Below, in pieces: positions 1-64,000 of a stretch of 64,000 nt of DNA (positions within the stretch are counted from its first letter, which is position 1; the number at the start of each line of letters is the position of its first letter). The position numbers and the translations under genes are program-made. Source of the DNA: Clostridium sp. (lineage in GTDB: Bacteria; Bacillota; Clostridia; Lachnospirales; Lachnospiraceae); contig JAISOV010000022.1 of NCBI GenBank assembly GCA_031275405.1, forward strand, positions 135 through 64,134, in the 5' to 3' direction. Below the pieces are notes generated by a model that was not told where the DNA came from, ran no database searches, and saw nothing but the letters and a program-made list of their open reading frames with translations.

Positions 1-590
1 TTTCTTCTATTCTACCACAGTCTGGAACAGGGCGCAAGCAATTCTGCCTAAAAAAAGTACAGGCCTTTCTTTTTTTTGTATCAATCCGTGAATCCCCGTG
101 GATTTTTCTGAAACGGAACCCAGAAATCCCGCGCCGTCAAAAGGTACGTCTTTTGACAGTTCCCTCGCAAGCTCATACCCGCCGTTTTTAGGGACACTGA
201 AAAATCCCTGCTTCTGACGGCAGGAATAGACCCTGCGGTACATTTCGTGGCAGCCGAGCCTGCAAGCGAGCGTCTGAAAAAGATCTGAAAAAGTTTCCGA
301 AAGCGTTTGACAGGGCATGGGTTTTGGCGTAAATGAAACATCGCTGAAACAGTGGCTTTTCCAACGGATAGGCTCTGGGTTTCCGTTTATGCTGGCCGTC
401 CTGTCTGTTTCCGGGCGTTTTCCGGTTCGGCGCTTTTCCCGTATGTGCCATGTGATCCGTATGGCGTGGGTTTTGGCACGCAAAACCATGGTTTCAGGAA
501 ATACGACGGAAAGGGGGGCGGCCTGCTGCCCGGTACTGGCGGACTCGCGCTGCCTTCCCCGGCGTATGGATCAAAATCGCCTGGACTGTC

Positions 591-619
591 TTGACAAAAA
601 AAGACGGCAACCATATAAT
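591..619 (+). promoter_or_regulatory. sigma-70-like promoter (TTGACA-17 nt-TATAAT) upstream of the MacB-like ABC operon
   Basis: ttgaca lies at 591-596, followed by a 17-nt spacer and tataat at 614-619. Both hexamers match the consensus exactly. The first gene's ATG at 816 is ~195 nt downstream, so the leader is long. Confidence 0.6.
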
Positions 620-815
620 AAACAAGGAGACAGCAATCACATAGGGAACCGCCTAAAACCAGAACCCCGGGGACGATTCCTCCAGGAAAAGCCAGCCTAA
701 GGGAACCGTATTTCCTTTCGGGAAAGCATTCCAAGCCATGCCGAGGATAGAACCCTTATCACAGAACGCCAAAAGGGAAAAGCGCTGCGTCTCCCAGCCC
801 AAGAAAGGAATTCGG

Positions 816-1517
816 ATGCCTTTGATAGAACTGCGCAACGTCACGAAAAGCTACCGCAGCGGCCAGGTCAGCATTACCGCGTTGGACGGCGTTTCTTTAG
901 AGATCGAGCCGGGTAAATTTACGGTGATCCTGGGTCCTTCCGGCTCCGGCAAATCCACGCTGCTGAACCTGATCGGCGGCATGGACTTTGTCACCTCCGG
1001 TGAGATCATGATCGACGGCGTACACATCGAAAAGCTTTCCAAAGAGAAACTGACGAAATACCGCAGGGAAAGCATCGGATTTATTTTTCAGTTTTACAAC
1101 CTGATTCCCAATCTCACTTGCTATGAAAACGTGGACATCGCAAGCAGACTGAGTACCGACCCGCTGGACGCGGAAGCAGTGCTGGAAACGCTGGGTCTGG
1201 GCAAACGCTTCCGGAATTTCCCTGCGCAGCTGTCAGGGGGCGAACAGCAAAGGGCTTCGATCGCGCGGGCTTTGTGCAAGAACCCCAAGATCATGCTCTG
1301 CGACGAGCCGACCGGGGCGCTGGATACCCAGACGGGCAGCCATGTTCTGTCTTATCTGCAAAACATGGCGAAACAATACCGGAAAGCCGTCATTGTCGTC
1401 ACACACAACGAGTCCGCCGCCACCGCCGCCGACCGGCTGATCCGGCTCAAAGACGGGCGGATAGACAGTATTTCGGACAATCCCGCGCCCGAGATCATAG
1501 GGAAGGCGGTTACATAA
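816..1517 (+). CDS. ABC transporter ATP-binding protein (MacB/FtsE-like)
   Basis: The protein has Walker A GPSGSGKST, signature LSGGEQQR and Walker B MLCDEPTGALD. I trimmed the start to the ATG at 816 (MPLIELRNV), which follows aagaaaggaa. The stop abuts the permease ATG. Confidence 0.9.
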   Translation: MPLIELRNVTKSYRSGQVSITALDGVSLEIEPGKFTVILGPSGSGKSTLLNLIGGMDFVTSGEIMIDGVHIEKLSKEKLTKYRRESIGFIFQFYNLIPNLTCYENVDIASRLSTDPLDAEAVLETLGLGKRFRNFPAQLSGGEQQRASIARALCKNPKIMLCDEPTGALDTQTGSHVLSYLQNMAKQYRKAVIVVTHNESAATAADRLIRLKDGRIDSISDNPAPEIIGKAVT

Positions 1518-3965
1518 ATGAAGTATTTTTTCCGCAAGACCTGCCGGGATATGCTCGGCAGCTGGATGCAGTTCTTCGCGGTACTCGCCATGTCCTTTCT
1601 GTCCGTCTGCATTTATTCAGGGATCGAGGGCGTGTGGTACGGGCTGGACCGGGTGGCTTCCGATTATTATGAGCAGACAGCCATCGCGGACTACCGGATC
1701 TACTGCGAAGGCGTTTCCGAAACGCAGCTGGACGAAATCCAAGGAATCGGACAGGTGGAAGCCGCGTCCGTTTCTATGTCCGTGAACGTCGGCTTTCAAG
1801 ACGCTTTGCCCGGCAATGGCAACCCGGTTCTGCGGCTGCGGACGTTCCGGGAAAGCGACCGTGTTTCCACCTTTCTGACACAGGAGGGAAACGTTTTTTC
1901 GGAAACCCCGGCAGACGCCGTATGGCTGGATCTGTCCTTTGCGCAGGCGCATGATATAGAGACGGGAGATACCGTCAAGCTGTCTTTTTCCTATCCGCCG
2001 TCTGTTATCTCAGAAACGGGGCGGACGGGAGACCGCCTATCCGCTTCTGGCTTTACGTACTCCTTGGCAGGCATGGAACAGTCCGCGGAAAACACGCTTC
2101 CCGCCGTGATCTCCTTGGAAAAAGAATTGACGGTGGAAGGACTCGTGTTAAGTTCCGAATACATCTACGATACCGGTTCCGCCACCGAAATCGTGCCGAA
2201 TCACGAGCTGTACGGATACTGTTTCGTCTCCGAACAGACGGCGCGGCAGTTTCTGGGAACCCTGATCTATCATGAAATCCGGCTTAAAACCGGGCGGGAC
2301 GCGGATACGGCCGTCCTCCGGAAGGAACTGGAGCGGATCCTGGGGGAGAGCTACCGGGATATGGTGGAAAAGGACGACATTCCCGCCGTCAGCCAGATCA
2401 CAAAAGAAGTACGGCAGATGAAGACCATGGCGCAGAGGTTCTCCTTTGTGTTCATCCTATTGGCGCTGCTCACCATGTATACCACGATGAGTCGCCTGGT
2501 CCACCTACAGAGTATGGAAATAGGGCTGTTCAAGGCCCTTGGTTTTTCCAACTCCTTCCTGCGTCTCCATTATGCCCTTTACGGGTTCATCGTCTCCGCG
2601 CTGGGCGGCTTTCTGGGCAGCGTCTTTGGCCCCATCATTGTTTCGCCCGCTGTCATGGCGCTCAAAAAGGCAACCCTCGTCCTGCCCCGCTGGGAAACCC
2701 GGACTTCCTACGCCACCTGCCTGCTCGTCGCGGCCATCACCGTGGTCTGCACCTGTTCCTGCCTGGCGGCTTCGCGCCGGAGCCTGACGGAAGTTCCGGC
2801 TGTATCCATGCGGACGAAGCCCCCGAAAGAAGGCACGGAAAGCTTTTTTGAAAAAATCCCGTTCCTATGGAGCCTGTTTTCCTCAGCGTGGCGGTGGATT
2901 TTTCGTGACGTCAGCCGGGCGAAGCTGCGGACACTGATCGGAATCGTAGGGGTGGCGGGCGGTCTGACGCTGATCGTGGCCGGGGTGGGCGTCCGGGATT
3001 CTATCCGCAGCTCCAACGAATATGTGTATCATGTCCAGAACCGTTATCAGGAAAAACTGCTTCTGGCTTCAGCCGCAAGCGACGAGGACAAGGCGCTGAT
3101 CGAAGAGCGCACCGACAAAGGGCAGTGGCTGATGGAACAGGCGGCGGAATTCACCGCCGCCGGGGATTCCCGCAAGGGCCTGCTTACGGTCGCCGACGGC
3201 ATGGATCTGCTCTATTTTGAGGATCCGGACAGGAAGCCGGTGAAGCTTTCCGAAGACGGGGTGCTGCTCACACGCAAGCTGGCGGAGCGGCTCGGCGCAC
3301 AGGCAGGCGAGGAAATCCGCTTCCGCGTCATCGGTACGCAGCTTACCTTGACCGCCAAAATCGCCCAGATCATCTATTCTCCCGCCCCTCAGGGGATTTT
3401 TATCGCCCGGAAATATTTTGAAGCCATCGGCGGAGATTTTGCCGCGGATTCCATTTTGATTTCTAACGAAGCGCAAGGCCGAAGCTATTCCGACATTCCC
3501 TCCGTCCGGGAGATCGTGACGATCGAAGCCCAGGAAGAGAACATGAACACCATGCTGCGCAGCGTCATGACTATCATCGGTCTGCTGATCGTGGCTTCGC
3601 TCGTGTTAAGTTCGGTCATCCTGTACAACCTCGGCACGCTGAATTTTATGGAACGGCGCCGGGAATACGCCACGATGCAAGTCCTCGGCTTCTACCAGAA
3701 AGAAATCCGCTCTCTGATGTTACGGGAAAACGTACTGATACTGACGGCAGGTCTGTTGCTCGGCGCCCCGGTCAGCCTGAAATTCCTGGAAGGATACCTC
3801 GGTATCATCGCGTTTGATTCCTTTGAATGGATACCGCAGATCCATCCCTTGAGCTTTGCCCTCTGCGTAGGGGTCATAGCGCTGTGTTCGGTGGCCACGA
3901 CCTTGGTCCTGAGCTGGAAGGCGGGAAATATCGTGATGGCGGAGTCCCTGAAATCCATGGAATAG
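1518..3965 (+). CDS. ABC transporter permease, FtsX/MacB-type with two FtsX-like TM bundles and large extracytoplasmic domains
   Basis: This 815-aa ORF starts directly after the ATPase stop (taaATG). It has an N-terminal TM segment, two hydrophobic 4-TM blocks (around aa 300-420 and 690-800) and large soluble regions between them. That layout is typical of FtsX-family permeases. Confidence 0.85.
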   Translation: MKYFFRKTCRDMLGSWMQFFAVLAMSFLSVCIYSGIEGVWYGLDRVASDYYEQTAIADYRIYCEGVSETQLDEIQGIGQVEAASVSMSVNVGFQDALPGNGNPVLRLRTFRESDRVSTFLTQEGNVFSETPADAVWLDLSFAQAHDIETGDTVKLSFSYPPSVISETGRTGDRLSASGFTYSLAGMEQSAENTLPAVISLEKELTVEGLVLSSEYIYDTGSATEIVPNHELYGYCFVSEQTARQFLGTLIYHEIRLKTGRDADTAVLRKELERILGESYRDMVEKDDIPAVSQITKEVRQMKTMAQRFSFVFILLALLTMYTTMSRLVHLQSMEIGLFKALGFSNSFLRLHYALYGFIVSALGGFLGSVFGPIIVSPAVMALKKATLVLPRWETRTSYATCLLVAAITVVCTCSCLAASRRSLTEVPAVSMRTKPPKEGTESFFEKIPFLWSLFSSAWRWIFRDVSRAKLRTLIGIVGVAGGLTLIVAGVGVRDSIRSSNEYVYHVQNRYQEKLLLASAASDEDKALIEERTDKGQWLMEQAAEFTAAGDSRKGLLTVADGMDLLYFEDPDRKPVKLSEDGVLLTRKLAERLGAQAGEEIRFRVIGTQLTLTAKIAQIIYSPAPQGIFIARKYFEAIGGDFAADSILISNEAQGRSYSDIPSVREIVTIEAQEENMNTMLRSVMTIIGLLIVASLVLSSVILYNLGTLNFMERRREYATMQVLGFYQKEIRSLMLRENVLILTAGLLLGAPVSLKFLEGYLGIIAFDSFEWIPQIHPLSFALCVGVIALCSVATTLVLSWKAGNIVMAESLKSME

Positions 3966-4181
3966 ACCGTTACGGGAACAGTTTGCCCACGGGTGGGCTG
4001 CCGTGGGAACAGGTTGCCTATGGAACAGGCCGTTCGGAGGTTCTGAGAAAATTTTTACTCTTCACAGCTTCTTTATATTCTTTCGGTATACTGTATCTGT
4101 CAGTCCAGGGCAGAACTGCGCAGAGCGCGGCAGACGCCCGTCCGCAACGCTTCCGCCCAGGCAGGGAAGCCATCAGCTTCC

Positions 4182-5459
4182 CTAAGCCTTTCCCGCGTCC
4201 AGCTGTTTCCGACCCGCCGCAAGGATGAAGAAACCTACCGCGAACAGGGCGATGATAGACAGGATGGAATAAGAACTGCGCCCGGTGGCGTTGCGGACGA
4301 TGGAATAGAGCAGCGGCCCCATGATTGCGGCAAATTTGCCGAAAATATCAAAGAAGCCGAAGTATTCACCGGAACGTTCCGGGGGTACTAATTTCCCAAA
4401 ATAGGAACGGGATACGGCCTGTATGCCGCCTTGCACCGTTCCGACCAGGATGGCGAGAATCCAGAAGATGGTAAGCGCGGTGTTCACGCCAAAGTAGGAT
4501 TCCTCCAAGCCGAAGCCCATGATAAAGCCCAAGACACAAATAAAAATATACATCACGACGGAAAAACGAATGAGTCTCAAAGAAGACGTTTTTCCGCTCA
4601 GATGGCCGAACAGCAAGGCACTGGGAACCCCCACCAGCTGCGTCACCATTAACGCCACGATCATACCGGTGGAATCCAGTCCGAGCGTGGAGCCGTAAGC
4701 GGTAGCCATGCCGATCACCGTCCCCACGCCGTCTATATAGAAGAAATAAGCGCAGATAAAAATCAGAAGAGCGCGTTCGTGTAAAATGTCCTTGGCGGTC
4801 TTTAGAATGGATTGGAACGTCGTCCGGAGGAACGCTTTCGGGGGAGCGCCCGAATCGTGCCGGTGCTTTACGTTCCGCAGGAGCGGGATACTGAAAATCC
4901 CCCACCAGACCGCAGTCAGGACAATGGAAATCCGTACCGGTGTTGTTCCGCTCAGTCCGAATTTGCTGCCGAAAGAAATGAGAAGAATGCTGATGACAAA
5001 AGGAATGGTGCTGCCGCCGATGTAGCCGCAGGCAAAACCGATGGTGGAGAGCCTGTCCATACGCTCCCTGCTCGTCACGTCCGTCAAAAAGCTGTCATAC
5101 ATCAGCAAGGTTCCAGACCAGCCGACATGGGAAACGACATATCCCAGAAGCAGCAGGGGCCAGGAAGACCAGAACGCGGAAAGGAGCGTAAACAGGATAC
5201 CGACGGCAAGAAAGGCACAGAACAGTTTCTTTTTCCAGCCCTTATAATCCGCCAGGGCGCCGAACAACGGCGAGCAGACCGCCAGTACGACCGTCGAGAT
5301 ACTCGTGGCGATGCCCCACCAGTAATCCCCCGCCTGCACCGAAGCTCTGCTCATGGTGGTAAAGTAGATGGGGAATATGGCGGCGACCATGATGGTCGCG
5401 TACACAGAGTTGGCCCAGTCGTATGTCACCCAGCTTTTTTCTTCCTTTGTCAGTTTCAT
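4182..5459 (-). CDS. MFS transporter (UMF1/Atg22-like family)
   Basis: The protein is about 425 aa and very hydrophobic, with a ~12-TM pattern. The N-terminus MKLTKEEKSWVTYDWANSVYAT is typical of UMF1-family MFS proteins. The start was moved to the ATG at 5459, which follows aaaggtga. Confidence 0.8.
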   Translation of the reverse strand: MKLTKEEKSWVTYDWANSVYATIMVAAIFPIYFTTMSRASVQAGDYWWGIATSISTVVLAVCSPLFGALADYKGWKKKLFCAFLAVGILFTLLSAFWSSWPLLLLGYVVSHVGWSGTLLMYDSFLTDVTSRERMDRLSTIGFACGYIGGSTIPFVISILLISFGSKFGLSGTTPVRISIVLTAVWWGIFSIPLLRNVKHRHDSGAPPKAFLRTTFQSILKTAKDILHERALLIFICAYFFYIDGVGTVIGMATAYGSTLGLDSTGMIVALMVTQLVGVPSALLFGHLSGKTSSLRLIRFSVVMYIFICVLGFIMGFGLEESYFGVNTALTIFWILAILVGTVQGGIQAVSRSYFGKLVPPERSGEYFGFFDIFGKFAAIMGPLLYSIVRNATGRSSYSILSIIALFAVGFFILAAGRKQLDAGKA

Positions 5460-5572
5460 CTGATCACCTTTTCCGTGGAATATGTTCCACAAAATCCCTT
5501 TCTGAAAGTCGTGAAGCTATGCCAGTGTATTCCCAGCTCTGCGCCTCCGAATCCCTACCGAATCCCACAACA

Positions 5573-6769
5573 TCAGTTCCCCGCACCGAACCCTTGCAGC
5601 CCTAACACGTTGGCTACCAGCTTCGTCACGTCGGTAATCCTGCCTCCCGTTTTGCGCGCGTCCGCCGGAAAATCCCCGCCGCGTACCCCATAAAACACAT
5701 GGTAATCTTCGTAATCCGTAGGATAGCCATGGTTCCCTTTTTCGATGCCGTGTCTTTCCGGTTCCGCGCCGCAGTCTGCCGCCGATCTGGCTTTTTCCTC
5801 ATAGAAGCACCAGCCTGGTTTTGCCGCTATGCCGAATAAGGCGACGGAAGAATAACCGGAAATCGTCATTTCTTCTTCCGTCAGGAAACGACCGAACCAC
5901 TTTTCCTGGCAGACCTTATGAAGCAGTTCCCGGCAGAAAGGCATTTCGGAAAGAAGCGATCTGCTCGGAGGATTCCCTTTTTTGATCCGGAAAAACGCGC
6001 TGCCGCCGCATAACTCGAACGCGCCTGTCTCGTTTTCTCCCGCCAAGGTGTTCGGGTCGGCGGTATGCCCCACCTGGAGCTGCCCATGGTCTGAAAAAAT
6101 GACAGTTATGACATTCTCCCCGGCGGCTTCCAGTAAACGCCCGAGATTCCGGTCAAGAGAGACCACCGCAGGCTGTAGTCTGCCGAAGTCTTTCCCATAC
6201 ATATGGCAGAAAGCGTCGTATGCCGTCAGGTGTACCAAGGTCAGATCCGGTTTCTTGCGCCGCAGCACATCCACCGCCACGCTGGTCGTAAAATCGTCCA
6301 GATAGGGCTGCGTGATCCCGCGCAACTTTTTCCGGTGTCTCATAAATTCGCGAAGCTGAAACCAACGGCTTCCGGCACGGAGGTTTTCAAGAATCTGATT
6401 TTGGCCAGGCAGAATATGCAGCTCCGGCACATTATACCTGATCTTGGCGTACCCGGTAACAGGCCATAAGACCGCCGCCACGCGCAGCCCTTTTTCAGCG
6501 GCGGCATCCCAGAGGGTCTTGGCTTGAATCCGGCGGCTGTCACAGACCCATCGCCCGTTTCGCAGATTGGAGATGATTTTATGGTCTTTTGGCGGCAGGC
6601 CTGTGGCAACGGTGGTATGAACCGGATAGGTATTCGATACGAAAACGGTTTCTACTCCGGACACCAGAGTACCCTTCTGTAAAAATCCCGCGACGCAAGG
6701 GCTGGTTCCAGCCATCCGCAGCAGATCCGTATCGGAAACAGCGTCAAAGCTGATCACCAACACACGCAT
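5573..6769 (-). CDS. nucleotide pyrophosphatase/phosphodiesterase family protein (alkaline-phosphatase superfamily)
   Basis: The N-terminus is MRVLVISFDAVS. The metal/nucleophile region is NTYPVHTTVATGLPPKDHKI, followed by the later blocks FSDHGQ and HGYPTD. The ORF was trimmed to the ATG at 6769. Confidence 0.75.
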   Translation of the reverse strand: MRVLVISFDAVSDTDLLRMAGTSPCVAGFLQKGTLVSGVETVFVSNTYPVHTTVATGLPPKDHKIISNLRNGRWVCDSRRIQAKTLWDAAAEKGLRVAAVLWPVTGYAKIRYNVPELHILPGQNQILENLRAGSRWFQLREFMRHRKKLRGITQPYLDDFTTSVAVDVLRRKKPDLTLVHLTAYDAFCHMYGKDFGRLQPAVVSLDRNLGRLLEAAGENVITVIFSDHGQLQVGHTADPNTLAGENETGAFELCGGSAFFRIKKGNPPSRSLLSEMPFCRELLHKVCQEKWFGRFLTEEEMTISGYSSVALFGIAAKPGWCFYEEKARSAADCGAEPERHGIEKGNHGYPTDYEDYHVFYGVRGGDFPADARKTGGRITDVTKLVANVLGLQGFGAGN

Positions 6770-7071
6770 GATAAGCCCCCCCCTGTGACAATAAATTTGC
6801 GGATAAGGCATCGCATCCAGCCATGTTTTCTTCCAACTCGTGCCGAAGCTAAAATAAGAGGAGCAAATGGTCTCACAAGGATAAAAAAAGAAAGCCTCTT
6901 TTTTAAGATTAAAGCATGAGGCCGGGATATTTGTCAAGATGGCTGCGAAGTATTTTCCGGGGTTTCGCCGCAGATCTGTTACCATTCAGCTGTCCTTGCG
7001 GAATGTGTTCAGCTGTCCTTGCGGAACAGGAACCGCAGCAACAAAAAGTTTCAAAATTTCCGGAAAAGCCC

Positions 7072-7122
7072 TTGACAGGCACGAACAGGTGTTTTATACT
7101 AAAAAAACAGAACATTTGTTCC
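7072..7122 (+). promoter_or_regulatory. recA promoter with LexA (Cheo/SOS) boxes
   Basis: ttgaca lies at 7072-7077, followed by 17 nt and tatact at 7095-7100. An imperfect box, cgaacaggtgtttt (7082-7095), sits in the spacer. AGAACATTTGTTCC at 7109-7122 has a perfect GAAC-N4-GTTC core just downstream of the -10. The recA ATG is at 7147 after aaaaggaga. Confidence 0.65.
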
Positions 7123-7146
7123 ATGACGAAAAGGAGAATATCAAAC

Positions 7147-8325
7147 ATGGAAAAAAACGAGAGACTCAAAGCGCTCGACGCGGCTCTTACCCAGATTGAA
7201 AAGCAGTATGGAAAGGGAGCGGTCATGAGACTGGGCGATCCCTCCATACAGATGAACGTGGAAACAGTACCCACAGGTTCCTTGAGCCTGGATATTGCCT
7301 TAGGACTCGGAGGGATCCCGAAAGGCAGGATCGTGGAGATCTACGGGCCGGAATCCAGCGGCAAAACCACCGTCACCCTGCATATGATAGCGGAAGTGCA
7401 GAAAAGGGGCGGTATTGCCGGTTTCATTGACGCGGAACACGCGCTGGATCCGGTATATGCCAGAAATATCGGGGTAGATATTGATAATCTGTACATTTCC
7501 CAGCCGGACAACGGGGAACAGGCCCTGGAGATCACGGAGACGATGGTGCGTTCCGGCGCGGTAGATATTGTGGTCATTGATTCCGTAGCGGCTCTGGTAC
7601 CCAAAGCGGAGATTGACGGCGACATGGGAGACAGCCATGTAGGCTTACAGGCGCGTCTCATGTCCCAGGCACTCCGGAAACTGACTGCGGTGATCAGTAA
7701 ATCGAACTGTATCGTGATCTTTATCAACCAGCTCCGCGAAAAGGTCGGCGTGGTATATGGCAACCCGGAAACCACCACCGGCGGCAGGGCGCTGAAATTT
7801 TATTCTTCCGTACGTCTGGACGTCAGAAAAATCGAAACGCTGAAGCAAAGCGGAGAGATGATCGGGAACCGTACCCGTGTAAAAGTAGTCAAGAACAAAA
7901 TAGCTCCGCCATTTCGGGAAGCGGAGTTTGACATCATGTTCGGAGAAGGGATTTCCACAGTAGGAGATATACTGGATCTAGCAACCGGAATCGATCTGGT
8001 CAACAAGTCCGGAGCCTGGTACTCTTATGGAGGAGCCAAAATCGGACAAGGGCGGGAAAACGCCAAGCAGTATCTGAAAGACAATCCAACAGTCCTGAAA
8101 GAAGTAGAGGAAAAAGTAAGGAAGCATTATCAGCTGGACGGCGCCAAGGCGGCAAAAGAAGAAGCGGCACAGGACAGCAAAAAGTTTCCGGAAACAACGC
8201 AAGGCGACAAAGACGGCAAGAAGCTTTCGGAAACAATATCGGACGGCAGTGACGGCAAGAAATCTCCAGAAGCAGGAATGAAAGGGGCAGGGAAGCGGGG
8301 CGCGGCAGCCAGGGAGCAGACATGA
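7147..8325 (+). CDS. recA: recombinase RecA
   Basis: The sequence is unmistakably RecA: [23 protein letters not shown], Walker [20 protein letters not shown] and [10 protein letters not shown]. The ORF was trimmed to the ATG at 7147. It carries a ~60-aa K/E/G/D-rich C-terminal extension. Confidence 0.97.
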
Positions 8326-9200
8326 GAGTTACCCAGATCACGGAACTATCCGGATCCCGAAGCAAGATATACATAGAACAGGTACTCGCTTTTGTCTTAT
8401 ACCAAGGCGAGATATATCTTCATGGCATCCGGGAGGGAGAAGAGATCGAAGAAGCGCAATATCATCAAATTATGGACGAGGTGCTTCCCAGACGCGCCAA
8501 GCTGCGGTGTATGAACCTGCTGAAGCACCGGGACTATACGGAAGCGCAGCTCCGGGAGAAATTACGGCAAGGATATTATCCCCAGGGGATCATTGACCGG
8601 ACCATCGAATATGCCGCGTCTTTCCACTATATCAACGACTACCGTTACGCGGCAAACTACATTGCTTTTTATGCGGCTTCTAAAAGCAAAAAAAGAATCG
8701 ATCAGGAATTATGGCGCAAAGGCATAGGAAAGGAAATTTTAGAGAACGCATGGCTGGAAAGGGAAAACCGCCGCAATGCCGACAGCGGCGACAAGGATGG
8801 CAGTCATAGTGATGACAGCGGCGGTGACAGTAACGGCAGTGACGGCGATAGCAGTTCCAGCGACGGCAGCGGCGGCCATAAGAGCGGCGGTGACAGCAAA
8901 AGCAGTAACGGGGGCAGCGGCTGCCGTGACGGCAGCCATCGCAATCACTGCGGCGACGGCTATGGCAACGCTGACAGGAATCGTGTCGGCGGTGACAAGA
9001 GAGAAGCGTATGACCGAAGAAGGGAAGAGGAAACCGCCATGATGCGGGAACTGCTGTCAAAGAAGCGCTACCAGCCGGAAACAGCCGACGAAAAAGAAAA
9101 AAGGAGAGTGTATTCCTTCCTGGTGCGAAAAGGGTTTTCCAGGGCGGAAGCGGCAAAAGTCATGCGTCTTCCACTGGAGGAAGCCCTGTCGCCGCCCTGA
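8322..9200 (+). CDS. recX: recombination regulator RecX (with G/S/D-rich insertion)
   Basis: The start overlaps the recA stop (ATGA). The RecX-like helical repeats include [49 protein letters not shown] and, at the C-terminus, [18 protein letters not shown]. Confidence 0.85.
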
Positions 9201-9485
9201 TGTGGAAATAAGAAAACAGGCGTTGACCCAAGCTGCAGAGGAGGATGAGCAAGGTTATCCTAGCTGTAGAGGATGATAAGGAGTAAGGAATACATGGAAA
9301 ACATACAGGGGAACTGTGTATGCGGAGCGGTGAAGATCATACTTCCTATGAAGACCAATGACATATCTTGCAGCCGTTTTTTAAGCTGACATTTCTGAGC
9401 CTACACAGACTTGAACGCAGATCAGCATTCCCCGGCTTCCAGCACGCAAAGAGCTAAGCGGCGGGTACCGGGAGCTGCTTCATAG

Positions 9486-9525
9486 CCGCTGCGCTGCCTG
9501 CGTTCCTAAGCAGGCAGCGCAGCGG
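9486..9525 (-). terminator. 16-bp perfect GC-rich hairpin downstream of the MscS gene (terminator-like, no U tract)
   Basis: ccgctgcgctgcctgc (9486-9501) and gcaggcagcgcagcgg (9510-9525) pair perfectly around an 8-nt loop. The hairpin is 50 nt past the stop of the minus-strand MscS gene and lies between two convergent genes. Confidence 0.45.
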
Positions 9526-9575
9526 AATGCGAACGTCCGCTTTACACAGCTTCCCTGCCGGACAGGGGCAGATAC

Positions 9576-10466
9576 CTATGCTTTCTCTTTCCGCAGGTGT
9601 ACATCCAGCTGCGGAAAGGGGATCGCGATACCCGCTTCGTCCAAAGTATATTTGATGTTTTCCGTGAGCCGCCACTTCCCTTCCCAGTAGTCTTCCTTAT
9701 CCAGCCAGCACCTCACGTTCAGCCGGACGCAGGAATCGGCAAGCTCGCTCACGAAGACCCGGATCTCCCGATCCTGCCTGACGGCTTCGTCTTTTTCCAG
9801 AAGCCTTCCGAGAACCGTCTTAGCCAGGCGCAGATCGGAATCATAGGACACGCTGACAGGAATATCCAGCCTGCGCATATCCGCCACCGTAACATTGATC
9901 AGGCTGTGGTTCGACAGGTTTCCGTTCGGCAGGACGACGACCCGATTGTCGATCGTCACCAGCTTCGTGTAGAACATCTGAACCTCTTCCACCGTTCCTT
10001 CATGCCCGGACTCGCTGATAATATAGTCGCCCACCGTAAACGGGCGCAGGATCAGAAGCAGCACACCCCCAGCCAGATTGGACAGGCTGCCCTGCACCGC
10101 AAGTCCGATCGCCACGCCCACAGAGCCGATCACCGCCACGATTCCAGCGGCATCCACTCCCAAAGAGGCCGCGATCAGAAACAGCAGGAGCAGATACAGC
10201 ACCGACTTCACAAAAGAATCCACGAAGCCCATGACGCCTTTATCCGCTTTCGCCCTCTGCATGGACTTGCGCGTAATTTTCCGGATCATCTTGATGATCT
10301 GTACGCCAAGCAGGAAAAATAAGAACGCCAGCACAATACGGATTCCGATCCCCAGCGCTTTCTGCGGCAGTTCCTCCAGAAACTGCTTGATGACGTCCGG
10401 CTTCACCTCCCCCACAGGAGAACCTTCGGTAATCTCATGCACGATGTCAGTCACGATCTCTTGCAT
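9576..10466 (-). CDS. small-conductance mechanosensitive channel (MscS family)
   Basis: TM helices are followed by the MscS beta-domain block GGVLLLILRPFTVGDYIISESGHEGTVEEVQMFYTKLVTIDNRVVVLPNGNLS. The start is uncertain; I chose the ATG at 10466 (MQEIVTD). Confidence 0.85.
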   Translation of the reverse strand: MQEIVTDIVHEITEGSPVGEVKPDVIKQFLEELPQKALGIGIRIVLAFLFFLLGVQIIKMIRKITRKSMQRAKADKGVMGFVDSFVKSVLYLLLLFLIAASLGVDAAGIVAVIGSVGVAIGLAVQGSLSNLAGGVLLLILRPFTVGDYIISESGHEGTVEEVQMFYTKLVTIDNRVVVLPNGNLSNHSLINVTVADMRRLDIPVSVSYDSDLRLAKTVLGRLLEKDEAVRQDREIRVFVSELADSCVRLNVRCWLDKEDYWEGKWRLTENIKYTLDEAGIAIPFPQLDVHLRKEKA

Positions 10467-10663
10467 GGCGCCGCCTTTGTTGCTTTTCAAAACCGTCGCA
10501 GAACATAAAATTCCCATCCCAATACTCATTCCTTTCATTCTGTCGCAGACAATACGTACCGAGCTTCCGTCCAAATCATGCAGGCCATAGCCGTCTTACG
10601 ACTTCCGCCCGGCACAGGCGCGTCATCCGGACTGTCGCCCAGACCATGAAGGGCGTGGCTTTT

Positions 10664-13147
10664 TCATGTCTCTCGCACTTTGTCTTTCACGAGCGCCCGT
10701 TTCCGGATCCGCTGTTCAATGACCTTCGCCAGTTCCCCTTCCGTATAGGGTACCACCCGGAAGACCGCCGCCGACAGCGGCGCCATCTGTACGCGGATGG
10801 ACTGGGGGCGGGCGTTCCATCCCAGGTCTTCCGCTTTCTTGGCCCGGCTGTTGGTGATTCCGCTTCCACCGTACTTCTTATCGTCCGTATTCAGGATCTC
10901 TTTGTATTTGCTTTCATAAGGGACGCCCACGGTGAGAGTCTGTCCGATGCCCGCGAAATTGGCGACGACCAGCAGAGTGTCCTCCGGCTTGTCGCCTTTG
11001 CGCAGATACGCAAGGTAACATTTCTCGCCGGAGATCGCGTTGATCCATTCAAAGCCCTCCGGCTCCCCGTCCAGTTCCGTCAGCGCTTTCTGCTTACGGT
11101 AGAGGTGATTCAGATCTTTCACCAGTCTTGCCACCCCGGCATGTTCCGGCACTTTCGCCAGCTCCCATTCCACCAGGCGGTTCTCGTTCCACTCGTCAAA
11201 CTCCGCCAGATCCTGCCCCATGAACAGCAGCTTCTTTCCGGGATGGGTCATCAGATAGGCGTAAGTCAGGCGCAGATTCGCAAATTTCGCCTTCCTGTCG
11301 CCAGGCATCTTCCCGATCAGGGTTGCCTTTCCATGCACTACCTCGTCATGGGAAAATACCAGGATGAATTTTTCGCTGTAAGCATAAATCAGACTGAACG
11401 TCAGTTCCCCATGGTGATGGCTCCGGAAATAGGGATCGTAGCGGATATAGTTCAGGTAGTCGTTCATGAAGCCCATGTTCCATTTCAAGTCAAAGCCCAG
11501 CCCACCTTTTTCTAAGTCTTCGGTAATCCGTGGGAACGCCGTGCTTTCCTCCGCAATCGTCAGCACGTAGGGATTGCGTTTTTTCAGAATGGAGTTGGCG
11601 TGCCGGATAAACTCCATGGCCTCCAGATTCTCGTTCCCGCCGTAGAGATTCGCCACCCACTGCCCGTCTCCTTTGCCGTAATCCAGATACAGCATACTTG
11701 CCACGGCATCCATGCGGATGGCGTCGGCATGGTATTTTTCCACCCAGAACAGCAGATTGGCAATGAGATAGTTTGCGACTTCCGGACGGCCGTAATTGTA
11801 AATCATGGTTCCCCAATGCGGATGGCAGCCCTGTCTGGGATCCTGATGTTCATAAAGGCAGGTGCCGTCAAAGTGGGACAGCCCGTAGACATCCCTCGGA
11901 AAATGCGCCGGAACCCAGTCTAAGATCACGCCGATCCCCGCCTTGTGCAGTTCGTTCACAAAATACATGAAATCCTGCGGCGTACCGTAACGGGCGGTGG
12001 GCGCGTAGTAGCCGATCACCTGGTAGCCCCAGGAAGCGTCCAAGGGATGCTCCATCACAGGCAGCAGCTCCACATGGGTATAGCCCATTTCTTTGACATA
12101 GGCAATCACTTCCGGCGCAATCTCCCGGTAGCTGGCGTAGTCCTCCCCCGGCGCCGGGTCGGTAAAGGAGCCAAGGTACATTTCATACACGCTGACCGGA
12201 GCGTTCCCCGTCTGGAAAGCCTTGCGGTTCCGGAGAAACGTTTCGTCTTCCCATACAAAATCGGTCAGGTCGGTGATCACCGAAGCCGTCTCCGGGCGTT
12301 TCTGCGCCGCGTTGCCGTAAGGATCCGCTTTCAGGTAAACCAGTCCGCTCTTAAGCTTGATTTCATATTTGTAATTGGCCCCCGCCGCCGCTCGGGGGAG
12401 GAAGAGTTCAAAAATGCCGGAATCCCATAGGCGGCGCATCTGGTGGATCCGCCCGTCCCAATGGTTGAAATCCCCGACTACGCTGATACGCAGGGCATTG
12501 GGCGCCCAAAGGGCAAAATAGGTGCCGCTTTCCCCGTCCAGAGTACAGGGATGAGCCCCTAGCTTTTCATAGATGGTGTAATGGATGCCGTTCCTGAATT
12601 TTTCCGTATCCTGGCGGGTAAGCAGGGGCGCGTGGCGGTAGGGGTCGCTCACCGTTTCGCGGCGTCCGTCTCCGTAGGAGACCACATAGCGGTAAGAAAG
12701 CGGCTTGGAACTTCCGGCAGCGTAAAAATCCCCGCCGGGAATCAGCGCGGCAAAGAAACCGGCTTCGTCCGCCATCTCCATTTCGATTCCCGTCCCGGCG
12801 TCCGAACCGGCCTGCGACACGTCTCTCGCAGCTCCTATCCCGGCAGCGGGATCAGCCCGCGTCACGATTCCTGCCCCGGCGTCCGAACCGGCCTGCGTCC
12901 GGTATCCGGATACGGACGTGTCCGCTGACCGGCCTGAAGTATCCGCCGCCGGATCAGGGGTTCCTGTTGCGGGGCCAAGCTGTACGCTCACGCACCGCGC
13001 ACCGGGAAAATATGCCTGTAGCAGCACCTGTTTCCCCGCCTTATGCGGCCCGAGGATCTCATGAGGATTGTCGCACTCGGAATAGACGATTTCTTCCACT
13101 TTCGCCCAGTTGATTCGTTTGTATAGTTTCTTATTCATACCTTTCAT
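10664..13147 (-). CDS. glgB: 1,4-alpha-glucan branching enzyme
   Basis: GH13 branching-enzyme blocks are present: GYTHVELLPVMEHP, WGYQVIGYYAPT, GVILDWVPAHF, DAIRMDAVASMLY, TIAEEST and FSHDEVVHGK. AAGGAG lies upstream of the ATG at 13147. Confidence 0.95.
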   Translation of the reverse strand: MKGMNKKLYKRINWAKVEEIVYSECDNPHEILGPHKAGKQVLLQAYFPGARCVSVQLGPATGTPDPAADTSGRSADTSVSGYRTQAGSDAGAGIVTRADPAAGIGAARDVSQAGSDAGTGIEMEMADEAGFFAALIPGGDFYAAGSSKPLSYRYVVSYGDGRRETVSDPYRHAPLLTRQDTEKFRNGIHYTIYEKLGAHPCTLDGESGTYFALWAPNALRISVVGDFNHWDGRIHQMRRLWDSGIFELFLPRAAAGANYKYEIKLKSGLVYLKADPYGNAAQKRPETASVITDLTDFVWEDETFLRNRKAFQTGNAPVSVYEMYLGSFTDPAPGEDYASYREIAPEVIAYVKEMGYTHVELLPVMEHPLDASWGYQVIGYYAPTARYGTPQDFMYFVNELHKAGIGVILDWVPAHFPRDVYGLSHFDGTCLYEHQDPRQGCHPHWGTMIYNYGRPEVANYLIANLLFWVEKYHADAIRMDAVASMLYLDYGKGDGQWVANLYGGNENLEAMEFIRHANSILKKRNPYVLTIAEESTAFPRITEDLEKGGLGFDLKWNMGFMNDYLNYIRYDPYFRSHHHGELTFSLIYAYSEKFILVFSHDEVVHGKATLIGKMPGDRKAKFANLRLTYAYLMTHPGKKLLFMGQDLAEFDEWNENRLVEWELAKVPEHAGVARLVKDLNHLYRKQKALTELDGEPEGFEWINAISGEKCYLAYLRKGDKPEDTLLVVANFAGIGQTLTVGVPYESKYKEILNTDDKKYGGSGITNSRAKKAEDLGWNARPQSIRVQMAPLSAAVFRVVPYTEGELAKVIEQRIRKRALVKDKVRET
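12785..12897. repeat. 81-bp-spaced in-frame internal duplication inside glgB
   Basis: gattcccgtcccggcgtccgaaccggcctgcg (12785-12816) recurs as gattcctgccccggcgtccgaaccggcctgcg (12866-12897). The offset is 81 bp, or 27 codons. The region encodes the repeated QAGSDAG(A/T)GI peptide. Confidence 0.8.
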
Positions 13148-13404
13148 CTATCTCCTTCATACGTCTCCTTCCTAGTTTACACCTTTTGTATTCTTGCCCG
13201 TTTCACCGGACATCCATTCCATATTGGAAAGCGTTCTTCGCAGCTGCGGTTTTTTCACATGTTTGCTCCCATCCGCCCGCTTCGGTCCGGAAAGTGTCTT
13301 AGCGGACATACCAATCCGGGAGACCGAAAGCTTCTTTCAGCCTTTCACGCCCGACTCCCGCGATACCCGATGGCACCGTAGCCTTTCGCATTTAGGAACG
13401 TCCC

Positions 13405-14667
13405 TTAAATCCCATGGATCAGCAGGCCGCTGCGCAGTTTCGGCTCGAACCAGGTAGATTTGGGCGGCATCAGCTTCCCTGCCTCCGCCACGGCAAACAG
13501 TTCCCCGATAGAGGTCGGGTACAGGGAAAAAGCCGCTGCCATATCCGTATGTACCCGGCGTTCCAGTTCCTCCAGTCCCCGTATGCCGCCTACAAAGTCG
13601 ATCCGCTTGTCCGTCTTGGGATCCTCGATCCCCAAGACAGGACGCAGAAGATCCTCCTGCAAAACGGAAACATCCAGTCCCGCCACCACATCCTCACGCC
13701 GGAACGTTTCCCGCGCCGTCAGCTCATACCATCTGCCTTTCCGATCCCGCGGCGCGGACGGCTGTCTTAAATACATGCCGAACGTTCCTTTCCGGAAGGG
13801 GCGGTACGGCTGGTTTCCCGCTTCCCGGACTTCAAAATTTCTCTCCACCCTCCGCAGAAACTCCTGTACCGAGTAGCCGTTCAGATCTTTCACTACCCGG
13901 TTATAATCGAGAATCCGCAGTTCTTCCCCCGGAAACAGCACCGCGAGGAAAAAATTGAACTCGCTGTCCGGAGAGCTTTGAGGCTGCCGCGCTCTCCTTT
14001 TCAGCCCCACTTTTACGGCGGAAGCACAGCGGTGGTGTCCGTCCGCGATATAGATCGAGGATATTTCCTCAAAGGCTTCCCGGATCCCCTCGATCTGTTC
14101 CGTTTCCCGGATGACCCATACTTTGTGGAGGATCCCGTCCTCGGTCGCAAAATCATAGACAGGCTTCCTAAGCTTCGTCTCCGCCGTGATCCGTTTTAAC
14201 TGCGGATGGCCCGCATACGCCAGAAAAATAGGGCCTGTCTGGGCACCGCAGGCATCCACATGCCGGATACGATCCTCTTCTTTCTCCACACGGGTACTTT
14301 CGTGCTTTTTCACCACCTGCCGCTCATAGTCGTCAATGGAAACACAGGCCGCAATGCCGCTCTGGCTCCTGCCGTCCATGACCTGTTCGTAAAGATAGTA
14401 ACAGGGCGTTTCCTCCTGGAGGAAAATCCCCTCCCGGATCTGTCTCCAGAGCAGCTCCTTCGCTTTGGCGTAGACCTCGGGAGCGTAGGCGTCCACATCC
14501 GCGCCGAACTGCGTTTCCGCCCGGTCAATCGCCAGAAAGGAACGGGGATTTTCCGTTACGATTTTCTGTGCTTCCGCACGGTCATACACGTCATAGGGCA
14601 GAGCCGCCACTTGCGCCTCCATACCGTTCCTAGGCCGGTAAGCCCGAAAAGGTCTAATATCCGCCAT
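13405..14667 (-). CDS. DUF1015 family protein
   Basis: The N-terminus MADIRPFRAYRP...ALPYDVYD, the internal YIADGHHR and the ~420-aa length match my recollection of DUF1015. The start was trimmed to the ATG at 14667. Confidence 0.8.
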   Translation of the reverse strand: MADIRPFRAYRPRNGMEAQVAALPYDVYDRAEAQKIVTENPRSFLAIDRAETQFGADVDAYAPEVYAKAKELLWRQIREGIFLQEETPCYYLYEQVMDGRSQSGIAACVSIDDYERQVVKKHESTRVEKEEDRIRHVDACGAQTGPIFLAYAGHPQLKRITAETKLRKPVYDFATEDGILHKVWVIRETEQIEGIREAFEEISSIYIADGHHRCASAVKVGLKRRARQPQSSPDSEFNFFLAVLFPGEELRILDYNRVVKDLNGYSVQEFLRRVERNFEVREAGNQPYRPFRKGTFGMYLRQPSAPRDRKGRWYELTARETFRREDVVAGLDVSVLQEDLLRPVLGIEDPKTDKRIDFVGGIRGLEELERRVHTDMAAAFSLYPTSIGELFAVAEAGKLMPPKSTWFEPKLRSGLLIHGI

Positions 14668-14945
14668 GTTCTTCTTCCTCTCTTGTCTGTCTTTCCGAAT
14701 CAAGCGAAAGGTTTGATCCGTCTTTCGCGTAACCGAAGACAGATAACATTCCCCGTCTGAAAGCTCGCAGGCTGATTCCAGATAGTGCTATTTTATCAAA
14801 GGTTGCTGTACAACTCAAGCATCTGATGTTAAAATATTTCTGAAAAGATTCCGGATAAGATCTTTCTGGAAAGATCTTATCCGGAAAGGGAGTTGGGAAC
14901 AGAAGATTCCCGGAGCAGAAGATGCTCGGAAAAGGAGGTCTCGCC

Positions 14946-15212
14946 ATGACCGAAGAACAGAAACAGATCTTAAAGCGTATCCAAGACTATGCCGAAGCGC
15001 ATTTGGGAGAAATCGAGCCGCAGAAAGTCCCGGTATCCGCACAGCTCCAGACGCTCCGCCCCGTCATGCAGCAGATCGCCGCCGAGAGGAGCCAGAGCCT
15101 GGAAGAAGTGTTCATCTTATATATGGATCTGCAGAGCGAAGCTTCCTGTCAGGCGGAGCGGAAGCTGCAGGAAGAATTCAGAAACTGTTACGGAATCCAT
15201 TCGACATCTTAG
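14946..15212 (+). CDS. hypothetical small protein (88 aa)
   Basis: The ATG at 14946 is preceded by ggaaaaggaggt with 8-nt spacing. The protein looks helical and charged (MTEEQKQILKRIQDYAEAHLGEIEP...). I did not recognise a family. Confidence 0.5.
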   Translation: MTEEQKQILKRIQDYAEAHLGEIEPQKVPVSAQLQTLRPVMQQIAAERSQSLEEVFILYMDLQSEASCQAERKLQEEFRNCYGIHSTS

Positions 15213-15326
15213 CCGCTTGCTTTTTCCAGTATTTTATCGCAAAAGCTTAGATAGCCCACTATGCACGTTTTTTGCTCTTTGTCTTGAAAGAGTTTTATGT
15301 GAAACAGAATCAGCAGGAAAAGAGAT

Positions 15327-15352
15327 GTGGCCGTCCAGAAAGCCACGGCCAC
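15327..15352 (-). terminator. candidate intrinsic terminator of serA
   Basis: gtggccgt and acggccac form an 8-bp stem with a 10-nt loop. The hairpin lies 24 nt after the serA stop. On the minus strand it is followed by AUCUCUUUUCC. Confidence 0.45.
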
Positions 15353-15375
15353 ACTCCTGCGCGAACTCCCTCTCC

Positions 15376-16539
15376 TTATTTGATGATCCGTACCCGGAAC
15401 ACGTCTCTGACCGCGCGGAGCCTCTCCATGATCTCCGGGGAGGGCAGAGTTTCCACGTCCAGCATGGTGTATGCCACCTCTCCCCTTGACTTATTGGTCA
15501 TGTCGCTGATGTTGATCCCGGCATCGCCGAAACAGAGCGTGAACTTGGTGATCATATTGGGGATATTCTTATGGAAAACAGCCACGCGCCCCGCCTGGGT
15601 GCAGACCCCCATGTCACAGCTTGGATAGTTCACGCTGTTGCGGATGTTCCCGTTCTGCAGATAGTCCATAAGCTCCCGTACCGCCATTTCGGCGCAGTTG
15701 TCCTCGGATTCCTCCGTGCTTGCGCCCAGATGGGGGATCACGATACAGCCCGGCGTTCCGGCGACGAGCGGATTGGGGAAGTCCGTCACATACCGGCGGA
15801 CTTTTCCGCTCCGGATCCCTTCCAGCATGTCTGCTTCGTTGACCAGCAGATCCCTGGAAAAATTCAGCAGGATCACGCCGTCTTTCATCTTCGCGATGGT
15901 CTCCGAGCAGATCATGCCTCTGGTGGAAGCCAGCAGAGGAACATGCACGGTGATAAAGTCGCATTGTCTGTAAATATCTTCCACTTCTAATACGTGCTTC
16001 ACGTCCCGGCTCAGATTCCAGGCCGCGCTGACGGAAAGATAAGGGTCATATCCATAGACTTCCATCCCTAGGTGCCTTGCCACGTTGGCGAGCCTGCCGC
16101 CGATAGCGCCCAGGCCGATGATCCCAAGCTTTTTCCCGGCGATCTCGGTTCCGGCGAACCTCTTCTTTTCCTGTTCCGCCAGTCTCGCGACGTCGGCCTT
16201 CCCTGCCGCCGACTTCACCCATTCGATCCCTCCGGCAATGTCGCGGGCCGCCAGAAGCATTCCGGCGATGGCCAGTTCCTTGACGCCGTTGGCGTTGGCT
16301 CCGGGGGTATTGAAGACCACGATCCCTTTGGACGCGCATTTTTCGACCGGGATGTTATTGTACCCGGCCCCCGCCCGCGCCACGGCAAGCAAAGTATCCG
16401 GCAGCTCCATTTCATGCATGGAAGCGCTGCGCACCAAGATCGCGTCGGCCTCTTCCCAGGCTTGCGTCAGTGCAAAATCTTTTGTAAGCTGACCCAGACC
16501 TATCTGCGAGATCGGATTCAAACAGCTGATCTGAAACAT
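15376..16539 (-). CDS. serA: D-3-phosphoglycerate dehydrogenase (with C-terminal ACT-like domain)
   Basis: It has the 2-hydroxyacid dehydrogenase fold with NAD motif GIIGLGAIGGRLA, the blocks VFNTPGANANGVKE and HLGASTEES, and a C-terminal regulatory domain. It sits next to serC. The start was trimmed to the ATG at 16539 (MFQIS). Confidence 0.9.
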   Translation of the reverse strand: MFQISCLNPISQIGLGQLTKDFALTQAWEEADAILVRSASMHEMELPDTLLAVARAGAGYNNIPVEKCASKGIVVFNTPGANANGVKELAIAGMLLAARDIAGGIEWVKSAAGKADVARLAEQEKKRFAGTEIAGKKLGIIGLGAIGGRLANVARHLGMEVYGYDPYLSVSAAWNLSRDVKHVLEVEDIYRQCDFITVHVPLLASTRGMICSETIAKMKDGVILLNFSRDLLVNEADMLEGIRSGKVRRYVTDFPNPLVAGTPGCIVIPHLGASTEESEDNCAEMAVRELMDYLQNGNIRNSVNYPSCDMGVCTQAGRVAVFHKNIPNMITKFTLCFGDAGINISDMTNKSRGEVAYTMLDVETLPSPEIMERLRAVRDVFRVRIIK

Positions 16540-16642
16540 ATCGTCTTTCCTCCCTTTCGGAACGGTCGCGCGGCCGCTGGCACAGACGAGCGTCAGCGGA
16601 GCTTTTCCCCCGCTGACACAGGCAAGCTCCCATACCCGCCGC

Positions 16643-17752
16643 TTAGCGCTTCTCGTGCTGGAAGCGGGGGAACGCTGATCCGCGTTCAAACTCTTCCATG
16701 AACCGTACCAGTTCCTCCACGCCCTCTATCGGCATGGCGTTATAAACGCTGGCGCGCATACCGCCAACGCTCCTATGTCCTTTCAGCTCCACGAAACCGG
16801 CGGCCGTCGCTTCTTTGAGGAAGCGCGCGTCGGTGTCCGGATCCCCGGTCACGAAAGTCACGTTCATCAGGGATCGGTCTTCCCTGCGCGCCGTGCCGCA
16901 AAACAGCCTGCTCTGATCCAGATAATCATAAAGGACCGCGGCTTTCTTTGCATTGTATTCCTTCATCGCTTCCAGTCCGCCCCGTTTTTTCAGCCACCGG
17001 AACACCTTCCCGCAGATGTAGATGCCGTAGGCCGGGGGGGTATTGTACAGGGACGCGTTGTCCGCGTGGGTCTGGTAGCGCAGCATGGTGGGCGTGCCGG
17101 GCAGCACGTCCTGTGTGATCAGGTCTTCCCGGATAATGACGACCACCACCCCGGCCGGGCCGATGTTCTTCTGCGCTCCTCCGTAGACCACGCCGTACTT
17201 GGTCACGTCCATCGGCTCCGACAGGAAACAGCTGGACACATCCGACACGAGGGTCTTCCCCTTGGTATCGGGCAGGGTCTTGAATTTGGTTCCATATATG
17301 GTATTGTTTTCACAGATATACACGTAATCCGCGTCCGCGCTGACAGGCAGGTCGGAGCAGTCCGGTATGTAGGAAAAGGTCTTGTCTTCGGAAGTGGCGA
17401 TCTTATTCGCCTTGCCGTACAGGGCCGCTTCGCTGTAGGCCCTTTTTGCCCACTGCCCGGTCACGATATAGTCTGCCGAGCGGTTCTTCATCAGGTTCAT
17501 GGGGATCATGGCAAACTGCGTATGGGCGCCGCCTTGGAGGAACAGGACTTTATAGTTCCCCGGAATGCCCATCAGTTCCCGGAGGTCTTCCTCCGCCGTC
17601 CGGATGATCGTTTCATACGCCTTGGACCGGTGGCTCATCTCCATAACCGAGATGCCGCAGCCCCGGTAATCCAGCATTTCCCGCGCCGCTTCCGTTAAGA
17701 CTTCCTCCGGCAGCACCGCAGGGCCGGCCGAAAAATTATAGACTCTGGACAT
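16643..17752 (-). CDS. serC: 3-phosphoserine aminotransferase
   Basis: Recognised blocks are MSRVYNFSAGPAVLPEEVL, EMSHRSKAY, GGAQKNIGPAGVVVVIIR and GGMRASVYNAMP. The start was trimmed to the ATG at 17752. Confidence 0.95.
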   Translation of the reverse strand: MSRVYNFSAGPAVLPEEVLTEAAREMLDYRGCGISVMEMSHRSKAYETIIRTAEEDLRELMGIPGNYKVLFLQGGAHTQFAMIPMNLMKNRSADYIVTGQWAKRAYSEAALYGKANKIATSEDKTFSYIPDCSDLPVSADADYVYICENNTIYGTKFKTLPDTKGKTLVSDVSSCFLSEPMDVTKYGVVYGGAQKNIGPAGVVVVIIREDLITQDVLPGTPTMLRYQTHADNASLYNTPPAYGIYICGKVFRWLKKRGGLEAMKEYNAKKAAVLYDYLDQSRLFCGTARREDRSLMNVTFVTGDPDTDARFLKEATAAGFVELKGHRSVGGMRASVYNAMPIEGVEELVRFMEEFERGSAFPRFQHEKR

Positions 17753-17822
17753 TGTGACACCATCCTTTCTTACGGCACTTTCCTTCCTGCGACCGCAAAC
17801 GGCAGCCCTACACAAGGGCTTC

Positions 17823-19511
17823 TTACAGATCTTCCCCGTCGAACACTTCGCTGATCGACGCGCCCGCCGGAACCATCGGGAACACCTTGTCATCTTCCGG
17901 TATGATACATTCTATGACGACAGGGGCTTTTTGTGCAATGGCCGCTTCTATGGCGGGAGCCACTTCCTCCCGAGCCGTCACCCGGACAGCGTGGCAGCCC
18001 AGACCTTCCGCTACTTTGCAGAAATCCACCTGGTCCCGCAGGACGGTCTGGGAGTAACGCTTCCCGTAAAACAAGGTCTGCCACTGGCGCACCATGCCTA
18101 AGACATGGTTATTGATGATGACCTGGATAATCGGGATGTGGTAACGGCTGGCGGTCGCCAGCTCATTCATGTTCATCCGGAAGCACCCGTCTCCGGCGAT
18201 GTTGAAGCATAGCTTCTCCGGCCTTGCCACCTTCGCGCCGATACACGCCCCCAGTCCATAGCCCATGGTGCCTAAACCGCCGGAGGACAGGAACGTGCGT
18301 GGCTGGGTATAGCGGTAATACTGCGCCGCCCACATCTGGTGCTGTCCGACGTCCGTGGTGATCAGCGCCTCGCCGCCTGTGATACGGTCGATTTCTTCCA
18401 CGATATAGGGGCAGGAGAGGACGCTCCTGTCATAAGTCAGAGGATAACGCGTTTTCAGCTGCCCGATTTTTTCCATCCACTCCGGATGGCTCTGCCGGGG
18501 CAGCCGTCCGTTCAGCTGCCGCAGGACGGTTTTTAAGTCTCCGACCAGGGAAGCGTCCACGCGGACGTTCTTGTTGATTTCCGCCGGGTCTATGTCAATC
18601 TGGACGATCCTGGCGTTTTCCGCGAACCGTTTCGGGTTCCCGGTCACACGGTCGGAGAACCGCGCCCCCAGGGCAACCAGAAGGTCGCAGTCGCTGACTC
18701 CCAGATTGGAGGTCTTCGTTCCGTGCATCCCGATCATTCCGGTATAACGCGGGCTTTTTCCGTTAAACGCGCCTTTCCCCATCAGCGTGTCGCAGACCGG
18801 GGCATCCAGAAGATCGGCGAATTCTTCCACCTCCCGAGCCGCGCCGGAAATCACCGCGCCGCCGCCCAGATAGAGAAACGGCTTCCTGGACTGACGCAAG
18901 AGCTGCAGCACTTCTTCCAGCTGTGCCTGCGTATCGTTCTCCGGCAGCTTTTTTCCTCTGGACAGGGAACCTTCCGCAGGAACCTGCGGCGGCGGATCGT
19001 CCCATACCGCCGCCGTAACGTCTTTGGTAATATCCACCAGAACCGGGCCGGGCCGACCGCTGCCCGCGATCTGGAAGGCTTTCCGGAGCGTGGGCGCCAG
19101 TATTTTCACATCTTTCACGATAAAGCCGTGTTTCGTGATCGGCATGGTCACTCCGGCTATGTCCACCTCCTGAAAGCTGTCTTTCCCCAGCGCGGGGAGG
19201 TTCACGTTCGCGGTAATGCACACCATCGGCACCGAGTCCATATAGGCGGTGGCTATGCCTGTCACCAGATTGGTGGCTCCCGGCCCGCTGGTCGCCATGC
19301 AGACCCCCGTTTTCCCGGTCGCCCTGGCGTACCCGTCCGCCGCGTGCGCCGCGCCCTGCTCGTGAGAAGTCAGAATATGGGTGATCTCATCACTGTGCTG
19401 ATACAGGGCGTCATAAACATTCAGGATCGTGCCGCCCGGATAGCCAAACACCGTGTCTACTCCCTGTTCTTTCAGACACTCTATCACAATTTCCGCACCT
19501 GTCCGCTGCAT
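17823..19511 (-). CDS. ilvB: acetolactate synthase, large (catalytic) subunit
   Basis: It has ThDP-enzyme blocks: GAEIVIECLKEQGVDTVFGYPGG, ATSGPGATN and the ThDP motif GDGCFRMNMNELAT...NN. No ilvN-like small-subunit gene is adjacent. Confidence 0.9.
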   Translation of the reverse strand: MQRTGAEIVIECLKEQGVDTVFGYPGGTILNVYDALYQHSDEITHILTSHEQGAAHAADGYARATGKTGVCMATSGPGATNLVTGIATAYMDSVPMVCITANVNLPALGKDSFQEVDIAGVTMPITKHGFIVKDVKILAPTLRKAFQIAGSGRPGPVLVDITKDVTAAVWDDPPPQVPAEGSLSRGKKLPENDTQAQLEEVLQLLRQSRKPFLYLGGGAVISGAAREVEEFADLLDAPVCDTLMGKGAFNGKSPRYTGMIGMHGTKTSNLGVSDCDLLVALGARFSDRVTGNPKRFAENARIVQIDIDPAEINKNVRVDASLVGDLKTVLRQLNGRLPRQSHPEWMEKIGQLKTRYPLTYDRSVLSCPYIVEEIDRITGGEALITTDVGQHQMWAAQYYRYTQPRTFLSSGGLGTMGYGLGACIGAKVARPEKLCFNIAGDGCFRMNMNELATASRYHIPIIQVIINNHVLGMVRQWQTLFYGKRYSQTVLRDQVDFCKVAEGLGCHAVRVTAREEVAPAIEAAIAQKAPVVIECIIPEDDKVFPMVPAGASISEVFDGEDL

Positions 19512-19537
19512 ATCGACCGCGCTCCTATCCGCCCGTT

Positions 19538-21241
19538 TTACGGGCTTATTTCCACTTCCAGGGTACCTGCCGCCGAACAGGGTATTTCCAGCACCGCGCC
19601 GCTGCTGCCCTCTGTCACCATGGCCTGGTACCTTGCCAGATACCCGCTCTTGATTTTCATTTCCTTAGGCTGCCAAGCCGTCCGGCGCCGCGCCAGTTCT
19701 TCCTCCGAAACCAGTACGTCCAGCCTGTTTCCCGGGATGTCGATACGGATCCCATCCCCTTCCTCCACCAAGGCGATGGGCCCGCCCGCCGCCGCTTCCG
19801 GCGACACATGGCCGATGGAAGCCCCCCTGGACGCTCCGGAGAACCGCCCGTCAGTGATCAGCGCCACACTGGAGCCTAAGCCCATGCCGGCGATGGAAGA
19901 AGTCGGATTCAGCATTTCACGCATTCCCGGCCCGCCTTTTGGCCCTTCGTACCGGATGACCACCACATCCCCCGCCGTGATCCCGCCGCCCCGGATGGCT
20001 TCGACAGCCGCTTCCTCGCAGTCGAAGACCCTCGCCGGCCCTTCGTGAACCAGCATTTCCGGCACCACGGCGGAACGTTTGACCACCGCGCTGCCCGGAG
20101 CCAGGTTCCCGCGCAGGACAGCGATTCCGCCCGTTTCGGAATAAGGAGCCTCGATCGGACGGATCACCTGCGGATCCCGGTTGACACAGCCCCGCAGCGC
20201 CTCGCCCAAGGTCTGCCCGGTCACGGTCATGCAGTCCAGATACAGCAGATTTTTCTTCGTCAGTTCGCTCATCACCGCATAGACGCCTCCCGCTTCGTTC
20301 AGATCCTCCATATAGGTCGGCCCCGCCGGAGCAAGGTGGCAGAGGTTAGGCGTCACGGCGGAAATCTCATTGGCAAGCCCCATGTCCAGCCGCACATCCG
20401 CTTCTTTCGCGATGGCGGGCAGATGGAGCATGGAGTTCGTGGAACAGCCCAGCGCCATGTCCACGGTCAGGGCGTTGCGGAACGCCTTTTCCGTCATAAT
20501 ATCCCTTGGCCGGATGTTTTTCTCCACCAGTTCCATGATCTTCATCCCGGCGTGTTTCGCCAGGCGGAGCCGCTGGGAATGCACCGCGGGAACCGTGCCG
20601 TTCCCCGGCAGGCCCATGCCGAGGGCTTCCGTCAGGCAGTTCAGGGAATTGGCGGTATACATGCCCGAACAGGAGCCGCAGGTCGGACAGGCTTTTTCCT
20701 CATATTCCTTCAGTTCTTCCTCAGTCATGGTTCCCGCCGCCACGCTCCCCACCGCTTCAAACAAGGAAGAAAGGCTTGTCTTTTTCCCTTTGACCCGTCC
20801 TGCCAGCATGGGGCCGCCGGACACGAAAACCGTGGGAAGGTTGACCCTCGCCGCCGCCATCAGCAGTCCCGGCACGTTCTTGTCGCAGTTGGGAATGCAG
20901 ACCAGCCCGTCGAAGCCATGCGCCAGAGCCATGCACTCCGTGCTGTCGGCGATCAGGTCACGGGTGACAAGGGAGTATTTCATGCCCGCATGTCCCATGG
21001 CGATCCCGTCGCACACCGCGATGGCGGGAAAGACCACGGGCATTCCCCCCGCCATCGCCACGCCGATTTTGACGGCTTCCGTGATTTTATCCAGATTCAT
21101 ATGGCCGGGAACGATCTCATTATAGGAGCTGACGATCCCGATCATCGGGCGGCGGCGTTCTTCCTCCGTATAGCCCAGCGCGTTGAACAGGCTTCTATGG
21201 GGAGCCTGTGCCGCTCCTGCCTTTACCGTATCGCTTCTCAT
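19538..21241 (-). CDS. ilvD: dihydroxy-acid dehydratase
   Basis: Recognised blocks are [46 protein letters not shown] and [10 protein letters not shown]. Confidence 0.95.
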
Positions 21242-22341
21242 GCTCCAGACCCTGCCTTTCCTGCTTTTTCTTCCACCAGATCCCCCATCCGGGAACAGCC
21301 CGTCCGCACACAGCCGGGCGACAGAATATCCCCGGTGCGGTAGCCCTCTTTCAGCACCTGCCTGACGGCGGCCTCCACCGCCCGGGCCTCGTCCTCTAAA
21401 TCGAAGCTGTAGCGCAGCAGCATGGCGGCGCTCAGAATGGTGGCAAGGGGGTTGGCGGCGTCGCGCCCGGCAAGATCCGGCGCGGAACCGTGGCTCGGCT
21501 CATAAAGCCCGAATTTCGTATCGTTCAGGCTGGCGCTCGGCAACATGCCGATCGACCCGGTGATCATGCTCGCTTCATCCGAAAGGATGTCGCCGAACAT
21601 ATTTTCCGTAAGGATCACATCGAACTGGGCGGGATTTTTGACCAGCTGCATGGCGCAGTTATCTACGAGCATATGCTCCAAGGCGACCTCGGGATAGCCC
21701 TTTGCCGTTTCCTCCACGACCGACCGCCAAAGCCTGGAGGAATCCAGTACGTTCGCCTTGTCCACGCTGGTCACTTTCTTCCTCCGCTTCCGGGCGGCTT
21801 CAAAGCCTTTCACCGCGATCCGGCGGATCTCGTTTTCATCATAGGCCAGCGTGTCCACGGCCTTGCGCAGGCCATTTTCCACGGTCGTCCTGCGTTCCCC
21901 GAAATACAGCCCTCCGGTCAGTTCGCGCAGGATCAGCAGGTCGAACCCCGCGCGGCTGATTTCTTCCCGCAGAGGGCAGGCGCCGGAAAGCTCCTCATAT
22001 AAAACGGCGGGGCGCAGATTGGCGAACAGATCCAGCTCCTTGCGGAGCGCCAGAAGCCCCGCTTCCGGGCGCAGATGAGGGGGGAGCCGATACCAGTGGG
22101 AAACAGAGGCGTCTCCGCCGATGGAACCCATCAGCACCGCTCCCGCCGCTTTCGCGGCGGCGAGCGTCTCCCGCGTCAGGGGAACCCCATAAGCGTCGAT
22201 AGAAGCCCCTCCCATCAAAAGATCCGTAAAAAGAATCTCATGGCGGAACACAGCGGCCACCTTTTTCAGCACTTTTTTGGCTTCCGCCACGATCTCCGGC
22301 CCTATCCCGTCTCCGGGAATACAGGCAATACGCAGTTCCAT
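21238..22341 (-). CDS. leuB: 3-isopropylmalate dehydrogenase
   Basis: Recognised blocks are [21 protein letters not shown]... and [26 protein letters not shown], followed by [13 protein letters not shown] chose the ATG at 22341, which has GGAAAGGA ~12 nt upstream. The gene overlaps the ilvD start by 4 nt. Confidence 0.93.
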
Positions 22342-22522
22342 TCTTTCTCTCATCCTTTCCAGATCGGGCAAGTTCTGTCCGAAAGAACCAGACTTCCGGC
22401 TCCGGCCATCCGGTCTTGTATGTTGCAAAGCGTCCCAAACGCCGGTTCTGAAACTGCCATAGGCAAAAAAAGAACCATGGCGCCAAGTCCGCGCCCACAG
22501 TCCTTTTTGTCCCGCCGCCCGT

Positions 22523-22837
22523 TCAGGCTCCGGCAGCTTTCTCCACGCGGCTGATGGCTGACTTCTGCATAGGAATGCGGCAGTTTTTGTTGTTGCCAAA
22601 CTCCACGATCACGGTATCATCGGTAATGTCGATGACGCTCCCGTAAAAACCGGAGGAAGTAAGGACATAATCACCCGTCTCCAATGCCGCCAGCATAGCC
22701 GCCACCCTCTTCTGCTCTTTTTTCTGCGGCCTCATCATAAAGAACCACATGCCGCCCAGCAGAACTACCCAGATCAGAATAACCGGCAGCCCGAAAAGCC
22801 CTTCGCCCGCCGCTCCCGCTGACAATAACACTCCCAT
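22523..22837 (-). CDS. yajC: preprotein translocase subunit YajC
   Basis: This 104-aa protein has one TM segment followed by [10 protein letters not shown]...[17 protein letters not shown]. It lies downstream of tgt, as in many bacteria. Confidence 0.9.
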
Positions 22838-22998
22838 TTCATTTCCTCCTGTTTCCTTAGGCTTGTTCTTAAATCACTATGATACACAAAAACGCCCTGA
22901 TACGCAAGCGATTTCTGAAATTATGCCGAATTTGCCAAACTCGGCCAAGGAAAACCCTGGTTTTTTGCCGCCCTTTCCAAAACACCGAACGGAAAACG

Positions 22999-24123
22999 TC
23001 AGTTTTGCAGCTTCTCCAGTTTCCGCTTCTTATACCCGGCAAAATCCCCGGCTTCCAGCGCGTCTCGGATCTCTTCCATCATCGTATTGTAAAAATACAG
23101 GTTATGCAGGACACAGAGCCGCATTCCCAGCATTTCCTTCGCTTTGAGCAGATGCCGGATATAGGCTCTGGAATACCTGCGGCAGGCAGGACAGGCGCAG
23201 CCCTCCTCAATGGGTCCGGCATCCGTTTCGTATCCGGCGTTGAAAAGGTTGAGCTTTCCTTGGTTGGTGTACAGATGTCCGTGCCGTCCGTTTCTGGACG
23301 GATACACGCAGTCAAAAAAGTCTACCCCCCGCTCTACTCCCTCCAGAATGTTCGCCGGAGTACCTACCCCCATCAAATAGGTGGGTTTTTCCAATGGCAG
23401 ATGAGGAACGGTTTCTTCTAAAACAGAATACATTTCCTCGTGGCTTTCCCCGACCGCCAGTCCGCCGATGGCATAGCCGTCCAGATCCATTTCCGTAAGC
23501 CGCACGGCGTGTTCCCTGCGTATATCCGCATAGACCCCGCCCTGGTTGATACCGAACAGCAGCTGACGGGGATTCAAGGTGTCTTCCCTCCGGTTCAGCT
23601 CGTCCAGCCTTTTCCTGCAACGCTCCAGCCACCTGGTCGTCCGTTCCACGGACTGGCTGACATACTGCCGGTCCGCCTTGCTCGGGGGACACTCGTCAAA
23701 TGCCATGGCGATGGTGGAAGCTAAGTTGGACTGGATCTGTACGCTTTCCTCCGGACCCATGAAAATCTTCCGCCCGTCCACATGGGAGCGGAACTCCACG
23801 CCCTCTTCTTGGATCCTGCATAAAGCCGCCAGGGAAAATACCTGGAATCCGCCGGAATCCGTGAGGATCGGCTTATCCCATGACATGAAACGGTGCAGCC
23901 CTCCTGACTGACGGACTACGTGGTCGCCGGGCCGGACGTGCAGATGATAGGTATTGGATAACTGTACCTGGGTCTTAATCTGTTCCAGATCCGCCGTGCT
24001 GACCGCCCCTTTGATCGCGGCGGCGGTGCCGACATTCAGGAACACAGGCGTCTGGATGGCGCCGTGTACGGTGTGAAAGACTCCCCGCTTAGCGCGGCCT
24101 TCCCGTTTCAGCAGCTGATACAT
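22999..24123 (-). CDS. tgt: queuine tRNA-ribosyltransferase (tRNA-guanine transglycosylase)
   Basis: Recognised blocks are RGVFHTVHGAIQTPVFLNVGT, ILTDSGGFQVFS, FGINQGG and the Zn site CACPACRRYSRAYIRHL. The start was trimmed to the ATG at 24123. Confidence 0.95.
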   Translation of the reverse strand: MYQLLKREGRAKRGVFHTVHGAIQTPVFLNVGTAAAIKGAVSTADLEQIKTQVQLSNTYHLHVRPGDHVVRQSGGLHRFMSWDKPILTDSGGFQVFSLAALCRIQEEGVEFRSHVDGRKIFMGPEESVQIQSNLASTIAMAFDECPPSKADRQYVSQSVERTTRWLERCRKRLDELNRREDTLNPRQLLFGINQGGVYADIRREHAVRLTEMDLDGYAIGGLAVGESHEEMYSVLEETVPHLPLEKPTYLMGVGTPANILEGVERGVDFFDCVYPSRNGRHGHLYTNQGKLNLFNAGYETDAGPIEEGCACPACRRYSRAYIRHLLKAKEMLGMRLCVLHNLYFYNTMMEEIRDALEAGDFAGYKKRKLEKLQN

Positions 24124-24151
24124 ACGATTTTCTTCCTGATTTATCATCTTC

Positions 24152-25297
24152 CTATAAGTCTTCCCAAAATTCTTCTAAGGTAATCCCGGCTCCCATGATC
24201 ACCTTTGCCGCGTCCTTGCCCACATAGCGGAAATGCCAAGGCTCGTATTCGATTCCGGTTATGTATTCTTTCCCTTTGGGGTAGCGCAGGATGAAACCGT
24301 ACCGCGCGGCGTTCTCCACCAGCCATTGTCCGGCCGATGTGTCCCCGAATCCCGCGTCCAGAGCCGTATAGGTATCGCAGACAATGTCAAGGGCCAGCCC
24401 GATCTGGTGTTCGCTTGCCCCCGGAACCGTCACGGTATGGCTGGAATACTTGAACGCGTCCATATAAGACATCCCTTTCTGCACGTAGCGCGAGACCTTC
24501 CGGTTGAACAGCATTTCCTGATACGCCATATCCCGGTAGGGCGAGAGGATGACCAGACTCAAGCCCTCGTCCTTCGCCCCTTGGAGCATGGCCAGCAGAT
24601 CGCCCAGAATCCGCTCATCGCATTGCATGTTTCCTTTGATCGTTCCGAGGGAGAAGGTATAATCCTCCGGAATGGGGTGCTGTTTGTTGATCAGTATCAG
24701 CCGCCAGTCGTCCTTGGAGAAAACCGGCGCCTCGCCGCTGGCTTCCGCCCCCGTTATGTAATCGTCTAAGACCCTGCTTTCCAGGATTTCATCCACATCA
24801 TATTTATCCGCGTCTTCCAGCCCATGAAGTTCCGCGTCCTCATAGCCGTCCGATACGTCCTCAGCCTCCAGAAGCGAAAGCTCCGCCGGGTCGATCTCGG
24901 TTTCCTTGGCAAGCGACACCGGCCGGACGCCCGGATCCACGCCGCCATCCGGAATGCCGTCTCCCGGAAGATCTTCCTCCCAAGACGCCGTCTCGGAAAA
25001 CGCCGTTTCCGCAGAGTCCGTCCCGGACGCCCCGTCTCTTCGAGAAGTCGTCCCGGAAAAAACATCTTCCAGACCTGTGGAAAAAATCGGGAAAGAAAAA
25101 CTGCTGAAAACCGCAAAGAAAAAAAACGTCATCACAAGCATTGCCAGCCGCTTGCCATTGCCTTTGACGGATTCTACGAGATGAACCCAAGTAAGTACGA
25201 CGACCAGAACCGGTACGACGAACGCGCACAGGAACCGATTCTTCCTCCCCAACCGCAGAAGGCTCATCCTGATTCTTTCTTTTAACGGCTTTTTCAC
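24152..25297 (-). CDS. D-alanyl-D-alanine carboxypeptidase, VanY/peptidase M15B family, membrane-anchored
   Basis: An N-terminal TM segment and an acidic linker precede the M15B blocks LINKQHPIPEDY, SPYRDMAYQ, GASEHQIGLALDI and EPWHFRYVG. The apparent start is a GTG at 25297, with GAGGA 9 nt upstream. Confidence 0.8.
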   Translation of the reverse strand: MKKPLKERIRMSLLRLGRKNRFLCAFVVPVLVVVLTWVHLVESVKGNGKRLAMLVMTFFFFAVFSSFSFPIFSTGLEDVFSGTTSRRDGASGTDSAETAFSETASWEEDLPGDGIPDGGVDPGVRPVSLAKETEIDPAELSLLEAEDVSDGYEDAELHGLEDADKYDVDEILESRVLDDYITGAEASGEAPVFSKDDWRLILINKQHPIPEDYTFSLGTIKGNMQCDERILGDLLAMLQGAKDEGLSLVILSPYRDMAYQEMLFNRKVSRYVQKGMSYMDAFKYSSHTVTVPGASEHQIGLALDIVCDTYTALDAGFGDTSAGQWLVENAARYGFILRYPKGKEYITGIEYEPWHFRYVGKDAAKVIMGAGITLEEFWEDL

Positions 25298-25478
25298 ATT
25301 CCATATCCTCGACGCTTTTCCTCTATCAGTGTTATTTTATCATACTTCTCTCTTTTCTGCACATTTTTTTTAAGTTTTTTTGTTTTGGCCTGACCGTGGG
25401 CTTACGCATACAGGCCGCCGACCATGTACGGGAACCCATACCCGACCACGCCTTATGAGAGTCCCCAAGAGAGCCGCA

Positions 25479-25577
25479 GGGCGCGGCTTCCTGACGCAGG
25501 AGCGGCAAAGCGGAGCCGGACTTAGCGGTATGCAAAAAGAGGATGGGCGCGGCTTCCCGACGCAGGAGCGACAAAGC
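25479..25577. repeat. two 33-nt direct repeats, 66-bp period, intergenic
   Basis: gggcgcggcttcctgacgcaggagcggcaaagc (25479-25511) and gggcgcggcttcccgacgcaggagcgacaaagc (25545-25577) are identical at 31 of 33 positions. Confidence 0.7.
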
Positions 25578-25827
25578 CTCTCCGCCCAGGTTTTCAGCTT
25601 GTAAAGCGTTCGCTCGCCTTCCGGCGCGCTACCCGCCCAGGAACGCAGGCTGCTTCGCGGCTGTATCGGCAGGGACTTCCCATCAAAAAACACGGACGGA
25701 AGTGTGTAATACCCATCGAAGAGCTGCCGGAAAACAGCCTGGCCGGGTACGTCAATATCATGGCAGCGCGCGGCGATCATCTCGCGAAACGGATTTCTGT
25801 TCCGCTGACAGGCACAGCTGAAAAAGA

Positions 25828-26970
25828 CTATCGGGTCTGCAGACGATTCAAAGCCTCCGTCATCAGGAACATCAGCACGGCGAAAAAGAACAGGAACGCC
25901 GGATATGGCGCCAAGCTGATATGATTCGCGATGATCCCGAACAGCGGCGGAACGAAGGTCGAGCCTGTGTACGCGCTCGCCATCTGGACACCGACAATCG
26001 ACTGTGAATTTTCCGCTCCGAAATTTGCAGGCGTGGAGTGAATGATACTCGGATAAATCGGAGCGCAGCCAAGCCCGGCCACGACAAGCCCGGGTAAGGC
26101 CGCGCCGCTCCACGGAAGCCATAACGACGCCGTTCCTGCCGCGATGACCGCGAGTCCGAGCCGAATCATATTCCTGTCGCCGATTCTGTCAGAAACAAAG
26201 CCGCAGACAAACCGCCCGCCCGTAATGCCGAGATAAAACAGCGAAGCATATCCCGCGGCAGTTTCCGCAGCAATTCCGCGCTCAGCGACAAGATAGCTTG
26301 TCGCCCAAAGTCCGGCTGTCGTTTCGAGCGCGCAATAACCGAAAAACGCAATCAGAATATACTTTGCGCCCTTGATTTTCCACACTTTTCCGGCTCTGTG
26401 AGCCGCCGTCTTCTCCGTTCCGGTTCGCTTGTTCCAAAGCGGCAGGCTGGCGAAAAGCGCGGCGGCCAAGACCAGCTGAATCCCCGCGACCGTGCGGTAC
26501 CCGCCGCGCCAGCCGAAATCGCCCGTCAGACAGGCGCTCATGATGTACGGGCTGACGGCGGCGCCGACGCCCCAAAAACAGTGCAGCCAGTTCATATGCC
26601 GCGATCGATAGTGCAGGGCGACATAGTTGTTGAGCGCCGCGTCGATCGCTCCCGCGCCCAGTCCATAAGGAACGGCGAACAGACAGAGCGGCGCAAACGA
26701 GCCTGCCATTGAAAATCCAAGCAGCGCGACCGCAGTCAAAGCGGTGCTGGCCGCCGTGACAGGCCCGGGGCCGAGCTTTCTTGTCAGGCGGTCGGACATC
26801 AGGCTTGATAAAATCGTGCCGCCCGCGATGATCATCGAAACCGTTCCCGCATACGAAACCGGAACGCCCAGCTCTCCTCGCATCACCGGCCACGCCGAGC
26901 CGAGAAGCGAATCCGGCAGTCCAAGACTGATAAACGCAAGATAAATGATGGCAAGCAGCATGGAAAACAT
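25828..26970 (-). CDS. MFS transporter
   Basis: The protein has a 12-TM-like hydrophobic profile, starting MFSMLLAIIYLAFISLGLPDSLLGSAWPVMR. The ATG at 26970 is preceded by GGAGGAAGCA. The longer ORF up to 27180 only reads through the 69-bp repeats. Confidence 0.8.
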   Translation of the reverse strand: MFSMLLAIIYLAFISLGLPDSLLGSAWPVMRGELGVPVSYAGTVSMIIAGGTILSSLMSDRLTRKLGPGPVTAASTALTAVALLGFSMAGSFAPLCLFAVPYGLGAGAIDAALNNYVALHYRSRHMNWLHCFWGVGAAVSPYIMSACLTGDFGWRGGYRTVAGIQLVLAAALFASLPLWNKRTGTEKTAAHRAGKVWKIKGAKYILIAFFGYCALETTAGLWATSYLVAERGIAAETAAGYASLFYLGITGGRFVCGFVSDRIGDRNMIRLGLAVIAAGTASLWLPWSGAALPGLVVAGLGCAPIYPSIIHSTPANFGAENSQSIVGVQMASAYTGSTFVPPLFGIIANHISLAPYPAFLFFFAVLMFLMTEALNRLQTR

Positions 26971-27016
26971 TGCTTCCTCCTTTGCACGACTTTCGCAGCC
27001 GCTTTGTTTACGCGCA

Positions 27017-27231
27017 GGATGCCAGGACTGCTCCGCAGTCATGGCAAGGGCATGGCCATTCGGCCTGTATCCTATCCTGCGGATAGGATGCCAGGACTGC
27101 TCCGCAGTCATGGCAAGGGCATGGCCATTCGGCCTGTATCCTATCCTGCGGATAGGATACCAGGACTGCTCCGCAGTCATGGCAAGGGCATGGCCATTCG
27201 GCCTGTATCCTATCCTGCGGATAGGATACCA
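27017..27231. repeat. 3 x 69-bp tandem repeat, each junction forming an 11-bp-stem hairpin
   Basis: The unit starts at 27017, 27086 and 27155, with a partial fourth start at 27224. The copies are almost identical. Each carries the palindrome gtatcctatcc-tgc-ggataggat(a/g)c, for example at 27067-27091. Confidence 0.9.
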
Positions 27232-27328
27232 CAGTTTGCTTGGCCAGCGCTACCCTGCGCCCGAATGGTAATTTTCGGATTGTTTCGCGGAAGCCGCCTG
27301 AAAAATCGGCCGGCTGCGCGATACGAAC

Positions 27329-27357
27329 TTGCCAAGCCGCTCCTTTTTCGCTATAAT
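27329..27357 (+). promoter_or_regulatory. candidate aroC promoter (TTGCCA-17-TATAAT)
   Basis: ttgcca lies at 27329-27334, followed by a 17-nt spacer and tataat at 27352-27357. This is ~130 nt upstream of the aroC ATG. Confidence 0.5.
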
Positions 27358-27485
27358 GGCTATAGTTATGGTTGTGCTGCTTGGTTCTGTCGCCTGGCTA
27401 TGGTATTTATCGTATTGCTTTGTTTTGTCGCTTGGTTTTGTCGCCTGCTTTTGGGGTATACACAGACGCAAAGGAGGTTTCCGCT

Positions 27486-28730
27486 ATGGCAGGATCTACA
27501 TTCGGCACCATCTTCCGAACCACCACCTGGGGAGAATCCCATGGAAAAGCGCTGGGCGCGGTCATCGACGGCTGTCCGGCGGGGCTTCCTCTTTCGGAAA
27601 CGGACATTCAGAACTATCTGGACAGGCGCAGGCCCGGCAGGAGCCGGATCGCCACCGCCAGAAAAGAGAAAGATGAAGCGGAGATCCTGTCCGGCGTCTT
27701 CGAGGGGCATACCACCGGCGCCTCCATTTCCCTCATGGTACGCAACACCGGCCAGATTTCCGCAGATTACAGCGAGCTTGCTTCCTGCTACCGCCCCGGA
27801 CACGCCGACTATACTTACGACAGCAAATACGGCTTCCGGGATTACCGGGGAGGAGGGCGTTCCTCCGGCAGGGAGACCGTCGGCCGGGTGGCCGCCGGAG
27901 CCGTGGCCGCCAGGCTTCTGGAATCGCTGGGGATTTCCGTCTGCGCCTATACCCGTTCCATCGGGCCGGTCGAAGCCGACCCTTCCTGCCTGCTGAGCGG
28001 CAGGGAAGCCGGATCTCGCGGCAGCTGCCCGCAGGTTCCTCCAGGACACGCAGAAACTGGCCACGGAAACGCCGGGGCTTGCGGCGCCCTCCCCTCATGG
28101 TTCGACCGGGAAGCCGTCCTTTCCACTCCAACCGCCATGCCTGACCGGAAAGCCGACGAAGAAGCCCTTTCCTTCCTGGAAAACGCCATGGCGCGGGGGG
28201 ATTCCGTGGGAGGGTGCATTGAGTGCGCCGTCCTGGGGCTTCCCGCCGGGATCGGCGATCCGGTGTTTGAAAAACTGGACGCCAACCTTGCGAAAGCCGT
28301 CCTGTCCATCGGCGCGGTAAAGGCGGTGGAGTTCGGCGACGGCTGCCGCTCCGCCCAAGCCGCCGGAAGCGCAAATAACGACTGCTATTACCTGGAGGAC
28401 GGCGAGATCCGTAAGGCCACCAACCACGCGGGCGGCGTCCTGGGGGGCATCAGCGACGGCTCCCCCCTGATCCTGCGGGCCTATGTGAAGCCCACGCCCT
28501 CCATCTGCCGCCCGCAGCAGACCGTGAACAAAGTCCCCCCTTTGGACGTCGTTCACGGTACCCACAGTGTTTCCGGAGAAATCACTCTCCGGATCAGAGG
28601 CCGCCACGATCCCGTCATCGTTCCCCGCGCCGTCGTCGTGGTGGAAGCCATGGCCGCCCTCACCGTTCTGGATGCCCTGCTCCTGAATATGACCGCGAGG
28701 CTCGACTCGGTCAGGAAGTTTTACCGGTAG
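27486..28730 (+). CDS. aroC: chorismate synthase
   Basis: Recognised blocks are FGTIFRTTTWGESHG, RRRPGRS, RPGHADYTYDSKYG, GGGRSSGRET, GDSVGG and GRHDPVIVPRA. The ATG at 27486 follows aaaggagg. The protein is ~414 aa, longer than the usual ~360-390 aa. Confidence 0.93.
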   Translation: MAGSTFGTIFRTTTWGESHGKALGAVIDGCPAGLPLSETDIQNYLDRRRPGRSRIATARKEKDEAEILSGVFEGHTTGASISLMVRNTGQISADYSELASCYRPGHADYTYDSKYGFRDYRGGGRSSGRETVGRVAAGAVAARLLESLGISVCAYTRSIGPVEADPSCLLSGREAGSRGSCPQVPPGHAETGHGNAGACGALPSWFDREAVLSTPTAMPDRKADEEALSFLENAMARGDSVGGCIECAVLGLPAGIGDPVFEKLDANLAKAVLSIGAVKAVEFGDGCRSAQAAGSANNDCYYLEDGEIRKATNHAGGVLGGISDGSPLILRAYVKPTPSICRPQQTVNKVPPLDVVHGTHSVSGEITLRIRGRHDPVIVPRAVVVVEAMAALTVLDALLLNMTARLDSVRKFYR

Positions 28731-28864
28731 CCGCCTGGTTCTGCCCGTGCCGTTCACCGGTCAGCTTTTGGGATCCTGACCGGCAGGGTGCTGTCTATGC
28801 CGTTCACCGGCCCCTTGTTCCATGGAGTGCTTTCCGGCCAAACCAACCGCTGGCGGCGGCGCGG

Positions 28865-29956
28865 CTACGCCCCCAGCTCGCAGAAGATAATGCAGTTGGG
28901 CGCGGGAACCTCCTCTTTCGGCCCGTTCATCACGATCACCCCTTTTTCCAGATCCGCGGTAAAGAAAGTCATATGCCCGGACTCATGGTTCAGCGACACG
29001 AGGAAGCGGTTCCCCGGAAACAGGGCCGCGTCCTTGGGGTACTCCCCGCTGATGGGCAGACAGAAATTCTTCGTCAGCTTCCCATCCTGGGGATCCACGT
29101 CATATACGATGACCGTGTTGTCGGACGCATTAGAACTTAACAGATAGCAGTAATCCATGGAAAATTTCAAGGCACAGGCGGTGGTGCTGTGGGCGTGGTT
29201 TTCATTTAAGGTGGAGATGCTCTGTATCTTTTCACAGTACGGGAGGCCGCCCCTTTCTTCGTAAGAGTAGACGTCGATGTAGCACTTCCACTCGTGAAGG
29301 ATATAAAGGAATCGCCCGTCCTGGGAGATCCGGATATGCCTTGGCGCGGATTCTAAATCGCTGCGGAGGATGTCCGCCAGTTTCAGCTTCCCTCTCTCGG
29401 GATCCATCCGGTAGATGTTCACGTGATCCATCCCTTGGTCGGCAACCAGCAGATAGCGGTTGTCATGGGTGATCCGGGCGCAGGTGATGTGGGGCCTGAA
29501 ATTGCGCTCGGCAATGCTTCCTAAGCCCTTGTGGTAGATCTCGTCCGTGATCTCCCCTACCTCGCCGTTTTCCCGAAGCCGCAATACCGTCAGCTTCCCG
29601 TCATGGTAGCCGGCGACGAACAGATACTGATCCCCATAATCCGTGGCCAGGTAGCAGCCGCGCATCCCGTTGATCGGGGCATGGTTGAGCAGCTCCAGTC
29701 CGCCGTCTTTCTTGATCCGGTAGGCTTCCACCCCGAAATCCGTTATGGAATACAGACACTTCCCCCGCTTGGAGAGCGTTACATAGGAAGAATTGGTGAT
29801 GGTCACCTCTCCTTTTTCCCGAAACCTCCCTTTCTCCATGTCCACGTCATAGATCCGGATGCCGTGCTTGTCTCCCATCGTATAGCTGGACACATAGGCG
29901 ACATATTTTTTCTCCGCCTCTTTCCTCTTTTCTTCCCTAAGCCCCAAACTTTCCAT
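28865..29956 (-). CDS. lactonase family protein (7-bladed beta-propeller, 6-phosphogluconolactonase-like)
   Basis: The 363-aa protein shows repeated beta-strand-rich blades with patterns such as YVSSY, LYS..DFG, YLFVAGYHDG, YLLVADQG and FLYILHE. These are typical of the Lactonase_7-beta-propeller family as I recall it. Confidence 0.7.
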   Translation of the reverse strand: MESLGLREEKRKEAEKKYVAYVSSYTMGDKHGIRIYDVDMEKGRFREKGEVTITNSSYVTLSKRGKCLYSITDFGVEAYRIKKDGGLELLNHAPINGMRGCYLATDYGDQYLFVAGYHDGKLTVLRLRENGEVGEITDEIYHKGLGSIAERNFRPHITCARITHDNRYLLVADQGMDHVNIYRMDPERGKLKLADILRSDLESAPRHIRISQDGRFLYILHEWKCYIDVYSYEERGGLPYCEKIQSISTLNENHAHSTTACALKFSMDYCYLLSSNASDNTVIVYDVDPQDGKLTKNFCLPISGEYPKDAALFPGNRFLVSLNHESGHMTFFTADLEKGVIVMNGPKEEVPAPNCIIFCELGA

Positions 29957-30000
29957 GATGACGACCGTCCTTTCGTATAGAATGCCTGCCCCTTCTAAAA

Positions 30001-30192
30001 ATATCGCTGATCAGAAGCCGCCCGGCGGCTTCTGATCAAAGGCGCGCCCTGTGCGCCGTAAATGGATGACAAGAAGCTGACCTTGCTTCTTGTAATATCG
30101 CTGATCAGAAGCTGCGAAGCGGCTCCTGATCAAAGGCGCGCCCTGCGCGCCGTAAATGGATTACAAGAAGCTGACCTTGCTTCTTGTAATAT
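30001..30192. repeat. 2 x 94-bp tandem repeat, each unit with three hairpins
   Basis: The units start at 30001 and 30095. Hairpin H1 is tgatcagaagccgc-ccg-gcggcttctgatca (14 bp). H2 is ggcgc-gccctgt-gcgcc. H3 is acaagaagc-tgacctt-gcttcttgt (9 bp). The second copy has a diverged H1 apex. Confidence 0.9.
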
Positions 30193-30461
30193 AACACAAC
30201 TCCGGATGTTATAAAATACTTTTTCACAGAATGCCCGACTCCTCCTGTAACTGCCACGAGGCGAAAGCGCCGGGCAATCGTTGCCGCTCGGCAAGGGCAG
30301 CCGAATGGATGTTATGCACACGCGCTGTCCCCGCAAGTTTGTACAAAATCCCTCTAAAATCCCTCCAAAATCCTTCAAAATATACGTTGACTTTCCCCAT
30401 GATAATGTATAGAATGATCATAATTCTGGTTTTTGCGCACATGAGAAAGGGGAGCCTATTG

Positions 30462-31535
30462 ATGAAAAAAGCGCTCGTGAACTTGGTGAATATTTCCAAG
30501 TCTTTCGACGGACAGCTGGTTCTGGACGACCTGAACCTCTATATCCGCGAAAATGAATTCCTGACCCTGCTCGGGCCAAGCGGCTGTGGAAAGACCACGA
30601 TCCTGCGTATCCTCGGCGGCTTCGAGAAGCCGGATAAGGGGCAGGTCATTTTTGACGGGAACGACATCACTTTTTTCCCCCCGAACAAAAGGCAGCTGAA
30701 CACCGTATTCCAGAAGTATGCCTTGTTCACCCATATGAACGTGGCGGAAAACATCGCGTTCGGGCTGAAAATCAAGAATAAAAGCAAGACCTATATTCAA
30801 GATAAAATCAGGTACGCCCTGAAACTGGTGAACCTGGACGATTTCGAGAACCGGATGCCGGATTCTTTAAGCGGCGGACAGCAGCAGCGGATCGCCATCG
30901 CCCGGGCGATCGTCAACGAGCCGAAGCTCCTGCTTCTGGACGAACCCTTGGGGGCGCTGGATCTGAAACTTCGCCAGGACATGCAGTACGAGCTGATCCG
31001 CCTGAAAAACGAACTGGGCATTACGTTCCTCTACGTTACCCATGACCAGGAGGAAGCGCTTACGATGTCCGATACCATCGTGGTCATGAACCAAGGCTAC
31101 ATCCAGCAGATCGGCACCCCGGAGCGTATCTACAACGAGCCGGAGAACGCGTTCGTGGCGGACTTTATCGGCGACAGCAACATCATCGGCGCGACCATGC
31201 TGGAGGATCGTCTGGTGGAGATCCTCGGCACACAGTTCGCCTGCGTGGACGAGGGCTTCGGGCGCAACAAACCGGTGGACGTGGTAATCCGCCCGGAGGA
31301 TGTGGAACTGGTGGCGCCTAAAGACGGCGCCATCGGGGGACAGGTCACGCACCTGATCTTCAAGGGCGTCCATTACGAGATGGCGGTCATGGCGGAGGGC
31401 TTTGAATGGCTGGTACATTCCACCAGAATGTGGGAAGTCGGCTCCCAGGTCGGCATCCGCGTGGATCCTTATGACATCCAGATCATGAACAAACCGGAAT
31501 CCGAAGACGAGGAGGCTGTGGGGGTGAATGAATAA
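30462..31535 (+). CDS. potA: spermidine/putrescine ABC transporter ATP-binding protein
   Basis: It has Walker [10 protein letters not shown], signature LSGGQQQR, Walker [12 protein letters not shown] and a C-terminal TOBE-like domain. potB, potC and potD follow. The ATG at 30462 follows gagaaagggga. Confidence 0.92.
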
Positions 31536-32343
31536 AAAAGTATTGTCCGTGCCGTATCTTTTCTGGTCCGCCTTATTCATTTTGATCCCTCTGGGGATCG
31601 TGTGCTACTACGGGCTGACCGACCGGGCGACAGGCGCTTTCACGCTGGAAAACATCCGGGCCATCGCGACCCCGGAACACTCCAAGTCGCTGTGGGCGGC
31701 AGTGCGCCTGTCCTTGGTCAGCACCCTGCTCTGTTTCGTGCTGGCTTACCCCCTGGCGCTGATCTTATGCGGCCTGAACGTGCAGCAGAACTCTTACGTC
31801 GTCCTCATTTTCATTCTCCCCATGTGGATGAATTTCCTGCTGCGCACCCTTGCGTGGCAGACGCTTTTAGAAAAGACCGGCGTCATCAACAGCCTGCTGT
31901 CCATGATAAAGCTGCCGCCGCTGACCATCATGAACACGCCCGCCGCGATCATCCTGGGCATGGTCTATAACTTTCTCCCGTTCATGGTGCTGCCGATTTA
32001 TAACGTCCTGCTCAAGATAGACAAAAATGTCCTCAACGCCGCGCGCGACCTTGGCGCCAACGGATTCCAGACCTTCTGGAAAATCACGCTCCCGCTGAGC
32101 GTTCCCGGCGTCATCAGCGGTGTCACGATGGTGTTCGTTCCCGCGCTGACGACCTTCGTCATCTCCAAGATCCTAGGAGGAGGCAAGATCCTGCTGATCG
32201 GGAACGTCATCGAGCAGGAGTTCACGCAGACCGGGAACTGGCATCTGGGCAGCGGCCTTTCCATCGTGCTGATGATGTTCATCATCTTCAATATGGTGAT
32301 CAGCGCGGTGACGGACAAAGACGGGGAGGTGAACGTGTTATGA
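31528..32343 (+). CDS. potB: spermidine/putrescine ABC transporter permease
   Basis: This 6-TM binding-protein-dependent permease has the EAA-like loop [20 protein letters not shown]. It overlaps the potA stop. Confidence 0.9.
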
Positions 32344-33167
32344 GATATTTCAGGCAGTCCGCGCGCGACCGCTCTCTTTTCCCCGTCAAGACGACGCTGC
32401 AGCGAGTTTATGTCGCCTTGATCTTCATTTTCCTGTACGCCCCTATTTTTACGCTGATGGTGCTTTCCTTTAACGCCAGCAAGACACGGGCGAAATGGGG
32501 CGGCTTCACGCTGAAATGGTACCGCAGCCTGTTTCAGGATGAAGCGATCCTGCGCTCCCTATGGAATACTTTGTCTATCGCGCTCCTGTCCGCGCTCATC
32601 GCGACGCTGATCGGAACAGTCGCCTGTATTTCCATCGTCAGCATGAAGAAGCGTAACCGTTCCATCATCATCGGGATTACGAACATCCCTATGCTGAACG
32701 CGGAGATCGTGACAGGGATTTCCCTCATGCTCCTGTTCATCAGCCTGGGGATCAGGTTCGGTTTCCTCACCATCCTGCTGGCGCACATTACCTTCAACAT
32801 CCCTTATGTGATCCTGAGCGTCCTGCCCCGGCTGCGCCTGCTGAACCCGAGTACCTACGAAGCCGCTCTGGATCTGGGAGCCTCGCAGATCCAGGCATTT
32901 TTCAAGGTAACGTTTCCCGACATCCTGCCGGGGATCTTTTCGGGCTTTTTGATGGCGTTCACGATGTCGCTGGATGATTTCATCATCACCCATTTTACCA
33001 AAGGGCCGGGGATCGACACGCTGTCCACCAAGATCTACACGGAAGTCAAGAAAGGGATCAAGCCGGAAATGTACGCCCTGTCCACCATCATCTTTATCGC
33101 GGTGCTGGCGCTCCTGGTTCTGGTAAATTATTCCTCAAAAGGAAAGGGGGAGTCGCCCGTCTTGTAA
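32340..33167 (+). CDS. potC: spermidine/putrescine ABC transporter permease
   Basis: This second permease has the loop EAALDLGASQIQAFFKVTFP. Its start overlaps the potB stop by 4 nt. Confidence 0.9.
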   Translation: MRYFRQSARDRSLFPVKTTLQRVYVALIFIFLYAPIFTLMVLSFNASKTRAKWGGFTLKWYRSLFQDEAILRSLWNTLSIALLSALIATLIGTVACISIVSMKKRNRSIIIGITNIPMLNAEIVTGISLMLLFISLGIRFGFLTILLAHITFNIPYVILSVLPRLRLLNPSTYEAALDLGASQIQAFFKVTFPDILPGIFSGFLMAFTMSLDDFIITHFTKGPGIDTLSTKIYTEVKKGIKPEMYALSTIIFIAVLALLVLVNYSSKGKGESPVL

Positions 33168-33317
33168 ACTGGGGCTTGACACCGCGATGGGAATCCATTA
33201 GAATAACTTCCGTGATGTTTTTTTCGCAAGGGAGGAACGGAAAGCAGGTTGAACGAAACGTTTGGTATGCCCGTAAAAGACGTCTGATCGGACAAAGCGG
33301 GCGGATGGGAGCAAGGG

Positions 33318-34379
33318 ATGAAAAAATGGATGGCTGCAACGGGCTGTTTCTTAAGTGCCGCAGCGTTTTTCTGCGGCTGCGGCAGCACCGGATCCACAGC
33401 CGAAAACGGCGAAGTCTACGTGTACAACTGGGGCGAGTACGTAGACCCGGACGCGATCAAGATGTTTGAAGAGGAAACCGGTATCCGGGTGATCTACGAC
33501 GAGTTCGAGACCAACGAAGCCATGTACCCCAAAGTGGAGACCGGGGCTTCCGTCTACGACGTGATCTGCCCCTCCGACTACATGGTGCAGAAGATGATGG
33601 AAAAAAGGCTGCTGGCGGAACTGGACTATGACAATATCCCCAATGCCAAGAACATCGGCGAGGAGTATTTTGCACAGACCGCTTCTTTTGACCCGGGCAA
33701 CAAATACTGCGTCCCCTACTGCTGGGGAACGGTCGGGATCCTTTACAACCGCACCATGGTCGAGGATCCTGTCACCAGCTGGTCTATCCTCTGGGATGAG
33801 AAGTACAAGGACAATATCCTTATGCAGGATTCCGTGCGGGATGCTTTCATGGTCGCCCTGAAACGCAACGGCTTTTCCGCCAATACCCTAGAGGAAGAAG
33901 AACTGCGCATAGCCAGGGACGACCTGATCGCCCAGAAACCTCTGGTACAGGCTTACGTGATCGACCAGGTACGCGACAAGATGATCGGCGGGGAAGCCGC
34001 CCTCGGCGTGATTTATTCCGGAGAAGCCATCTATACCCAGAGGGAGAACCCGGATCTGGAGTACGTCATTCCGGACGAGGGTACCAACGTCTGGATCGAC
34101 TGCTGGGTCATCCCGAAAAACGCGCCGAATCAAGAGAACGGAGAGAAGTTCATTGATTTCATGTGCCGGGCGGACATTGCCTTGATGAACTTTGAATACA
34201 TCACCTATTCCACCCCCAACACCGCCGCCAGGGATCTGATTGAAGAGGAAGAGATTCGCAATTCGCCCATCGCTTTCCCGGATCTGTCCTTGTACCAGCT
34301 GGAAACCTTCCATTATCTCGGCGAAGCAGGGGATGAACTGTACAACCGCTTCTGGAAAGAGGTCATGTCTTCCGACTGA
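33318..34379 (+). CDS. potD: spermidine/putrescine ABC transporter substrate-binding lipoprotein
   Basis: It has a lipoprotein signal (FLSAAAFFCGC) and the PotD-like blocks VYVYNWGEYVDP, VICPSDYMV, VPYCWGTVGILYN and NVWIDCWVIPKNA. Confidence 0.9.
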   Translation: MKKWMAATGCFLSAAAFFCGCGSTGSTAENGEVYVYNWGEYVDPDAIKMFEEETGIRVIYDEFETNEAMYPKVETGASVYDVICPSDYMVQKMMEKRLLAELDYDNIPNAKNIGEEYFAQTASFDPGNKYCVPYCWGTVGILYNRTMVEDPVTSWSILWDEKYKDNILMQDSVRDAFMVALKRNGFSANTLEEEELRIARDDLIAQKPLVQAYVIDQVRDKMIGGEAALGVIYSGEAIYTQRENPDLEYVIPDEGTNVWIDCWVIPKNAPNQENGEKFIDFMCRADIALMNFEYITYSTPNTAARDLIEEEEIRNSPIAFPDLSLYQLETFHYLGEAGDELYNRFWKEVMSSD

Positions 34380-34436
34380 ACGAAAGCGGAACGGATTCGG
34401 CAGGGTCTGCGGAACAGATTCACCAAGAACAGCTGA

Positions 34437-34473
34437 ATATACCATGAGTCCGCAAAGCGGATTCATGGTATAT
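34437..34473. terminator. 17-bp-stem hairpin between the convergent potD and Cys-rich genes (terminator-like, no U tract)
   Basis: atataccatgagtccgc-aaa-gcggattcatggtatat pairs over 17 positions with one G-U pair. It lies 58 nt after the potD stop and 120 nt after the stop of the minus-strand gene. Confidence 0.5.
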
Positions 34474-34592
34474 GATCATTGATCGGAAACTGCTTCGCAG
34501 CTTCTGATACTTCACGGGATACTCCCGCTTGGCAGTCATCTCTCTGATAGTCGTCTCTTCGATAGTAATCTCTCTAGTTGCGCGCCCGGCTT

Positions 34593-34982
34593 CTAGTCCT
34601 CACTGCATCCGCAGGTGTCGGCGGAATAAGTCGGTCTGACGCCACGCGGCCTGTGTTCCGGTCTCGGGATGTCGCCCCTCCAGTTCGGAAGGTCATAATC
34701 CTCGCCATATCTGGCGCGCTGGTGAAACGTCCCTTCGTTTCCGTCACAGCCGCAGTTATCGTCGCAGCCATCATTACAGCCGTCGCCGCAGCCATCATTA
34801 CAGCCGTCGCCGCAGCTATCGTTACAGCCGCAGCCGTCATTACAGCCATCGTTACAGCCGCAGCCGTCATTACAGCCGCCACGACCGCCATAGCCTCCGG
34901 AACTTCTGCCGCAGGCGCCTCTGCCACCGCCGCCGAAGCTCCCTCCGCAACACAGTAACAACAGTAAAACAAGACAATTCAT
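34593..34982 (-). CDS. hypothetical Cys/Gly/Asn/Asp-repeat small protein (129 aa)
   Basis: The ATG at 34982 is preceded by gagaggaa with 8-nt spacing. The N-terminus is hydrophobic (MNCLVLLLLLCCGG) and is followed by a G-rich stretch. The core CNDGCGCNDGCNDGCGCNDSCGDGCNDGCGDGCNDGCDDNCGCDG follows. The protein has 19 Cys in 129 aa. Two other long ORFs overlap it (one + strand, one - strand) but lack an RBS. Confidence 0.55.
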   Translation of the reverse strand: MNCLVLLLLLCCGGSFGGGGRGACGRSSGGYGGRGGCNDGCGCNDGCNDGCGCNDSCGDGCNDGCGDGCNDGCDDNCGCDGNEGTFHQRARYGEDYDLPNWRGDIPRPEHRPRGVRPTYSADTCGCSED

Positions 34983-35104
34983 AGGTTAAATTCCTCTCTT
35001 CTCAGAAATACATTTCTCCCTAGGAATGTATATTTTCCCATCTTTACTGTATTTTATTCCGCGCTTCCACAGATGTGCCAGTCCCAGGGAAAATGGAAAG
35101 GTCA

Positions 35105-37096
35105 TCACCCTCTGCTGATAAAGACCTCCACGCTCCGCGCCGGAACCTCACGGCTCCGGTCCCTCCATGGATCGGAAAGAACCGCTTTGTTTCCTCCGGC
35201 CTCCTGCGCCGCCGGGTCAAGGGCTGTCCGAATCAGGGATTCCCATTCTTTTCCTCTGGGCAGCTTAGGCAGGGCGAAGGTATGCGCTTCCCAGTGCATA
35301 TTCAAGGCAACGTAAAAATAAGCGTCTTCTTCTCCCTTGTCCAAGGCGTACTTTCCGCAGTACATGACCCCGATCTGTCTGCTGCAAGGCTCCGTCACCG
35401 GACGCCACGGCGCTTCGCCGTGGTAGGACAGATCCGGATAGCCGCAGGAAAGAGTGTCCATGATCCGCAGCTCTTCCTGCCTATGCAGGATGGGATGTTC
35501 CCGCCGGAGCCGGATCAGCCGTGCCGCAAATTCATACAGGCTCTTATTTTTATCTTTTTTCTTCCAGTTCAGCCAGGTGGTTTCATTATCCTGACAGTAA
35601 GGATTGTTATTTCCCTTTTGAGAATGCCCAAACTCATCCCCCATGACGAGAAGCGGCGTTCCCTGGGACAGGAACAGCATACTCAAAGCGTTCCGGATCT
35701 GCTTCATCCGAAGCGCCATGATCTTCTGCTTGCGGCTGCCGCCCTCTTCCCCGCAGTTCCAGGTATGGTTATCGTCCTTTCCGTCCCGGTTTTCCTCGCC
35801 GTTTTCCTCGTTGTGCTTGCGCTCGAAAGATACCATGTCCATCATCGTAAAACCATAATAATTGGTGAAATAATTAATCTGTCCTGTCTTTTCCGGATTG
35901 CGCCGCATGTGGTACAGGACATTTCCCAGCATATTTTCATCCCCTTTCAGGAAACGGCGCATATCATACATGAAATCATCCCGGTACAGGGCAAGGTTAC
36001 GGTATTTCGGCACGCGGCCCCGATAAACGCGATCGGCTTCAAAATCCGCGCTCCAAAGCTTCGTGCGGGAAAACAAGGCGTCCTGCGCCAGGAGATCCGC
36101 CGGAATCTCCTGGCCGATCAGGCGGAACCCGTCCACATGATACTCCGTCACCCAGAAACGCAGGATGTCGAACATTTCGCAGGCCGGAATTTCTTTCGGA
36201 AAATAAAACTGCATGACGATTTCCATCCCGTTCTTATGGAAGTTCTTTATCATGTCCTTAAACTCCGCAGATGGCGCCTTTCCCGCCGCGTAGCCTGCCT
36301 TGGGGGCATAGTAAAAGCCTTTTTTATAGCCCCAGTAATTCAAATGCCGTATATCCGGCCTTTGCTGTTCGCCGCCCTGCGCCGTGCCTGCCGCTCCGCC
36401 CTGCGCCATCCTGCCCTGTGCCGCTCCGCCCTGCGCCATCCTGCCCTGTGCCGTGCCGCCCCGCGCCGCCTTCTCCGGCTCCGGGAGGAACAGCGACGGG
36501 CTTTCCTTTTTCAGTTCTTCCTCCGGAGAGCATTCCAGAAATTCATAAGACGGCTGTAACTCCAAGGTCGTAATCCCCAGTCCTTTCAGATACGGAAGCT
36601 TTTCGGTCAGCCCCAGGAAAGTACCCTTGTGCTTCACGCCGGAAGAGGAATGCTTGGTGAAGCCCCGGATATGCAGTAAATAGCAGATACAGTCCTCGTA
36701 GGGAAGCTGCGGGCCACGGTCGGCTTCCCAGTCGTAGCCCTCATCCGGCAGATAAGCTTTCAGCTCCGTTTCCTCCTGCCGCTGTCCGTAGGCTTTCCTC
36801 TGGGCAAAGGCCTTCCCATAAGGATCCGGTGTTATTTGATTCCCCTCATAAAAGGAGTACGAAACCTGGGATGGTTCTGTCTGCGGAAGATATTTGCCAT
36901 AAATGTTTCCGGTTCTTTCCTCCTGGGAAAAAGGCAGCTTCCGGAGCAGCTTCCCCGTCTTTCGCTCATAGAGCAGCACGCCGCAGTCGTCCGCTTCCGA
37001 AACAAAGGAAAGATACATTCCCCCGTCCACGCGGCGCGCCCCCAAGGGATACGCCCCTCCTAGCCCTCTGTCTGTCATCCTGCCTCCATCCTGCAT
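35105..37096 (-). CDS. glgX: glycogen debranching enzyme (GlgX / GH13 isoamylase-type)
   Basis: Recognised blocks are YPLGARRVDGGMYLSF (N-domain), GITTLELQPSYEF, EIVMQFYFP, VDGFRLIG, NYFTNYYGFTMMD (for which DGFT is more usual) and PLLVMGDEFGHSQKGNNNPYCQDN. The start could instead be the internal Met at aa 7. Confidence 0.88.
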   Translation of the reverse strand: MQDGGRMTDRGLGGAYPLGARRVDGGMYLSFVSEADDCGVLLYERKTGKLLRKLPFSQEERTGNIYGKYLPQTEPSQVSYSFYEGNQITPDPYGKAFAQRKAYGQRQEETELKAYLPDEGYDWEADRGPQLPYEDCICYLLHIRGFTKHSSSGVKHKGTFLGLTEKLPYLKGLGITTLELQPSYEFLECSPEEELKKESPSLFLPEPEKAARGGTAQGRMAQGGAAQGRMAQGGAAGTAQGGEQQRPDIRHLNYWGYKKGFYYAPKAGYAAGKAPSAEFKDMIKNFHKNGMEIVMQFYFPKEIPACEMFDILRFWVTEYHVDGFRLIGQEIPADLLAQDALFSRTKLWSADFEADRVYRGRVPKYRNLALYRDDFMYDMRRFLKGDENMLGNVLYHMRRNPEKTGQINYFTNYYGFTMMDMVSFERKHNEENGEENRDGKDDNHTWNCGEEGGSRKQKIMALRMKQIRNALSMLFLSQGTPLLVMGDEFGHSQKGNNNPYCQDNETTWLNWKKKDKNKSLYEFAARLIRLRREHPILHRQEELRIMDTLSCGYPDLSYHGEAPWRPVTEPCSRQIGVMYCGKYALDKGEEDAYFYVALNMHWEAHTFALPKLPRGKEWESLIRTALDPAAQEAGGNKAVLSDPWRDRSREVPARSVEVFISRG
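36391..36450. repeat. perfect 2 x 30-bp tandem duplication inside glgX
   Basis: ccgctccgccctgcgccatcctgccctgtg occurs at 36391-36420 and again, identically, at 36421-36450. Degenerate partial copies lie on both sides. The duplication encodes GGAAQGRMAQ twice. Confidence 0.95.
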
Positions 37097-37225
37097 AAGC
37101 CCCCCTACGGGAAATGCACAGACACGTGACCGGCTGTCATTTCCACACTATGATTTCAGGAATCCTGCTTTAAGCACTCGCGCAAACGCCTGTGACCGCA
37201 CATAGCGGGCGGCGAAAGTGGCTGT

Positions 37226-37269
37226 CCGGCACGTCCTTTGCCGGATATGGCCAGTGTTCTCTGTCGGAC
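37226..37269. repeat. left copy of a ~44-bp direct repeat bracketing the AT-rich islet
   Basis: The sequence is ccggcacgtcctttgccggatatggccagtgttctctgtcggac. Compare the right-hand copies at 39119-39191. Confidence 0.7.
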
Positions 37270-37371
37270 CGTAACCGGCAAAAGATTGCTTGGCAACCGT
37301 TTTGCCTACGCGTATTATACTTTTTTTTGAGTGGAATGTAAATATTGCATAAATGTTTTTTTTAACCGGAT

Positions 37372-37430
37372 GGAAGATTGCAAGGCGACCGCCCAGTGTC
37401 CTGCGCCGGACAGTCGCCTTGCAATCTTCC
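37372..37430. other. 18-bp perfect inverted repeat (hairpin) with 23-nt loop
   Basis: ggaagattgcaaggcgac (37372-37389) pairs with gtcgccttgcaatcttcc (37413-37430). The loop ccagtgtcctgcgccggaca resembles the 3' half of the flanking direct repeat. Confidence 0.8.
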
Positions 37431-37566
37431 AGTCTTGAATTTTTTTCCAACAGTACTTGCAGAAACACTTTGAAATAATGTATACTATTTTTAGTTCATA
37501 CATCTATAAAGCAGTAATTTTATGAAACAGTAATTTTTGTGATGACTGAAAAGGAGGAACTACGAA

Positions 37567-38160
37567 ATGAGGAAAAAAATAACGGCATTCTTAATTTGTG
37601 CAATGATGTCTGTACCACAGGCAGTTCAGGCGGCAGAATATGACATAAGCGATGAAAAGCTTCAGGAACTGGCAGAAGAATTTTCTGTTGATATTGATTT
37701 ACTCCGGGAGAATATTGAATCCTTTGATGTGAATCGTGATCAATTTTCACCTTATGAGGGTGTAGGGCAAAGGAAAAGTGAGGAGAACGAAGAGTCTCCA
37801 GGAATCATACCATTTGCGATAGGCTATACATACAAGTCCAATCAAGACACCACAGCTTATGTGGCTAGCAGTACAGCAATAACATCTACAGGCGTGACGC
37901 CGCAAGTGGGGATGTGTGCGGTGAAACACACCAACGGCATTCCCTATATACCGTATGGTACTAAGCTTTTCCTAAATACAGGGAGTGTGACCATTCAAGG
38001 AAACACATATAGCTCATTTGTGGTTCAAGATTGCGGTTCCGGGAGTGGGCGGACTGATTACTGGTTTGACATTTTCTTTGGGGTCAACAATACGGCAAAT
38101 TATCATGCAGCAATTCAGTATGGTGTGATACAGAGAAGTTATCGCTATGAAACACCTTGA
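37567..38160 (+). CDS. secreted 3D-domain (MltA/RlpA-like fold) protein
   Basis: It has a signal peptide (MRKKITAFLICAMMSVPQAVQA). The C-terminal segment GMCAVKHTNGIPYIPYGTKLFLN...VVQDCGSGSG...DYWFDIFFG fits the 3D-domain pattern (AVD..IP.GT ... D.G..I.G..iDif). The gene is AT-rich. Confidence 0.65.
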   Translation: MRKKITAFLICAMMSVPQAVQAAEYDISDEKLQELAEEFSVDIDLLRENIESFDVNRDQFSPYEGVGQRKSEENEESPGIIPFAIGYTYKSNQDTTAYVASSTAITSTGVTPQVGMCAVKHTNGIPYIPYGTKLFLNTGSVTIQGNTYSSFVVQDCGSGSGRTDYWFDIFFGVNNTANYHAAIQYGVIQRSYRYETP

Positions 38161-38227
38161 GCTACGGTAGAGAGTTTTGTCCGAAAGGACAAAACTCTCA
38201 GTCGATTTGGAGAGGATGGTCATAAAA

Positions 38228-39046
38228 ATGAAAAAAAAGATTCCTGTCATAGTAGTATTATTCATTGGCATTGCGTGTATTTTGACGAGTACTATCCTGT
38301 ACGGAAATTTCAAATCGCTGGAATCTGATGAGGTAAGGATTGCTGAAGAACAGCCGGTTGAATCTGATGAGGTAAGGATGACCGGAGAACAGCCGGTTCC
38401 GAGTGCGACAGAGCAGGAACAGCCAGAGGCTGCTATCGCAGATGCCGCCAAGCAGGAACTGCCGGATCAGGTCACACTCATAGAAAGTTTAAAAATGTCA
38501 TTGCATAGCGCTCGTGAATGGGCTCCGGATGCAAAACCTTATATGGTTCATAGTGTAGACACAGTGGAAGCTCCGCTGGAAGAACGAAGCATAGAGGGGA
38601 AAAAAGAGAATTGGTCTGTGAATTACTATAGTGAATCGAAGCAGGCCAGCTATATCAGTAATGTTTTTGGTGGCATAGTAAGGCCAGGTGTTCAGACTTT
38701 GTTCGGTACTCATCTGCAATATATTGATGCAGACAACCTGGTATATGACTCTCCGGAATTGACGACATATGTACTCAGTTCTTATCATCTCCGTATTGGT
38801 AAGGGCGGCGACGAATGGATTCATGGCTTCCAATATATGCTGCAATATGGCCGTTTGGCTGACATGACGGAAGATATCTTGTATTATATTTTTTATGGAA
38901 TTTCCGAGGAAGGCAATTTGGCTAATATCATTGTTGACGCAGAAAGCGGTGTGATTCTTTTAGCGAAAGAAAAATATGGATATGACGAGAACGGAAGAGG
39001 TCTGTGGAGAGAATTGGAACAAGATGCGGAAGCTGCCTATAGATAA
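38228..39046 (+). CDS. membrane-anchored hypothetical protein, possibly with PepSY-like domains
   Basis: The ATG at 38228 follows ggagagga. An N-terminal TM segment (IPVIVVLFIGIACILTSTILY) is followed by the duplicated ESDEVR(I/M)..EQPV linker. The C-terminal IIVDAESGVILLAKE resembles the PepSY motif, but the family call is weak. Confidence 0.5.
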   Translation: MKKKIPVIVVLFIGIACILTSTILYGNFKSLESDEVRIAEEQPVESDEVRMTGEQPVPSATEQEQPEAAIADAAKQELPDQVTLIESLKMSLHSAREWAPDAKPYMVHSVDTVEAPLEERSIEGKKENWSVNYYSESKQASYISNVFGGIVRPGVQTLFGTHLQYIDADNLVYDSPELTTYVLSSYHLRIGKGGDEWIHGFQYMLQYGRLADMTEDILYYIFYGISEEGNLANIIVDAESGVILLAKEKYGYDENGRGLWRELEQDAEAAYR

Positions 39047-39118
39047 TGTTACAGGAACCATAAGCCTTTTTCGGGGAAACCACGTTTTTTGTGATCTGTG
39101 TGCATGATCTATTATTAT

Positions 39119-39191
39119 CCGGCGCGTCTTTTGCCGGATATGGCCGGCGCGTCCTCTGCCGGATATGGCCGGCGTTCTCTGCTGGACAGTC
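39119..39191. repeat. right copies (1.6 units) of the direct repeat bracketing the AT-rich islet
   Basis: The sequence is ccggcgcgtcttttgccggatatggcc + ggcgcgtcctctgccggatatggcc + ggcgttctctgctggacagtc. It is in the same orientation as 37226-37269. Confidence 0.7.
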
Positions 39192-39285
39192 ACATGGAAA
39201 GGTGGTATCGTAGACCGTAACAGAAGGATCGCGGATAGATAGATCCGCAGACGCGCGGCGTCCGCGCAGACAGGAGGTACTGTAG

Positions 39286-39597
39286 ATGAACCACGCGGAA
39301 GAAGAGATGACCGTAGATCTGGAACTGGAAGACGGCACACTGGTACATTGCAGCGTCGTCACCATACTGCCGGTAGACGGGCAGGATTATATCGTCCTCC
39401 TGCCGTTAGACCAAGACGGCGGGAACCAGGACGGCGAAGTCTGGATTTATCAATATTCCGAGAATCCGGACGAACCCGGTGAGGAGCCGGTGCTAAACCA
39501 CATTGACGATGACGAAGAATATGAAAGAGTGTCGGAGGCTTTCGACGAATATCTGGATTCCTGTGAATTTGATGAACTTGTGCCGGAAGCGGAATGA
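39286..39597 (+). CDS. DUF1292 family protein
   Basis: AGGAGG lies 8 nt upstream of the ATG. The 103-aa acidic protein has the DUF1292-like pattern LEDGTLVHCSVVTILPVDGQDYIVLLPLD...EEYERVSEAFDEYL. Confidence 0.8.
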   Translation: MNHAEEEMTVDLELEDGTLVHCSVVTILPVDGQDYIVLLPLDQDGGNQDGEVWIYQYSENPDEPGEEPVLNHIDDDEEYERVSEAFDEYLDSCEFDELVPEAE

Positions 39598-41732
39598 GCC
39601 GTCAGCAAAGGATGTAAAAATCTGGACGGAAGCTTTGGACGCTCCTTGCTCCCTGTAAGGAAGAGCAGTTCCAAGGCTTCTTTTGCCCTCGTCATCGCCA
39701 CATAGAGCAGCCGGCATTCTTCCTCCGCAGACTGCGGCTCCGCTGCCTGCGGCTGCGGCGGCTTTGGCCACAGAACCGGCGGCTCTGGCTGCGGAGCCGC
39801 AGTCTGCGCGATTCCCCCGTGGGGATACACTCCCTCATTCACATCCAAAAGGAAGACTTTGGAAAATTCCAGTCCTTTTGCCGCATGGACGGTCATGAGC
39901 CGTACTCCGCCTTGTAATTTCCCCGTTCCGTCTCCGTTCTCTTTCCACCCCCGGCGGACGATCTCCTGACGCTCCAACCACGCCCCATAATTCGGGCAGA
40001 GCGCCGCTTCTTTCAGGAGCCATTCCCATACTTCCTCCCATTCCCGCTGTTTCATCTGCTCCCCCGCGGCTTTCCGGGTGAGATAAGTTTCATAGCCCAT
40101 TCCCTTACGCAGGAACTGCAGGCCCAGATAGGGTTTCATGGATCTTAGCCGTGAAAGCCCCGTTTCCATTTTTTCAAGCTGATGAAGGATCTGAGGTTTT
40201 TCCCGGTAGAACCTCTTGAGTTCTTCCAGTGTGACCTCTTCTCCCGCCAGCGCCTCTCGGCTGAGGAAGCGGTTCGGCTTGTTCATGACCGCCAGCCAAT
40301 GGCTGCGCCTTTGCTCCCCCAGAGCAAGGCGGACATAAGAACTCACATCCGCCGCGATGAAATGGTCGTAAATACAGGTTCCTTTTTCCTTGACCTGGTA
40401 TGGGATCCCGGCTCCGCAAAGCTGGGCCGCCAGGCACTGGAGCTGGAGGTTGGTGCGGAAGAGGACGGCGCAGTCCTCCCCGTTCCCGCCGCGCGTTTCC
40501 TCCTGGATACGCCTGATCAAATATCGGCTTTCTTCTTCCCTGCCCGGAAAAGAACACAGGGAAACAGGAGCGATACCGGCCGGTTCCGCTCCCGCTTTCG
40601 CGGATCGGTTCGCGCAGGCCGCTCCTTCCTCCGCGACGAAGCGTTTCTGGAAACGGTTCCGGTTCTGTTCAATGACCCTGCGGGAAGCCTGTACGATTTC
40701 ACCGTGGCTGCGGTAATTCCTGTGCAGCTCGATCTGTCTGGCGGCAGGATAATCCAGGAGGAACTGCCGCATAAGGCCGGGATCGGAACCCCGGAAGCCA
40801 TAAATGGACTGGTCGTCGTCTCCTACCGCGAAGATGTTGTACGGTTCCTCGCATAAAAGCCGCAAGATCTGGTATTGGACGGGATTGATGTCCTGAAACT
40901 CATCAATGCAAAAATAAGAAAAGCGGCCCCGCCATCTTTGCAGGAAATTCCGGTCTTCCCTCCTAAGCAGCTTCAGGCAGTCATATGCCATATCGTCAAA
41001 ATCCATTTTCCCCGCTGCCGCCCGAGCCTTTTCATATTCCGCAAACAGCCGCCCGAACTGGGCTTTCCAAGGCTCCGTCAGCTGTTCTGTGGATTTTCCC
41101 CAGTTTCCGGTGTTCTTATAATAGGCAAACGCGGACAGTATGCCGTCCGCTTCTCCCCAGTCATCGGCGGATTCCTGGCAGGACTGCGGCAGGGCGTCCG
41201 GATCGGCTTCCCGCCCGCCGTTCCTGTGAAAAGCTTCGGTTTCCTTTCGGATACCGGCTTCCTCTCGAATACCGGTTTCCTGCCGGATACGGTTCAGAAC
41301 AGGCAGGAGGATCTTCTTTTTTTCATACGGGGAAAGCAGGAGGCTGTGACTGCGGTAAGACAAGACGGGGGAACCGGAAAGACCGGAACCAGGCGCGGTT
41401 TCATCCGGCGTTCTTCCGCCGTGCGGACGATAACCGGATTGCCGCAGCATGGTATAAAACAATGCGTGGAAAGTGCTGAAATTCACTGCGGCCGCCATCG
41501 GCGCCGGTTCTTTTCGCAGGAACCGCTCCTTCATGGAGCGGGCGGCGTCTTTCGTAAAGGTGACTGCCAGAATCTTTTCCGGCGGCACGGCGCACCGGTG
41601 CAGCAGCCAGGAAATGCGGCCGACCATCGTGAACGTCTTGCCGGAGCCTGGCCCTGCCAGTACCAGTACCGGACCCTCTCCACAGGTCACGGCTTCGCGC
41701 TGTTCTTCGTTCCATCGGGTAACATCAGACAC
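39450..41732 (-). CDS. ATP-dependent DNA helicase, UvrD/PcrA/Rep (SF1) family
   Basis: SF1 motifs are present: LAGPGSGKTF (I), AVTFTKDAA, CIDEFQDINPVQY (II), FAVGDDDQSIYGFRG (III), NYRS (IV), LMTVHAAKGLEF (V) and LLYVAMTRAKE (VI). The apparent start is a GTG at 41732, overlapping the gltX stop by 8 nt. Confidence 0.88.
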   Translation of the reverse strand: MSDVTRWNEEQREAVTCGEGPVLVLAGPGSGKTFTMVGRISWLLHRCAVPPEKILAVTFTKDAARSMKERFLRKEPAPMAAAVNFSTFHALFYTMLRQSGYRPHGGRTPDETAPGSGLSGSPVLSYRSHSLLLSPYEKKKILLPVLNRIRQETGIREEAGIRKETEAFHRNGGREADPDALPQSCQESADDWGEADGILSAFAYYKNTGNWGKSTEQLTEPWKAQFGRLFAEYEKARAAAGKMDFDDMAYDCLKLLRREDRNFLQRWRGRFSYFCIDEFQDINPVQYQILRLLCEEPYNIFAVGDDDQSIYGFRGSDPGLMRQFLLDYPAARQIELHRNYRSHGEIVQASRRVIEQNRNRFQKRFVAEEGAACANRSAKAGAEPAGIAPVSLCSFPGREEESRYLIRRIQEETRGGNGEDCAVLFRTNLQLQCLAAQLCGAGIPYQVKEKGTCIYDHFIAADVSSYVRLALGEQRRSHWLAVMNKPNRFLSREALAGEEVTLEELKRFYREKPQILHQLEKMETGLSRLRSMKPYLGLQFLRKGMGYETYLTRKAAGEQMKQREWEEVWEWLLKEAALCPNYGAWLERQEIVRRGWKENGDGTGKLQGGVRLMTVHAAKGLEFSKVFLLDVNEGVYPHGGIAQTAAPQPEPPVLWPKPPQPQAAEPQSAEEECRLLYVAMTRAKEALELLFLTGSKERPKLPSRFLHPLLTAHSASGTSSSNSQESRYSSKASDTLSYSSSSSMWFSTGSSPGSSGFSEY

Positions 41733-43212
41733 TTGTCAGCTTCTCGATTCCTTTCCGGATTCTCCGGAGACTCTCTTCTTTCCCCAGGATCTCCATGATC
41801 TGTGTGGCTCCGGCAGGAGTCACCTGCTTCCCGGACACGGCCGTCCGGACGGGCCACATCACATAGCCGTTCTGATAGCCTTTCTCCTTGATATATTGCA
41901 GGAGCCTTTGGTACAGAGCGTCATTTCTATAATCTTCCTGTTTTTCTAACATCGGCAGTACCTCCCGCAGGACTTGCAGGGAAGCGGCGGTATCAGTCTT
42001 CATTTTTTTATGGGCATACAGGGCGGAATCATATTCCGGCAGGCATACAAAGAAATCGACCAACGGCGCAATATCCGGAAAGATTTCTATGCGGGTCTTG
42101 ACCATCGCGGCAATGCTGCGGAAAGCCGCCTCGCCGAACCCTTGGGCCGCCCGCTCCTCTCCCTGGCTTAACGCGGCTTTCAGATACGGAAGCGCCATCT
42201 GATAAAACCGTTCCGGCTCCATCGCTTTGAGATATTCCCCGTTCATCCATTTCAGTTTTACCATATCGAAGACCGCCGGGGATCTGCCGATCCTACGGTA
42301 ATCGAACTCCCGGATCAGTTCCTCCAGGGAAAAAATCTCCCGGGAATCCGGCGCGCTCCATCCCAGAAGCGCAATGTAATTCACCACCGCTTCCGGCAGG
42401 AAGCCTTGCTCCAGCAGATCCTCGAAAGAAGAATGCCCGCTGCGCTTGCTCAGTTTTTTATGGTTCTCGTCCGTAAGCAGGGGCAGGTGGACATATTCTG
42501 GGATTTTCCAGCCAAAAGCCTGGTACAGGCGCACGTATTTCGGCGAGGAAGACAGATATTCGTTCCCTCTGACCACGTGGGTAATGTCCATGGTATGGTC
42601 GTCCACCACATTCGCAAAATTATAAGTGGGGTAGCCGTCCGATTTCATCAGGACCATATCGTCCAGTTCCGCGTTGTTTACGGTGATCTCCCCATAAAGT
42701 TCATCCTGGAAAGTCGTCGTTCCTTCCGCCGGATTCTTCTGGCGGACGACATAGGGCTTTCCGGACGCAAGGTTCGCTTCGATCTCTTCTTTTCCCAAAG
42801 AAAGGCAGTGCTTATCGTAAACCATGATTTCCTTGCCTTCCACGACTTCCGTCTTTAAGGCCGCAAGCCTTTCTTTCCCGCAGAAACAGTAATAAGCCTC
42901 CCCCTTCCGGATCAGCTCCCGGGCGTATTTCCAGTAAATCCCGGCCTTTGCCCGCTCGCTCTGCACGTATGGGCCGTAACCGCCGTCTTTGTCCGGGCCT
43001 TCATCATAAAGAAGCCCCGCCCTCGCAAGAGTGCGATAGATGATCTGAGTCGCGTCCTCCACGAAACGCTCCTGATCCGTGTCCTCGATACGGAGGATAA
43101 AATCCCCTCCCCCGTGTTTCGCAATCAGGAATTCATATAAAGCGGAACGCAGGTTCCCCACATGCATTTTTCCGGTAGGGCTAGGGGCGAACCGGGTTCT
43201 GATCTTGGTCAT
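41725..43212 (-). CDS. gltX: glutamate--tRNA ligase
   Basis: Recognised blocks are RTRFAPSPTGKMHVGNLRSALY (HIGH-type) and KLSKRSG (KMSKS). The start was trimmed to the ATG at 43212. Confidence 0.95.
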   Translation of the reverse strand: MTKIRTRFAPSPTGKMHVGNLRSALYEFLIAKHGGGDFILRIEDTDQERFVEDATQIIYRTLARAGLLYDEGPDKDGGYGPYVQSERAKAGIYWKYARELIRKGEAYYCFCGKERLAALKTEVVEGKEIMVYDKHCLSLGKEEIEANLASGKPYVVRQKNPAEGTTTFQDELYGEITVNNAELDDMVLMKSDGYPTYNFANVVDDHTMDITHVVRGNEYLSSSPKYVRLYQAFGWKIPEYVHLPLLTDENHKKLSKRSGHSSFEDLLEQGFLPEAVVNYIALLGWSAPDSREIFSLEELIREFDYRRIGRSPAVFDMVKLKWMNGEYLKAMEPERFYQMALPYLKAALSQGEERAAQGFGEAAFRSIAAMVKTRIEIFPDIAPLVDFFVCLPEYDSALYAHKKMKTDTAASLQVLREVLPMLEKQEDYRNDALYQRLLQYIKEKGYQNGYVMWPVRTAVSGKQVTPAGATQIMEILGKEESLRRIRKGIEKLTSV

Positions 43213-43364
43213 TGCTCTGTCCTCCAATTCATGGGATTTTCGGGGGGGCAAAAGACGTCTGCTCCATGCCGTTGCGTGGTCCGCAGCGCTCCGCAGGCGG
43301 TATCGTCCATGCCGCCGCCTGACTTCTCGAACCGTATCGTTCGCGCCGTTCCCCGCCCGCGCCG

Positions 43365-44894
43365 CTACGAGTTCATGCAGGCGTCCAGCTTTTTCAACTG
43401 TTCCTCGTCGGGTACTTTCCGACCGGAAGCCTGCTTGAACTGCGTGACTGCCTTGAATGCCTGGGGAATCGCGATATTCGTACCCGCTCCGGCGACACAG
43501 CCGCCCGGACAGGCCATGCCCTCGATCAGGCAGCCGTTCTTGCGCCCGGCTTTTGCCAGAAGAAGCATTTTCCGGCACTCCGACAGACCCTCCGCGTGTT
43601 CTATCTGTACCTTCGTACCCGGATAGTATTTCTTGATACACTCCTCGATCGCGCTCGCCACGCCTCCCGCCACGCCGTATCCGCGTCCGGCTCCGGTGGC
43701 GTCCCGCATTTCATCCAGCGCCTTGATTTCTTCCAAAAGGATCCCCTTGGCTTCAAACATCCCGGTCAGTTCCTCAAAGGTGATCACGAAATCCACGTCC
43801 GACCGCACAGTGCGCCGGGAAGCTTCCAGTTTCTTGGAAGCGCAGGGACCGATGAACACCACCGAAGCCTCGGGATGTTCCTTTTTGATCAGGCGGGCGG
43901 TAGCCACCATAGGGGTCAGCTCGTTGCTGATCTTGTCGATGGTTTCCGGGAACAGGCTTTTCGCCATCATCGCCCAGGACGGACAGCAGGAGGTCAGGCT
44001 AAACGGCAGCTTGCCGCCCGCCACTTCTTTCACGTAATTCTCCGCTTCTTTCATACAGCCGTGGTCGGCTCCGATAGCGGTTTCGTACACATCCGCGAAG
44101 CCCAGTTCTTTCAACGCGGACTTGAACACGTCCGGGGTCACTTTCGGCCCGAACTGCCCGACGAAAGCGGGCGCCACCTGGGCGATGATTTCCCTGCCGG
44201 ACTGGAGGGCGCGGATCAGCTGGAAAATCTGGGATTTGTCCGCGATGGCGCCAAAAGGGCAGCTTACCATGCACTGTCCGCAGGATACGCAGACCTCGTT
44301 GTCGATGACGGCGCGGCTCCTTAAGTCGCTTTTGATGGCGTCCACTCCGCAGGCCACCTTGCAGGGGCGTTCCCGGTGGGAAATGGCATCGTAAGGACAG
44401 ACCTGGATACATTTCCCGCATTTCACGCATTTTTCCTGATCAATATACGATTTTCCGTTCACCATCTGCATCGCGCCCGTGGGGCAGACCTCCCGGCAGG
44501 GATGGGCCACGCACCCCATGCAGACGTCCGTCACGTCATACCGGTTTTCCGGACAGGCATTGCAGGCGGAAGGGATCACCTGCATGAGGGGCGGCTCATA
44601 GTATTTTTCCTCAATGTTGCTCTCTTCCACGCCCTCCGTCAGGTGTCCGGGGCGGCTGCGGTTCTCCGGGCGCAGGCTCATACCCATCGCCAGGCGGATC
44701 CGCTCCCGGATGATCGCGCGGTCACGGTACACGCTCTCCCGGTAAACGGAATCTTCATAATCCACGATTTTATAAGGCAGGGCTTCCATATCGTCCTTCA
44801 AGTTCTTGGAATGGTAAGCCAGATCCGCTACTTCTTTGAAAACCCGTCTTCGGTTCTTGCGCACGGGCGTGTCAATTCCCCGCATCGTACTCAT
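43365..44894 (-). CDS. [FeFe] hydrogenase-like protein (group-B-type architecture with N-terminal ferredoxin-like clusters)
   Basis: It has several CxxCxxCxxxCP cluster motifs. The H-cluster signatures are TSCCPSW (L1), GPCASKKLE (L2) and MACPGGCVAGAG (L3). The ATG at 44894 is favoured because GGAAAGG lies 9 nt upstream. Confidence 0.85.
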   Translation of the reverse strand: MSTMRGIDTPVRKNRRRVFKEVADLAYHSKNLKDDMEALPYKIVDYEDSVYRESVYRDRAIIRERIRLAMGMSLRPENRSRPGHLTEGVEESNIEEKYYEPPLMQVIPSACNACPENRYDVTDVCMGCVAHPCREVCPTGAMQMVNGKSYIDQEKCVKCGKCIQVCPYDAISHRERPCKVACGVDAIKSDLRSRAVIDNEVCVSCGQCMVSCPFGAIADKSQIFQLIRALQSGREIIAQVAPAFVGQFGPKVTPDVFKSALKELGFADVYETAIGADHGCMKEAENYVKEVAGGKLPFSLTSCCPSWAMMAKSLFPETIDKISNELTPMVATARLIKKEHPEASVVFIGPCASKKLEASRRTVRSDVDFVITFEELTGMFEAKGILLEEIKALDEMRDATGAGRGYGVAGGVASAIEECIKKYYPGTKVQIEHAEGLSECRKMLLLAKAGRKNGCLIEGMACPGGCVAGAGTNIAIPQAFKAVTQFKQASGRKVPDEEQLKKLDACMNS

Positions 44895-45210
44895 GAAAAC
44901 CATCCTTTCCGCTGCTATCCGAAATCAAAAGGAAAGTCTCCGCCGGAAGCGCAGCGTTTCCAGTGGAAGCTGTCGCTTCTGCTCATTTTGATCACCATGC
45001 TCCTTCCAAGGTCTGGAGACTTTGTGCGTAGCACAAAGCTCCGGTTGAAAGAATGCAAGTCTTTCCACTTTGCCACAAGATTAATTTATCATCATTTCGC
45101 TTCCGGTTCAACCCCTATTTCGCTTCTTCCTGATATTACCCAAAATACCGCAAGAACAGCCGCCCGGATTCCGCAAGAGCAGCTGACGACCTCCGGCGGA
45201 AACTGCCGGA

Positions 45211-45309
45211 GGGACTTTCTACGTGCAAGCCGCTATTTCGCGGCGCGAAGTTCAGCAGGATTGCCGCGCCCGCGCCCGGACTTTCCGCGCACAAGCCGCC
45301 ATTTCGCGG
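45211..45309. repeat. two ~33-nt imperfect direct repeats, 66-bp period, intergenic
   Basis: gggactttctacgtgcaagccgctatttcgcgg (45211-45243) and cggactttccgcgcacaagccgccatttcgcgg (45277-45309) match at about 27 of 33 positions. Confidence 0.55.
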
Positions 45310-45351
45310 TTCCGGCGCGTCCGATCTGTTCCGGGCAGCCGCGGAGGACGG

Positions 45352-48300
45352 TCAGGGAGCGGGCCGCCGTCCTGCCGCCCATTTGTCAAAGGTCGCAAGC
45401 ATACCGGGCAGGACGAACAGGATCAGCAGGGTGGCCGACAGCGTACCCGCGGAAAGCGTCTGGCAGATGGTTCCGATTGCCGGGTCGCAGGGCAGCGTAC
45501 CTAACACTCCAAGCGCGAAGACCATAATCGAACCGGAAGTCATAATGGTATGAATCGAACCGTCATAAGCGGCGGTCAGAGCCTCCTGCACTTCCATTGT
45601 CCGCCGTTTTTCCCGATAGTAATTTGTGAACAGGATGCCGTAGTCAATCGTCGCGCCCATCAAGATACCTTGCACGATCAGACACGACAAATAGTACATG
45701 CTATACCCGAGCAGGCCGCTGACCGAAATCGTCAGGAACACACCGCACTGTACGATCAGCACAAGGATCATGGACACCGCGAGGGAGCGGAAAGCGACCG
45801 CCACGACGACGAAAATGGCCAGCGCCGTCAGTACGGTGATGAAGAGCATTTCGTTCCTGAAAGTTTTTGACATCTCATAGTTCATCGGCGAGCTTCCAAT
45901 CAGATAATAATCGCCCGTGAGCTTTTCCTCGCACATACGTTCAAGGCTGGAAAGGAATTCGCTGGTCTCATCGGACTCATCCGGCAGATCCGTTTCCAGG
46001 ATCCACCGTGAGTAATCAGCTCCTTTCAGCTGCAGGACGGCAGCGTCCAGTTCGGATTCCATCTCGGTGATTTCCGCGCGCAGGTCAGCGTCTATCATTT
46101 TTTCAAAACGCGGATCCTCCATCATAACGTCCGTCAGATAATCGAAGAGCGTCCGGATGGAAAGAGTCCACGACGGATCGCCGCTCTTCACGCTTGCGTA
46201 GTACAGAAAGAGCAGCCGGAGGGTGTCTTCACTCAAGTCGCCGCTCAGTCCGTCTATCAGATCGGCAAGTTCATCTGGCGTGTAGGTCTTTCCCGACACG
46301 ACCGCGTCAATAACGGTCTGCGCCAAGATCAGTTCATCGGCGGAAACCGCGTCAAACTGCTCCGCAAGATCTTTATCCGTGAGGACAGCGTCGATGATAA
46401 AGTCAACGAAAGCCCCAACCGACAGAACCCAGCCGCCCGTGTCGCCGTGTTCGCTGCGGTAGAGCAGATACAGCTGCTCCGTCTGCTCCGCGTCCATACC
46501 CACAAGGGACGATAAGTCGTCTGCGGAATATTCCGTACCCTCGACAGAACCGTTTATGAGCTTCTGAGCCGTTTTCAACTCCGCCAGCCGATCCGCGGCA
46601 AGCAGGGAACCGAAGGCTTCCCGGTTGCCGACCAGGAAATTGACGACCGTCTGGACGGACAGCCTCCACGAGTCCAGTTTCGTTCCGGAATCCCTCAGCG
46701 TGTAGATCATTTTCGCGGCGGCGCTTTCCATCCCGAACATCTGCGCCATCTGAGCGTGATCCAGCGCCGCGCCTGATGTGGACGCCTGCATCAGCGACTG
46801 CAGGAAAGCAAGCCGCGCGATCTTCTCTTCGGTAAACTGTGCCGAAAACGCGGGGTTCGGCACGAGCGCCGTCAGGGTGTAATCGATATATTCCATAGGG
46901 GACATGGTGGCGGACGGATCGCCCGCAGACCTCATCAGATAGATCTGTGAGACCTGGTCTGCATCCTCCCCGAGAAATGCGGCAAGCTCCGCGCCGGTCA
47001 TCTGTTTCTGAAGGAGCGCCGCGTCGGTATAGGGCAGCATAGCCTGTATCTGCCCCAGCAGCGCCGCGTCAAGCCATCCGGCAAACATCGGATTCCCCGC
47101 CACGTCATGCAGCAGGAAATCCAGGAACTCGGGAACAGCCATAGGCTCCGGCGTATAACGGTCAGACGAGGCGTAGCAGTAGACAAACAGCAGTCTCATC
47201 TGTTCCTCTTCCATTCCCAGGATCCGCGCCAGCGACGTGTAGGATTCGCGTGCCGTCATTTTTTCCGCATCGGTAAAATCGGCAAGCCTGCCAAGCCGCG
47301 CCAATGCGCCTGCGTCAAGCATTCCGGCATATTCGGGGCTGGCCGCCACATCTTTCACGACAAAATCCGAAAACTGCGGCAGGGTCATGGTTCCCGTATC
47401 CACACCCCCGTTTTGCGTATAGTAATACAGCAGCAGCTTTTCCGCCTGATCAGGCTCCATACCGAAAAAGCCGGCAAGCTCCGCCGCGCTCATCGGGCGG
47501 GTAAGGGCCGCCGCGTCCGAGAACTTAGAAAGACTGTCGCTATGCTCTTTGAGGTCGTCCGGGATCTGGCCGGCAAAGGTTTCATCGGCAGCCACCTCGT
47601 CGGCGACAAACCGCAGGAACTCCCCGGCTTCCACCGGATCGATCTTTCCGTGCGTATAATAGTCGTAGTAGAGAATCCGCAGCATAGCCGGGTCGAGAGC
47701 CAGATCAGAACCCATATCCTCCAGGACATCGGTAAGCTCCTCCGCCGTGTACGGCCTGCCGAGCGTGGACGCGTAACCGGAGGAACTCTTGACGTGCGGA
47801 TCCTTTTCGAGCTGTTCCGCGATTTCCGCGACCCGTTCCTCGTCCGCGTTCCGGTACAGCATGAGGATGGTATTCTTTTTCGGGAACACGTCGGCAATCG
47901 GATCCTCGGCGGTCAGTGAATAGGTAAGCTCCGTCGCCCTTTGCAGGAAAAAGGTTCCGACCAGCGTGACGACAAAAGCGCAGGCAAGGATGTGCCTGCC
48001 GCGAAAGCTGAACTTCGCCAGGCCGCCCAGAGGGATATGCGGAACCGGCTTCGCGGTCTTCCGGATCGCTTTGTCGAACAGGAGGATCAGCCCCGGCAGG
48101 ATGGTGAAGATGCAGAGCAGGCTGATCGCGACGCCTTTCGCCAGCACGATTCCGACGTCCGCCCCGATTTTGAAGCTCATAAACACAAGCATCAGCAAGC
48201 CGACCATCGTCGTCGCCGCGCTGCTGCTGATGGACAGGAAAGCGTTGCGCAGAGCGGTCTTCATGGCGTCCAGCCTGCTGCCGGCAAGCTGAGCCTCCTG

Positions 48301-48999
48301 GCGGTAACGGTTCATCAGCATGATCGAGTAGTCCATAGAAAGCACCAGCTGCAGGATCGCCGCGATGGAAAATGTGGTGCTGGATACCCTGCCCTGCATG
48401 AGGTTCGTACCCATATTGATCACAATCGCGCAGCCGATAGCGGCCAGGAACAGAAACGGCTCCACCCAGGAGCCGCACATTGCCAGCATGATCACGAGCA
48501 GGATCGCGAGCGCGATGGCGATCACCCACAGGGGGATTTCCAGAACGCCGGTGCTGTCGTTCGCAACCGTCACGTCATAGGCCGAAAAAATGTCCTTCAC
48601 CGAAGCTTCGATGGACTTTTCTTCGGCAGAATCATATGCGTAAGCGGTGTTCAGTACGAACAGGGTATAGCCGTCCTTGCGATAGTCCGCGCTGTCCGCG
48701 TCATACTCCACGCCGTCAACATAGGGCAGCGTTGCCAGCAGCGCCTGAACGTCGGCGGCCTGCCCCACATCCAGGCCGCCGAACATCACGCGGATGGTCT
48801 GTGCCGTTTCCGCTTGGGGAAATTCGGCGTCCATTTGATCAAGCCCCGCCCTCATAGAAGAATCATCCGGCAGATATTCCGTCGTGTCCGTGACGACTTC
48901 AACCTGCGGTATCAGCACCGCGCAGACTGCGGTAAGCAAAAGCATCACCGCAAGAACGAAGTACCGCTTGTCCACTACAAAGTTTGCCAGTTTTTTCAT
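45352..48999 (-). CDS. MMPL/RND-superfamily transporter with a repeat-expanded second extracytoplasmic loop
   Basis: The ATG at 48999 follows GGGAGGA. There are two ~6-TM bundles, at aa ~10-360 and in the last ~200 aa, with MMPL-like blocks (MDYSIMLMNRYRQE and GATIDYGILFTNYYRE). About 600 aa between them consist of seven related ~80-aa modules. Confidence 0.8.
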   Translation of the reverse strand: MKKLANFVVDKRYFVLAVMLLLTAVCAVLIPQVEVVTDTTEYLPDDSSMRAGLDQMDAEFPQAETAQTIRVMFGGLDVGQAADVQALLATLPYVDGVEYDADSADYRKDGYTLFVLNTAYAYDSAEEKSIEASVKDIFSAYDVTVANDSTGVLEIPLWVIAIALAILLVIMLAMCGSWVEPFLFLAAIGCAIVINMGTNLMQGRVSSTTFSIAAILQLVLSMDYSIMLMNRYRQEAQLAGSRLDAMKTALRNAFLSISSSAATTMVGLLMLVFMSFKIGADVGIVLAKGVAISLLCIFTILPGLILLFDKAIRKTAKPVPHIPLGGLAKFSFRGRHILACAFVVTLVGTFFLQRATELTYSLTAEDPIADVFPKKNTILMLYRNADEERVAEIAEQLEKDPHVKSSSGYASTLGRPYTAEELTDVLEDMGSDLALDPAMLRILYYDYYTHGKIDPVEAGEFLRFVADEVAADETFAGQIPDDLKEHSDSLSKFSDAAALTRPMSAAELAGFFGMEPDQAEKLLLYYYTQNGGVDTGTMTLPQFSDFVVKDVAASPEYAGMLDAGALARLGRLADFTDAEKMTARESYTSLARILGMEEEQMRLLFVYCYASSDRYTPEPMAVPEFLDFLLHDVAGNPMFAGWLDAALLGQIQAMLPYTDAALLQKQMTGAELAAFLGEDADQVSQIYLMRSAGDPSATMSPMEYIDYTLTALVPNPAFSAQFTEEKIARLAFLQSLMQASTSGAALDHAQMAQMFGMESAAAKMIYTLRDSGTKLDSWRLSVQTVVNFLVGNREAFGSLLAADRLAELKTAQKLINGSVEGTEYSADDLSSLVGMDAEQTEQLYLLYRSEHGDTGGWVLSVGAFVDFIIDAVLTDKDLAEQFDAVSADELILAQTVIDAVVSGKTYTPDELADLIDGLSGDLSEDTLRLLFLYYASVKSGDPSWTLSIRTLFDYLTDVMMEDPRFEKMIDADLRAEITEMESELDAAVLQLKGADYSRWILETDLPDESDETSEFLSSLERMCEEKLTGDYYLIGSSPMNYEMSKTFRNEMLFITVLTALAIFVVVAVAFRSLAVSMILVLIVQCGVFLTISVSGLLGYSMYYLSCLIVQGILMGATIDYGILFTNYYREKRRTMEVQEALTAAYDGSIHTIMTSGSIMVFALGVLGTLPCDPAIGTICQTLSAGTLSATLLILFVLPGMLATFDKWAAGRRPAP

Positions 49000-49274
49000 G
49001 AATCCTGTCCTCCCAAAAATTTGCTCCCTACTGCCCGCTTTGGCGGGCGCGCCCGTTACCGCTCGGCAGGAAGATCCCGCGAAGTAAGGATAACGCCCCG
49101 CCGAACCTGAATGTGTTGCGAAAAACATCTTTGGCATTGCTCAAGGCTGTTGACTGGAGCAGAATTGGCCTTAAAAAGAAAATGCTCCTTGCTGCGCTCC
49201 ATCCCGATAAACTTTTATAAGTCCTTTTTTCTGAAAAGTAAATGCTGTTGCCGTGGGTCACCAAAACCCAGCCA

Positions 49275-49303
49275 TTGACTTTTTCGACTATCAGTATTAT
49301 GAT
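49275..49303 (+). promoter_or_regulatory. candidate promoter of the TetR gene, followed by palindromes
   Basis: ttgact lies at 49275-49280, followed by 17 nt and tatgat at 49298-49303. Downstream are the palindromes gacttaaagtc (49313-49323) and gtttactt-N13-aagtaaac (49332-49360), which are possible operators. Confidence 0.45.
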
Positions 49304-49424
49304 ACAAGTATGGACTTAAAGTCAACCGACTGTTTACTTATAAATAGAATCCAAGTAAACAAAATGAATACAATCTGTTCTAAGCTCAACACTTTGATTG
49401 AATTAGTTGAGTAGGAGGCGCCAA

Positions 49425-49970
49425 ATGAACACAAAGCCCGAAAATCAGCGGATTCGCCTAAGCAAGGCCCTGCTCAAGAATGCCCTCATCGAACTTCTCT
49501 GGGAAAAAAATATCGAAAAGATTTCGATTTATGAATTGTGCGACAGGGCGCAGATCAACCGCACGACCTTTTATAAATACTACGGCGACCAGTACGCCCT
49601 GCTTGAGGACATTGAAAACGACTGGCTTTTGGCATTGGAGCGGCATTTCAGTTTCGGACAGGCTCAGGATCTGGTGGCCCTGACAAACGTGCTGGAATAT
49701 CTGGAGTCCGAGCGCGACAAGTTCCGCGTCCTGTTCAACTCCTCCCTGGAAAAAGAATTCTCGCTCAAGCTGTTCAACCTGCCGACAGTGGTCAGCACGC
49801 TGAACCTGCGTTTTCTGGAAGACCGTCCGGAACATCTGAGGAACTACATCTATATTTTTGTCTGCCAAGGCTGCTATGCCGTGATCCGCCAATGGCTGAA
49901 TGACGACATACGCGCTCCCGCAGGCGAAATCGCGGAACTGCTGCAATTCATGCTGAACTATCGGTTTTAA
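49425..49970 (+). CDS. TetR/AcrR family transcriptional regulator
   Basis: GTAGGAGG lies upstream of the ATG at 49425. The HTH region is IEKISIYELCDRAQINRTTFYKYYGDQY. The gene is divergent from the MMPL gene. Confidence 0.85.
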   Translation: MNTKPENQRIRLSKALLKNALIELLWEKNIEKISIYELCDRAQINRTTFYKYYGDQYALLEDIENDWLLALERHFSFGQAQDLVALTNVLEYLESERDKFRVLFNSSLEKEFSLKLFNLPTVVSTLNLRFLEDRPEHLRNYIYIFVCQGCYAVIRQWLNDDIRAPAGEIAELLQFMLNYRF

Positions 49971-50171
49971 GGAACCTCTTCCTAACGGCAAAGCGCAGAA
50001 AACCGCAGCCATTTTACAGGAAACGGCTGCGGTAAAACGCGGCCCGCCGCAGACGCATGAAAAAGAGTCCGCTTTCGCGGACTCTTTTTCACGCGCCGAA
50101 ACAAACAGGAGATTTTTTCCTGGCGCAGTCCAGACACTTTCCAAAAAATTTTCCATCCGATTAAAAAGTAC

Positions 50172-50200
50172 TTGACATATATGTTTTATCTGTATATCAT
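50172..50200 (+). promoter_or_regulatory. candidate promoter of the C-S lyase gene (TTGACA-17-TATCAT)
   Basis: ttgaca lies at 50172-50177, followed by a 17-nt spacer and tatcat at 50195-50200. A tataat also occurs at 50205-50210. The gene starts at 50243 after aaaaggagg. Confidence 0.55.
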
Positions 50201-50242
50201 ACTATATAATACATAGATGTATGAAAAGGAGGTGTTTGCCCC

Positions 50243-51373
50243 ATGACGGACTTCCATCTTGCCGTTGCGCGGCGCGGAACGGGCAGCGCAAAGTGGAGCA
50301 TACCCGACGGCGTGCTGCCGCTGTCCATCGCCGACGCGGAGTGGGCGACCGCGCCCGCCGTGCTGGACGCCGTTCAGAAGCGTCTCAACGGCCACGCGGT
50401 CTACGGTTATTCGTTCGGCGGGGCGGCGCTGCGCTGCGCGGTCGCGGCGTGGTACCAGAGGGTATACGGCTTGGAGACCGATCCCGAATGGGTCGTGCCG
50501 CTGACGGGTATCGTTCCCGCGCTGTCGGCGCTGACCGCTCTCGCGGACGGGGACGTTCTGGCGAACGCGCCGAACTATGGGCTGCTGCTTACCGCCGCGG
50601 AACGCGCCGGCAAGCGAACCATCCTCTCGCCGGCAACCCGCAGGACCTCCGGATCTTCGCTGACCTATGAAGCCGACTACGGAGACCTGGAACGCAAATC
50701 GGCTCACGCGGGACTGTATTATTTCTGCAATCCGCACAACCCCATCGGCAAGGTCTATCCAAAAGCCGAGCTGCGCCGTATCGCGGATTTTGCGGAGGAA
50801 CGCGGGCTAATCGCCGTGTCTGACGAGATTCACTGCGAAATCGTATACGACAGGCCGCATACGCCCTTCTTCGCCGCCGCGCCGTATCGTTCCGTGACGC
50901 TGACCTCACCAGGCAAAATCTGCAACATGTCTGGAATCCCCGTCGCTGCCGCCGTCGTGCCTGACGCGGGGCTTCGCGAAAGGGTGAAACGCATCGCGTT
51001 CCGTCTCGGTTTCCCCGGGGAACTGAACATGGCGGCGGGCGTGGGCGCATACTCGCCGGCGTGCGACGAATGGAAGCGCGAGGCCGTCGCGTACCTGCGC
51101 GGCAGCCGCGACGAACTGGCGGCGGCTCTCCGGCGGCGCCTGCCGAAAGCGCGGTGTACCGTCACGGAAGGAACCTATCTGCAATGGATAGACTTGTCCG
51201 CGTACCATCTCGGCGGCGCGGCGGATTTCCTGCTGAAAAACGCCCGCGTCGCGCTCACGGACGGCGCGGGCTTCGGCGGAACGGAAGATGAGGTACGGCT
51301 CAACTTCGCCTGTCCGCGAGAGATGCTGACGGAGACGCTGAACCGAATGGAGGAGGCTTTGAAAAATGTCTGA
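50243..51373 (+). CDS. PLP-dependent aminotransferase class I/II, MalY/PatB-type cystathionine beta-lyase
   Basis: The MalY/PatB-like N-terminus is RRGTGSAKW...PLSIADAEW. Further blocks are FCNPHNPIGKVY, SDEIHCEIVY and SPGKICNMSG (PLP lysine region). Confidence 0.82.
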   Translation: MTDFHLAVARRGTGSAKWSIPDGVLPLSIADAEWATAPAVLDAVQKRLNGHAVYGYSFGGAALRCAVAAWYQRVYGLETDPEWVVPLTGIVPALSALTALADGDVLANAPNYGLLLTAAERAGKRTILSPATRRTSGSSLTYEADYGDLERKSAHAGLYYFCNPHNPIGKVYPKAELRRIADFAEERGLIAVSDEIHCEIVYDRPHTPFFAAAPYRSVTLTSPGKICNMSGIPVAAAVVPDAGLRERVKRIAFRLGFPGELNMAAGVGAYSPACDEWKREAVAYLRGSRDELAAALRRRLPKARCTVTEGTYLQWIDLSAYHLGGAADFLLKNARVALTDGAGFGGTEDEVRLNFACPREMLTETLNRMEEALKNV

Positions 51374-51681
51374 TCTTTACCAGACCACGTGCCGCGCCGC
51401 CTGTTTGGCACCGATCGGGGCCGCAAGGCGGCCGCCGTCCGCGTTCCGCCCGCGGATGTGCGGCGGGGCGCGGGCCAGGGCGCCGACGCGGCGCACGGCT
51501 GAAAACCCGCAGACACCACAGAACGCGGAATCCGCGCGGGAAGCTGACCCGACCGCGTTAAGATCCGCACAAGAAACGCCTCGACAAGCACTGATAGAAA
51601 CGAGATTCCACAAAAGAGCGGAACCTGACCCGCCAAAACCGGAAATCCATAACAACATTCAGATTCGGAGGAAACCATACC

Positions 51682-52587
51682 ATGAAAAAGTGGAAACCGT
51701 ACTCATCCATCACGTTCCTTTCCCTCGCGGCGGCTCTGCTGCTCGCCGGCTGCCAAAGCTCCGCGACCGGCGGCAAAAGCGCGGCAGCCGATACATCCGC
51801 GAACAGCCAGTCCGCCGAAGCTTCCGCGCCTCCCGCCGAGACCGTGACCAAAATCCTCGTCGGCACTCACGGCAGCCCCAGACCGTACCTATTCACCGAC
51901 GAGAACGATAACCTTGACGGCTACGACGCCGCGGTGGTGCGCGAGATTGATTCGCTGCTGCCGCAGTATGAGTTTGAGTACGAGCTGACCGACTTCGCGA
52001 GCATTTTCGGCGGAATCGACTCCGGGCGGTACCAGATGGGGGACAACAACTTCACGCGCAAGCCCGAGCGCGAAGAGAAATATTTGTTCGGCAACGAATA
52101 CTATGTGTATAACTCCACCGTGGCAGTCGTGCGGAAAGGCTATGCGGAAATCAAGGCGCTGGAGGATCTAGGCGGCAAAAAGACGTACATCGGCTCGGAC
52201 GGAGGCTTCGCGCAGATATTTATCGAGAATTTCAACGAGACGCATTCCGATAACCCCATCAACGGCGTATACGCCGACGTGGAAATTATCAAGAGCCTAC
52301 AGGACGTGGCGGACGGAGGGATTGACTTCACGTTCCTGGAGGCGGCGATGTTCGACGCGTATCTGGGAGAATTTCCCGATCTGAAAGAGAAGCTGGAGTA
52401 CGTGACGTTTACCGACGAGGAAACGCAGAGCATACAGGATCCTTACGGGTGGTTCCTCTTCGCCAGGACGGACGAGGGGCAAAAGCTCGCCGACGCGGTT
52501 GACGGCGCGATACGCGAGCTTGCGGCAAGCGGCAGGCTGAAAGAATTGTCGGAGCAGTATTTCGGCTTCGACTCGACGGGACGGTAA
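51682..52587 (+). CDS. amino-acid ABC transporter substrate-binding lipoprotein
   Basis: It has a lipobox (LLLAGCQSS) and SBP family-3-like blocks (VGTHGSPRPYLFTDEN..LDGYD and GRYQMGDNNFT). A permease and an ATPase follow. Confidence 0.85.
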   Translation: MKKWKPYSSITFLSLAAALLLAGCQSSATGGKSAAADTSANSQSAEASAPPAETVTKILVGTHGSPRPYLFTDENDNLDGYDAAVVREIDSLLPQYEFEYELTDFASIFGGIDSGRYQMGDNNFTRKPEREEKYLFGNEYYVYNSTVAVVRKGYAEIKALEDLGGKKTYIGSDGGFAQIFIENFNETHSDNPINGVYADVEIIKSLQDVADGGIDFTFLEAAMFDAYLGEFPDLKEKLEYVTFTDEETQSIQDPYGWFLFARTDEGQKLADAVDGAIRELAASGRLKELSEQYFGFDSTGR

Positions 52588-52684
52588 ATCAGGCAGCAGG
52601 GCAGCCATGGGCTGGCTGCCTGACTTTTTGAACCGCCGGGCGTATCGTTCGGTACACGGCGGTTCCATGGCGAGGTGGAACGTG

Positions 52685-53431
52685 ATGCTTTTTGACTTCT
52701 GGTTAGTATTTAAGCAGATACCGAAAATCCTGAAATACCTGCCGGTTACGCTGGAAATCGCCGTCGTGTCCATGTTTTTCGCGCTGGTGGTCGGTTTTCT
52801 CGTCGCGCTGATCAAAATGCGGAAAATACCCGTGCTGTCGCAGCTTGCGTCATTCTACGTTTCGTTCACACGGGGAACGCCGGTGATCGTACAGCTATAC
52901 GCGACATACTACGGCATACCGTTCCTGTTCTCGTTTCTGAATGAAACCTACGGCTGGAGCCTGAACGCAAGCGGGGTGCCGCCGATCGTTTTCTCACTTG
53001 TCGCGCTGTCGCTGAACGAGGCGGCATACACTTCGGAGAGTATACGCGCCGCGCTTGAGGCGGTTGACAAGGGGCAGACGGAAGCGGCGCAGTCGATCGG
53101 CATGACGACAGGGCAGACACTGCGGCGGATCGTGATTCCCGAAGCGCTTGTCGTCGCGCTGCCGTCGCTGGGCAACGCGTTCATCGGCATGATCAAGGGT
53201 ACGTCGCTCGTGTTCGCGACGGCGGTCGTGGAGATGACGGCGGCGGGGAAGCTGCTCGCATCGCGGAATTTCCGCTACTTTGAGATGTACGTGTCGCTGG
53301 CGATGATCTACTGGGTTATTACGATGGTCGTTTCGCGGCTGCTCTTCCTATGGGAACGCCGCCTGAAATGCAACGAGCGGGAAATGGAGGGGCAGGATGC
53401 TGGCATTGCGAGGCTTGCGGAAAAAGTTTAA
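52685..53431 (+). CDS. amino-acid ABC transporter permease (His/Glu/Gln/Arg/opine family)
   Basis: Recognised blocks are FTRGTPVIVQLY and NEAAYTSESIRAALEAVDKGQTEAAQSIGMT. I chose the ATG at 52685, which has GAGGTGG 6 nt upstream. Confidence 0.85.
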   Translation: MLFDFWLVFKQIPKILKYLPVTLEIAVVSMFFALVVGFLVALIKMRKIPVLSQLASFYVSFTRGTPVIVQLYATYYGIPFLFSFLNETYGWSLNASGVPPIVFSLVALSLNEAAYTSESIRAALEAVDKGQTEAAQSIGMTTGQTLRRIVIPEALVVALPSLGNAFIGMIKGTSLVFATAVVEMTAAGKLLASRNFRYFEMYVSLAMIYWVITMVVSRLLFLWERRLKCNEREMEGQDAGIARLAEKV

Positions 53432-54149
53432 CAAAAACGAGGTTCTGAAAGGCATAGACCTTGAGGTCAGCGCGGGTCAGGTCGTCGGGGTCATCGGCGT
53501 ATCGGGTTCGGGGAAAAGCACGCTGCTGCGCTGCCTGAACTTTATCGAAAAGCCGAACGCGGGAGAAATCACCCTCGACGGACGGACCATCGACGCGGCG
53601 CGGGCGAAAAAAGACGATATTCTGTATCTGCGGCGCTCGACGTCCATGGTGTTCCAGAGCTTTCATCTGTTCAAATACAAAACCGCTCTGGAAAACGTGA
53701 CGGAGGGCCTGACGACTGTACGCGGAATCCCCGCCGCCGAGGCGCGGGCGACGGGGGAGACGCTTCTGACCCGCGTCGGGCTTGCCGACAGAATGAGCTA
53801 CTATCCCAACAAGCTGTCCGGCGGCCAGCAGCAGCGCGTCGCCATCGCCCGCTCCCTTGCGATGAACCCTAAGGTCATGCTGCTCGACGAGCCGACGAGC
53901 GCCCTTGACCCGGAGATGATCGCGGAGGTTCTGCCCGTCATACGCGGGATCGCGCAAGAGGAACATACCATGATCATCGTGTCGCACGAGATGAACTTTA
54001 TCTACGACATCTCCGACAAGGTCGTCTTCCTGGACGGCGGGGAAATTATTGAAGAGGGTACGCCACGTGAAGTGTTCGGCTCCCCGAAAACGGAACGGGC
54101 GCGTCAGTTTCTGTCAAGAGTGAATCTGGGAAACGACTACGTGATCTAA
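53397..54149 (+). CDS. amino-acid ABC transporter ATP-binding protein
   Basis: It has Walker [10 protein letters not shown], signature LSGGQQQR, Walker [12 protein letters not shown] and an H-loop (VSHEM). It overlaps the end of the permease gene. Confidence 0.92.
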
Positions 54150-54214
54150 GAGTTCGGAACATCATCTGCCGCCATGCGCGCACGGCGGCAGATTTATTTT
54201 CCGAAAATTTCCTG

Positions 54215-54243
54215 TTGTCAAATCGACCGTTATGGTCTATGAT
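54215..54243 (+). promoter_or_regulatory. candidate promoter with operator-like palindrome upstream of the TetR/ABC-2 operon
   Basis: ttgtca lies at 54215-54220, followed by 17 nt and tatgat at 54238-54243. The spacer contains the palindrome gacc-gttat-ggtc. A related ggtcgat lies at 54266-54272. Confidence 0.5.
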
Positions 54244-54293
54244 GATATTGATAAGGTAAATATCATGGTCGATCAAGAAACGAGGTGCTTAAA

Positions 54294-54937
54294 TTGAGCG
54301 GTCGATTCGATGTGTTCCACTCCTTGGAGCCGGAGAAACAAAAACGTATCCTGGACGCCGCTTTGCGGGAGTTCGCGGACAAGGGGTTCAAGCGGGCTTC
54401 CACGAACGCGGCGCGGATCGGGAAAGGTATGCTGTTCTATTACTTCGGCAGCAAGGAGGAGCTGTTTGACTTCCTGTGCGAGTACACGATGGAATTTGCG
54501 AGAAACACCTACCTTCCCCCCCCCGGCATGAACCGGACACGGGCGACTTTCTCGAGCGCTATCGAAAGCTGACGGAAACCAAACGCAGGGCTATGGAAGA
54601 GTACCCTCTCCACATCGCTCTCTTGGAAAGTTTCTACCGAGAGGGCGACGAGGAACCCTACGCCAAGTACATCAGGGACAGGGACGCCCTGCGCGAGCGG
54701 GTCGTCGGCAGCATCTACGCAGGCATTGACTACTCGCTGTTCCGCGGCGACATTGACGGGAAAGCCGCCGTCATCTACATCAAATGGCTGTTCGACGCAT
54801 ACCAGCAGGAAGTCGCCGAGAGGTTCCGAAGCGGCGAACTCAAAACCTCTGATCAGGCGGCCATGGAGGCCGAGTGGCGGCAGTTCGACACGTTCACCAA
54901 AGACCTGCGCAGGTTATTTTATAAGGAGGGCCAGTAA
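54294..54937 (+). pseudogene. TetR family regulator interrupted by a frameshift in a C9 homopolymer
   Basis: The N-terminal HTH part is in the frame of 54285-54572. The C-terminal ligand domain is in the frame of 54476-54937. The two frames meet at the C9 run at 54516-54524. One extra C would give a continuous ...NTYLPPPRHEPDTGDFLERY... The TTG at 54294 has GAGGTG 7 nt upstream. Confidence 0.7.
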
Positions 54938-55648
54938 ATGTCAGTCATTCAGATCAGCAACCTGGTAAAACATTTTGGAAAATGCGCGGCGCTGAACGGC
55001 GTGAACCTGACGGTAAAACCGGGCGAGGTCCACGCGTTCCTCGGGCCAAACGGAGCGGGGAAGTCCACTACGATCCGCTGCCTGCTGGGGATCCTCCGGG
55101 CGACAAGCGGAAAACTGCTCCTGTTCGGGCAGGACGCGTGGACGGACGCTGTCGCGCTGCATAAGCGGCTTGCCTATGTCCCCGGCGACGTCAATCTGTG
55201 GGACAATTTCACCGGCGGGGAAGTCATCGACCTTTTTCTTTCTCTGCGCGGAACGAAGCCCGATCATAGAAAACGTGACAAATACCTTGCCCGTTTTGAA
55301 CTCGACCCGTCCAAGAAATGCCGCGCCTACAGCAAAGGCAACCGTCAGAAAGTCGCGCTGGTGGCGGCGTTCGCTTCGGAGGCGGAGCTGTTTGTCCTGG
55401 ATGAGCCGACCAGCGGGCTGGATCCTCTGCTGGAAAAGGTTTTCCAAGACTGTCTGGGCGAGATCCGGACACAGGGCAAGAGCGTTCTGCTGTCCAGCCA
55501 TATTATGGGCGAGGTGGAGAAGCTGGCGGACAGCATCAGCATGATCCGGGAGGGGGAAATCGTCCTGAACGGCACGATGGGCGAGCTTCGGAAGAAAGGC
55601 TCTACGCTGGAAGAGCTGTTCTTGTCGGAATATGAGGGGAGGGCGTGA
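54938..55648 (+). CDS. ABC transporter ATP-binding protein (ABC-2 exporter type)
   Basis: It has Walker A GPNGAGKST, signature YSKGNRQK and Walker B FVLDEPTSGLD. AAGGAGGG lies upstream of the ATG at 54938. Confidence 0.9.
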   Translation: MSVIQISNLVKHFGKCAALNGVNLTVKPGEVHAFLGPNGAGKSTTIRCLLGILRATSGKLLLFGQDAWTDAVALHKRLAYVPGDVNLWDNFTGGEVIDLFLSLRGTKPDHRKRDKYLARFELDPSKKCRAYSKGNRQKVALVAAFASEAELFVLDEPTSGLDPLLEKVFQDCLGEIRTQGKSVLLSSHIMGEVEKLADSISMIREGEIVLNGTMGELRKKGSTLEELFLSEYEGRA

Positions 55649-55650
55649 CG

Positions 55651-57246
55651 ATGGCCGCAAATTTCGGTAAATACATGCGCTTTATCGCACGGCGGGAGCG
55701 CGTCGCCGGTCTGGTCTGGATGGCCGCGCTCGTGCTGTTCCTGACGGCAATGGCGGCGATATTCCCGGGTCTGTTCCCGACCCAAGAAGCCCTCGTCAGC
55801 ATGGCGGCGACACTGGACACGCCGGCGATGGCCGCGATGATAGGGCCGGTCTATGGACTGGACCGAATCAGCCCCGCGATTGCTATGGCGCAGGAATGTC
55901 TGCTGTGGACCGCGGTTGCCGCGATGGTGATGAATATCTTGTTTGTGAACCGCCACACGCGCGCGGACGAGGAACTTGGGCGGCAGGAAATGCTCGCGGC
56001 GCTCCCGGTCGGCCGGCTCGCGGGCAGCGCGGCGACGCTGGCCTGCGCGTTTGCGCTGGACGCCGCGATCTCTCTATTCGCCGCGCTCGGGATACTGGCT
56101 GTAAATATCGAAGGCATAACGGCTGCGGGCGCTTTCTGCTACGCTTTTTCCATAGGTACGCAGGGCTTCCTGTTCGCGGCCGTCACGCTTCTTACGGCGC
56201 AGCTGTTCTCTACGGCCCGCGGCAGTATGGGCGCGGCATTCTCCGTGCTGGGGGTGTCGTATGTCCTCCGCGCAGCCGGGGATATGGCCGGCAACGCGCT
56301 GTCCGTTATCTCGCCGATGGGACTGGGACTAAAAGTACAGGCGTTCTACACCGACGCTTTCTGGCCTGTGGCCGCGCTGTTCCTGGAAGCTGTCGTCATC
56401 ACGGCAGCGGCGCTGATCCTCCACGCGAAGCGCGACGTCGGCGCGGGCGTGTTCGCCGCCCGCAAAGGCAGGACAGGCGCGTCGCGTCTGCTGCAAAGCC
56501 CGTTTGGTTTCGCCTGGCGGTTAAGCCGGGGCAGTTTCCTGGCGTGGGCGATCGCGTTCACCGTCCTTGGCGCGATGTACGGCACGGTCGTCGGAGAAAT
56601 CGACTCGTTCGCCGAAGGCAACGATATGATCAGACAGCTGCTGACGGCCCAGGGAGGGGGAGCCGGCTCGCTCGCGGAGGCGTATCTGCCCATGCTGTGC
56701 GGTACCATGGCACTTTTAGCGTCCGTTCCCGTGATCGGCACGGTGAGCCGGTTGCGCTCCGAGGAAAAGCGCGGCAGAATAGAGCAGATTTTCGCCTGTG
56801 CGGTACCGAGAGCCTCAATCTTCGGCAGTTTCGTGGCAATCGCGGCGGCCGAAGCCATCCTCTTTTCCTTTTTAAGCGCGTTCGGACTGTACGTCACGTC
56901 ACAAGGCACGGGCTGCCTGTCGTTCGGCACGATCATGGGCGCTTCGTTCGTCTATGTCCCGGCGATCTTTACGCTTGCGGGCCTGACCGCGTTCCTTGTC
57001 GGCTGCTTTCCGAAACTGACCGCGTTCGTATGGGCGTTGTTCGGGTACTCGTTCTTCCTGCTGTATTTTGAGCGGCTGTTCGACGTGCCGGAATGGGCGG
57101 CAAAAATTTCGCCGTTCGGCAATGTGCCCGGATACCCGGTGCAGGAGCTTGCCGCCGCGCCGCTGACCGTATTGTGCGTGGCCGCAGCCGCGCTGTCCGC
57201 AGCCGGTTATCTGGCGGGCTACCGGCGGCGCGACGTAAGGGCGTAG
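55651..57246 (+). CDS. ABC-2-type exporter permease (about 12 TM)
   Basis: This very hydrophobic ~530-aa protein lies directly after the ATPase gene. The ATG at 55651 is 7 nt after GAGGGGAGGG. The GTG at 55645 is an alternative start. Confidence 0.75.
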   Translation: MAANFGKYMRFIARRERVAGLVWMAALVLFLTAMAAIFPGLFPTQEALVSMAATLDTPAMAAMIGPVYGLDRISPAIAMAQECLLWTAVAAMVMNILFVNRHTRADEELGRQEMLAALPVGRLAGSAATLACAFALDAAISLFAALGILAVNIEGITAAGAFCYAFSIGTQGFLFAAVTLLTAQLFSTARGSMGAAFSVLGVSYVLRAAGDMAGNALSVISPMGLGLKVQAFYTDAFWPVAALFLEAVVITAAALILHAKRDVGAGVFAARKGRTGASRLLQSPFGFAWRLSRGSFLAWAIAFTVLGAMYGTVVGEIDSFAEGNDMIRQLLTAQGGGAGSLAEAYLPMLCGTMALLASVPVIGTVSRLRSEEKRGRIEQIFACAVPRASIFGSFVAIAAAEAILFSFLSAFGLYVTSQGTGCLSFGTIMGASFVYVPAIFTLAGLTAFLVGCFPKLTAFVWALFGYSFFLLYFERLFDVPEWAAKISPFGNVPGYPVQELAAAPLTVLCVAAAALSAAGYLAGYRRRDVRA

Positions 57247-57275
57247 CGCAGGCAAAGAAAGGCAGGAACAGGAAG

Positions 57276-58268
57276 ATGAAACCAAAAAAATCCCTTTACT
57301 CTCCGCCGGAGCAGGAGTATCCGGTGGAAACCGGCTGTCTGCGGTTGCCTAAACCGCCTTTGCCCGAAGATCCGGCAGAATCCCCGACCGACGGCGACGG
57401 CTGGCGGCAGGACGGCCTGGAGATCCTGCTGGTGCAAAGCGGCCAGCTCGACGTCCGGACGCCGCAGAAAGCTTTCCTATTGCGGTCCGGACAGGGGATT
57501 TTTCTGAGCCGGGGCCAGTTCCCTGAGCTTTGCCCTGCCAACGGACAGGAAACCTTGCTGCATTTCCTGAGATTCCACCCCTCTTTCCTGTTCGGGCATA
57601 TCGGAACTTCCCTTAGCCTGAAATACCTGATTCCCCTGATCACTTCTCCGCAGCTTGCCTGCCTGCCGCTGGATCCGGATCAGGACACCCATGCTCTCCT
57701 GCTTTCCACCGTCAGGCAGATCTGGGAGACCGACCAGAACCGGCCAGCTGCTTATGAACTGGAAGTGAAGGAGCTTTTATGCCGTTTCTTCCGCCTCCTG
57801 CTCCCGCTGGCGGAAGAAAGCCAGGTTCCTGTCCGGGAACCTGGCTTAGAAAAGGCGCTCCATACTTTTCTGTATGACGACTCCCGGATCCGTCAGGCCA
57901 TCCGGTTTATCGAAGAGCATTATATGGACACTCTGTCACTGGAGGATATTTCTAATTCCATCCATCTGAGCAAAAGCGAATGCTGCCGCTGCTTCCGGCG
58001 CTCGCTCGGGATCACTCCCTTTGAATATCTGACAAAATACCGGATTTTTGAATCCATCCGCAGAATACAGGCAAGGTCTATGGAAAAGGAAAGCATTTCC
58101 GACCTGGCTTTTTCCGTGGGATTTAACAGCGCCAGCTATTACAGCAAGCTGTTCCGAAAATATGTGCATTGCACGCCGCTGGAATACCGGCGCAGAAACA
58201 GTATCCGGCGCGAGCCCTATGCCGAACTCGCGCAGGCGCGCGGCGACGGCTTCCGGACGCAAGAGTAG
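57276..58268 (+). CDS. AraC family transcriptional regulator
   Basis: The C-terminal double HTH is LSLEDISNSIHLSKSECCRCFRRSLGITPFEYLTKYRI...DLAFSVGFNSASYYSKLFRKYVHCTPLEYRR. The N-terminal sensor is cupin-like. The start was trimmed to the ATG at 57276. Confidence 0.85.
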   Translation: MKPKKSLYSPPEQEYPVETGCLRLPKPPLPEDPAESPTDGDGWRQDGLEILLVQSGQLDVRTPQKAFLLRSGQGIFLSRGQFPELCPANGQETLLHFLRFHPSFLFGHIGTSLSLKYLIPLITSPQLACLPLDPDQDTHALLLSTVRQIWETDQNRPAAYELEVKELLCRFFRLLLPLAEESQVPVREPGLEKALHTFLYDDSRIRQAIRFIEEHYMDTLSLEDISNSIHLSKSECCRCFRRSLGITPFEYLTKYRIFESIRRIQARSMEKESISDLAFSVGFNSASYYSKLFRKYVHCTPLEYRRRNSIRREPYAELAQARGDGFRTQE

Positions 58269-58343
58269 GGGCGGCTTCCGGGCATGGCCGCAGAGACAGG
58301 CTCCCGGCACAGCCGAGCCGCAGGGACGGCTTCCGGCCTGTCT

Positions 58344-59669
58344 CTAGCCTGCCGTTTCCGGCATTTCATACTTTACCTTATCTTCCACCGTAATCTCTTT
58401 TCCCAGCTGGACTTCAATGACCCTTAACTCGCTGTCCGCGATCAGGGTATGTCTGCACCCGGCTTTCATGGCGACGACGTCTCCGGGCCGAACCGCTTTT
58501 TCTTTCCCGTCCAGAATGGCGCGGCCGCGGCCGCCGACCACCGTCCATACCTCGTCCCGCTGTTCATGGCTATGGTAATGGAGGCTGTTTCCGGGCAGTA
58601 AGACGATTTTGATCGTCATACTGTCCTCCTGGACGTCCAGCACGCGAAAGCTTCCCCAGGATTTTTCCGCATACCGCACCTGTTTTTCCATCTGCTCCAC
58701 AAAGGGCTTGATATAGGAACTCTGCTCCTTGTCCGCTATGAGGATGCCGTCATTGCTGGCGGCGATGACCAGGTTCCGGCAACCCATGCCAAGGACGGGA
58801 ATGTTCAGTTCGTTGACCACATGGGTATTTTCACAGGACTCATTCCGGAACACTTTCCCTAAACTCCGCGTGGCCATCGCCTCCGTAAAGGTATTCCAGG
58901 TACCCAGATCTTTCCATTCTCCGGCGTACCGCAGCACCCGGATGTCCGGCTCTTTTTCCGCCACCGCGTAATCAAAGCTGATCGCTTGCTGTTCCGGATA
59001 ACGACGGAAGAAATCCCGGTAATCGTCAAAGCCGATCTTTTCACGCGCGCATTTCAGCAGATACCCCAGCCTGGCGGCAAAGACCCCCCCGTTCCACAAG
59101 GCTCCCCGCCGCAGATAAGACCTGGCCGTTTCCATATCCGGCTTTTCCCGGAAAGCATCGACCCGGCTGATACGCGCAGGATCCACCGGGAGGATATAGC
59201 CGTATTTCTCACTGGGATAAGTCGGCTCGATCCCCATCAGGAACAGGCTTGTCTCCCCTTTCGCGGCGAGGCCGGACAGTTCTTTCAAGGATTCAAAATA
59301 AGCGGCCTCCACATAAGGATCCACCGGACAGACCACCACCGGCTCGTCTTCCCTTAATTTCTGTTCTTCCCGCAGATAGAGCGCCGTCAGACAGATGGCT
59401 GGAAAAGTATCCCTGCGTTCCGGTTCCACGCACACACGTACCTTATCCCCAAGCTGGTTCCGGATCTGGCTGACCTGTTTCTTACTGGCGGCAATCGTAA
59501 TGTTTGCCCCGGGATCCGCCGCGATGATCTGGCGGTATACCCGCTGAACCATGGATTCCAGTTCTCCGGCGTCACTGCGGAACATCCGCACAAACTGCTT
59601 GGAGCGTATGTCATTGGACAGAGGCCAAAGACGCTTCCCGCTCCCCCCCGACAATAAGATGATGTTCAC
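58344..59669 (-). CDS. mannose-1-phosphate guanylyltransferase with C-terminal cupin domain
   Basis: The N-terminal nucleotidyltransferase motif is LLSGGSGKRLWPLS. The C-terminal cupin block is PGNSLHYHSHEQRDEVWTVVGG. Confidence 0.85.
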   Translation of the reverse strand: MNIILLSGGSGKRLWPLSNDIRSKQFVRMFRSDAGELESMVQRVYRQIIAADPGANITIAASKKQVSQIRNQLGDKVRVCVEPERRDTFPAICLTALYLREEQKLREDEPVVVCPVDPYVEAAYFESLKELSGLAAKGETSLFLMGIEPTYPSEKYGYILPVDPARISRVDAFREKPDMETARSYLRRGALWNGGVFAARLGYLLKCAREKIGFDDYRDFFRRYPEQQAISFDYAVAEKEPDIRVLRYAGEWKDLGTWNTFTEAMATRSLGKVFRNESCENTHVVNELNIPVLGMGCRNLVIAASNDGILIADKEQSSYIKPFVEQMEKQVRYAEKSWGSFRVLDVQEDSMTIKIVLLPGNSLHYHSHEQRDEVWTVVGGRGRAILDGKEKAVRPGDVVAMKAGCRHTLIADSELRVIEVQLGKEITVEDKVKYEMPETAG

Positions 59670-60256
59670 CGCGTCCGCGCTTCCTCTCCATCGTGATATA
59701 CGATCCCCTCCGCCAGGCTCCGGGCTTTTTCCCTGCCGCAGAAGATTTCCGTAATCGCCAGGGAGAACGGAATGGCTGTTCCCATACCCCTGGAAGTGAC
59801 CACGGTTCCGGACACCGCCACTGCTTCCCGGGACACCTGCGCGCCCTCCAGGTGGCTTTCCAAGGCCGGGTAAGAACAGGCCTTCCTGCCTTTCAGCATT
59901 CCCCGGTGTCCCAGGATACTGGGAGCGGCGCAGATGGCCGCCACATATTTTCCCGCCCGGTAAAATTCTTCCAGCCGTTCCATCAGCCCCCCATGCGCCT
60001 CCAGATTCTTCGTACCCAAGCCGCCCCCCGGCAGAACGATCATGTCCAGCCGCGTAAAATCCACTTCCTCAAATACGGTATCTGCCCGGACGACGATCCC
60101 ATGCGCGCCTTCCACAAGTTTTCTTTCCCGCGGCTCTCCGCCGCCGCGCACCGACACCACGCTTACCTCCAGCTCCGCGCGGCGGCAGACGTCCACTACG
60201 GTCAAGGCTTCGATTTCTTCAAACCCCTCCGCAAGAAAAACCGCCAGCTTACTCAT
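59666..60256 (-). CDS. DJ-1/PfpI (ThiJ) family protein
   Basis: Recognised blocks are VFLAEGFEEIEALTVVDVCRRA, LPGG and the nucleophile-elbow block AAICAAPSILG. The start was trimmed to the ATG at 60256. The stop overlaps the next gene's start by 4 nt. Confidence 0.85.
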   Translation of the reverse strand: MSKLAVFLAEGFEEIEALTVVDVCRRAELEVSVVSVRGGGEPRERKLVEGAHGIVVRADTVFEEVDFTRLDMIVLPGGGLGTKNLEAHGGLMERLEEFYRAGKYVAAICAAPSILGHRGMLKGRKACSYPALESHLEGAQVSREAVAVSGTVVTSRGMGTAIPFSLAITEIFCGREKARSLAEGIVYHDGEEARTR

Positions 60257-60794
60257 TATGAACTCCTTTCTGTCGGAAAAATCCCGCATCTCTGTCGGCA
60301 TACCCGAGCGCCATATGGGAATTGTGGTATTCTTCCCGATAAGTGACCTCTTCGGCGAACCAGTCCGGAGGAAGGAAGGCTTCGGCGGCTTCCAGGCTGG
60401 GAAATTCCACCTCCGCCATCACCAAAGGCGCGAGCGGAGGGTCAAAGACATCCAATTCGATGGTCAGCGGAACGCCTTCCCGGAAGTCCGGCTCCAAGGG
60501 AATCAAATATCTTTTTTTGGAAATGATCCGTCCGTCCGCTTTTTCCCTGAGATGACAGTAAGCCTCCTCGCTAATCGGTACGCTGGTCTCTTCCCTGACC
60601 AGCATACCGGAGCCTTTGCAGGTCAGGTGATATTCGGAATCCTCTTTCCGAACCCGCACGACCGGATTGGTACATAAATAAGCCTGCTCCATCCGGCGGC
60701 AGGGATACTGTGACAGATCCTCCGGGATGGACCGCACCGTGTATTTGCGCTCTATTTCCATCATCTTCCGCTTCCTATCCACTTTCTTTTCCAT
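60249..60794 (-). CDS. CYTH-domain protein (CyaB/ThTPase-like triphosphate tunnel enzyme)
   Basis: The EIERKY motif is near the N-terminus, followed by later acidic and basic beta-strand motifs (VRVRK, ELDVF and AEVEF). GGAGGAAGCC lies upstream of the ATG at 60794. Confidence 0.8.
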   Translation of the reverse strand: MEKKVDRKRKMMEIERKYTVRSIPEDLSQYPCRRMEQAYLCTNPVVRVRKEDSEYHLTCKGSGMLVREETSVPISEEAYCHLREKADGRIISKKRYLIPLEPDFREGVPLTIELDVFDPPLAPLVMAEVEFPSLEAAEAFLPPDWFAEEVTYREEYHNSHMALGYADRDAGFFRQKGVHNE

Positions 60795-60857
60795 AGGCTT
60801 CCTCCGCAGGGCGCGTTCCGCGCCGTTCCAGAGCCGGAATCCGCATAAGCGTATCGC

Positions 60858-60890
60858 GGCGCACAGGACGCGCCTTTGATCGGAAGCCGC
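60858..60890. repeat. partial, inverted third copy of the 94-bp repeat family seen at 30001-30192
   Basis: ggcgcacaggacgcgcctttgatcggaagccgc matches the reverse complement of 30027-30059 (ggcgcacagggcgcgcctttgatcagaagccgc) at 31 of 33 positions. Confidence 0.65.
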
Positions 60891-61002
60891 TTGGCCGCTA
60901 TATGATATTATAAAGCCGCACAGCGGTTTTGTAAAGGGCTAACCGTCTTTCTATCCACGGCAGCGGAAATCCGTGAAAGCTCAAAAACACAAAAATACCC
61001 TA

Positions 61003-61096
61003 TTGACAGGCTCGACTGGTTTTGCTATCATGAGATCCTAAAGTTTGCACGACAAAGACAAAAAGGCTTGACTTTTCAGGAAGATGGCGGTATAAT
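61003..61096 (+). promoter_or_regulatory. two candidate promoters upstream of the repeat-containing acyltransferase gene
   Basis: P1 is ttgaca (61003-61008), a 17-nt spacer and tatcat (61026-61031). P2 is ttgact (61068-61073), a 17-nt spacer and tataat (61091-61096). The P2 -10 ends 1 nt before the ATG at 61098, so only P1 could produce a transcript that includes this ATG. Confidence 0.45.
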
Positions 61097-61097
61097 A

Positions 61098-62372
61098 ATG
61101 GATGGCAACAGGCAACAGGCAACAGGCAACAGGCAACAGGCAACAGGCAACAGGCAACAGGCAACAGGCAACAGGCAACAGGCAACAGGCAACAGGCAAC
61201 AGGCAACAGGCAACAGCGCATTCACTATCCAGTCGCAAACCATTGACTGGCTGCGCTTTCTTTTTATACTCTTTGTGGTTTTTATTCACGCCACTCCGGA
61301 AGTCTTTGATGTTTCCAGCATTGATTTCAGCAGGTTTACAGGGAACGATTTTAACACATTGCTCTATAGCGTTATAGAGAGCATTGCCAGCATATGTAAT
61401 AACGGTTTTTTTGTGTTCTCAGGCTATCTTTTCTTTCGTAATATTCAGACATTTAACAGGAGTACCTATACTTCCAAAATAAAAACTCGCTTTTTTACGC
61501 TTATGATCCCTTATTTTTTATGGCAAATTATCGCCGTCGGCTTAGGAGTTCCACAAAAAATCGCCGGTGCTATTCTGAAAGGCAGCGCACAAAAAATGAC
61601 GCTTGCCGAATGGTTTGTTGAGTTAAAGGGCAAAGGGGTTTTGTCGATTTTCTGGGATTACAACATGGACACGGCCGCTTCCAATATCTTTGGGCAGCCA
61701 ACGCCGGCTTCTTTTAGCCCATATCTGTATCCTTTTTGGTTTTTGCAGAATTTGATCATGGTTTCGCTGCTGGCGCCTCTGTTTTACATTTTTATAAAAA
61801 ATCTCAAGGCCTTTTCCTTAGCAATCCTTGGCGCGCTTTATCTGACCGGCATTTGGTTTGTTCCCATACCACAATTATCAGCTGTCTTTTTCTTCGCTTT
61901 TGGCGCATACTTTGGTGTTTTTAACAAAAATCTTATTTTGGAGTTGCGGAAATATAAAACTGCATTGTATTTCGTTACCTTAACAACTTTCTTATGTAGC
62001 TTGACCATATCCATTTTCTTTGCGGACAAATCAGGCTGCGCTGACTACATAGGCCATATTTTCAAATTTTCCTGTACTCTTTCGTCAATGGTACTTGCGT
62101 CATATTGGGTAGAGAGCCAGAAAATAAAAGCAAATCAACTTTTAACAAAGTCCATATTTTTCGTGTATGCATTACATACAATCATTGTGCTGCCTGCGGC
62201 TGACTTCATTTTTAGCACCATTACACGTCATTCTGATTTTTGGCTTGCAGACACAATTCGCTTCCCCTTTGTAACGGTCACGACCACTCTTGTTTGCGTA
62301 GGCATATATTGGTTTCTGACTCAGTTCCAGTATTTACGTCCTATTGCAAAGGTTCTTTCCGGCAACCGCTAA
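61098..62372 (+). CDS. acyltransferase family 3 (membrane O-acyltransferase) with N-terminal (GNRQQAT)n tract
   Basis: After the repeat comes the typical acyltransferase_3 start IDWLRFLFILFVVFIHA, followed by ~10 TM segments. The gene is AT-rich. The ATG at 61098 is in frame through the 16 repeat units. There is no alternative in-frame start before the first TM segment. Confidence 0.85.
   Translation: MDGNRQQATGNRQQATGNRQQATGNRQQATGNRQQATGNSAFTIQSQTIDWLRFLFILFVVFIHATPEVFDVSSIDFSRFTGNDFNTLLYSVIESIASICNNGFFVFSGYLFFRNIQTFNRSTYTSKIKTRFFTLMIPYFLWQIIAVGLGVPQKIAGAILKGSAQKMTLAEWFVELKGKGVLSIFWDYNMDTAASNIFGQPTPASFSPYLYPFWFLQNLIMVSLLAPLFYIFIKNLKAFSLAILGALYLTGIWFVPIPQLSAVFFFAFGAYFGVFNKNLILELRKYKTALYFVTLTTFLCSLTISIFFADKSGCADYIGHIFKFSCTLSSMVLASYWVESQKIKANQLLTKSIFFVYALHTIIVLPAADFIFSTITRHSDFWLADTIRFPFVTVTTTLVCVGIYWFLTQFQYLRPIAKVLSGNR
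61104..61215. repeat. (GGCAACA)16 perfect heptanucleotide tandem repeat
   Basis: Counted directly: 112 nt from 61104 to 61215, making 16 uninterrupted units. The tract lies inside the 5' end of the acyltransferase ORF. Confidence 0.98.
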
Positions 62373-62749
62373 GCATAACTACGCCCTCTTTTTTGGATAC
62401 AACGTCAAATGCCTTTGCACCCCTCCAACGTGTCCATACGGGCATGATCGTTATCCACGCCGCGAAAGCGCGTGCCGATGTCACCGCAGCAGTTTATCAT
62501 AAAAAAATTTCCTCGGTCGCCAAAATTTCAATCTTCTGGTCTTTGAGTTCCCTGTCAGATAGCCTCCGTAATTTGTTATCATGTTCATAAAGTCCACCAT
62601 GTAAAGCGTTTATTTGCATTCCGTTGCGCTAAATGCCCATCATTTTACAGTTTGCCAAAAGGCAAATCATTCTGAATCTCCCATGAACTTTGGCAGGGCT
62701 TGTGGTGAAATTCAAAGTGTAGTTTTATATCCGATAGAGGGGAGCGTCA

Positions 62750-63110
62750 ATGGATCATCTCGTTGAAGACTGGTTGGGGATAGCCGAATACGATTTTGAA
62801 ACCGCGAAAGTTGTTACAGGCAAAGCGGTTCTTTACGTCATTGCTGTATTACCAGACAATCAAAAAGCAGTCAAAGCCATTATTTCCCGCCACTGCACCG
62901 CTGATGAAATACCGCCGAAAATTCACGATCTGACGAAGCTTGCCATACGGGCAGAGCTTTTGGATGTGATGAGCAAGGAACAACAAAATTCCATGGAGGA
63001 CTGAAACCCTTGAACATAGAAGCAAGGTATCCCGAATACAAAGAGCGCATGGCGCAAATGCTTCATCGTGGAACGTGCGCCGCGCTCATTGAGAAAACGG
63101 AGGGACTATG
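62750..63110 (+). pseudogene. HEPN-domain protein (toxin-like partner of the MNT gene), frameshifted
   Basis: The N-terminal part (62750-63004) has WLGIAEYDFETAK...QKAVKAII...IHDLTKLA. The C-terminal part LKPLNIEARYPEYKERMAQML...TEGL continues in another frame from ~63001 to the TGA at 63108-63110. That TGA overlaps the MNT ATG (ATGA). A 1-nt loss near 62999-63001 explains the break. Confidence 0.65.
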
Positions 63111-63413
63111 AGGCCGGATCCAACCGTCATAAATACCGTATCCAAATACGCCGATGTAGTGACAAAACAGTTTTCACCGGCGGCTATGCTTCTTGGTTCT
63201 TACGCAAAGAGCGAAGCAAACGACGAGAGCGACATGGATGTTGCCGTCGTCTTTAACGGTTTTTCCGGGGATTGGCTGAAAGCCTCGTCTTTGCTGTGGC
63301 GTATGCGTCGCGGCATAAGTTATGATATTGAGCGGCATTTGCTTGATACCGCCGCCGACAAGCGGTTTTATGCGCCACATTTCAAAATAGGGCAAATGAT
63401 TGATCAAGCGTAA
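63108..63413 (+). CDS. nucleotidyltransferase-domain protein (MNT, antitoxin-like)
   Basis: It carries the minimal nucleotidyltransferase motif LLGSYAKSEANDESDMDVAVVF. The protein is 101 aa. Confidence 0.8.
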   Translation: MRPDPTVINTVSKYADVVTKQFSPAAMLLGSYAKSEANDESDMDVAVVFNGFSGDWLKASSLLWRMRRGISYDIERHLLDTAADKRFYAPHFKIGQMIDQA

Positions 63414-63556
63414 AAAAATTCTTTGTACTCTTCCAGATCCAAAACAACATATCGACCGTGAACGTTTTTCGTCAGAAAGACGGGCGCACCAACGACAACA
63501 TCTTGCAAAACTTCGCCATGCTTCCTCAAATCAGAGATTGGTTGAATGGCAGGCAT
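63404..63556 (-). pseudogene. truncated Phd/YefM-type antitoxin (N-terminal ~50 aa only)
   Basis: MPAIQPISDLRKHGEVLQDVVVGAPVFLTKNVHGRYVVLDLEEYKEFF matches the Phd/YefM N-terminal fold pattern. There is no C-terminal toxin-binding part and no toxin gene downstream. The RBS is weak. Confidence 0.45.
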
Positions 63557-63625
63557 ACTTCCGTAAGAATAGGTGAGGACACCCCAAAAACGATCTTTTG
63601 ATTTCTGGGATTTTCCAAGCGCCCG

Positions 63626-63654
63626 TTGAAGTTTCAGGCTTTTTGTGCTATCCT
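63626..63654 (+). promoter_or_regulatory. candidate crcB promoter (TTGAAG-17-TGcTATCCT)
   Basis: ttgaag lies at 63626-63631, followed by a 17-nt spacer and tatcct at 63649-63654. An extended -10 TG is at 63646-63647. Confidence 0.4.
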
Positions 63655-63777
63655 GAAAGTCCATGAGAGAAGAAAGCGCTGCCCGCCGCTTAGCCCTTTG
63701 TGTGCCGGAAACGGGAGAATGCTTATCTGCGCCCCAGCTGATGGCTTCCGCGATATTGCGCTTTCGGGAGGATAGAG

Positions 63778-64000
63778 ATGTCACAGTTTCTTGCCGTCGG
63801 GTTCGGCGGGTTTATCGGCGCTTGCGCAAGATTCGCCATCACGAAGCTGATGGGCCGTTATCCTGCATTGCTGCCGTTTGGAACGTTGCTGTCAAACGTG
63901 ATGGCGGGATTCCTGATGGGCCTGATTACTGGAATCGAACGCCAGGCCGCCGCTTTGCCCCAGCACACCAGACTGTTCCTGGCTGTCGGCGTTCTTGGCG
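63778..64000 (+). CDS. crcB: fluoride ion channel CrcB/FluC (partial, runs off the window)
   Basis: This is my own translation from the ATG at 63778, which follows gggagga. It reads MSQFLAVGFGGFIGACARFAITKLM...FGTLLSNVMAGFLMG, a typical CrcB N-terminus. The gene is absent from the ORF track because there is no stop inside the window. Confidence 0.85.
   Translation, partial: MSQFLAVGFGGFIGACARFAITKLMGRYPALLPFGTLLSNVMAGFLMGLITGIERQAAALPQHTRLFLAVGVLG

What the first reader, a model, noticed from the sequence alone, without database searches (positions are those of the whole stretch)
34593..34982. Orphan small protein with a (C-N/G-D-G) Cys-rich repeat core and a hydrophobic Cys-containing N-terminus
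Seen in the sequence:
- The 129-aa ORF has a good RBS (gagaggaa, 8 nt from the ATG).
- The N-terminus is MNCLVLLLLLCCGG, followed by a Gly-rich stretch.
- From residue 37 to 79 a Cys occurs every 2-4 residues: CNDGCGCNDGCNDGCGCNDSCGDGCNDGCGDGCNDGCDDNCGCDG.
- There are 19 Cys in total, and the C-terminal tail is charged and ends in TCGCSED.
- The DNA underneath is a degenerate 12/18/30-nt repeat. This also opens two other long ORFs (Ala/Val/Thr-rich), one on each strand.
- The gene stands alone between potD and glgX, with no modification, export or regulatory partner nearby.

Inference: the composition suggests a metal- or disulfide-rich structural, spore or envelope protein, or a metallothionein-like protein. 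I could not place it in any family I know.
Basis: partly seen in the sequence, partly recalled or inferred. Interest (0 to 1): 0.65.

Follow-up and report, generated by a model that had tools for sequence, protein, structure and literature searches.

The report
Hidden family of cysteine-rich small proteins
The odd cysteine-rich ORF is a real gene, not an orphan: it belongs to an undescribed family of small modular proteins found next to glgX in Lachnospiraceae gut bacteria, which gene finders missed or misread in three of eight related loci; its function is still unknown.

Summary
In detail: a 129-aa ORF (34593-34982, minus strand), RBS, 19 Cys, a 12/18/24/30-nt repeat and two overlapping ORFs.

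"Orphan" is wrong. Single-sequence searches found nothing real. Following glgX homologs into eight related Lachnospiraceae loci showed a homologous small ORF at the same position. A profile of these found 71 protein clusters, all "hypothetical", none with a Pfam or NCBIfam model.

Shared plan:
- N-terminus MNC + Leu-rich helix + CC(C)G.
- A hypervariable low-complexity core: Cys/Gly/Asn, Arg-Asp repeats or His runs, punctuated by CGC. Its length varies between near-identical alleles.
- A tail ending in TCGC[ED].

An invariant 17-nt element, GAATAnnATACAGTAAA, with an AC-containing block upstream, marks the gene's own promoter. Gene callers missed the gene or took the wrong frame in three of eight related loci.

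AlphaFold2 predicts only the N-terminal helix; the rest looks disordered.

Function is inferred. I favour a helix-tethered, thiol-rich protein that cross-links or binds metal, possibly a spore-surface component. The resemblance to a sigma-K promoter is weak, and no sporulation gene lies in the window.

The parts
34593..34982 (-). Coding sequence of the 129-aa Cys-rich small protein (stop codon included). It is a divergent member of the Lachnospiraceae 'MNC...TCGC[ED]' family.
   Evidence: ORF list. Homologs at the syntenic position in 8 distinct loci. A family HMM built without this sequence hits it as the only one of 906 six-frame ORFs of the window, at 26.1 bits. Purifying selection acts on this frame in close homologs.
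34941..34982 (-). N-terminal module, residues 1-14: MNCLVLLLLLCCGG. That is Met-Asn-Cys, a Leu-rich hydrophobic helix, then a Cys pair and Gly.
   Evidence: 58 of 71 family clusters start with MNC; M1, N2, C3, L9 and L10 are invariant or nearly so. It is the only confidently predicted structure: a helix at residues 3-12, pLDDT about 80, and 4-13, pLDDT 86, in P0131. K/R occurs in the first 12 residues in only 3 of 71 clusters, and none has a lipobox.
34740..34874 (-). Low-complexity repeat core, residues 37-81: (C-N/G-D-G) and CG units built from a 12/18/24/30-nt tandem repeat.
   Evidence: Tandem Repeats Finder. Variation between units is mostly TGT/TGC, AAT/AAC and GAC/GAT, which is synonymous in this frame. 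In the family this region is hypervariable in sequence and length, even inside 90%-identity clusters. Predicted disordered, pLDDT below 50.
34596..34694 (-). C-terminal tail, residues 97-129: LPNWRGDIPRPEHRPRGVRPTYSADTCGCSED. It corresponds to the family tail ..PPW.DDC.C..RPEPR..YPN.SRGETCGCE..
   Evidence: Alignments A1, A2 and A4. The terminal C-G-C is invariant in the A4 and A6 alignments (53 and 62 sequences), and CGC lies within 12 residues of the C-terminus in 66 of 71 clusters. The window copy keeps W, RPE..R and TCGC.E but lacks the upstream DC.C pair.
34991..34998 (-). Ribosome-binding site GAGAGGAA, 8 nt before the ATG.
   Evidence: Sequence. Homologs carry AAAGGA(A) at the same place.
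35043..35059 (-). Invariant 17-nt element GAATAAAATACAGTAAA. I read it as the -10 region plus the transcription start of the gene's own promoter.
   Evidence: Identical pattern GAATAnnATACAGTAAA upstream of the homolog in all 9 loci compared, and once per locus in the eight loci held when the pattern was searched. It is unique in the 64-kb window, with 0.04 matches expected. It lies 21-22 nt before the ATG in 7 of 9 loci, but 60 nt here and 54 nt in L039.
35074..35085 (-). Conserved upstream block GGGACTGGCACA, the -35-like region. Its AC lies 16 nt before AATAAAATA.
   Evidence: Alignment A3. The spacing from AC to AATA is 15-17 nt in all 9 loci. There is no sigma-54 -12 element; that reading is my own from the alignment.
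34437..34473 (.). Strong inverted repeat (ATATACCATGAGTCCGC AAA GCGGATTCATGGTATAT) between the convergent potD and the small gene. It is probably a two-way terminator.
   Evidence: Sequence. The RNA fold of the 3' region gives a long hairpin, z = -2.9. The simple terminator scan did not call it because there is no T-run. L037 has a called terminator hairpin after its homolog.
35105..37096 (-). glgX-like alpha-amylase-family gene directly upstream on the same strand. It is the synteny anchor, not necessarily a functional partner.
   Evidence: Homolog search. The arrangement glgX -> DUF5662 -> small gene holds in 8 distinct related loci. The DUF5662 gene is absent from the whole window.

Best explanation
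The ORF is a real, independently transcribed gene. It is a divergent and apparently unannotated member of a Lachnospiraceae family of small modular proteins (78-154 aa) that no database has curated.

The family has three modules:
1. A nearly invariant N-terminus: Met-Asn-Cys, then about 8 Leu/Ile/Trp residues forming one short hydrophobic helix, then CC(C)G.
2. A disordered low-complexity core, punctuated by CxC/CGC motifs. It evolves quickly by in-frame repeat expansion and contraction. In the window it is (C-N/G-D-G)n. Elsewhere it is Cys/Gly/Asn, Arg-Asp/Arg-Glu repeats, or His runs.
3. A conserved tail ending in TCGC[ED].

Inferred mechanism:
- The N-terminal helix tethers or oligomerises the protein at a membrane or assembling surface.
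- The conserved tail is the interaction or nucleation module.
- The thiol-rich core works by its composition rather than its sequence. It either forms intermolecular disulfide cross-links or holds soft-metal thiolate (or His) clusters.

My favoured setting is a structural or cross-linking component of the spore outer layers, made in the mother cell without an export signal, from its own promoter. That promoter's conserved AC-N15-17-AATAnnATA arrangement resembles mother-cell (sigma-K/sigma-E type) promoters.

How sure each step is:
- Shown: gene, reading frame, family, synteny, promoter element, hypervariable core, predicted disorder.
- Inferred: tethering, thiol chemistry, the sporulation setting.
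- My sub-confidences: real gene in this frame and member of the family, 0.95; thiol-based cross-linking or metal binding, about 0.6; spore-associated, about 0.35-0.4.
For: Gene and reading frame:
- Homologous ORFs on the glgX strand at the same position in L034, L035/L036, L037, L038, L039, L040, L041 and L042-L046.
- In the 35-codon tail of L034, L035 and L037, 44 of 59 pairwise differences are at codon position 3 of this frame. Synonymous:nonsynonymous codon changes are 11:5, 15:3 and 10:6.
- In the frames of the two rival ORFs the same counts are 0-5 synonymous against 12-18 nonsynonymous.
- Variation between repeat units in the window is mostly synonymous T/C changes.

Family:
- A profile of 8 syntenic sequences finds 71 clusters at E<=0.01. 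The ten that carry an organism name are Lachnospiraceae except one MAG labelled Gastranaerophilales, and none has a Pfam domain.
- 58 of 71 start with MNC, and 61 of 71 have CGC[ED] in the last 15 residues.
- An HMM built without the window sequence recovers the window ORF as the only hit.

Own transcription unit:
- The invariant 17-nt element, with a conserved AC 15-17 nt upstream, is present in 9 of 9 loci.
- Hairpins follow the gene.

Modular and hypervariable:
- The core changes length (87-104 aa and 97-125 aa) between near-identical alleles while the termini stay constant.

Disorder:
- AlphaFold2 with the family alignment gives pLDDT 52.9 and 52.8. Only the N-terminal helix is predicted.

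Thiol or metal chemistry:
- Cys is 7.7-20.2% of residues, with recurring CGC.
- Some members carry His runs, such as HEHEHEHEHGHDHGHDHGH in L035 and HHHHHH in P0147.
- Those His runs draw weak hits to Ni/Co/Zn proteins.

Spore setting (analogy and promoter shape only):
- Mother-cell sigma factors use a CATATAAT-like -10, with -35 AC for sigma-K (PMC3789822). The variable positions of the element fall on the 'nnn' of CATAnnnTA.
- Cys-rich proteins build exosporium and crust elsewhere, and CdeC and CdeM are absent from Lachnospiraceae (PMC6101409).
- Clostridial coat proteins are lineage-specific and poorly known (bioRxiv 10.1101/2022.02.25.481979).
- CotG-like coat proteins share the same plan: conserved ends, a variable central repeat and a fixed chromosomal position (PMC9765600).
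- There is no Sec or lipoprotein signal.
Against: - There is no expression, localisation or metal-binding data of any kind.
- The sigma-K-like match is weak. The canonical first C of CATA is A in all 9 loci.
- The relaxed pattern AC-N15-17-[CA]ATAnnnTA occurs 6 times in the window against 7.2 in shuffles. The match by itself therefore means nothing, and only its conservation does.
- The same element reads as a sigma-70-type promoter in L042: TTGCAA-18-TAAAAT, 9 of 12.
- No sporulation gene was found among the 30 larger ORFs of the window that were scanned. Whether this organism sporulates is unknown.
- The neighbours (glgX, DUF5662, potABCD or a lactonase) are housekeeping or metabolic genes.
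- The window copy lacks the DC.C pair of the family tail and matches the family profile only modestly, at 26 bits with a high composition-bias term.
- Cys content is below that of classical metallothioneins, and the window protein has 7 aromatic residues.
Confidence: 0.45

Rival explanations
1. Vegetative metallothionein-like or thiol-buffer protein. The gene is read from a weak housekeeping (sigma-A type) promoter. The short N-terminal helix holds the protein at the cytoplasmic face of the membrane. The CxC-rich, sometimes His-rich, core sequesters Zn, Cu, Ni or Cd, or buffers oxidants and electrophiles. It has no link to spores.
For: - CxC/CGC motifs and 7.7-20.2% Cys.
- His runs in several members, which draw weak hits to Ni/Co/Zn proteins.
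- A disordered prediction fits a fold that forms only on metal binding.
- The promoter element passes a sigma-70-type scan in L042, and TAnnAT is conserved inside it.
- No sporulation genes nearby.
Against: - No match to any metallothionein model in Pfam or NCBIfam.
- Cys content is lower than in classical metallothioneins.
- Many members have cores dominated by Arg-Asp/Arg-Glu repeats with few Cys.
- A hydrophobic N-terminal helix is not a metallothionein feature.
- In the window, L037, L035 and L034 the -35 region (TGGCAC or CGGCAC) fits sigma-70 poorly. The scan finds no promoter where it was run, in the window and in L037.
- Invariance over 17 nt exceeds what a sigma-A -10 requires.
Confidence: 0.25
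2. Exported or lipid-anchored envelope protein. The N-terminal hydrophobic stretch acts as a very short signal peptide or signal anchor, and the Cys-rich domain is displayed outside the cell. Its hypervariability would come from phage or host pressure.
For: - The N-terminal 19-residue window has a mean Kyte-Doolittle hydropathy of 1.73, just above the usual membrane threshold.
- Cys follows the hydrophobic run in all members.
- Hypervariable repeat cores are typical of surface proteins.
Against: - K or R occurs in the first 12 residues in only 3 of 71 clusters.
- The hydrophobic run is only about 10-12 residues long.
- None of 71 members matches the lipobox [LVI][ASTVI][GAS]C.
- The sequences show no signal-peptidase I type A-x-A site (my reading of them).
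Confidence: 0.07
3. Precursor of a ribosomally made, post-translationally modified peptide (or another secreted Cys-rich peptide). Either the conserved N-terminus is the leader and the Cys-rich part the core, or the conserved TCGCE end is the modified site.
For: - The layout of conserved ends with a variable Cys-rich middle superficially resembles precursor peptides such as SCIFF in Clostridia (my knowledge).
- The gene is small and free-standing.
Against: - No radical-SAM, cyclodehydratase, lanthionine synthetase, protease or ABC-exporter partner appears next to it in the window or in the gene tables of the related loci.
- No NCBIfam precursor model is hit by 53 members.
- At 78-154 aa, with long charged repeats, it is atypical for a precursor peptide.
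Confidence: 0.03
4. Not a gene. The region would be a hypervariable non-coding tandem repeat that happens to leave frames open, or one of the two other overlapping ORFs would be the real gene.
For: - Codon-usage scores are borderline and close for frames A and B.
- Three open frames are not rare in this genome.
- No product of any of the three frames is on record for this contig.
- Gene callers chose another frame in L035/L036 and L041.
Against: - Start codon, N-terminal module, tail and stop position are conserved in frame A across loci whose GlgX proteins are only 52-57% identical to the window's.
- Substitutions concentrate on codon position 3 of frame A and are overwhelmingly nonsynonymous in the rival frames.
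- RBS and promoter element are conserved.
- No Rfam match.
Confidence: 0.02

Closest known systems
CotG and 'CotG-like' modular spore-coat proteins of Bacillus (PMC9765600; Saggese et al. 2016 as cited there)
   Same: - Small to medium proteins with conserved N- and C-terminal modules.
- A central region of tandem repeats that arose by repeated in-frame elongation and differs between species.
- Family members share chromosomal position and architecture rather than primary sequence.
- Predicted disordered.
- The repeats act by their bulk properties, as spacer or charge.
   Different: - No sequence similarity.
- CotG repeats are Lys/Arg/Ser/Tyr-rich and are phosphorylated by CotH. They are not Cys-rich.
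- CotG has no N-terminal hydrophobic helix.
- The host is Bacillus, not Lachnospiraceae.
- Spore localisation is shown for CotG and only guessed here.
Cysteine-rich spore-surface morphogenetic proteins: CdeC and CdeM (C. difficile exosporium), CotY/CotZ (B. subtilis crust), ExsY (B. anthracis) (PMC6101409)
   Same: - High Cys content.
- Assembly by disulfide cross-linking.
- Lineage-restricted.
- No export signal, because they are made in the mother cell.
- CdeC and CdeM are reported absent from Lachnospiraceae, which leaves that role unfilled there.
   Different: - No detectable homology: no Pfam hit in 4 members scanned, none precomputed for 71 clusters, and no PDB profile hit.
- Those proteins are mostly larger (CdeC about 400 aa, by my knowledge) and have ordered, self-assembling folds (CotY/CotZ).
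- This family is 78-154 aa, is predicted disordered, and has a hydrophobic N-terminal helix.
Metallothioneins (bacterial SmtA/BmtA, MymT; eukaryotic MTs) and His-rich metal stores such as Hpn (my knowledge)
   Same: - Small proteins, with CxC and CC motifs.
- Disordered without metal.
- Sequence is poorly conserved while composition is kept.
- Some family members carry His-rich runs.
   Different: - No match to metallothionein models.
- Cys is 8-20% here, against about 15-30% in metallothioneins.
- The conserved hydrophobic N-terminal helix, the conserved non-Cys tail motifs (PPW, RPEPR, YPN.SRGE) and the Arg-Asp repeat cores are all foreign to metallothioneins.
SCIFF peptides (six cysteines in forty-five residues) and YjcZ-type tiny sporulation proteins of Firmicutes (NCBIfam; my knowledge)
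   Same: - Small Cys/Gly-rich products of Clostridia or Bacilli.
- YjcZ-type proteins combine a short hydrophobic segment with Gly/Cys-rich flanks and are linked to sporulation.
   Different: - No NCBIfam hit for the 53 members scanned.
- SCIFF always sits beside its radical-SAM maturase, and none is present here.
- Both are much shorter and lack the repeat core and the TCGC[ED] tail.

Membership tests
Uncurated Lachnospiraceae 'MNC...TCGC[ED]' small-protein family (defined here; clusters P0122-P0192) | N-terminus Met-Asn-Cys + Leu-rich hydrophobic run + CC(C)G | tested here: met
   The window has MNCLVLLLLLCCGG. 58 of 71 clusters start with MNC, and N2, C3, L9 and L10 are at least 90% conserved.
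Uncurated Lachnospiraceae 'MNC...TCGC[ED]' small-protein family (defined here; clusters P0122-P0192) | C-terminal end motif (E/D/S)TCGC[ED] within about 12 residues of the stop | tested here: met
   The window ends in ..ADTCGCSED. The terminal CGC is invariant in A4 and A6, and 66 of 71 clusters have it within 12 residues of the end.
Uncurated Lachnospiraceae 'MNC...TCGC[ED]' small-protein family (defined here; clusters P0122-P0192) | Upstream tail motifs: W..D(D)C.C, then RPEPR..[FY]P.. | tested here: inconclusive
   The window keeps P.W..D and RPE..R but lacks the C.C pair. Only 40 of the 66 clusters with a terminal CGC have a second CxC 8-40 residues upstream, so this feature is not universal.
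Uncurated Lachnospiraceae 'MNC...TCGC[ED]' small-protein family (defined here; clusters P0122-P0192) | Statistically significant match to a family profile that excludes the query | tested here: met
   An HMM of 75 members built without the window sequence gives one hit among 906 six-frame ORFs of the window: 26.1 bits, E = 5.8e-4 for a nominal search space of 1,000,000 sequences, with high compositional bias.
Uncurated Lachnospiraceae 'MNC...TCGC[ED]' small-protein family (defined here; clusters P0122-P0192) | Genomic position: same strand as, and downstream of, glgX (usually glgX-DUF5662-X) | tested here: met
   The window has glgX, then a 122-nt gap, then the small gene. Eight distinct related loci have glgX-DUF5662-X. 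DUF5662 is missing from the window.
Uncurated Lachnospiraceae 'MNC...TCGC[ED]' small-protein family (defined here; clusters P0122-P0192) | Upstream element GAATAnnATACAGTAAA with AC 15-17 nt before AATA | tested here: met
   Present at 35043-35059 (minus) with a 16-nt spacing, and present in all 9 loci.
Metallothioneins | Match to a metallothionein sequence family (Pfam or NCBIfam models) | tested here: not met
   No hits at E<=10 for the window protein and 3 relatives. No metallothionein hit among 53 members.
Metallothioneins | Very high Cys content in CxC/CC/CxxC motifs, with few or no aromatic residues | tested here: inconclusive
   The window protein has 14.7% Cys, with CxC and CxxxC spacing, but 7 aromatic residues. 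The family median is 12.8% Cys.
Metallothioneins | Stoichiometric binding of d10 metal ions in thiolate clusters | not testable with these tools
   This needs recombinant protein with ICP-MS or ESI-MS.
Cys-rich spore coat, crust or exosporium proteins (CotY/CotZ/ExsY, CdeC, CdeM) | Sequence or fold homology to those families | tested here: not met
   No Pfam hit, and no precomputed Pfam domain on any of 71 clusters. No PDB profile hit. The predicted models are disordered, so a fold search would be meaningless.
Cys-rich spore coat, crust or exosporium proteins (CotY/CotZ/ExsY, CdeC, CdeM) | Mother-cell (sigma-E/sigma-K) dependent transcription | tested here: inconclusive
   The conserved AC-N15-17-AATAnnATA resembles the sigma-K consensus (PMC3789822). 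However, it lacks the first C, is no rarer than chance as a bare pattern, and also reads as sigma-70-type in L042.
Cys-rich spore coat, crust or exosporium proteins (CotY/CotZ/ExsY, CdeC, CdeM) | Physical presence in spore outer layers | not testable with these tools
   This needs spore proteomics or fusion-protein localisation.
Bacterial lipoproteins / Sec-exported proteins | Positively charged n-region, an h-region of at least about 12-15 residues, and a lipobox [LVI][ASTVI][GAS]C or an AxA site | tested here: not met
   There is no K or R before the hydrophobic run in the window protein, and K/R occurs there in only 3 of 71 clusters. None of the 71 clusters, nor the window protein, has a lipobox.
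SCIFF / other RiPP precursors | Precursor model hit and an adjacent maturase or exporter | tested here: not met
   No NCBIfam hit. No radical-SAM or other maturase appears in the Pfam scans of the window's neighbours or in the gene tables of related loci.
YjcZ-type tiny sporulation proteins | Match to the NCBIfam YjcZ / tiny-TM models | tested here: not met
   No such hit for the window protein at E<=10 or for 53 members at E<=0.1.

The most novel reading that the evidence does not exclude
The family is a previously undescribed class of bacterial protein, specific to Lachnospiraceae. Each member would be a helix-tethered, intrinsically disordered, thiol-rich module whose core is remodelled by in-frame repeat slippage from strain to strain.

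It would serve either as the missing cysteine-rich morphogenetic 'cement' of the Lachnospiraceae spore surface (the functional counterpart of CdeC/CdeM or CotY/CotZ), or as a new membrane-tethered type of bacterial metallothionein.

It has stayed largely invisible because gene finders skip it or mis-frame it.
Probability: 0.3. Interest if true: 0.7.

Novelty: new variant of a known kind. Interest (0 to 1): 0.5.

Why it matters
- Lachnospiraceae are among the most abundant gut bacteria. Many spread as spores, yet almost nothing is known about their spore coats: coat proteins are lineage-specific, and CdeC and CdeM are absent from the family (PMC6101409; bioRxiv 10.1101/2022.02.25.481979). A conserved, strongly Cys-rich protein that varies between strains and has its own conserved promoter is a concrete candidate for a surface or cross-linking component, or for a metal or thiol buffer.
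- The case also exposes an annotation blind spot. Three of the eight distinct related loci had no call or a wrong-frame call, and nothing from any of the three frames is on record for the window's own contig. Single-sequence searches of billions of proteins found nothing real. Only synteny revealed the family.
- The profile and the 17-nt promoter element built here could be used to re-annotate these genes. They could also be used to look for other genes under the same control.

Tried and rejected
1. Direct homology searches with the 129-aa protein gave nothing real.
- The word-indexed search returned no hits.
- The exhaustive phmmer search over 1.84 billion representatives returned one hit, P0121 at E = 3e-4. 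I judge it a spurious translation of a CRISPR-like repeat array: it repeats FPHTRGDVP / FSPHTWGCS / LFPTHVGMF, one repeat read in three frames.

2. The genome-contig scan with the protein gave two hits, L002 and L003. Both are short repeats in other frames of unrelated genes. L003, for example, is the opposite strand of an SLQPSLQP repeat in a Ser/Thr kinase.

3. The metagenome-contig scan gave 29 loci. All carry only generic xDGC 12-nt repeats, from freshwater, soil and marine samples with GC from 17 to 66%. None has the N-terminus or the tail, so they are not homologs.

4. Exact look-ups of all three overlapping ORFs found nothing on record. An exact look-up of potD gave one short Logan contig that ends inside the hairpin at about 34470.

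5. Curated libraries gave nothing.
- Pfam, NCBIfam, a PDB profile search and Rfam returned nothing meaningful.
- NCBIfam on 53 members returned only low-complexity SD/RD-repeat noise, such as MSCRAMM adhesins and splicing factors.

6. The codon-usage model could not separate frame A from frame B.

7. A sigma-54 reading of the CTGGCAC block was rejected, because no TTGC -12 element follows.

8. The lipoprotein reading was rejected.

9. I did not run a fold search, because both AlphaFold2 models are low-confidence outside one helix.

10. Literature searches for DUF5662 and for the family's peptide motifs found no paper.

11. The search for sporulation genes in the window found none among 30 ORFs scanned.
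Full report
**1. The observation**

The ORF is as described: 34593..34982 on the minus strand, 129 aa, ATG start.
- The RBS GAGAGGAA ends 8 nt before the ATG.
- There are 19 Cys, 13 of them between residues 37 and 79.
- A degenerate tandem repeat with periods 12, 18, 24 and 30 lies under the core.
- Two further long ORFs overlap it: 132 aa on the same strand and 126 aa on the other strand.

On intrinsic evidence alone the case for a gene is weak.
- Three stop-free frames over 360 nt occur in 4.5% of tiles of this 55.5% GC window.
Genes average 0.355.

**2. Why it first looked like an orphan**

Every search that started from the single sequence came back empty or spurious.
- Pfam and NCBIfam gave nothing at E<=10.
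- The word-indexed search of 5.8 billion proteins gave nothing, not even the protein itself.
- None of the three overlapping ORFs is on record as a called product. Yet GlgX of what appears to be the window's own contig is in the collection: P0001 is 100% identical and listed without a source.
- The exhaustive phmmer search of 1.84 billion representatives gave one hit at E = 3e-4. I read it as a translated CRISPR-like repeat array.
- Back-translated pattern scans of genomes and metagenomes returned only unrelated xDGC-type repeats, or other frames of unrelated genes.

**3. Synteny reveals the family**

GlgX homologs are at most 57% identical to the window's, so this organism has no close relative in the collection. 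I fetched the contigs that carry nine of those homologs.
- They share the order gltX, uvrD-like helicase, DUF1292 (opposite strand), glgX, DUF5662, then potDCBA (convergent) or a lactonase. L033 ends inside the DUF5662 gene and shows nothing further downstream.
- Between DUF5662 and the next gene, on the glgX strand, the other seven distinct loci carry a small ORF whose ends resemble those of the window ORF. An eighth distinct locus, L042-L046, was added later (section 5).
- One example is L037: MNCIWIILLLCCCGGNNGCGCGG...VTPPWKDDCPCDKVPPMRPEPRQSYPNISRGETCGCEE.
- The window protein reads MNCLVLLLLLCCGG...LPNWRGDIPRPEHRPRGVRPTYSADTCGCSED.

Annotation of these loci is patchy.
- The gene tables have no call in L034 and L037.
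- They have a wrong-frame call in L035/L036 and in L041.
- They have correct calls in L038, L039 and L040.

A profile of the eight sequences (A2) then found 71 clusters at E<=0.01.
- They are 78-154 aa long. Every source name given is "hypothetical protein".
- Ten clusters carry an organism name. Nine are Lachnospiraceae, including Candidatus Acetatifactor stercoripullorum (WP_318709694.1). One is a MAG labelled Gastranaerophilales.
- None has a Pfam domain.
- A profile built without the window sequence finds the window ORF as the only hit among all 906 six-frame ORFs of the window, at 26.1 bits.

**4. Which frame is real**

I compared L034, L035 and L037 over the 35-codon tail (PPW...TCGCE).
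- 44 of 59 pairwise nucleotide differences lie at codon position 3 of frame A.
- Synonymous:nonsynonymous codon changes are 11:5, 15:3 and 10:6 in frame A.
- In the frames of the two rival ORFs the same changes count as 0-5 synonymous against 12-18 nonsynonymous.
- The one antisense frame that also looks "synonymous" shares its wobble positions with frame A. No ORF of 40 aa or more lies in it in the window.

Inside the window's own repeat, the units differ mainly by TGT/TGC, AAT/AAC and GAC/GAT, which are silent in frame A. The start codon, and the sequence ATGAA(C/T)TGT, are conserved in every locus. Frame A is therefore the coding frame, and the other two ORFs are by-products of the repeat.

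**5. Anatomy of the family**

(a) N-terminus.
- It reads MNC, then about 8 residues of L/I/W/V, then CC(C)G.
- K or R occurs in the first 12 residues in only 3 of 71 clusters, and none has a lipobox.
- AlphaFold2 with family alignments predicts this as the only structured element: a helix at residues 3-12 or 4-13, with pLDDT 80-86.

(b) Core.
- Composition differs wildly between members: Cys/Gly/Asn, (RD)n or (RE)n blocks between CGC motifs, or His runs such as HEHEHEHEHGHDHGHDHGH.
- Length changes within 90%-identity clusters (87-104 aa) and between near-identical alleles (97-125 aa), while both ends stay fixed.
- It is predicted disordered, pLDDT below 50.

(c) Tail.
- It often reads W..DDC.C, then RPEPR..(F/Y)P..(S/G)R.ETCGC(E/D).
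- The terminal CGC is invariant in both family alignments.

Cys makes up 7.7-20.2% of residues, with a median of 12.8%, and the median net charge is -4. The window copy is the most Gly-rich and most regularly repeated of the members examined, and it lacks the DC.C pair of the tail.

(d) Position.
- A distant member, P0151, still follows glgX-DUF5662 although its downstream neighbour differs.
- The window has lost DUF5662 altogether.
- It has also gained two ORFs without Pfam hits between DUF1292 and glgX.

**6. Transcription signals**

- An alignment of the upstream regions shows an invariant GAATAnnATACAGTAAA (window 35043-35059, minus strand). It occurs once in each of the eight related loci held when the pattern was searched, and by eye in L042. 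It is unique in the window, where 0.04 matches are expected.
- A conserved block, (G)GGAC.TG(G)CA(A)C, lies upstream. Its AC is 15-17 nt before AATA in all nine loci.
- The element ends 21-22 nt before the ATG in seven loci, but 60 nt and 54 nt before it in the window and L039. That fits a promoter better than an RNA element tied to the RBS.
- Hairpins follow the gene.
- In three loci (L039, L040, L041) glgX and DUF5662 overlap by a few bases, whereas the small gene has its own signals.

The arrangement resembles mother-cell sporulation promoters, which have a CATATAAT-like -10, with -35 AC for sigma-K (PMC3789822). The two variable positions of the element fall in the unspecified triplet of CATAnnnTA. 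I rate this only as a lead, for three reasons.
- The first C is A in all nine loci.
- The relaxed pattern is no rarer than chance in the window: 6 observed against 7.2 in shuffles.
- In L042 the same bases pass a sigma-70 scan as TTGCAA-18-TAAAAT. No such promoter is found in the window or in L037.

**7. What it most likely does**

These points are shown:
- It is a conserved, independently transcribed gene.
- It encodes a modular protein with one short hydrophobic helix.
- Its core is compositionally constrained, fast-evolving, thiol-rich and predicted to be disordered.
- Its tail is conserved and ends in a CxC motif.

These points are inferred:
- The helix tethers or clusters the protein.
- The tail is the specific interaction module.
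- The core acts through thiol chemistry (and, in some members, His): disulfide cross-linking or metal-thiolate clusters.

I favour a spore-surface structural role, at about 0.35-0.4, on four grounds.
- The protein has no export signal.
- The promoter has a mother-cell-like shape.
- There are parallels with Cys-rich exosporium and crust proteins, and CdeC and CdeM are absent from Lachnospiraceae (PMC6101409).
- There are parallels with the CotG-like proteins, which have conserved ends, a variable repeat centre and a fixed chromosomal position (PMC9765600).

Clostridial coat proteins are known to be lineage-specific and poorly catalogued (bioRxiv 10.1101/2022.02.25.481979).

The main rival is a vegetative, membrane-tethered, metallothionein-like protein (0.25). 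It explains the His runs and CxC motifs equally well, and the two readings are not mutually exclusive. The lipoprotein/export, RiPP-precursor and "not a gene" readings are disfavoured by direct tests.

**8. Comparison with known families, and novelty**

Membership was tested by sequence for metallothioneins, CotY/CotZ/CdeC/CdeM-type proteins, lipoproteins, SCIFF/RiPP precursors and YjcZ-type proteins. None of the tests was met. The window gene does meet five of the six features I use to define the uncurated family, and the sixth, the DC.C pair, is not universal in the family. No paper in the library mentions DUF5662 or the family's peptide motifs.

I therefore class it as a new variant of a known general kind: Cys-rich, repeat-bearing small structural or metal-binding proteins. 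It belongs to a family that exists in databases only as scattered "hypothetical proteins". Interest is moderate at 0.5. The gene is real, conserved, oddly built and often mis-annotated, but its function is still a matter of inference.

Noticed in passing
L034 6010-6339; L037 3911-4300; L035 6641-7036; L041 6527-6808; window 34593-34982: Gene finders often mishandle this family. There is no call in L034 and L037. L035/L036 (73 aa) and L041 (99 aa) have wrong-frame calls. Nothing is on record for the window contig. The Cys/Gly/Asn-rich versions are the ones missed; the versions with charged cores are called correctly.
   Followed up: yes
window 35105-34982 compared with L034-L046: The DUF5662 (PF18907) gene lies between glgX and the small gene in all 8 distinct related loci that reach that far (L033 ends inside it), and it overlaps the glgX stop in three of them. 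It is absent from the whole 64-kb window by tblastn. No paper mentions DUF5662, and its sequence has no PDB relative.
   Followed up: partly
window 37567-38160 and 38177-39046 (+): Two ORFs (197 and 289 aa) without any Pfam hit lie between DUF1292 and glgX. In the related loci those two genes are adjacent, so this looks like an insertion specific to this genome.
   Followed up: no
window 36389-36467 (inside glgX): An in-frame 30-nt tandem repeat (2.6 copies, 93% match) adds about 20 residues (TAQGRMAQGGAAQGRMAQGGAAG) to GlgX. The closest homolog, P0003, lacks them. This is a second case of coding repeat expansion in this genome.
   Followed up: partly
window 34534-34575: A 15-nt tandem repeat (AGTCATCTCTCTGAT, 2.8 copies) lies in the 3' untranslated region, about 20 nt after the stop codon of the small gene. 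I have no explanation for it.
   Followed up: no
window 35004-35017 (-), inside the longer 5' UTR: Between the promoter element and the ATG, the window has about 38 nt more than most relatives. This extra stretch contains the near-palindrome AGAAAT-GT-ATTTCT, which could be a regulator site or a small hairpin. L039 has a different insertion at the same place.
   Followed up: no
window 34437-34473; L001: A long perfect-stem inverted repeat lies between the convergent potD and the small gene. The only other public contig with an identical PotD (Logan SRR14710916) ends inside this hairpin, so the region beyond it was not assembled there.
   Followed up: partly
P0121 (385 aa; hit): This database 'protein' consists of FPHTRGDVP / FSPHTWGCS / LFPTHVGMF repeated with about a 20-residue period. 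That is one DNA repeat read in three frames, most likely a translated CRISPR array. It can produce spurious hits for Cys/Gly/Pro-rich queries.
   Followed up: partly
L004-L030 (metagenome loci): Many freshwater, soil and marine contigs carry long (x-D-G-C)n 12-nt repeats in one frame. L004, at 17% GC, has CNDGCKDD repeats. L007, L021 and L022, at 64-66% GC, share a 229-237-aa open frame with a (CNDG)4-6 run. None has the family's termini, and some may be other frames of real repeat proteins.
   Followed up: partly
L035 6641-7036: One family member replaces much of the Cys core with a His/acidic run, HEHEHEHEHGHDHGHDHGH. It gives weak hits to the His-rich loops of Ni/Co efflux proteins, UreE and ZrgA. 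P0147 and P0157 carry runs of six His.
   Followed up: partly

Follow-up and report, generated by a model that had tools for sequence, protein, structure and literature searches.

A seven-module helical insert in porter domain 2 of a Clostridium MMPL exporter, predicted to form a folded-back stalk

The locus contains an exporter gene and a divergent regulator gene. The window, a stretch of 64,000 nucleotides from Clostridium sp., carries a gene for an MMPL/RND exporter at 45352..48999 on the minus strand, encoding a protein of 1215 amino acids plus stop (P0003). The open reading frame 45352..49137 (minus strand) was confirmed, and the longer form given by the ORF finder (1261 aa) begins at 49137. 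The ATG at 48999 is most likely the true start of the exporter. It is preceded by a GGGAGGA ribosome-binding site, and an equivalent MKK start is common to 23 aligned exporter homologs. Divergent from the exporter gene is the gene for a TetR-family regulator (49425..49970, plus strand), with Pfam matches to TetR_N and TetR_C_8 and with AGGAGG ahead of its ATG at 49425. The divergent TetR gene had been noticed in the first-pass annotation, and it is not peculiar to this genome: among 80 related loci, at least 46 have a TetR homolog upstream of the transporter in the divergent orientation, and no other neighbour is conserved. The neighbours of the exporter in the window are the TetR gene, a hydrogenase-like gene, gltX, and uvrD. 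In eight of the 80 loci, all of them in vertebrate-gut genomes, a choloylglycine hydrolase gene adjoins the transporter. A link to bile acids was rejected; these loci are too few and probably related, and the link would be inapplicable to a termite-gut organism, which leaves it as a lead only.

The spacer between the two genes contains promoter-like sites and a candidate operator. It is 423 bp long and has three perfect 8-mer inverted pairs, compared with 0.29 in shuffled sequences, and no inverted repeats of ten or more bases were found in it. Two overlapping promoter-like sites lie face to face at 49275..49325, on both strands; they are consensus matches only, two being found where 0.9 were expected. 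One of them (TTGACT-17-TATGAT, 49275-49303, plus strand) faces the TetR gene, and the other (TTGACT-18-CATAAT, 49325-49296, minus strand) faces the transporter. The palindromes described earlier for this spacer do exist as short inverted repeats, but one of them, TTGACTTT / AAAGTCAA, is simply the two face-to-face -35 boxes. The inverted repeat GTTTACTT-N13-AAGTAAAC at 49332..49361 is a candidate TetR operator, and its half-site AAGTAAA is repeated at 49236-49242. The TetR-type regulator probably represses the exporter gene, and ligand-controlled expression of the exporter, as first proposed, is plausible by analogy.

An MMPL-type pump paired with a TetR-type regulator is known from Staphylococcus aureus. 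This system, FarE/FarR, has been studied in more depth than any other inducible pump that handles antimicrobial amphiphiles in monoderms. It consists of an MMPL-type fatty-acid efflux pump and a divergent TetR-family regulator (PMC10019231, PMC8844917), and the window likewise has a Firmicute MMPL/RND exporter with a divergent TetR-family gene. Set against FarR, the TetR gene beside the exporter has a TetR_C_8 ligand domain. Unlike P0003, FarE has no modular insert reported in its descriptions. The MmpS5L5 operon of M. abscessus is also reported to be under the control of a TetR-type regulator (PMC5895659), and to that extent it resembles the pairing of the window's exporter with a TetR-type gene.

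P0003 is an MMPL/RND exporter with twelve transmembrane helices and two porter domains. PF03176 matches both halves of the protein in two stretches (142.2 bits in Pfam, with a cut-off of 20.5), and the protein scores on the HpnN models of NCBIfam. A profile of 23 exporter homologs finds the chains of MmpL4, MmpL5, and MmpL3 with E values of 5e-22 to 3e-7. Hydropathy analysis gave twelve hydrophobic segments, six in each of two bundles, and the large loops follow TM1 and TM7; in the AlphaFold2 model each loop is folded as beta-alpha-beta-beta-alpha-beta. The full-length model, with a pTM of only 0.50, was matched by Foldseek to MmpL5, MmpL4, HpnN, and MmpL3 (E 2e-18 to 1e-9), the top matches being entries for MmpL5 and MmpL4 in which the coiled coil is resolved, followed by HpnN. 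Both the assignment to the MMPL/RND transporters and the position of the insert within the outward loop after TM7 are thus as the first-pass annotation had them. The motifs SMDYS in TM4 and TIDYG in TM10 contain Asp-Tyr pairs (D216/Y217 and D1112/Y1113) that are invariant in the 23 homologs and that we take to be a proton relay as in MmpL3.

Porter domain 2 is divided by a long array of modules. Its first half, a beta-alpha-beta unit at residues 353-408 (47776..47943, minus strand), lies immediately ahead of the array. In the AlphaFold2 model, in the model's own numbering, it consists of strand 369-376, helix 377-391, and strand 396-401, an arrangement also seen in the corresponding half of porter domain 1. 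The second half, also beta-alpha-beta (residues 986-1051; 45847..46044, minus strand), lies immediately past the array and is modeled as strand 989-996, helix 1003-1019, and strand 1024-1027. The array itself comprises residues 409-985, or 46045..47775 in the window, in agreement with the 46050-47790 first assigned to it. In the model its flanking strands are 396-401 and 989-996, and the corresponding position in porter domain 1 is taken by a hairpin of 12 residues. Because the array is inserted between two strands of porter domain 2, its ends must meet. The span from TM7 to TM8 is about 700 aa and is made up of the 577-aa array and about 123 aa of ordinary porter domain in two halves. The earlier figure of about 580 aa after TM7 therefore fits the array but not the full TM7-TM8 stretch. 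Similarly, the insert does lie in an outward loop, but the loop has not simply been expanded into modules, since an ordinary split porter domain remains.

The array consists of seven related modules in tandem. In a diagonal-window scan with BLOSUM62, repeats showed up as diagonals offset by 82, 164, 247, 321, 403, and 489 residues, with a period of about 82. Window scores were as high as 74, and in 20 shuffled versions of the loop the highest scores were 25-42. The modules can be aligned over about 83 columns, with ELAxxxGM..LYxxY followed by FxDF and a helical tail, and these are the motifs by which seven modules had been recognized at first reading. A profile made only from the seven modules of the window found five to eleven modules per protein in 67 homologs. 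Self-BLAST of the protein gave the identity match only and no internal repeat match. No tandem repeat was found in the array at the DNA level, and the duplication of the modules is therefore old.

The modules are small, helical, and mostly acidic. All are encoded on the minus strand, and from the N-terminus they are module 1 (residues 409-495; 47515..47775), module 2 (495-577; 47269..47517), module 3 (579-659; 47023..47265), module 4 (659-738; 46786..47025), module 5 (738-816; 46552..46788), module 6 (816-898; 46306..46554), and module 7 (898-985; 46045..46308). In the models each has about six short helices of 4-20 residues and two one-residue strands. The single-module model, made with module 2, has a pLDDT of 86.8, and in it the two short strands bridge two helix pairs. 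The array as a whole is strongly acidic, with a pI of 4.1 and a net charge of about -60, and the median pI of the family is 4.3. Module 5 is the sole non-acidic module (pI 8.4), the other six having values of 4.05-4.4.

The module of about 82 aa belongs to no annotated family, although weak or absent matches do not prove a new fold. Whether the modules match a described domain had been raised as a check, and no convincing match was found in Pfam, NCBIfam, or solved structures. Single modules gave nothing beyond noise in Pfam at E values up to 10, and NCBIfam gave transporter models only and no module model. The look-alikes of the module in the ESM Atlas are Bacillota MMPL proteins or unnamed fragments, and a feature search of the protein atlas gave no usable match outside MMPL. 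The sole match in a profile search of the PDB was 8vd6, a repeat protein designed de novo (PMC12339374), which was rejected as an artefact of summed scores: its five matches run through a 22-residue helix-turn-helix-like motif with a domain E of about 100 each. With the single-module model there was no convincing match in Foldseek (lowest E 1.5) or VIA-align (top Z 4.9), and the resemblances to EF-hand, SAM, UBA, and SLH folds in these searches are all within noise. About 14 of 50 weak Foldseek rows are EF-hand proteins (TM about 0.35, E >1), no EF-hand Pfam model scores on the module, and the DxDxDG pattern is absent by eye. Literature searches found no earlier description of the module.

The array family is common in uncultured gut Firmicutes and varies widely in length. 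The module profile found 593 protein clusters among 1.84 billion, and the best 150 of the 593 are nearly all Bacillota MMPL proteins, with one ABC exporter. The organisms come from termites, rabbits, mice, and humans. In a search of sequencing runs the only match listed was a termite-gut metagenome, which may be where the DNA of the window came from, and no RNA run was among the matches listed. The survey of homologs for variation in module number, suggested in the first-pass annotation, gave a range of 1 to about 14 modules among relatives, and array lengths have peaks at about 417, 577, 738, 885, and 1060 aa. The number of modules is odd in 73 and even in 21 of 94 complete representatives at no more than 50% identity. 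The even numbers make odd parity a preference and not a rule, and the parity test overstates the significance because related proteins are not independent.

The order of module types has a fixed polarity. The first module is of type 1 in 123 of 129 proteins outside the training set, and the last is of type 7 in 128 of them. A module of C type stands ahead of one of N type in just two of the 129. The type strings, in which many middle modules are assigned with small score margins, include 12467, 123567, 1234567, 123444567, 12233455667, and 1222337556667. Some of the expansions are mirror-symmetric in module type, and the modules predicted to be partners tend to occur together or to be jointly absent. 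In the commonest relatives with eight, nine, and eleven modules it is type-4-like modules that multiply (12344567, 123444567, and 12344444567). The range of module numbers, the preference for odd numbers, the polarity of types, the mirror expansions, and the predicted pairing of the arms are new here. Relatives with a single module also exist. In one of these, a protein of 728 aa (L013), the module scores as a base type (7 or 1) instead of a tip type, and the idea of the single module as an ancestral tip was rejected for this reason.

Structure prediction suggests that the array folds back on itself. When modules 1-3 and modules 5-7 were predicted as a complex from custom alignments, the ipSAE was 0.65, compared with 0.00 for the best of three controls; the controls were unrelated proteins, so packing of any two homologous helical arrays might also account for this value. 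Of 80 solved complexes, 58 attain this level, as do two of 110 mismatched pairs. The runs agreed in at least 91% of contacts, with a partner pLDDT of 82. The register was not supplied to the program, and every lowest-error contact falls in the pairs 1:7, 2:6, or 3:5. The predicted contacts are those of Y445 and I442 with Y933, A935, and S936 in pair 1:7; of L508 and L522 with F864 and of T539 with Y824 in pair 2:6; and of F605, V606, Y609, and A610 with K763-L768 and W778, and of M581-A583 with S781-Q783, in pair 3:5.

The array would thus be an antiparallel hairpin stalk, an architecture that is fairly well supported, with its pairing predicted. Modules 1-3 would run up as the N arm, with module 1 at its base, and modules 5-7 would return as the C arm, with module 7 at its base. 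The 3:5 pairing would place module 4 at the tip. The pairs would form through the helix that bears the conserved LYxxY and through the short strands, giving a compact and very acidic stalk with about four layers. At both ends the stalk would be joined to the porter domain next to the exit for the substrate, and relatives would change its length mostly in steps of two modules. A closed ring or toroid joining the array ends was rejected because of the variation in module number from 1 to 13.

The first-pass annotation had proposed a spacer or a binding array, and the predicted pairing, the parity, and the order of types favour a folded-back stalk with two arms over a linear spacer or a string of separate binding units. 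It is improbable that the modules behave as separate beads strung on a flexible loop and serve in multivalent binding, substrate capture, or sensing, with their number setting the avidity. Such beads would agree with the good confidence with which a single module is predicted to fold alone and with the existence of single-module relatives, but they leave the odd preference, the fixed end types, and the mirror order without a reason. In the prediction, moreover, more than half of the residues of the two arms take part in their mutual contact, and about 60% of the residues at this interface are hydrophobic; the most conserved residues of the modules are aromatics that sit in this predicted interface and not in a surface pocket. 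A binding array gains no support from the strong acidity of the array as a whole, at least where anionic wall polymers are concerned.

MmpL4 and MmpL5 offer a parallel for the predicted stalk. These mycobacterial siderophore and drug exporters of MmpL cluster I, which have a periplasmic coiled-coil domain (PDB 9mvz, 9syt, 8zkp), share their superfamily and fold with P0003. The inserts of MmpL5 (196 aa) and MmpL4 (S491-Y685) form an antiparallel coiled coil of about 13 nm that is essential for efflux (PMC12501195, PMC11850643). Like them, P0003 has a large insert in porter domain 2 (PD2/PC) with ends that meet, which points to an out-and-back antiparallel hairpin. Unlike the mycobacterial insert, which has about 196 aa and two long helices, that of P0003 has 577 aa and seven globular helical modules, with no detectable sequence relation. 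The stalk would be analogous and not homologous to the coiled-coil insert. Other differences are that the host is a Gram-positive monoderm without a mycomembrane, that array length varies widely among relatives, and that the same insert is also found in ABC exporters. No MmpS-like partner gene was found near the exporter at the window locus, and none is conserved in the 80 loci. The hopanoid transporter HpnN has extra helical periplasmic subdomains on top of its porter domains, which lengthen the path of the lipid. The Burkholderia structures (PDB 5khn, 5khs) match the model of P0003 with an E of about 1e-12. The subdomains of HpnN are single, in contrast to tandem modules, and its host is a diderm; the PDB profile search with the module gave no sequence match to HpnN.

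The most likely role of the stalk is to lengthen the route by which the substrate leaves, as analogy with the MmpL4 and MmpL5 insert suggests. The explanation that we favour, with modest confidence, is that P0003 is a proton-driven exporter of the MMPL branch, with a folded-back stalk that extends its exit and a divergent TetR-type regulator that probably represses its gene. The short hairpin of an otherwise ordinary porter domain 2 would have been replaced by the seven helical modules of about 82 residues. The substrate may be hydrophobic or amphiphilic, and the stalk would carry its path from the membrane into the thick Gram-positive wall. A different use of the same structure, which we regard as rather unlikely, is as a scaffold, ruler, or anchor that spaces the pump from the wall, keeps the exit clear of peptidoglycan, or docks partners or wall polymers at its tip, while the substrate leaves the porter domain directly. 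A folded-back rod fits this use equally well, and the variable length suggests tuning to the dimensions of the envelope. An anchoring role was also suggested for the coiled coil of MmpL4 (PMC11850643), and an SLH domain (8bz2, Z 4.0) is among the weak resemblances in fold. However, the SLH match is within the noise for helical domains, and the conserved TetR gene is accompanied by no other partner gene nearby. In addition, wall-binding modules are usually basic, unlike this array with its charge of about -60 and pI of 4.1.

The same arrays are found in a few ABC exporters. These carriers have the ATP-driven type-I exporter fold and are rare, with four clusters seen (P0045, P0057, P0064, and P0101; locus L098) compared with hundreds of MMPL carriers. 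In all three that were inspected, the array is in extracellular loop 1, between TM1 (aa 12-30) and TM2 (aa ~660-760), which puts its two ends under the same constraint as in the MMPL carriers. The heterodimeric ABC exporters have module types 1-7 in the same order, with about 37% identity to the array of the window, and at L098 there is a TetR gene upstream. Of the two subunits, just one has the array. A tube of three stalks has been proposed for MmpL5, and the presence of the array on a single ABC subunit means that such a tube cannot be the general mechanism.

The ABC exporters also bear on two other ideas about the array. It could regulate export by closing off the porter-domain exit as a gate or plug, opening for example only on contact with a ligand or the wall. 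Both array ends are attached beside the exit side of porter domain 2, and in ABC exporters its attachment is at the rim of the cavity that faces outward; a plug, on the other hand, has no need of a length that varies from 1 to 13 modules, nothing pointed to alternative conformations, and we consider this role very improbable. A bolder reading, less probable than the favoured one, is that the stalk is a portable exit cassette of adjustable length for the exporters of monoderms, in which lipophilic substrates follow a hydrophobic, aromatic-lined seam between the arms through the wall. Such a cassette would work as a single stalk without accessory proteins and could therefore have moved between the unrelated RND/MMPL and ABC exporters, with added pairs of modules repeatedly re-tuning its length.

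The passage of hydrophobic molecules from the membrane across the thick, hydrated Gram-positive wall is poorly understood. To our knowledge, the MmpL4/5 coiled coil (2025) is the one case worked out so far in which an RND pump has a stalk of its own. If the array does form a stalk, the family would provide a second solution of independent evolutionary origin, made from a new small domain. The natural variants with 1 to about 14 modules and the grafts onto ABC exporters open the questions of how length is related to envelope thickness, whether the stalk is a conduit or a scaffold, and how it works in a single copy. Export of amphiphiles and resistance to them are ecologically important in the gut habitats where these organisms live. 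The carriers tested appear to have walls: each of five genomes, including two labelled Tenericutes, has five or six matches to penicillin-binding transpeptidases. For these five, the idea of wall-less hosts, which would have counted against a wall-related role, was rejected on this ground.

The exporter P0003 belongs to the MMPL/RND family, in agreement with the first-pass annotation. Both halves of the protein match the Pfam MMPL family (142 bits, with a cut-off of 20.5), and its matches to the NCBIfam MMPL, HAE3, and HpnN models are all below threshold. Twelve TM helices in two bundles are seen by hydropathy and in a full-length AlphaFold2 model (mean pLDDT 77, pTM 0.50), and the model has a beta-alpha-beta-beta-alpha-beta porter domain after TM1 and another after TM7. 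Across 23 homologs, the Asp-Tyr motifs in TM4 and TM10 do not vary. In the PDB, the model best matches the structures of MmpL5 and MmpL4 with a resolved coiled-coil domain, followed by other MmpL4/5 entries, HpnN, NPC1/Patched, and MmpL3. Translation is free of stops over 45352..49137 (minus strand), and translation almost certainly begins, judging from sequence, at the ATG at 48999. This codon is preceded by GGGAGGA, and the MKK start is common to the database copy of P0003 and 22 aligned homologs. The product of the gene (45352..48999, minus strand) has 1215 aa; the longer form from the ORF finder has 46 additional residues.

P0003 carries seven tandem modules of about 80 aa, inserted in a porter domain. 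A BLOSUM62 diagonal-window scan detected repeat diagonals at offsets of 82, 164, 247, 321, 403, and 489 residues, with scores up to 74 versus peaks of 25-42 in 20 shuffles of the loop. The modules, 79-88 aa each, can be aligned, and the alignment shows the motifs that had been listed for them. The array covers residues 409-985 (577 aa, window 46045..47775), and the span first assigned to it agrees. A profile made from these seven modules alone recovers 5-11 modules in 67 of 67 homologs. The copies are only 16-30% identical to each other and no DNA-level tandem repeat is left in the array, so the duplication must be old and an assembly artefact can be set aside. The second outer loop had been described as expanded into the modules. 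The modules are indeed there, but the loop itself is not expanded: according to the AlphaFold2 model, a normal porter domain 2 of about 123 aa bears a 577-aa insertion. In model numbering, a strand (369-376), a helix (377-391), and a strand (396-401) lie before the array, and a strand (989-996), a helix (1003-1019), and a strand (1024-1027) lie after it. The equivalent place in porter domain 1 of the model has a 12-residue hairpin. Since the array is an insertion within a domain, its two ends must meet.

The module has no convincing match among described domains. A single module is modeled confidently (pLDDT 86.8, pTM 0.76), with some six short helices plus two strands of one residue each. Pfam searches of single modules with E values up to 10 gave only noise, and neither Foldseek (best E 1.5) nor exhaustive VIA-align (best Z 4.9) found a match to the single-module model; resemblances to EF-hand, SAM, UBA, and SLH folds were weak and within noise. 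ESM Atlas look-alikes of the model are Bacillota MMPL proteins and unnamed fragments. A PDB search with a profile of 120 modules matched only a designed repeat protein, an artefact in which the score of a 22-residue helix-turn-helix-like motif is summed. Each module resembles two similar half-units of short strand, helix, and helix (for example, MSAAELAGFF and MTLPQFSDFV), and the first half-unit resembles a helix-turn-helix motif (TxxELAxxLGM). This likeness probably accounts for the designed-protein match and for stray precomputed Sigma70_r4_2 hits on the homolog P0027. Literature searches found no published description of the module.

The number of modules varies among homologs, with a preference for odd numbers. 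Relatives of ordinary length (728 and 776 aa) have one module at the same site, and others have from 3 to about 14. Counts were estimated from array length in 94 complete representatives at no more than 50% identity: 3 modules in two proteins, 4 in one, 5 in 19, 6 in 12, 7 in 24, 8 in eight, 9 in 18, 11 in eight, and 13 in two. Odd numbers outweigh even ones by 73 to 21 (binomial p 7e-8, an overstated significance since relatives are not independent). The longest array, with about 14 modules, is in P0070 (1873 aa), which also has an N-terminal extension of about 190 aa. Several short representatives of 271-572 aa (P0123, P0153, P0172, P0195, P0207, and P0215) consist of modules only. Most probably short contigs have left them as fragments, though they may be free-standing array proteins.

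Module types follow a fixed polarity and a mirror order. Position-specific profiles from 24 seven-module proteins were used to type 129 further proteins, of which 123 begin with type 1 and 128 end with type 7. A C-arm type (5-7) comes ahead of an N-arm type (1-3) in only two. On average, N-arm and C-arm types differ in number by 0.48. The commonest orders are 1234567 (18 proteins), 123444567 (17), 12467 (7), 12344567 (7), 123567 (6), and 12344444567 (3). Some lineages have mirror-image expansions (12233455667, 12323456567, and 1222337556667). The typing margins of middle modules are often small, so any one string calls for caution. Types 3 and 5, and likewise 2 and 6, tend to be jointly present, absent, or multiplied.

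The two arms of the array are predicted to form an antiparallel hairpin. Modules 1-3 and 5-7 were given to a complex predictor as separate chains with our own alignments and no connectivity information. The complex scored 0.65 in three runs versus 0.00 for the best of three controls, which were unrelated proteins, side-by-side packing of any two homologous helical arrays being outside their reach. A score of 0.65 was attained by 58 of 80 solved complexes and two of 110 mismatched pairs, a calibration that is only rough since our own alignments were used. Contacts agreed by at least 91% between runs, the partner pLDDT was 82, and all 25 of the lowest-error contacts join module pairs 1:7, 2:6, and 3:5. 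In this register the end of module 3 lies beside the start of module 5, a gap that module 4 can span as the tip, and the start of module 1 lies beside the end of module 7, which allows both to join porter domain 2. The predicted pairing agrees with three independent arguments: topology, parity preference, and type order. Over half of each arm takes part in the predicted interface, to which the short strands and the helices with the conserved LYxxY motif belong. Of the interface residues, about 60% are hydrophobic, compared to about 30% elsewhere. This hydrophobic seam may be a transport path, or it may merely be glue between the arms.

The array is also found in ABC exporters. Four array-bearing ABC exporter clusters were detected, with seven modules in P0045, P0057, and P0101 and six detected in P0064. 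In the two that were typed, P0045 and P0101, types 1-7 occur in order. The P0045 array is 37% identical to that of the window, inside the range among MMPL arrays. In P0045, P0057, and P0064, the three inspected, TM1 (aa 12-30) precedes the array and TM2 (aa ~660-760) follows it, which is the position of extracellular loop 1 in a type-I exporter. This independently confirms the outward location, and it puts the base of the array at the substrate-exit rim in both ABC and MMPL proteins. The P0045 operon, on a JGI metagenome contig (L098:5246-11626), encodes a TetR, then the 1263-aa seven-module exporter, then an ordinary 605-aa ABC partner. The array therefore functions with one copy per transporter, or such an arrangement is at least tolerated. 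With hundreds of MMPL carriers and only four ABC clusters, movement of the cassette from MMPL to ABC proteins is the more economical direction. Genes next to the L098 operon encode a sortase and a surface protein (CLIPPER/DUF6923) longer than 1600 aa.

The closest precedent for the array is the coiled coil of mycobacterial MmpL4/5. There an insert of about 196 aa in the same porter domain folds into an antiparallel coiled coil with a length of about 13 nm, which is essential for siderophore and bedaquiline export and has been proposed to form a tube in a trimer or a periplasm-spanning scaffold (PMC12501195, PMC11850643). The P0003 array would likewise be a hairpin stalk on this porter domain, but built from different parts, namely helical modules. 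From this precedent, we read the array as most likely an extension of the exit side of the exporter, reaching into the Gram-positive wall. The exporter would be TetR-controlled, its substrate would be some hydrophobic or amphiphilic compound, and stalk length would be set by the number of module pairs. In support of this reading, peptidoglycan transpeptidases are encoded in all five carrier genomes tested, and the strong acidity of the array, which has a pI of 4.1 and a net charge of about -60, argues weakly against binding of anionic wall polymers. The main rival explanation is that the stalk is a scaffold or ruler. MMPL exporters whose porter domain 2 bears a stalk are already known; what is new is a portable, length-variable module, with its insertion site, odd-number preference, fixed polarity and mirror order of types, and predicted 1:7, 2:6, 3:5 hairpin. 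The same genome encodes a second, AcrB-like RND pump, P0216 (L104:2912-6964, minus strand, at least 1350 aa). Its first outward loop has a heptad-like stretch of about 350 aa rich in Glu, Lys, Ala, and Leu (about aa 175-520) that looks by eye like a long coiled coil, so this organism may own two differently built stalk-bearing RND pumps.

The distribution of the module is narrow and patchy, and it is not common in the MMPL family. Among 1.84 billion representative proteins, the module profile matched 593 clusters at E values up to 1e-3 and 209 at up to 1e-30. The best 150 of the 593 are nearly all MMPL proteins, with one ABC exporter and a few fragments. A whole-genome search found the module in ten of 401 genomes of the class, and a sample of 401 genomes from the phylum yielded no carrier outside the class. 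The window's array gene is the only one in its own 2.98-Mb genome. Close relatives are from uncultured Clostridia and Bacilli in the guts of rabbit, mouse, human, and termite, and the window's DNA is present in a termite-gut metagenome.

A divergent TetR gene is the only conserved neighbor among 80 related loci. The gene noticed in the first-pass annotation (49425..49970, plus strand) has TetR_N and TetR_C_8 domains (Pfam), and in at least 46 of the 80 loci, a lower bound from a single-sequence search, the transporter gene has a divergent homolog of this TetR gene 50-250 bp upstream. The palindromes reported in the 423-bp spacer exist as inverted repeats, but one of them is made up of the -35 boxes of two face-to-face promoter-like sites. 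A better candidate operator is GTTTACTT-N13-AAGTAAAC at 49332-49361, with the half-site again at 49236-49242. Should the minus-strand promoter-like site be genuine, the leader of the transporter mRNA would be about 290 nt long (49002-49290). This putative leader contains the 46 extra codons of the long ORF and, shortly upstream of the ribosome-binding site, a GC-rich stem-loop (GCCCGC-tttg-GCGGGC, 49035-49050). No relation to the transporter is seen in its other neighbors, namely a hydrogenase-like gene, gltX, uvrD, and an aminotransferase gene. The 450-bp gap between the transporter and the hydrogenase-like gene (44904-45351) has one terminator-like hairpin, on the plus strand only. Opposite the 3' end of the transporter gene, and overlapping it, is a 383-aa ORF without a Pfam match (44376-45527, plus strand) that is probably not a gene. 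In eight of the 80 loci, all from vertebrate-gut genomes, a choloylglycine (bile-salt) hydrolase family gene directly adjoins the array MMPL gene (for example, L020:9675-10649), a possible hint of bile-acid handling in that lineage that is inapplicable to the termite-gut window.
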